25,358 bases of DNA from Octopus sinensis (Eukaryota): contig NW_021836215.1 of NCBI RefSeq assembly GCF_006345805.1, forward strand, positions 1 to 25,358. Direction: 5' to 3'. Position 1 is the first letter of the stretch; each line of letters begins with the position of its first letter. This document shows positions 1 through 25,358 of this stretch, in pieces. Position numbers and translations under genes: made by a program. The notes below the pieces were generated by a model. It saw nothing but the letters and a program-made list of their open reading frames with translations. It made no database searches and was not told the origin of the DNA.

Positions 1-300
1 TCGCCGGTAACCCTTTCCATTAGTGAGCCAATCCGCAGGAGTAGGCTCCGAGTAGAAGCCCCCTTTATTCCTGACGTCTCAACAACCAGGGGGACAAACA
101 CTCTGCCATTCCCAATTCCAGCATATTATTCACCCTTTCTCTTCTCAGCCCGTTCAGACGGGGCTCTCGGATTTTCGATACTCAAATTGATATTCTGATT
201 GGAAAAGGAGTTCAACCACGTGACGTCCCAAATCAGACACTTTCCCCTCTGAAAAAAAGGTGGTCATCCCATGGGGTCTTGTGCCGTCCTCTACGAAAAT
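1..300 (-). mobile_element. CRE-like non-LTR retrotransposon 3' fragment (RLE domain), decayed, cut by window edge
   Basis: Manual minus-strand translation gives EDGTRPHGMT..(fs)..GKCLIWDVTW and FVPLVVETSGIKGASTRSLLLRIGSLMERVTG. These match the DGKRPDG / WD / AVETSG motifs of the RLE ORFs at 12995 and 14533. Frameshifts and stops are present. Confidence 0.7.
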
Positions 301-388
301 CATGGGGTATTAAAACTTCTTCGCCATTTTCAACTTCATATTTTCATTTTCTTTGCTTTTTAGTTTTTCTCTTAATTTTTGATTAAGC

Positions 389-2130
389 CAGGGGTGTCAA
401 ACTCATTTCGCTTTGAGGGCCGCATTTTGTAACAATTTTGCTTCGAGGGCCGCATTTATAATAATTTCTCATTAAGGGAAGATTTGTTCTGATATTTATT
501 ATGATGAATAACCAAAATAAGAGAAACTAAATTATTCAATTATCGCCCTTTAATTTTGGTGAGAGTTGCTTCCAGAGGATTGACAACTTTTTAAAGTTTT
601 TAAACTTTCCAGGAAGATATGAAAAGAAAGCAGGTATTCCAACCTCCAAATATTTAGCTTTAAGTATAGAATCTGATTGGATTTCCAATAGTTCCATTTG
701 TAAACTTTCATCTGCATTGGAAACATTAAAAAAGAATGGTGATGCGAATAATGAAAATTGTTGTTCAAAAGACGAAAAATCATTAAATCTTTCTTGAAAT
801 TTCTTTAACAACAATTCTAGTTGTCTTTCATACTGAGAAAAATTCATTACATTATGTGCATCAACAGTACTCCTGAGCTCTTTGCACGTAGGAAAATGAG
901 ATAAATCTTCATTTAATAGCTGAAACTTCCATAATTTTATTTTCAAAATAAAACACTTGATATGATCTGACAACTGAGTTATGAGCTTGTCTTTGCCCTG
1001 CAATTCTAAATTAAGGTCGTTCATATGTGTGGTAATATCCACTGCAAATGCCAAATCTTTGATCCAAGATTGACTTTTCATTTCGTCTGTGTTATGCCCT
1101 TTCATCTCCATAAATAAAATTATTTCCGATCTCAACAAATAAAATCTTTTAACAACTTTGTGAAGTGATAACCAGCGGACTGGAGTATAAAAAGGAATGT
1201 CGCTGAACTGATTATTAATATCTGTCAGCAATTTACTAAACTGCCGGTGGTTGAGAGGATGACCTCTAATATAGTTTACTGTTTTCGTGACCAAACTAAT
1301 GGTATTTTCCATTTTTAATATCTTTGAGCACAAATATTGCTGATGAATAATACAATGAAAATGAGCAAATGATGACCCGGGATTTACCTTTTCTATTTCA
1401 GCTCGCAATTTAGCGGCAATGCCAGCATGTCGTCCAACCATATTCGGAGCACCATCAGTGCATAAACATACAAGCTTCTCCAAATCAAACCCATATTCAA
1501 AGAAAATTTGTAGAAGTTTTATAAAGATATCTTTACTTATAGTAGTATCGTGCATTGGTACCAGTTCGAGAAATTTTTCATAAATATTAAAATCTGAATC
1601 ACAGGCTCTAAAAAAGATTGCTAATTGTGCAATTCCAACGACGTCGACTGTTTCATCGATTGCAATTGAAAAATATTCGAATTTTAACAAATCAGACTTT
1701 AATTGGTGTTTCAAATTCAATGCCATTTCATTAATGTGTTCGGCAACAGTATTTCTTGTTAATATCTTTAAACAAGTGGGCGTCGTCTGGACAAATAATA
1801 TTCGCTGTTTTTACAAGGCATTGGTTGATGAAATCACCATCACAATATGATTTTCCATTTACTGCAAGCATTCTGCTGATTTCATAGCTTGCAGTGACTA
1901 ATGCAGTACTTCGATTATGATTTTTTGTGAAATGAGTTTGTAACGCAGATAAATTTTTTCGCAATTCATTTAGCTTTGAAACACGAAATGTAAAAAAATA
2001 AAAAATAATTTTTTGCATTTTATAGCCATTAAATCAGACCGCACTTATGTTTGGTAAAGTACGCTGAGGGCCGCACCTATGTCTTTCGAGGGCCACATGC
2101 GGCCCGCGGGCCGCATGTTTGACACCCCTG
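389..2130 (-). mobile_element. hAT (Charlie/SPIN-like) DNA transposon, internally deleted
   Basis: Perfect 14-bp TIRs CAGGGGTGTCAAAC (389-402) / GTTTGACACCCCTG (2117-2130). Exact 8-bp TSD GATTAAGC (381-388, 2131-2138). Subterminal GGGCCGC motifs at both ends. Confidence 0.95.
536..2018 (-). pseudogene. hAT transposase (GTF2IRD2/SPIN-like), frameshifted near 1760, lacking the N-terminal zinc finger and most of the dimerisation domain
   Basis: ORFs 1731-2018 and 536-1726 join across a small deletion (KDI..TRNTVAEHINEMAL). Motifs SIAIDETVD, CTDGAPNMVG, HCIIHQ, VRWLS and LNLELQGK are typical of hAT transposases. Confidence 0.9.
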
Positions 2131-2138
2131 GATTAAGC

Positions 2139-2561
2139 TAATGGAAAATAACAAGGTCAGAAACAGACCGGCCAAGCTCAATCTGCGAGCACGACGGTGC
2201 AGGAGTTAGAGCCCAGCCGAACGGATTTCCTGCGCGTTTCAATTAGAAAATCCTCCGAGAAATAAAGATACCCAGGTTTTTCATGAAGCATAAGGTAAGA
2301 ACCGTAAGCGCCTGATGTCTTAAAAGCCAGAGGCACGAAGAAATGCCGAATGGCAAACTTTTTGTACTTTTCGGCTTTGCGGGCTTCCGGCAAAGCAGCG
2401 GCCGAACCGGAAAAAGATGCAGATGATAATAAAGCGGATGGGGACGACGTGTCTGCATACTTGGCATCCCAGATGAGGCAATTGCCATTCCGGAATGGGA
2501 AGGTAGTCATCTCATCCGGGCGTTTGCCGTCCCCTCTGTCCAATCCGGCGGATTTTTTCAC
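2139..2561 (-). mobile_element. CRE-like retrotransposon 3' fragment (RLE domain); its A-rich tail continues at about 300-388 on the other side of the hAT insertion
   Basis: ORF 2178-2561 contains GLDRGDGKRPDEMTTFPFRNGNCLIWDA..DT..AAALPEARKAEKY..FVPLAFKTSG. Confidence 0.85.
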
Positions 2562-2569
2562 TTGATTTT

Positions 2570-3095
2570 ACAATTCGTATTTTCTCTCGATACTCCTTCT
2601 CTACTATGTATTCTAATACAGTTTTCATCTTTACGGGGGGTTCCTACTTTTCTATTCCAGTGACCTGCAAGGAAAAAGAGAGTAGAGGCACGTATATCGT
2701 CTACAGCCACGGCGAGATTTGAGTAGAAATTTTCAACTTCTTCTGGACATTTTATTGATATATAGCCATTGTCGGTGCAAATACGTTGACAATTGTCATA
2801 AGTTTTTTTCCCAGCATTAGTTGTAAGATTGACATCCTGTCATTAATTCTCCAGCATTTGTGAGTTGAGTTTGCATAGCGTTTATTGATTGCAAATTTAT
2901 GTCCATAGTGTCTACATTCGAGTTTTAGTAGGATAATCTTATATGATCTAATAATCTCATCGAAATCATTGTTCAGCTTAGTTTCTTGAAGACAAGCTAC
3001 TGAAACTCCATAATGAATTAAGTCCTCAGTCAATTGTGTTCTTCGTAGTGGAGAGGAAATTCTTCTGACATTGAAAGTCATAAGTACGAGCTCTG
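2570..3095 (-). mobile_element. LINE (RTE-like) apurinic endonuclease domain fragment
   Basis: ORF 2752-3156 has MTFNVR, VACLQETKL and VNVFAPT. Manual translation continues with EVENFYSNL..AGHWNRKVG (GDFNAKVG-like) down to about 2570. Confidence 0.8.
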
Positions 3096-3535
3096 CAGGC
3101 TGGTGGAAAAAAACCGGTTTTGCAGTTACTAAGTTTTTTTGGCAGATAGCATTCAATTTTCCAACTGAATTGAACTCTTTGGAGTTTATTAGATTTATAA
3201 TTTTTTTTGTTTATAAAAAATTTCATTAATCGTTTAAAATTTTGAAGATTTAAATTTTTGCGTGTGAATAAAAAACCGGTTTGATTTATTGAATGATATT
3301 TTATTTGTTGAATTTTAAGTTTTATAAGCAAATGTTAAATGCAATAATTAAAGAAAAGATCCTTGCTCTTTTTGAGTTAAATTGGACGATAAAAGATATC
3401 GCAAAACATCTAAATACTTTAAAATCGACAATCAGAGATTTTTTTCGAAAATTCAAAAAATATGGAACTGCTGACAGGATTTCTGATTCCGGACGTCATA
3501 AAAAGCTTCAGAAAACAGACATTGAAATCCTATTA

Positions 3536-4762
3536 CAGTATAACCTCCATTTGGGGCAGACCTCTGGCTTGGGGAACCTCTATTTTTGGGAAACCTCTAT
3601 TTTTGGGGTAGTTTGAAAAGGATATAATTTTTATGCGGTAATTTCCAATTTAGAAATTACCGGAACCTCTAAGTGGGGCACAGGATTTTTAATTTATATA
3701 CATATTTGCTATTAAAATTAAAATTAATTATATAAAATTTCATTTGGAAGCCTCGTGTAATTTTTGTATTCTTGTTGTTATGGCTCGTAAGCTTAGTCTT
3801 GAGTTAAAGATCAAAATTGCCAAGGAATTAAGTGAAAATAAACATCTTACTGAACGAGATATTGTAGATAAGTACAAAATTAGTAAAGGTTTTTTATTAA
3901 TGTAAGTTTGTTACTTGATAACGAGAAAAATTGTTTTGTTACTTGATAACGCAAGCTGTCACAAATATATTCATCTTTCCAACATTGAATTGTTTTTTCT
4001 CCCAAAAAATACAACCTCATTAATTCAACCGTTAGACATGGGTATTATTAAATCTTTCAAGTCCAATTATCTTAACGCTTTATTGGATTTTACTCTTTAT
4101 TTTGAGGACGTTGAGTTACAAATTGTTAATTTAAAAAAAATAAATCTTCGTCATGTCATAATAATTGTTGGAAAAACATGGCAAAATTTAAATCCTGAAA
4201 CAATAACGAATTGTTGGGAAACAATTAATAACTGTCGGCAACAGATTCCTAGTTCAAATTTTTTAGTTAACAGTGAGAAAGAAAATTTGGACACGATAAT
4301 TGCAGACGTAATTGCTGAAAATGAAGAAGAAAATAATGATGAGTCAATATATGACCAAACTGAATGCAACTGTTCACACTTGGACACGATAACAGCAATG
4401 AATAACCTTGAAGAGAATATTCACCGTTTGTTTCCCGATGCGTTAAAAGACTATTACAATTTCAGAAAAATATTGGCATACATATGAAGAAATCTGCAAC
4501 AGGAAACAAAATAACAGATTATTTTCGTGTAATAGAATAAAAATTTTTTTCTACTTGAAAAATACTCTAATTATCAATAAAATTAGTGGAAAACATGTTT
4601 AAATGTTCTTAAAAATACTTTATTTATTTATAAATTAATGAAAATATGCTAAAACTATTAAAATTTTTATAAAAATAAAGAAAATTTCAGACCTCCATTT
4701 TGGGGAACCTCTATTTTTGGGGCAATTTTTCAAAATTGATGCCCCAAATGGAGGTTATACTG
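3536..4762 (+). mobile_element. pogo/Tigger-like DNA transposon, internally deleted, nested in the Tc1 transposase
   Basis: Perfect 23-bp TIRs CAGTATAACCTCCATTTGGGGCA (3536-3558) / 4740-4762. TA TSD at 3534-35 and 4763-64. The Tc1 reading frame resumes across the removed element (ILL-HLIECDP). Confidence 0.95.
3780..4487 (+). pseudogene. pogo/Tigger (CENP-B-like, DDE_1) transposase remnant
   Basis: ATG at 3780 gives MARKLSLELKIKIAKEL..KYKISKG (N-terminal HTH). This is fused through a deletion to RKIVLLLDNASCH..LFFLPKNTTSLIQPLDMGIIKSFK..TWQNLNPETITNCW. Confidence 0.85.
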
Positions 4763-5783
4763 TACATCTTATTGAGTGCGATCCAAAAAATCTTTTAGCA
4801 CGTTGAGAAATGAAATAAAACATTTAACTGGTAAGAGTGTCTGTAGAAAGACAATTGGAACTTATTTAAATTCAAATTTTCTCTTCGGAAGAGTATGTAA
4901 ACGTAAACCGTTGCTTTCGAAGAAAAACATAATAAAAAGATGTGAATTGTCAAAAATTTTTATTCGGATGAACAATGACGCATGGAAAACTATTATTTTC
5001 TTCGATTAAGCATCTTTTCAGATTTTTCATACTAAAAAAAGGCATTCTGTTATCGAAAAAAATTTTCATGTTATGAATTGAGCCATACAACACCGACAGT
5101 AAAAATTGGTGAAGGTAGTGTTATGGTTTGTGGCTGTATCTTCTATCAAGGAGTTAGCAATTTAGTTTGTGTTAATGGAGCACTCAATTCCGCTAAATAT
5201 ATAAATGTAATAACGAATAATTTGTTTGTTTCGGCGCGAAAAATGGGACTAAATCAGTTCACTTTCCAACAAGAGTTGGCTTTCTGTCATCAATCTGCGT
5301 TGCCAACCAAGTTTTTTGAAGAAAATAAAGTTCCAGTTCTTGATTGGGCTCCGCAATCTCTAGACATGAACCCAATGGAACATGTTTGAAGCATGATGAA
5401 GCAAAATTATTCATTAGATCTTGCAAAAAATAAACTTGATCTCGAAGTCAAATTAATGAAAATTTGGAACGAATTGCCATCTGAAAATATTTGGAAATTA
5501 ATTGATGGTATGCCTAAAAGGTCATACGAGCTATTTATTAATCGAGGATACCACACAACATACTAACTGTTGATTTTGTTAACTCTTTTTGTTAAAACCG
5601 GTTTTTTATTCACATGCTAAAATTTAAATCTTCAAAATTTTAAACGATTAATGAAATTTTTTATAAACAAAAAAATTATAAATCTAATAAACTCTAAAGA
5701 GTTCAATTCAGTTGGAAAATTGAATGCTATCTGCCAAAAAAACTTAGTAACTCCAAAACCGGTTTTTTTCCACCAGCACTGTA

Positions 5784-8395
5784 TGTGCAAAAGAGGGAAG
5801 TCACCAACTCAACTAAAATCAGGATGACTATGGAAGGAGGATGTTTGATAAAAAGAGATGGCCGACAAAATTGCTACATACTTCGAGTCCCTTTTCAGAA
5901 ATAACGATGAACACATATCTCAGTTTGCTGGAGATCCTAGAAGTTTAACTGTTTCATTACTATCACTGAGATGCAAACTGCTCTGCGGAAATTGAACAAT
6001 GGTAGTAGTTCTGGCATTGATGGTATTAATGAAGAACTTTTAAAATACTGACCAAACTCACTCGCTCATCAGTTATGCGACATACTAAACGGCATATTTA
6101 CGACACATACCGACGTTCCAGTTGGACAAGGAGTCCTAGTTCCTGTACAAAAACCAGGGAAGCCGGTTGGACCGGTAGAAAATCTCCGACCTATAATTCT
6201 CTTAACATCTCTACGAAAACTACTGTCGTTGATTGTCCTTTATTGAATATCCCCTATCGTGAACAAATTCTTGTATGTGACAAAGTGGATTCAGAAGAGA
6301 GAGGTCTGCGGCGGATATTGTATGGACACAAAGATGGATGTGTGCCACGACACAGAGGTTCAGAAAGGCGGTTCACGTACTAGGAATAGATCTATCAGGG
6401 CGTTTGACACTCTTCGCAGGGAAAGCTTATTCAGCTATTGGAAACATTCTTGGATGAGGAAAGTTTGAGAATGATTCGTTTCCTAGTTGCGAATACTGAT
6501 CTGGAGGTGTGGGTTGGCTCGGAGCACTCTTGTAAATTTAAAACACACATTGACACTCCAAAAGGTGACTTCTTATCTCCGATCTTATTCGTCATTTATC
6601 TGGGAGCTGCTCTTCATGATCTGAGAACTAAAATTGGCCCAACCACCATCATGGAATTAATATATGCGGACGACATTAATTTTATTTAGAAGAAATGAAT
6701 GATATCAGAATTGCAATTGACTACGCTCCTGAAGTATTTAGAAAGTGGTTTTTGAGAAATGAACGAACAAAAGACTGATTTCATTACAGTCAAACGAGAA
6801 AGTAAAGTTACTGACGAGATATGGAAGAGATCAAGAAAAGTCGGGTCACTGCTTGGTGACTAAAAAGATGTCAATCGAAGAAAGATACTGTCAACATTAG
6901 CACTGAAGAGGCTTAAATCGACAAGCTATACGCATCTCTCAAATCCTGTAAAAGTACGTTTGTACAATGCTTTCATCCTGCCCATTTTACTATACAACTC
7001 AAAAACATGGGGACTGAATCAGAACTGTATATAAAATCTCAATGCTTTTCAGAGAAAACAACTCAGGCCATTGTTGAAAATACACTATCCAATTAAGATC
7101 AAGAACCAAGACTTATACTCCGTTTTCAAAACAGAACAATTAGAAGCAACTATCACTAAGAGTCAATGAGGACTCTTTGGCCACATACTACGGATGGATT
7201 CCTCAGTTCCTTCCAATGACATCATGGAAACATACTTTCAATGCTCTGGGATTTCTCGAGTAGGCCACGGACAACACTACCACTAATCTTAAATAACGAC
7301 CTTAAGCATGTCGGATTGCTACTAGAAAATACAGACGATCTAGACCAGTGGTTCTCAAGAATTTTGAGCCAGGGGCCGCAAAAATCAAATTTTTTATTTA
7401 TAGGGGCCGCACATTTTTGGTCAACTTAATGAAGATAAAATATTTGTTATTTCAGGTTGAACTGAAGAAAATACATATGATTTTTGGGTACTTGTAGATT
7501 ATCAAAAAAATTTCCCAAAATTCAGTTAGAGCATTATTTCGTGCAGCATGAAATCTACAAGTACCGATTTTTGTTTTACTGTGTACATGCAATTTAGAGT
7601 TGCGTCTTATCGCCGCACATTTGTTATATCAATGAATGAAAGAATTTATAAACTACTTTGTCATATTTTCAAAATCTGGTACGATATTAGATGTCGAAAT
7701 CCGCAACATCTGATCTAGATGGATATCTGTTAGTTCATTGCGGTATTATTTCCTAATTTCAGTATCGTTACTTAGAGGCAACTTGTGTGCAATATCGAAA
7801 AAAGCGGGCGAACAACATTCCGATGCAAATATTTTGATTGCCGTTTTATATAATTCGCCATCAGAATAAGGCTTCATATTTTCAGCCAATAGGTAACTAA
7901 TTTTGTATGATGCCAGGTTAATATTAGACGAATATGTCCCACTTTTGAAAGTGGATGATCGCTTTAAATAATCTTCTTTCATTTGTTTTAGTTTTTCCGT
8001 CCGAGAAACACCAGTGAATTTGTCATAAAGAATAGAGTGGGAGCGGTAGTGCCGTTCGATTGTATACGTTTTTAAAGTTACAATAATAGAATTGCATATT
8101 AGACAAAAGCCTTTCCATTGACCTCAATAATGAAATATTTTTTTTCCCAGATGAATTTAAAAATCCCATTTTCCTTGGAAATTTTTCGAAAACGTTTAGA
8201 ATTCGACATCACAACAACAAATAAAAAAACGTGACAAAAAATAAAATATTTATAGAAACATAAGCCCCTCAATTAAATCCTAGGGGTCGCACTTGAGAAC
8301 TACTGATCTAAGACAGTCTACGAAAAATCGCAATCTCAAGAAGAGCATGAAGGTGTCTAACAGACAAAATCTTATGGGATGTGACACAGGCGACG
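5784..8395 (+). mobile_element. RTE-like LINE, RT and C-terminal region, decayed, split by hAT at 7346-8305
   Basis: Mosaic frames give KLNNGSSSGIDGINEELLK, NLRPIILL, GIDLS.AFDT, TPKGDFLSPILFVIYL, LIYADD and LYNAFILPILLYNSKTWGL. The frame resumes after the hAT as DLDSLRKIAISRRA*RCL. Confidence 0.85.
7346..8305 (-). mobile_element. Non-autonomous hAT element with transposase 5' remnant
   Basis: TIRs CAGTGGTTCTCAA (7346-58) / TTGAGAACTACTG (8293-8305), 12/13 match. TSD ATCTAGAC (7338-45) vs ATCTA(A)GAC (8306-14). Minus ATG at 8209 gives MSNSKRFRKISKENGIFKFIWE..KAFCLIC..ERHY (zinc finger), then ASYKISYLLAENMKPYSDGE..LPLSNDT (ORF 7746-7982). Confidence 0.9.
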
Positions 8396-9070
8396 AGAAG
8401 ATTGTAACTTTCCTCCTTGTTGTTGCGGATGTGCAATTAATAATAATTTTCTCCCGATCATTACTTGGTAGTTATCTAATTTCTTTTGGTTATCTTTATT
8501 GATTTTCAAACGAGGTCGTTGAGAAAATTTGTATAGAAAGTTTTTAGAAAATTTTTTTGAATTCAGAATAATTTATAAAAAGTCAGAATCATGTGGATTA
8601 ACATAGCACGGTCTGGAATCCAAATTAGTAAATTAATTAAAGTAAAGAAATATCTTATCCAGATAATATTGATTCAAGCTTCCTCCTCTTTGTTTCTCAT
8701 TTGCCTCCTTCTGTCAGACTCATGGGTCGGGATACCGCGTCCGTATGCTCGACAGGTTCCACTGATGCTTTGTGTTGGCTACTTTTTTTATTCAGTCCCT
8801 CATTGATTGTTCCAACATTCATTACTGGCTGAGACAAAGGATCTTGTTCACTGATTTTTTAAAGACTTTAAAAAATAGTGGCAAGTCTCAGAATCCGTAA
8901 ATTTCCACTAAAATTAGAAAATTTCCTTAAAAATTGGCAAATTTAAGAATTGGAAAGAGTTTACTGGTATATAATTGACTAAAATGAGTACTGTTTTAGA
9001 TTATATTGTATACAATTATATTGCTATTTATTAAAATAGCACAAATAAAATATATTTAATTAATTACTCA

Positions 9071-10268
9071 ATGCTTAATTTACTCTTCTGTCAATTAATA
9101 GTCCTATTAAAATTTTCAATAGCTAGCGAATCCTCTGATCATTCTAAAAATAATTTTTTCGTAATTAATACGTGGGATTTTCCAGTAGCAAACGAAGAAG
9201 GTATTATTTAAATAATTAAAGACAGCTTATTTTATTCTAAAAAACGGGGGGACAGCACTCGATGCAGTAGAACAGGCATGTATTCAGTGTGAAGAAATGA
9301 AATGTGACCTCTCGGTCGGAATGGGTGGACAGTGTGACGAATCGGGAGAGTCGACATTGGATGCCATGATAATGGACGGGTAATCTATACCTTAATAGTA
9401 TTCTAGAAATACTCACAATGTAGGAGCTGTTGGTGGAATAAAAAGAATTAAAAAATCTATTTCTGTCGCTCGATTTGTTCTTGAGCGAACTACTCATTCA
9501 CTTTTGGTTGGAGAATCTGGTTGTTATCTTTTTAAATTTAATCAGCAACGTCATTTGCGATTTCGATGGGGTTTCAACCACAAGATCTACACACTAATAA
9601 TGTTCCATTTACATACATAAAAAATGGGAAGAAAATAATTGTCAACCGAATGCTTGGAAAGTTCAATTTTATAAAAATTATTTCCACAGAATGTGCATCC
9701 TGATCCATCCAAATCATGTGGGCCATATAGAAAGGCTGATAGGCTATCACATGATCATAAAAGCGAAAATATAGACTGGAAGATCTCTGGACATGATACA
9801 ATCAGCATAGTGGCCATGGATAAGAATAAGCAAATATTTGGAGCTACGTCGACAAATGGATTTAATCATAAAATTCCGGGGTTGAAAGGAATTTTTTTAT
9901 TGCATAGACGAGTTGGAGATTCACCTTTGCCTGGCTGTGGAGTATACGTAGACAACGAAATCGGGGGAGCAGGTGCAACAGGAGATGGGGACATTATGAT
10001 GCGATTTTCGCCGAGTTTTCTTGTGGTCGAATTAATGGCTACTGGAAACACGCCTAAAGATGCCTGTGAAATAGCCATTAAGAGAATTGCTAGATATTAT
10101 CCAAGTTTTAATGGTGCCCTCTATGCAGTAACAAATGCTGGTGTTCATGGTTTATATATTTTTATTTTAAAGTAAATAGGTGCTGCCTGTAGTGGATTTG
10201 ATGGAAAATTTACATATTGGTTTAGTGACAAGAATTCTAAGGAAAAATATGAAGTTAAATGCATTTAG
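9071..10268 (+). CDS. AGA: N(4)-(beta-N-acetylglucosaminyl)-L-asparaginase (aspartylglucosaminidase); 7 exons; one unexplained frameshift in exon 4
   Basis: Exons 9071-9200, 9226-9379, 9407-9519, 9546-9660, 9690-9880, 9908-10149, 10180-10268. Introns are GT-AG, 25/27/26/29/27/30 nt. The spliced protein has a signal-peptide-like start ([18 protein letters not shown]), then [44 protein letters not shown], the GHD-T autocleavage site (Thr codon 9798-9800), [28 protein letters not shown] and a terminal KCI*. Exon 4 is 115 nt where 113 or 116 is needed. Confidence 0.93.
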
Positions 10269-10716
10269 TTTATTTTGTTCTTGGAAATTTAACTTTTTGG
10301 AATGTTTCTTTTTGTTTTCTACGTATTTCATGTTCTAAGAATGCTTTCAGTTTTTGAAAAGGCTCTAATTGTGTCGAAAAGCTAAAATAGAACACTATTT
10401 AGAAGTGAGTGTAAATAAAATGTTTCTTTGGCTATTTTGCATTAATTATATAGAGGCTTCTGTCTGATTGGGAACATGATACGCATGCGCACTGGTCAGA
10501 ACATCGACTTTTCAATAAAGAGTTTTTTCCCCTAGGTCAGAAGGAAGGCTCTGAAAATAAAGGCTAACACTTGTGCGTAGAATTTAGGTCAAATATCATA
10601 GCTTCAATCACGATGTCTTTGAAAGTTTCTTTTCTCTCCTTCTGTGATCTATTTAAAAAATTATTTATGAATAACAAAATCGATTAGAAAAAAAGACATA
10701 CTTTTAATAAACAAGT

Positions 10717-10805
10717 TTTAAAGTGTTTTTCAAAATGTGTTATTTGCACGCACTATTCAAGGTCGTTTTTTATTTAATCACAAACAGTTAATTAAATAAA
10801 TTAAT
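10717..10805. repeat. Dispersed repeat Y, copy 1
   Basis: TTTAAAGTGTTTTT..ATTCAA(G/A)GTCGTTTTTTATTTAATCAC..TAAATTAAT aligns by eye with 12474-12559 in the same orientation. Confidence 0.7.
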
Positions 10806-10809
10806 TAGG

Positions 10810-11150
10810 TGAGTCCGACAATACGAAGGAATGTCCTCAACTTTTCTATGTGTTGGACATTTAAGCCAACACACTTTCTTACCGATCGTCGAGCCGTTTT
10901 CCTTAGGTATTCTTCCGGTATTTTAAGGACCTAATCATGCAAGTCGAGGACATCTTTGTTGTTCATTTTAACCAAAATGAGAAAATATTTTTTGTAGGGA
11001 AAATTATAAGGACCTCATCGAGGCTATTATTAATATGTTCGATTTTTGCGTGGAGGGTTTTGGAAACCTCATCATTTTGGACTTGTTCCCCATTATTAGC
11101 TTATTATAAGAGAAATGGATTTTCACACTTAATCTGTATTTTGCCTATTT
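10810..11150 (-). mobile_element. Possible mariner-like transposase C-terminal remnant
   Basis: Manual translation NNKDVLDLHD*VLKIPEEYLRKTARRSVRKCVGLNVQHIEK resembles the mariner C-terminus (..W..CI..NG.Y.E). No catalytic motif was recognised. Confidence 0.3.
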
Positions 11151-11399
11151 GAAGTTGGCGCGCACACACACGATTTGGTTAATAATATAGAAAATCGTAT
11201 TTTCTCCATTCACAGTTATCTGTATACTTCTTTAACTTTTCACAAAAATATTATGAAATGACAAATTTTTGCAAATATGCGAAAAGGCTTAGATTTGTCT
11301 CCACTGGAAAGGATAAATCTATTTTTTAGATAATTTTACGATAAATCCGAGTTTTTTTCCGTGCACAATTGGAGTATTTTTCATGTATCAAAAATTGTG

Positions 11400-12110
11400 C
11401 ACATGCAGTACGGTAGAGAATCACTTCAGTAGAATTTCTTAAAACGACTTCGTCTCCGCACAGCTCGGGACTGGGTTTCCTGCGTTTAACCTATAAGCTA
11501 ACTTTAGCGCCGTATTTTTTCATGTTTCAGCAAGTTTTCCTGGTATTGTTTCGAGTAGTACCATGCTTTCATAACATACAGTAGGCTGGGCAAAATGGTG
11601 CGTGGAAAACAAACTGGAAGGTTCTTGGATCTAGGTGCATAGCTCTTTAAAGCCAGAAAGTCGCGATGGCTTTCCCTCTCTTTTTTTGACATGCAAGCAG
11701 AAACCTGAGTTAGCATCGATTGTAAGCCCCAGGTAGCGTATACAGGTGAGTCAAGTAATTTCGCCGAATCTATGATTTGGCGATTTCCTTGCGTTAATTA
11801 GGAAATACGCTGATTTATCAATGGTCAGTTGCTGTTGAAGGCCTTTGAAACTTATATGAGAGATAGAGTTTTTTGAACTCCATTGCTCCCGAGGCTATAG
11901 ACTGAATCGTTATGAAACAGTCACTCCAGCCCCGCCAGGAACAAAAACCCCATTGCTGTGGGGGAAGCACTTTCTTCTCTTCGGCGAGGAAGTCAAGGCG
12001 TTTGACCATGAATTTTCCAATCAGCCTTGAGATGGTTGGAATTAGGCTTATGGGATTTATTTTCCGACGGCTGATAACTAATATTAGTTTCGCTGACATG
12101 ACTAACGCTT
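11400..12110 (-). mobile_element. APE-type LINE RT fragment with the central RT core deleted
   Basis: PISLIPTISRLIGK..LPPQQWGF..SDC..(D)FQRPSTATDH is joined directly to RYLGLTIDAN and ILPSLLY (thumb and downstream region). No YADD is present between them. Confidence 0.75.
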
Positions 12111-12286
12111 AAAATGCATCCGTTCAGGTGTCTCTTACGAAAAACTTTAATAAATAGTTAATATTTCTACGAAAATTTTTATAACTTCGCCGTCAATTGG
12201 TGGTCAATTGTGTTAATGAATGTGATATTTGCTTTTAACTTTTAAAGTATAGAATTTAATTAGTTATGTAAAATTAGAACACATAT

Positions 12287-12453
12287 TTAATTACTAGCAG
12301 AGGATAAGAGGCAATTCCCACGCAAGATGGCTATTGATATGCGTTGGAAAGCCATGTCCGTTCCCGATGATCATTTCTCCTTCTGCTTGCCAGGTCCCCC
12401 AGTTTAATAATGAATTTTTTAGTTCTGTGACCGAGGACTTCCGACGTCTTCAC
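12287..12453 (-). mobile_element. CRE-like retrotransposon extreme 3' fragment (not in ORF track)
   Basis: Manual translation VKTSEVLGHRTKKFIIKLGDLASRRRNDHRERTWL(fs)FQRISIAILRGNC..ASN* aligns with AVETSGVIGPQTLSFLRRLG..FQRISLAIMRGNC of ORF 12995-13303. Confidence 0.8.
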
Positions 12454-12473
12454 TTTAGTGTTTTTCAAAGACA

Positions 12474-12559
12474 TTTAAAGTGTTTTTTTCAAATCTGTTA
12501 ATCGCAACTCATTCAAAGTCGTTTTTTATTTAATCACGAACGTTTAATAATAAATTAAT
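12474..12559. repeat. Dispersed repeat Y, copy 2
   Basis: Matches 10717-10805 and abuts repeat X copy 1. Confidence 0.7.
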
Positions 12560-13003
12560 ATCGTAAAGAAGGTAAGCTGTACAAACAGGGAATACATAAA
12601 AGAAACGTTTATTCTAATATCAGAGGACAATCAAACCTACTGAGGTATAGGAAAATGTTGAACAGAAATATAAAAAACATGCAAATGATCTGAATTAGAA
12701 ATAAAACAGCTCATTTGCCAGAATTAACTAATGATTGACGAATTAATTAAAATATTGTAGAAGACTAAAACGGTCATTAATTAGCTTTTTATTTGTAATT
12801 TAATAGTAAATTGATTTTGGCCATATGGACATATGCGTAGCAATTCATAAACCCTGCTTTCATGCTACTGTAAAATGCTACAGGTTAAGAAAGTCAGGTC
12901 ATAAAAAATAATGGGGGTTGGTTAAAATGCAGCCTTCACTGGTTGCATGGGGCATAAAAAGAAAGCGCCTCTTTTTTAACACCAAAAAATTCAATTGAAA
13001 TGT
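12560..13003. repeat. Unclassified repeat X, copy 1 (site A empty; CRE insertion at site B)
   Basis: Shares TGATCTGAATTAG..CAGCTCATTTG..GAATTAACTAATGATTGACGAATTAATTAAAATATTGTAG..GGCCATATGG..GGTTGC..CATAAAAA..ACACCAAAAAATT with the other four copies. Confidence 0.9.
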
Positions 13004-13353
13004 TCCGACACTTTCTCCGCCAAGAATCTAATTGTCTCCGCTGCGGAACCGGGCTCAGTTGCAAAGCAGGCGGAACTAACAAAACAGAAGAAGTACCGGG
13101 TCCTGGCAAAGAATCATCAATTCACTGCAGTCGCGGTGGAAACCTCTGGAGTCATCGGCCCGCAGACGCTATCGTTTCTTCGCCGCCTTGGATCTAAGCT
13201 CGTGGTTGCCACGAAAGATCCCAACGAGTCGATCAGACTCTTTCAAAGGATCTCATTGGCCATCATGCGCGGGAATTGCCAGTCGATCCGCTGCGCATTT
13301 TAACCCTTTTCACTTTCTCTATTAGTATAAAATAAATTTAAATAAAAAAAAAA
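13004..13353 (+). mobile_element. 5'-truncated CRE-like retrotransposon (RLE C-terminus, 3' UTR, A-tail)
   Basis: ORF 12995-13303 reads CSDTFS..AE..KQKKY..FTAVAVETSG..FQRISLAIMRGNC. A-run at 13344-13353. Flanked by the 11-bp direct repeat AATTGAAATGT (12993-13003, 13358-13368). Confidence 0.85.
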
Positions 13354-13371
13354 TTTAAATTGAAATGTAAG

Positions 13372-14287
13372 TTCAAATAAGCCTAATATGCTCCGTCTCT
13401 AAAATTATGGAACGGATTGTCTTCACAAGGCTTTCGAACTTTGTAGAGGAATCAGATGCACTTGCAACGGAGCAGTTGGGTTTCCGACGAAAAAGATCCT
13501 GCAGAGATTGTTTCGAAGAACTCGAGAAAGCCATCTCGCATAGTCCTGCAAACAATATAGCGACTATTGCTATCTACCTCGATGTCTCAAAAGCTTTTGA
13601 CAGCGTATGGCACCTGGGCCCCTTGGAAAGTGTCGCCAAAATAAAACCCGAGTCTAGAACGGTCAATTGGCTGAAAAGCTATCTATCCATGAGGCGGTCA
13701 TACATACGATGTGGAAACCGTTTGTCGGAATTTGTCGATCTCAAAGGAGGGGTACCTAAAGGCTCGGTCTAGAGCCTTCTACTTGTTAATATTTACGTTG
13801 CTGATATTCAAAAATCGAAAGATCCTACCAGTCGTCTCATGATCTACTAATAACGGATGCTTCGTGGAGAAAAGACATCTCGTGAAGGAAATTAAAAGGA
13901 TACGTGACAAGAGTGGAAGAGTGGTGCATATCAAAAGGACTAACACTTGCAAAAGAAAAGTGCACCGCCACTTAGATTGCAAAACGAGGAGCTAAACGAA
14001 AACCGCCAAAAAACCTCCATGGGTTTACAGTAACGGAAAACCTAAAATATCTTGGAATTGAAGTTGGATCCAAGGGTTTTTACTCCAGATACATCGATTC
14101 GAGAAGAAGGAAATGCGCTTAAATTCTCAGAAGCATAATTCACTTCCACCTTTGTCCAGAAACATTTTTATATGTTTATAAAACGTGCATCGAACCATTG
14201 CTTACCTACGGGTTCGAGGGATGGTACCCTACTGCTGAGAGGAATGGCTTTATCGCTAAACTCGAAAAGACGAGATTATTAAAGAGA
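13372..14287 (+). mobile_element. APE-type (CR1/jockey-group) LINE RT fragment
   Basis: QISLICSVSKIMERIV, EQLGFRRKRS, YLDVSKAFDSVWH, WLKSYL, GVPKGSV, later KYLGIE and YKTCIEPLLTYG. Frameshifted. Confidence 0.85.
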
Positions 14288-14317
14288 ATTTGGTAGAATT
14301 CACTAATGATTCCGAAT
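14288..14317. repeat. Repeat X copy 2, left remnant ending at the target site
   Basis: ATTTGGTAGAATTCACTAATGATT is 22/24 identical to X (ATTTGCTAGAATTAACTAATGATT). It is followed by CCGAAT, a decayed GACGAAT. Confidence 0.7.
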
Positions 14318-15116
14318 CCAATCTTTACGTACATCTTTCGACCAACACCGCTGGGCCTGCTTTGAGACGGCATGTCGCCCTCACGCGGAGCCTGGCTAAA
14401 TGCCACTCCACTGCCTAGCATTGGGAACCTCTGGACTGCGAGTCCGTACGCACTGGAATCTGTTTACGTCTCGGTCTTCGCCTATGCGAGCCACATGTCT
14501 GCCGCTGTGGCGCGAAAATCTGTCGCTTTGGATTGCACGCTCTATCGTGCAGACGCAGTGCTGGCCGCATCCCGCGTCACGCCGCCTCTCTTAACGACCT
14601 TATCAGGAGAGCCCTGGAAGTCGCCGGAATCCCCTCCCTGCTTGAACCCACTGGGATCGATCGGGGGGACGGAAAAAGGCCTGACGGGATAACTGTGTTT
14701 CCTTTCAACAGGGGGAAGCCTCTCACCTGGGATGCCACGTGTGGTGGACTCTTTCTCGCCTCAGAACCTGCTGATGTCGGCCTCCGCTCCTGGATCTATT
14801 GTCACACCGCGGAATGCAAAAAGATGCGGAAGTACTCCTCACTTACGGAGAAGTTCCAATTCCTTCCATTCGCGGTTGAGACTTCCGGTTCCTGGGCAGT
14901 AAGGCAATCAGCTTCGTTCAGGAGATCGGGTCCCGCATGTCTGCCATCACAGGCGACGCCCGCGAATCGAGATGGTTTTTCGAGCGGATATCCCTTGCGA
15001 TAGTACGCTCAATTCTTTCTCGATCGCGTCGGCTTCCCGCACTTGAAGCTTTTAATTAATTAACTTGTAGTTATTGGTTGGTTTTCATCAAAAATATAAA
15101 ATAAAAAAAAAAAAAA
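14318..15116 (+). mobile_element. 5'-truncated CRE-like retrotransposon (CCHC zinc knuckle + RLE + poly-A) inserted in repeat X site A
   Basis: DQHRWACF..GAWLNA.P, LRLGLRLCEPHVCRCG..HALSC..GRIPRH, EPTGIDRGDGKRPDG..WDATC, AECKKMRKY, FAVETSG, ISLAIVR. A14 tail at 15103-15116, followed by TTGACGAATTAATT. Confidence 0.9.
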
Positions 15117-15425
15117 TTGACGAATTAATTAAAATATTGGAGCAGACTAGAACTGTCATTGATTAGCTTGTTTACTTATAATTTAAAGTAAATAACGTTT
15201 GGCCATATGGCCATATGGATAGGAATTTAAAAAACCTGCTTTCATTCTACTGTAAAATGCTACATGCTAAGAAAGTCAGGTAATGAAACAAGTGAAACAA
15301 ATGAGGCCATGTCGTAAATGCAACCCTCAGTGGTTGCATGGGGTATAAAAAGGGAACGCCTCTTTTTTAACACCAAAAAATTCAATTTGCATGGAAGTTC
15401 ATTTTTCAAACTTCAAATTAATTAT
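15116..15425. repeat. Repeat X copy 2, right part
   Basis: Resumes at ATTGACGAATT. Contains TGGCCATATGGCCA, ATGCAACC-N6-GGTTGCAT, TATAAAAA and TTCATTTTTCAAACTTCAAATTAA. The variable middle is shared with copy 1. Confidence 0.9.
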
Positions 15426-17090
15426 TTAAGCTAAAAATAAAAAAATTAACCAACAAATAAATTTAATAACTTACAAACTGAGCAATTTTTATTTTAAATT
15501 GAGTGAAAATGATTATCATAATCTTAAGCTGCTGATGATCGAGAAGACGTTGCATATTTATATGCAAAAAATTCTTCAATATCCAACGGATCAAAAATAT
15601 CTGTCCATTCTATTGGTATTTCATCTTCTAATTTATTTTCACGTTATCATGATATAGAATTTCGAAACAATTTGAAATGGTATGTTGCGATACTATCTTC
15701 TGATTAATTTTTCACGTCATAATTATTTAGAATTCCGAAACAATTTGAAATGGTATGTTACGATGCATCTTCCCATGCCATTTTAACAAATATCACAACA
15801 TTTTTTAATGTGATATTAATATTTATTGATGTTCTGAAAAATCCATTAAATATGCAAATTTGTGCTTAAGCGTTTTAAAATTTTTTATGATTTTCAGGTC
15901 CATTGGCTGGACCAAGCCTGTACGATTTCGCAATATAAACATGATTTCAATATTGGACAAATTTTTTGGTATGCAATGTGAAGGAAAGTTATCTAGAATA
16001 AGCAAAATTTGTTTTTTTTGTAATTTTAGATTAAAATCAAAGTTTAATAGCCAATCTATGAAGATTTTTCCAGTCATCCAGGCACGCTGGGAGCTATAAT
16101 ATGGAATAAATGAAACGTAATCGTAGTTTTTAAAACATCGGGGTTTTTTGGGCTTTGATATCATCACAGGTTTTAATTTATGAGTTCCATTCATATTCGT
16201 GCAAAGCATTATGGAAACACGATCCTTGAAATTTTTGTGACCTTTAAATCGGTTACAACAAATGGATTTTGAAGGAATGATTTTATAAAAAATCCAGTTT
16301 TATCTAAGTTGTAAATTTGATCATCATTATATCTCTGTGAAACTTCACGAAATTTAGAAAGAAAAGACTCAATGTCAACGGGATTGTCTGTTTTCATTTC
16401 TTCATACAATTTTCGCATTTAAAATCCATGTCGTTTTTTAAATTTTCCAAAAAACTATTTGAGTTTTTAAAATTTACTAGTTTAAGTTGTTGCGTAAAAA
16501 CATAGCTTTACTAGAAATTAAGGCATCATTAAGAAAACCGCCTAAATCTAAATAAGATACCTATATACTCAATCAAATCCATCGCTCAACGAATTTTTCA
16601 TCAGGTTTGGGAAACTTAAGATTTGCTTTTTTGAGGCTAGATTGTGTATCTTGTTATCTTTGAGAAGAGAATCTTTTTTCAAAAGAATGTTGTTGATTTT
16701 TTTCGAGAAATTTTTTTATTAAACAAAAAAGAAAATCTTTCGGCCAAAAATTGAGGACAGTGGTTCTCAAACTAGGGTACGCGAAAAATGTATTTAATTT
16801 TCGGCACCATTAAATGAATTTTGGTGTAGAATGATATCACAATGTCACAACATTGGATTTTATATAATAGAATCTTTGATTTTGTTTCCGACTACATATC
16901 TCTGCGAACAGAGATTTTCATCGTTGTTTAGTTTAAAATCAGTTCATCGTGCAAGGCTGAATGTTGATCGTGATATTCGTGTGACATTCGTCAAAGAATC
17001 CAGAACTCGATAGATTAGTTGTTGATAAACAACACCATTCATCTCATTATTAAATAATTTTTTTATTAAATTTTTAAAAAATCTATAAAG

Positions 17091-18467
17091 CAGACGTCAC
17101 CAACTACGGCCCGCGGGCCGGATCCGGCCCGCGCACTATTTCGAGATATTCAATTAATACCTTAATAATTAACTTAAATAAAAACTTTAATTAAAAAATT
17201 AAACTATTTTGCAAGATTTAATTCGAAAAAAACTTATCAGCATTAACGTAAATTTTTCTTTGTTGCTATGTCTAATATGAAAAGAAAGGTTGACCGCGAA
17301 TGCCGTGTATTCAATAAATTATGGGAATTGAAGTATTTTTTTGCGAAAGATGAATTAAAGCAGAAAGCTTATTGTTTAATATGCCACGAACATCTCTCTG
17401 TTATGAAGGAGTATAACATTCGACGTCATTATGAAACGAATCATGCTCCGATATATTCCAAGTACACTGGAAAGCTACGTGAGGATAAAGTTGAATCACT
17501 GAAACGCACTTTACAAATTCAACAAGGCCTTATAAAAAAAAATTTTGAAAATAATGAAAATGTAACAAGAGCTGGATACGAGATAACGAAAATTATTTCA
17601 CAACACGGGAAACCCTTTAGTGATGGGATGTATATCAAAAATTGCATTATTGAAGCAGTTAATTGTTTGTGCCCACTAAATTCTTCCTTATTTGATGGAA
17701 TAAGTTTGTCGGCGAGTTCTGTATCACGGAGAACTGAAGAGCTTGGGAAAAATATATATTTACAAGTTATTCGAGTCACAACTTGGAGTACGTCAGTTTT
17801 CACACTTTTCTTGTTTTAAAAGTTTTTGTGAGGCAAACTGTAATGAGATCGACATTTTTCCAAATTGGAATTATCAAAGAATAAAACATCATTTTTTTAC
17901 ATAAGTTTTCTGAACTTGACAAAATTGAAAGCGATATAATTTTGTTCGAAAATCCATTTTCTTGTAATGTTGAAAATGTTCAACATGAATTACAATTAGA
18001 AGTTATTGACTTACAATCAAATGAACAGCTCAAAGATTGTCACAGACGGACCAAACTCGCTGAGTTCTACGAAATCTCAAGGATGATGAGTTTCCGAGAC
18101 TAAAGAATTTTGCGATAAAGATGATTTCTATATTTGGCACAACTTACCAATGTGAGCAAACGTTTTCGAGGATGAAATATTTAGTCTTCCCATCGTGCAA
18201 GATTGACTGACGGACACTTAAAATCAATTCTCATGATAGGATGCAGCAATTTAAAACCAAATATTGATGAACTTATCAAAAAAGATTACAGTTCCATAGC
18301 TCTCATTAAAATTTTTGTTTACTTTATTTTTGTTTAAATTAGTTTTTTATTGTAAAAACAAACTTATGAATTTCTAATAAATTATAATCCTATGCACGTG
18401 CTCCGGCCCGCGTTCATTGTGTTGGGGTCAATCCGGCCCGCGAGTGCAAAAAGTTTGGTGACCCCTG
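17091..18467 (+). mobile_element. SPIN/GTF2IRD2-like hAT element, internally deleted
   Basis: Exact 8-bp TSD CTATAAAG (17083-90, 18468-75). Imperfect TIRs CAGACGTCACCAAC vs GTTTGGTGACCCCTG. Subterminal GGCCCGCG repeats. Confidence 0.9.
17268..18309 (+). pseudogene. hAT transposase retaining the N-terminal zinc finger and C-terminal dimerisation domain, catalytic core deleted
   Basis: ORF 17268-17819: KRKVDRECRVFNKLWELKYFF..CLICHE..KEYNIRRHYETNH..KPFSDG. Later: LQLEVIDLQSN..FGTTYQCEQTFSRMK..RARLTDGHL..SSH* (TAA 18307-09). Confidence 0.85.
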
Positions 18468-18785
18468 CTATAAAGGATACGCGAAAAATTATTTAGATGG
18501 CAAGGGGTATGCAAGGCAAAAAAGTTTGAGAACCACTGATTTAGGAGATTCACATACGTGATGAACCTGTTTTAAAAAATTTATTGTTTATAAATTACCA
18601 AAAGTCATAAAAAATTAAGACTAATCCATCTCTATTTTCTACATTGACAAAATGTTAGACAATTTTGCAACAATAGTAAATGGATCTCCATATGCTTGTT
18701 TGAACCTTATTAATCTAGGCGAAGGATTGATCCCAGAATGCATTTGAATGCGAGTCCTTTAAGTAATTAAAATATAATACAATAT

Positions 18786-19512
18786 CATGCAAATGATCTG
18801 AATTATAAAAAACAGCTCATTTGCTAGAATTAACTAATGATTAACGAATTAATTAAAATATTGTAGCAGACTATAACTGTCATTGATTAGCTTTTTATTT
18901 GTAATTTAATAGTAAATTGTAAATGGCCGCATGGCCATATGGATAGTAATCCATAAACTCAGAATTCAAATCACAGGAACAGGAAATGAAAATGCTACCC
19001 TCGGTGGTTGCGAGGCATAAAAAGGAAAAGCCTAATTTTTGACAACAAAAAATTAAATTGGAATGGAAAGTGTTCTAAAACAATTGAAGCATCAATTCAT
19101 TTTTCAAACTTCAAATTAATAATATTTAGTTTTTAAAATTTTTGACCGTTTGAAATTTTGAATGTCAGGTAAATGAGAACTTAAACAATCTAACAAATCT
19201 CTCATCTTTCGTTCGAAAAAAAGAAGGCTTGGGAACCAGTACTTTTCTGACAAAAACAGGACTGTCACTGTCACTGTAAACAAAGCAAGGTTCTTACAAA
19301 AAATCGAGTACGAGGTTTTTGAATGACTTAGTTGTAGAAGAATGCTATACAAGCTGATGCACGTGAGGATTTCTTCTCTGGTGATAAGGATGCCTGAGAT
19401 TCCTTTTAGTAGTTTCGGGGAAAGTGGGTCTTTTTAAGGCTTCTAACGATTCAGAAGATACACAGAAGACTGGTTGGCATTCCACAGTCATGTTCTACAA
19501 ATATGATAGCAT
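18786..19512. repeat. Repeat X copy 3 (site A empty, reads ATTAACGAATT); long copy
   Basis: Collinear with copy 5 from CATGCAAATGATC through ATGTTCTACAAATATG, with high identity by eye. Confidence 0.9.
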
Positions 19513-19599
19513 AGTTGTCATGTAAAAGGGTATCGAAACTTTTTTTTGAATAACGCAATGAGCTTGTGTTTCTGTAAGAATCAAATTTTCCAATTTCAC

Positions 19600-19975
19600 A
19601 CATTCGGAAAACAAGCTTTGGATACAGAAAATTGCATATTTGGTTTTCTATGTACGCGAAACTTAATAGATTTTCATAATTTTTCAAGGAAAATATCAAA
19701 CTGTATTTATTTTAAATGAAAAACTAATGACATTAAAACGAAAAATCGAATTTTGGAAGGCTTCCGTTAATAAAAATAACATTTTATGCTTTGCCCATTT
19801 GCACAATATCTGGATGAATCAAAATGTGCATTGAATGCTACAGTTCTCCGAAAAATCGAAGATCATTTGGATATTTTGAATGATAACATTCGGAAATATT
19901 TTTCGGATATATTTGAGGACAGTTGGGTTTAAAATACATTCAATATTGAAGTTTTGACATCAGAATACAATTCAA
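19600..19975 (+). mobile_element. hAT (Buster/ZBED5-like) transposase internal fragment (not in ORF track)
   Basis: Manual mosaic translation: WIQKIAYLV..AKLN..QGKYQTVFILNEKLMTLKRKIEFWK..NNILCF..IEDHLDILNDNIRKYFS..WV*NTF. Confidence 0.75.
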
Positions 19976-20019
19976 AAGAGATCCCTTTTTAATTTTTGAA
20001 GAGCATGCATCTCAAAATA

Positions 20020-21395
20020 TCTAGCTGATTTGAGGATACAGTTGTCGACAATAACTCCTAACATTATAGAGGAGGCGATGTTGCCGTAATTAAACACATA
20101 AACGGAAAATGGACTTTCTTAGACGATTTTTTAGATAACTATTATATTTGCAAAAAAAGTATCATAGTCCATGTAATTAAAAGCTGCAATATCCTCGTTG
20201 GGTGTTAACATATCTTCAAATAAACTTCTAAATAGTAATGCGGCTTTAAATACTAAAATAGTTGATTACAATTTGTTTTCATTCGGGGGACACTCGTATT
20301 ATATTTATTTTGTATACCGAAACTACAATACTTCTATGAAAATCTTCAAAAATGACCATGACGGATATTTATTTATTCCAAACTATGCATTGGAAAATTG
20401 TGCTATACAAAGTAAAATAATTATTTTATACCGAAATGTGATAAACTCGAGTGTGTTTACGTTGGGATCACCCAAGAGCAGAACAATTTTACGACAACCA
20501 AAGAAGATTTAGCGGTATTTGATCACTAAATTTTATAAGACGTACCTTCCCTGGGGTTCTGGTTATCTAAAAGTGAAATTTGCGTAATAAGAGGTGATGC
20601 CGACGGTGAGTTCCAAACAAGAGATTGCAATACTGAAAAATTGCAATACTTATTCCCTGTTTTTGAAAATAAATTGATAAAAAATACTGAAAAACACATT
20701 ATTTGTGAAACAGGAAGTTTTATTTTTATCAATCTCCAAGACAAAGTTGCGCCGGAAGCACCCTCGACAGCATGTAATTCATAGAAATTGAGTGACTAAC
20801 GATTAGTATTCATTGATAAAATACTGGAATATGACGGATAAAATTTAGTCTATTTAACATTAATACGACGCTGTCTGTTGCCAAAACAATTTGTAGTACA
20901 TTGGGAGAAGACCTCTTTGTTCCTCGCAATGAAAAGGAAAATTACGTTGTTTCTGGTTAATAGTCATTTTGTCATGTAAAAGATAATATGGAATTAACTA
21001 TTGGATTAAACTTTAAACAAAAGAACGTCAAGAATGCGTTTCTTCCTGGAGACGGTATCAAGAATGTAATTTCTTGAATGAATTTTTGTAGAATTATAAC
21101 AATTGGAAAATATGATATTCTAATTTGGATACTAATCAAAGTTGTGTGTATATGAAAATCGCAACTGGAATGTGGAAAAACGATGTTTGTAGGAATGCTT
21201 CATTTGTATGTCGGGGACAAAGTAGTATACAATCTACGATAATTGCTCAAACAATTTTTTGGGTCTCTTTATGTGAAACAGTTTCTAGAGTCACAAACTA
21301 GAGCTTACTCATTTATATTTGGCTCTAAAAAATATGTAATGTTTGGTTATCGCAAGACTTTTTACGAAGCAGTACGACTGTGTTTTAATTATTAA
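20020..21395 (+). pseudogene. Multi-C-type-lectin-domain (CTLD) gene, mannose-receptor-like array of at least four modules, micro-introns, pseudogenised or mis-assembled
   Basis: GT-AG introns at 20159-20183, 20515-20539, 20956-20982 and 21066-21091; degenerate ones at about 20412-20434 and 20714-20740. Splicing joins INGKWTFL..YYICKK; FSFGGHSYY..GYLFIPNYALEN..VYVGIT..TYLPWGSGY(fs)KSEICV..GEFQTRDCNTE..IICET; TLSVAKTICSTLGEDLFVPRNEKEN..TIGLN..NYNNWKI*YSNLDTNQSCVYM..TGMWKNDVCRNASFVC; and FGSKKYVMFGYRKTFYEAVRLC. Several stops and frameshifts. Confidence 0.8.
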
Positions 21396-21411
21396 TCACC
21401 TTGTTCACTAT

Positions 21412-22436
21412 TTTATTATTATTATCTAATTAAAATCCAGATCTTCAGGATTTCTTTCTTCGCTTGGAAGAAGATTTTCCATAAACTTCCTTTATTTTCT
21501 ATTTCTGCGTCAATGATTTTATTCACTGAGTGTCCTCACGACATGCCAGCTCCGCAAGTTGATTGGCGGCAGAGCATACTCCTCGTTGTCTACCTTCATC
21601 CATGTCTGTGCTCGATAAGCATACTCTTTAGCGTCCTCTTCAGCACAACCGACTGGATGTATGTCCTCGTTCCTTCGTCAATGGATAACTTGTCCATATG
21701 ACTTTTAAAGAACTTTGAAACAACTCCATCCCATGCCAAGACAATTGGAATAATCTTCACTTTTGCTTAATAGAAAACCGACAGTTCGCTTGCAAGCAGG
21801 TCGTATTTGTGAAATTTCTCTACTTAACTTGCTTTAAACGGTCTTGCAAAGTAATTTCCACTTTGATTAAATGAATTAATTTTTTCCTTTGTCATAAACC
21901 AAAATATCAGGTTTATTGAATTGGACTTTCGTTTCAGTCATAATTGACGTGTCAACTCTGATTTCGACATTTTGGGTCGACATTATTGACACAACCGAAT
22001 GTTCTTTCAATTTCCTGCTTCGTTTAATTCCATACATACGACACAAGTAAAGATGAATACACTTTACCACTTCGTTGTGTCTTCGGAGATAATCACTGTT
22101 TAGCATCCTACCACACCGAGTGGCTAGATGGTCAACAGTCTGCCTGTTTTTTTCCAATGGATGTATTGGGATCCCGTGTATGCAAAAAACAAATTCCCAT
22201 CTTGCAAAAGATAGTACAATGCTTCGCTCCGTGGACTATTGTTCCCTTTCGATAGCCATTGCAAAGAAGTAGATATGTCAACATCTGATTCCTTTATACA
22301 TTTGAACATCATTGAGTGTAGTGATTTACAGTTGATTCGGTTAAGCAAGAGTTTCCTTTGTGCGTCCTTCAGTAACTCAATGGTCAGATTTTCCCCGCCG
22401 ACAGCTGCATATTTATCTCACATCGATACTAAATGA
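21412..22436 (-). mobile_element. R4/Dong-like non-LTR retrotransposon 3' fragment (CCHC + RLE)
   Basis: LQWLSKGNNSPRSEA..LQD, TVDHLATRC..YLRRHNEVVKCIHL, NKPDILVYDK, ..AWDG..SHMDKL..YIQSVVLKRTL. Ends in (TAA)4 (+ strand TTA x4, 21413-21424). Confidence 0.85.
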
Positions 22437-22444
22437 ATTTTTAA

Positions 22445-23870
22445 CAACAACACCATTCCACGGGTATGGAAAATTGGGAAAATTATCACGAAATTGAAAC
22501 CACATAAACCAGCAGCCGACCCATCATCACACAGACCAATCACACTTTTGTACACCACATAAAAAATAAACGGCTAAACAAAATATCTCATAAACTTCCA
22601 ATTAGCAAAATCTAACATGGCTTCGGACAATATCATTTAACGACAACTCTACTCACAAAAATGACACAAACAAAATCAAACGGATTTAACAAAAAATTCT
22701 TCCCTTCGGGAAATATTAATCACCCTAGATCTAAACAAAGCTTTTGACTTCATTCCGAGACTCTCACTAATAAAAAAATCATTAATACAAATATCGATAA
22801 TAACTCAAAACGATGGCTATTCAACTACATCAGTGGGAAAAAAAGTTTATGTACAATTCAGCATAAAACGCTCAAATACACGCATCCTTCCCAATAAAGT
22901 ACCTTAGGGCTCTGTCCTATCCCCTACACTTTTCAACGCTTACCTAAGTGACATTTTTACACCACCCGAAAATGTATTTCTGTTCCTATACGCAAATGAT
23001 ATTACGATCACATCATCAAACAAAAATTCAATGGCAGCATGTCGCCAAGTTCAACCATTCATTGATACCCTGTATAACTGGATCACTTTAAACGGGCAAT
23101 TCCTATAAAAATCATCAACCACTCTTCTAACAGTACAAGAAAACAAAATTTCACTCCGACAATCAAAATCAACAATATCTAAATTCCCCACACAAAAACA
23201 GTCAAAATACTCTGGATAACGTACGATATCTCCTTATCATTTCGCCAACACACAAATTCAAATGCAAAATGAATGCTTTCCGCTCACTCTTCAGAACAGA
23301 TTTTGGACAAAACAACGAATGCCTAATACTCCTATACAAACAGTACATTCTTCCAATATTGGACCATGCAAGTCCATCATGGGCGCCTCTGTTGTCAAAA
23401 ACACTTCTTCAGAAACTAAAATCAATCCAAAACCAGCACTCAAAATCATTAAGAGCTATATGAAGTCTCAGACCGTCCATATGCATATGGAAACCAGCCT
23501 GATCTAACTTGCAGACCATTTCGACATCTGTGGAACCTAATTCCTTGCTTCAGCAAATATGATCAAAAACCACCAAAGTCACAATCTTACAACACCAACC
23601 CCTGACAGAAACATCAAAAACACACCAGCACTCCACTACTGCCGAATACTAAACTCATTCTCCAACAAAACATTATCGGAAATAAAAGAACTAAATCCTC
23701 CTTAAACGCACTAACCACAAACAATATCCTCAACAATCATCCCCAAAAATAAACACAGCTGAAAAGGATCTCAGCAGCAAGATCGGGTCGAACTCCCAAA
23801 TTTCGCTGTGGGCATCATCCTTACTTCTCGAATATCAAAACAAACTGGATAAGGATGTCGATCCGTCAAG
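22445..23870 (+). mobile_element. APE-type LINE (jockey/I/L2-group) RT and 3' region, heavily decayed
   Basis: IPRVWKIGKII..KPHK..SHRPITLL, LDLNKAFD, WLFNYISG, VP*GSVLSPTLFNAYLSD, YANDITI, LYKQYILPILDHASPSWAP, FRCGHHP. Confidence 0.85.
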
Positions 23871-23877
23871 TTCAATC

Positions 23878-24270
23878 TGATCTGAATTAGAATAGAACAG
23901 CTTATTTGACAGAATTAACTAATTATTGACGAATAATTTATTATAAATGAAAATTGTTAAAAAATATAGCTATTAAGTACTAGCTCGCAAAATTGAAAGA
24001 CATTCCCGCGTAAAATTATTGAAATATTGTAGCAGACTAAAATTGTCATTGATTAGCTTTTTACTTGTTATTTAATAGTAAATTAAGAGTGGCCATATGG
24101 CCATATGCATATAATCTATAAACTAGGACTACATACCACGGAAAAAGCATATAAATGACACTTGAACATAAAAGCGACCTTCAGTGGTTGCGGGGCATAA
24201 AAAGGAAGAGCCTCATTTTCACACCAAAAAATTAAAATGGCACGAAAAGTTTTAAAAATTTTTGACCGTT
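23878..24270. repeat. Repeat X copy 4 (site A filled; third variant of the middle segment)
   Basis: TGATCTGAATTAG..ATTGACGAAT[insert]..AAATATTGTAGCAGACT..TGGCCATATGGCCA..GCGACC-N6-GGTTGC..CATAAAAAGG..TTTTTGACCGTT. Confidence 0.85.
23935..24010 (-). mobile_element. ~76-bp insert in X site A, probable extreme 3' end of a CRE-like element
   Basis: Absent from empty copies 1 and 3. The minus strand begins CGCGGGAAT (RGN; identical 9-mer at 13268-76). With one indel it reads RGN.LSILRAST*, similar to the ..RGN..AS.* termini at 12287 and about 15010-15045. No clean poly-A; the right TSD is decayed. Confidence 0.5.
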
Positions 24271-24385
24271 CTCAATGACTCAGCTGCCCGAACTGCAAGT
24301 TGATACTCATTGACAATTTTCTATTCATAAATCTAACATGCGAGCTTTTTTTGAGTATAATTATGCATGATTTGAGTGGTCAGTC

Positions 24386-25358
24386 GATCATGAATAGAAG
24401 GCACGTTGTCACAAACGGGGAATATAGATAAGAAACTTTTATTCTAATATCTAAGCAGATGGAAAAATTTTGAACAGAAATATAAAAACATACGAATGAT
24501 CTGAATTAGAATAAATCAGCTCATTTCCTAGAATTAACTAATGATTGACGAATTTTTTTTTTGAACCGATATGGTTTAATTATGAAATGTAAAAAGATAG
24601 CTAAGCTAATTAAAGGCCTCACGAGACCCACGCCAGTTTCGCGAATGGCGAAGCCGTTCCCTCGGATCACAGCATTGACGAATTAATTAAAATATTGTAG
24701 CAGACTATAACTGTCATTGATTAGCTTTTTACTTGTAATTTAATAATAAATAATAACTGGCCGCATGGCCATATGGATAGCAATCCATAAACTCAGAATT
24801 CAAATCACACCAATAGGAGAAGCAATTGAAAATGCTACCCTCGGTGGTTTCGAGGCATAAAAAGGCAAAGCCTCATTTTTAACACCAAAAAATCAAATTG
24901 GAATGGAAAGTGTGCTAAAACAATTGAAGCATCAATTTATTTTTCAAACTTCAAATCAATAATATTTAGTTGTTAAAATTTGTGACAGTTTGAGATTTTG
25001 AATGTCAGGTCAGTGAGAACCTAAACAATCTGACAAATCTTTTATCTTTCGTTTTAAAAATGAGAAGGCTTGGGAACCAGTACTTTTCTGACAAAAACAG
25101 GACTGTCACTGTGAACAAAGCGATGGTTCTTACAAAAAATCGAGTACGAGGTCTTTGAATGACTTATTTGAAGAAGAATGCTATACAAGCTGATGCACGT
25201 GAGGATTTCTTCTCTGGTGATTAACGATGCCTGAGATGCCCAGTTTAGCGAGTTTCGGGGAAAGTGGGTCTTTTAAGCCTTCTAACAATTCAGAAGATAC
25301 ACCGAATACTGCTTGGCATGCCAAAGTCAATGTTCTACAAATATGGTAGCGTGCGGTA
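24386..25358. repeat. Repeat X copy 5 (longest; site A filled; runs off the window)
   Basis: Aligns with copy 1 from about ATC.TGAA.AGAAGG..ACAAAC.GGGAATA and with copy 3 to the window end. Confidence 0.9.
24555..24673 (-). mobile_element. 119-bp retro-insertion (CRE-like 3' end) in X site A
   Basis: Exact 11-bp TSD ATTGACGAATT (24544-54, 24674-84). T10 run at 24553-62 is a poly-A tail on the minus strand. The minus strand starts AVIRGNGFAI, the conserved A(I/V).RGN terminus of the RLE ORFs in this window. Confidence 0.8.

Follow-up and report, generated by a model that had tools for sequence, protein, structure and literature searches.

Repeat X and its two insertion sites

The window is a stretch of 25,358 nt (contig NW_021836215.1 of the Octopus sinensis assembly GCF_006345805.1), in which we found five copies of a repeat, X (Table 1). 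At one position within X, hereafter site 1, the window holds three inserts from three separate LINE families. The 11-mer of this site, ATTGACGAATT, occurs seven times in the window with at most one mismatch, against 1.8 expected. X proved larger than the earlier note had assumed, spanning at least 200 bp to the left and ∼670 bp to the right of site 1. Genome-wide, the repeat of at least 0.9 kb is present in ∼80 copies, every one of them on unplaced contigs. The X-bearing DNA is probably that of a kidney parasite sequenced together with the octopus, and our finding would be one more sign that many unplaced contigs in this octopus-labelled assembly are parasite DNA.

Table 1. Features of the window, and further insertion events at site 1 of X in other contigs
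Feature	Position	Strand	Remarks
X copy 1, left part and core	12560..12997	+	site 1 empty, 12734-12744
RLE-LINE 3' fragment with poly-A at X site 2	12998..13350	+	TSD ∼14 nt (AATTCAATTGAAATG / ATTTAAATTGAAATG)
Decayed reverse-transcriptase fragment of another LINE	13380..14293	+	in place of the left part of X copy 2
X copy 2, left stub	14294..14311	+	terminates ...AATGATT
E1, 5'-truncated 3' end of family A RLE-LINE	14312..15115	+	in X copy 2; A14, then ATTGACGAATT at 15116
X copy 2, right part	15116..15470	+	starts with ATTGACGAATT
X copy 3, uninterrupted (reference)	18752..19512	+	site 1 empty, 18840-18850, reading ATTAACGAATT
X copy 4, left part	23878..23934	+	terminates ATTGACGAAT
E4, ∼79 nt of family D RLE-LINE 3' end	23935..24013	-	in X copy 4; RGNCLSILR...stop, tail ...AAATT
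X copy 4, right part	24014..24253	+	
X copy 5, left part	24411..24554	+	left TSD copy 24544-24554
E3, 119 nt of family C RLE-LINE 3' end	24555..24673	-	in X copy 5; A9-10 tail (reads T9)
X copy 5, right part	24674..25358	+	right TSD copy 24674-24684; continues past window end
E2, family B	C8597:403379	+	A13
E5, family E	C9530, C10580, C9947	-	T8-9
E6, rearranged event at site 1			15 nt of filler DNA
E7, rearranged event at site 1			joined to an unrelated hAT fragment via microhomology

The most conserved core of X, corresponding to 18810-18958 in copy 3, includes site 1; the copies agree per column at 93–95% in this ∼150-bp core versus 61–72% in the adjoining stretches. A conserved TATA-like box follows at 19016-19025 of the same copy. 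No RNA gene was found in X by Rfam, either at the gathering score or at E up to 10, and a tRNA search found none. Around site 1 there was no stable hairpin or strong two-fold symmetry to account for the two nick positions described below; the only palindromes were small AT ones, for example AATTAATT, which is found where the top strand would be nicked. Beyond 12-nt AT-rich words, X has nothing in common with the 3' untranslated regions of the inserts.

A second hot spot, site 2, was observed ∼215 bp downstream of site 1 (∼19051-19066 in copy 3), ∼30–45 nt downstream of the TATA-like box. It is filled in the window by a LINE fragment with poly-A and empty in the paralogous copies on contig C12460.

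Junctions and independence of the site-1 inserts

The tabulation of filled and empty copies that the earlier note had proposed was run on the right flanks of X. Among the 79 flanks, the site was intact in 61 and disrupted exactly at site 1 in 18, and these 18 trace to seven independent events, five clean (E1 to E5) and two rearranged (E6 and E7). Two of the clean events and both rearranged ones lie beyond the window, and the events occur in both orientations. The claim that one site had been hit independently by different inserts, in both orientations, is thus strengthened by the genome-wide data. The empty site of copy 1 is present as described, and that of copy 3 also exists, 1 nt away from where it had been placed. 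No full-length element was found at site 1 in ∼80 X copies, and a short insert explains every orphan flank.

Several other candidates were rejected. Contigs C8703, C8596 and position C8577:56561, retrieved as extra events by searching for the 11-mer joined to poly-A, were chance matches. The apparent orphan flanks at C9530:7376 with its two duplicates, C8702:859075, C12598:211420 and C12957:16880 were diverged or otherwise truncated copies with the site intact. An apparent insertion of family D at C6388:3066, displaced rightward from the site by 45 nt, has a tail holding X positions 10 to 1 from site 1, and the upstream DNA is an unrelated transposon; because of these two features we read it as a rearranged E4-type derivative and did not count it.

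The junctions fall at two positions. In the plus-strand inserts, E1 and E2, poly-A is joined between positions 0 and 1 of the site, and in the minus-strand inserts, E3, E4 and E5, the junction lies between positions 10-11 and 12. The two positions are tied together by E3, whose target-site duplication (TSD) is exactly 11 bp, the 11-mer standing on both sides of the insert; here the earlier note was accurate in length, strand and duplication. Over the five clean events (E1 to E5), TSD lengths were 3, 3-6, 11, 3 and 4-5 nt. For E1, the strand, extent and A14 tail had been read correctly, and the 22/24 left match ending ATTCCGAAT turned out to be partly microhomology: X stops at ...AATGATT, and the letters CCGAAT continue family A's own sequence (element ...ATCCCGAATCC). 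Its TSD is therefore ∼3 nt (ATT) and not 10-11 nt. E4 is a minus-strand insert encoding the RGN C-terminal motif, as had been noticed, with a length of ∼79 nt instead of ∼76 nt and a TSD of ∼3 nt (AAT). Thus, of the proposal that two fixed nicks prime either orientation, the priming positions ∼10-11 bp apart on opposite strands hold, and the second break is variable, at 3-11 nt.

We considered whether this pattern could be due to chance, or to a single ancestral insertion copied along with X. X does multiply by segmental duplication, and E4, E5 and E6 are each found in 3-7 duplicated copies; E4, for instance, is common to the paralogs at C8597:393288-393366 and C6388:4083-4159. However, family, length and strand differ among the inserts, and paralogs of one X copy are in different states. 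One such copy is tagged by the upstream reverse-transcriptase fragment, whose junction with X recurs in paralogs on C8597, C9300 and C12469. In the window this copy is filled by E1 and on C8597 by E2, whereas on C6388, C9300 and C12469 its site is empty. This refutes a common ancestral insertion, and by our own estimate only ∼0.01 3' junctions would be expected at one bond over 79 copies, so that we give this explanation next to no weight. Because the inserts differ in these respects and the paralogous copies differ in state, the site-1 insertions are independent of each other and were not co-duplicated with X, as the earlier note had argued. How many of the empty sites are independent is uncertain, because X copies spread through segmental duplication or represent co-assembled haplotypes. 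Within the ∼300-bp core of X, ∼12 disruptions were seen, seven of them in the 12-bp interval of site 1 and three at site 2; by our own arithmetic the probability of such clustering under a uniform spread is ∼1e-5.

A fragile or nicked site, arising from a topoisomerase, a replication barrier or the nuclease of another element, might also take up LINE cDNA during repair, independently of the LINE endonuclease. The participation of several families, the microhomology joint of E7 and the filler DNA of E6 would be in line with such capture. Capture at breaks usually proceeds without poly-A tails and TSDs. The clean events carry both, with TSDs of 3-11 nt, as is characteristic of target priming that depends on the endonuclease; we consider capture very improbable.

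The LINE families and their distribution

The inserts derive from five distinct LINE families with a predicted restriction-like endonuclease (RLE), of which they are 5'-truncated 3' ends, in agreement with their earlier description as ends of RLE-type LINEs, and they show the 3' tail, 5' truncation and TSD that mark target priming. A single long open reading frame of 1002 aa, intact and belonging to family A (L073:3072-6080), matched RVT_1 (E=1.4e-15), and its best PDB matches were R2 proteins, at a weak E=5e-5. The endonuclease is predicted from C-terminal motifs recognised by eye (CxC...C...H...C, RH, KRPDG, WDATC, E..K..KY), with no Pfam model or structure matching over the domain; no match to Exo_endo_phos (APE) was found in this frame. 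At its N-terminus the frame encodes a PHD-like finger, with a match under the Pfam threshold. CRE elements carry C2H2 fingers at this end, and the CRE clade (CRE1/2, SLACS, CZAR) is mostly target-specific. The combination of PHD-like finger, reverse transcriptase, RLE and dispersal would fit better with HERO than with CRE. The HERO clade encodes an RLE and inserts mostly non-specifically (PMC4640811).

We observed that the families are dispersed. E1 is 96-99% identical to dispersed copies of family A, and only 1/30 sampled 3' junctions of this family lies in X, namely the window's own copy; the same is true of family C (1/22). The copies of families D and E are mostly outside X. Families A, C and D have varied 3' flanks, at variance with site-specific insertion of the CRE type, and the sampled junctions do not show most copies, full-length ones included, at one position in one orientation, as in R2 or Tx1L. 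Insertion is mostly non-specific, as in HERO elements, with recurrent independent insertions at one bond, as expected of a hot spot of weakly specific RLE LINEs. A weak bias to A(n)|TT was detected at the 3' junctions (13/35 versus a background of 21%, p=0.02). Outside X, joints of the 11-mer with poly-A or poly-T were at control level (69 versus 92 in the control, and 124 versus 132), in a test whose power is low because the parasite-like compartment is small.

One or more of these RLE lineages could nevertheless be dedicated to X in the way that R2 is to 28S rDNA, the short inserts being by-products. The repeated use of the same exact bonds, whichever way the insert points, speaks for this, and so does family D, for which, with the window's own copies excluded, one further X event, at site 2, was found among ∼36 matches, a proportion that greatly exceeds the fraction of the genome made up by X. 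On the other side stand the absence of a full-length element from the site in all ∼80 copies, the participation of five different families, and the other sampled junctions, of which 0/29 (family A) and 0/21 (family C) lie in X. We therefore judge dedicated specificity to be quite improbable, and the earlier proposal that the lineages target X as CRE/SLACS or R2 target their sites was not supported. Microsatellites, snRNA genes and other transposons are already recorded as LINE targets outside rDNA (PMC4640811).

A probable hot spot for weakly specific elements, and its relation to known systems

These results led us to favour, as the likely explanation, that site 1 of X is an insertion hot spot rather than a dedicated target, and that a guild of weakly specific RLE LINEs inserts there through target-primed reverse transcription. 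The guild would consist of related young families, each combining a reverse transcriptase with a PHD-like finger and, at the C-terminus, a CCHC motif plus RLE. They have a weak sequence preference and are scattered over the genome, and in X the priming nick would recur at two fixed bonds. A bottom-strand nick just 5' of ATTGAC would yield the plus-strand inserts, whose poly-A abuts ATTGAC, and a top-strand nick after GACGAAT(T) would yield the minus-strand inserts. The second-strand break would be loose, 3-11 nt off, and often resolved via microhomology, and the products would all be short, 5'-truncated and dead on arrival. E6 and E7, being rearranged, are only consistent with this model. The data show directly that the events are independent, where their junctions lie, which families they come from and that these families are dispersed. 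From this we infer that both nicks are the work of the endonucleases encoded by the elements, and that what makes the hot spot is a longer stretch of sequence, or the local state of DNA or chromatin, in the conserved core of X rather than the 11-mer alone.

The hot spots might instead be set by tethering, with a protein or chromatin mark on a promoter-like core of X guiding integration, for example through a PHD-like finger reading a histone mark. The position of site 1 within the most conserved 150 bp, that of site 2 shortly downstream of the TATA-like box and the N-terminal finger of the reading frame are all compatible with this, but X matches no Rfam RNA family, the PHD match is sub-threshold, and exact single-bond junctions are better explained by sequence reading. 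Tethering thus appears unlikely to us. A more specific form, which we offer as speculation and hold to be rather doubtful, is that the X core is a putative promoter-like element of a dicyemid genome, that PHD-finger RLE LINEs are guided there and to other promoters by chromatin or a bound factor, and that the two fixed nicks, separated by one helical turn, stem from a positioned protein-DNA complex instead of sequence reading by the endonuclease.

With the hot-spot reading, the X locus would offer a natural substrate of ∼40 bp chosen independently by at least five related elements, with bonds defined on both strands and empty paralogs as controls, so that nicking specificity and strand choice are testable in vitro. 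RLE-type LINEs are being engineered for site-specific gene insertion, and for this reason the landing choice of weakly specific RLE elements is a practical question. "Non-specific" HERO-like LINEs, it would seem, can show sharp local hot spots.

HERO elements resemble the X families in having an RLE and mostly non-specific insertion (PMC4640811), a comparison based on these features. The EhLINE1/EhSINE1 system of Entamoeba histolytica, an RLE-bearing LINE, also lacks targeted insertion and yet has hot spots; the EhLINE1 RLE nicks GCA|TT, and this motif alone does not predict insertion (PMC1635306). It shares with the X families the RLE, the dispersal and a short nick preference between A and T, at GCA|TT in Entamoeba and at GAA|T(T) and CAA|T in X; in both, the motif is insufficient and further local context is needed. 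X differs in that at least five families share one hot spot, within the conserved core of a multicopy repeat, and both strands prime, at bonds ∼10-11 bp apart.

Dedicated specialists include R2 and R1 in 28S rDNA, CRE/SLACS and NeSL-1 in spliced-leader genes and Utopia in U2 snRNA genes (PMC4640811). These are RLE-type, except R1, and likewise reuse an exact position in a multicopy sequence. Nearly all their copies, full-length masters included, lie in the target in one orientation, whereas X holds a few percent of the copies at most, none full length, in both orientations.

Tx1L, which inserts in the DNA transposon Tx1D of Xenopus, relies on an APE endonuclease and is specialised for this target, in a single orientation. 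As with the X families, the sequence that it enters is itself an interspersed repeat rather than an RNA gene. The Tx1 clade has been counted among the target-specific ones (PMC4640811). In X, by contrast with the APE endonuclease and single orientation of Tx1L, the insertions belong to RLE families and run in both orientations.

Repeat X and its conserved core

The window contig (C12686), from an assembly of 2.72 Gb in 13,516 contigs, holds five copies of the multicopy repeat X, of which the uninterrupted copy 3 (18752-19512) was used as reference. Within the window, the 11-mer ATTGACGAATT (site 1) was found 7 times with at most one mismatch, against 1.8 expected. From comparison of the window X with 30 other loci, we observed that at least 200 bp of the repeat lie left of the site and ∼670 bp lie right of it, so that the size assigned to it in the earlier note was too small. 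The assembly has ∼80 copies, all on unplaced contigs and none on chromosome-scale scaffolds, and whole copies are only ∼78-83% identical to the reference. The best conserved part is a 150-bp core that includes site 1 and two tandem CATATG boxes (GGCCATATGGCCATATGG); per-column agreement among the copies was 93-95% here versus 61-72% in the neighbouring stretches, which suggests constraint or gene conversion. A TATA-like box lies in a second conserved block. X matched no Rfam family and no tRNA, and no RNA run containing it was found.

Insertions into X

We searched the assembly with four patterns, allowing up to 3 mismatches (each flank of X, both with the site attached and by itself), paired the matches by coordinate and then extracted every unpaired junction. 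Among 79 right flanks of X, the site was intact in 61 and disrupted in 18, and the latter collapsed to seven events (E1-E7; see the table). After this pairing, no orphan flank able to hide a full-length insert at the site was left. Five events are clean and come from five RLE-encoding LINE families (A-E), on plus and minus strands, in agreement with the earlier claim that different inserts had entered one X site in both orientations. In E6, 15 nt of filler link the right part of X to a minus-strand insert resembling family E, at the 5′ end of that insert, and the sequence on the left is no longer that of X. The hAT fragment joined to site 1 in E7 is related to the hAT-type element of the window, which has terminal inverted repeats (CAGTGGTTCTCAAAC...) and, in its decayed transposase, a Spin-doc/BED-like zinc finger.

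Table. Locations of insertions, parts of X and other elements (window positions unless a contig or locus is named)
Feature	Location	Type	Strand	Length	Tail	TSD
E1	copy 2, 14312-15115	family A, 3′ part	plus	804 bp	A14	∼3 nt
E2	C8597:403379	family B	plus	∼230 bp	A13	3-6 nt
E3	copy 5	family C	minus	119 bp	A9-10	exact 11 bp
E4	copy 4; paralogs on C8597, C6388	family D	minus	∼79 nt	...AAATT	∼3 nt
E5	C9530, C10580, C9947	family E	minus	∼100 nt	T8-9	4-5 nt
E6	seven duplicated copies	rearranged; right part of X begins at position 9
E7	two copies (C8713, C9729)	rearranged; site joined to hAT fragment through microhomology
Site 2, first	copy 1, 12998-13350; paralogs empty	RLE-LINE end			poly-A	∼14 nt
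Site 2, second	L002:1785-2133		minus	350 bp	TAA-type	AAATTGGAAT
Site 2, third	L015:1378-1501	family D end
Upstream of site 1	L020:1126-1500 (C6343)	RLE-LINE 3′ fragment			no poly-A	10 bp, TTTGCCAGAA
X core	18810-18958
Second X block	19000-19060
TATA-like box	19016-19025
Site 2	19051-19066
hAT-type element	16750-18540
Related hAT fragments	536-2018, 19560-20100
Glycosylasparaginase-like (asparaginase) gene	∼9200-10200
APE-like and RLE C-terminal fragments	2178-3156 (2752-3156 and 2178-2561)		minus
Full family A copy	L073:3072-6080
84-bp satellite	L073 (C12878:3000-10000), 877-2943 and 6138-7001

In the plus-strand inserts the poly-A abuts ATTGAC (bond 0|1, numbered along the site), and in the minus-strand inserts the junction lies after ATTGACGAAT(T) (bond 10-11|12). 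Of the two fixed nicks 10-11 bp apart that had been proposed, these priming positions are indeed fixed, but the second-strand break falls at a variable 3 to 11 nt from the first nick. The left flank of copy 2 had been read as X through CCGAAT; family A itself reads ...ATCCCGAATCC at the truncation point of E1, and CCGAAT therefore belongs to the element. X ends there at ...AATGATT, and the second-strand break therefore varies.

The independence of the inserts, also claimed earlier, was confirmed by the X copy hosting E1, whose left stub is fused to a LINE RT fragment that makes the copy recognisable. On C8597 this composite holds E2, of another family and another length; on three contigs (C6388, C9300 and C12469) it is empty. 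E4 is common to all three related segments and is therefore older than their split, and on C6388 what is probably the counterpart of copy 5 keeps its site intact. These segments are 92-97% identical and may be paralogs, or they may come from different parasite strains whose sequences were assembled together; under either origin the insertions happened separately.

In the sequence on either side of X, tblastn detects about one RLE fragment every 10 kb. With this density tripled for short fragments, our arithmetic gives ∼0.01 3′ junctions expected at one bond and orientation over 79 copies, versus two to three observed at each of two bonds. Around 12 disruptions were seen in a 300-bp X core: seven in the 12-bp site 1 window, three independent insertions at site 2 (∼30-45 nt downstream of the TATA-like box), one 20 bp upstream of site 1 and one DNA transposon at TTAA. 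Separately, C6388:2790-3100 carries a family D tail with X positions 10 to 1, fused to X at a second TCAAT, 45 nt right of the site, with an unrelated transposon upstream; it appears to have arisen when adjacent X copies were rearranged through microhomology.

The LINE families and their other junctions

The full family A copy encodes 1002 aa that include a PHD-like finger, a reverse transcriptase domain (RVT_1, E=1.4e-15) and, at the C-terminal end, a CCHC motif and after it a putative PD..D..E..K-type RLE region; no APE domain was found in this ORF, and its best PDB matches, though weak, were R2 proteins. Family A is young; its copies (at least 391 first-look candidates) are 94-99% identical. 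An extended member of family C (at least 405 candidates) encodes the same C-terminal domain as family A, and the RGNCLSILR...stop read in the copy 4 insert recurs in a longer family D member in L015. For the RLE domain overall, first-look candidates numbered at least 4,584, of which the best 150 are all on unplaced contigs. Elsewhere in the window, an APE-like endonuclease fragment is immediately followed, on the same strand, by an RLE C-terminal fragment; these are probably two nested elements, the alternative reading being one dual-endonuclease (Dualen-like) element.

The earlier proposal that these lineages target X did not hold. Only 1 of 30 sampled 3′ junctions of family A and 1 of 22 of family C were in X, in each case the window's own. 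Family D relatives elsewhere have ordinary poly-A ends and varied flanks, and the family E coding segment (at least 255 candidates) is mostly on contigs without X. The sole bias over 35 distinct junctions was TT after the poly-A (13/35 versus 21% background, p=0.02). Outside X, the 11-mer was not enriched next to poly-A or poly-T (69 versus 92 and 124 versus 132 in controls), a test of low power because the compartment hosting these elements is small. Hence, site 1 is a real, multi-family and bidirectional hot spot, and is not a dedicated target system.

In the 84-bp satellite, intact full-length family A elements lie head to tail. On one 19.6-kb contig the poly-A of four copies meets the same monomer position (ATCTCAAGTACC...), with an apparent TSD of ∼20 bp at the single copy whose 5′ end was read. 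The satellite could be a specific home for family A master copies, or the array could reflect tandem amplification.

Host, proposed mechanism and known systems

The asparaginase gene of the window has introns of 27-45 nt, the window is repeat-rich with 35% G+C, and the chromosome-scale scaffolds contain neither X nor the RLE families, which suggests that the contig comes from a dicyemid parasite rather than from the octopus. The Dicyema japonicum genome is alike in its low G+C (36.7%), repeat content (49%) and very short introns (mean 38 bp) (PMC6736024).

Each site 1 event would be an ordinary target-primed reverse transcription, in which two bonds on opposite strands of X would be strongly preferred as priming nicks, with the bottom-strand primer ending in ...GTCAA(T) and the top-strand primer in ...GACGAA(T)(T). 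Either nick may come first, which would account for both insert orientations. We found neither a hairpin or strong symmetry in X that could explain the preference nor similarity between the LINE 3′ UTRs and X; a part for the conserved promoter-like core, or for the PHD-like finger, is speculative.

By their non-specific insertion, the families would fit HERO better than CRE, since the HERO clade has been described as non-specific for the most part (PMC4640811). The closest precedent for the X hot spot is the RLE of EhLINE1, which nicks GCA|TT, a motif that alone does not predict insertion (PMC1635306).
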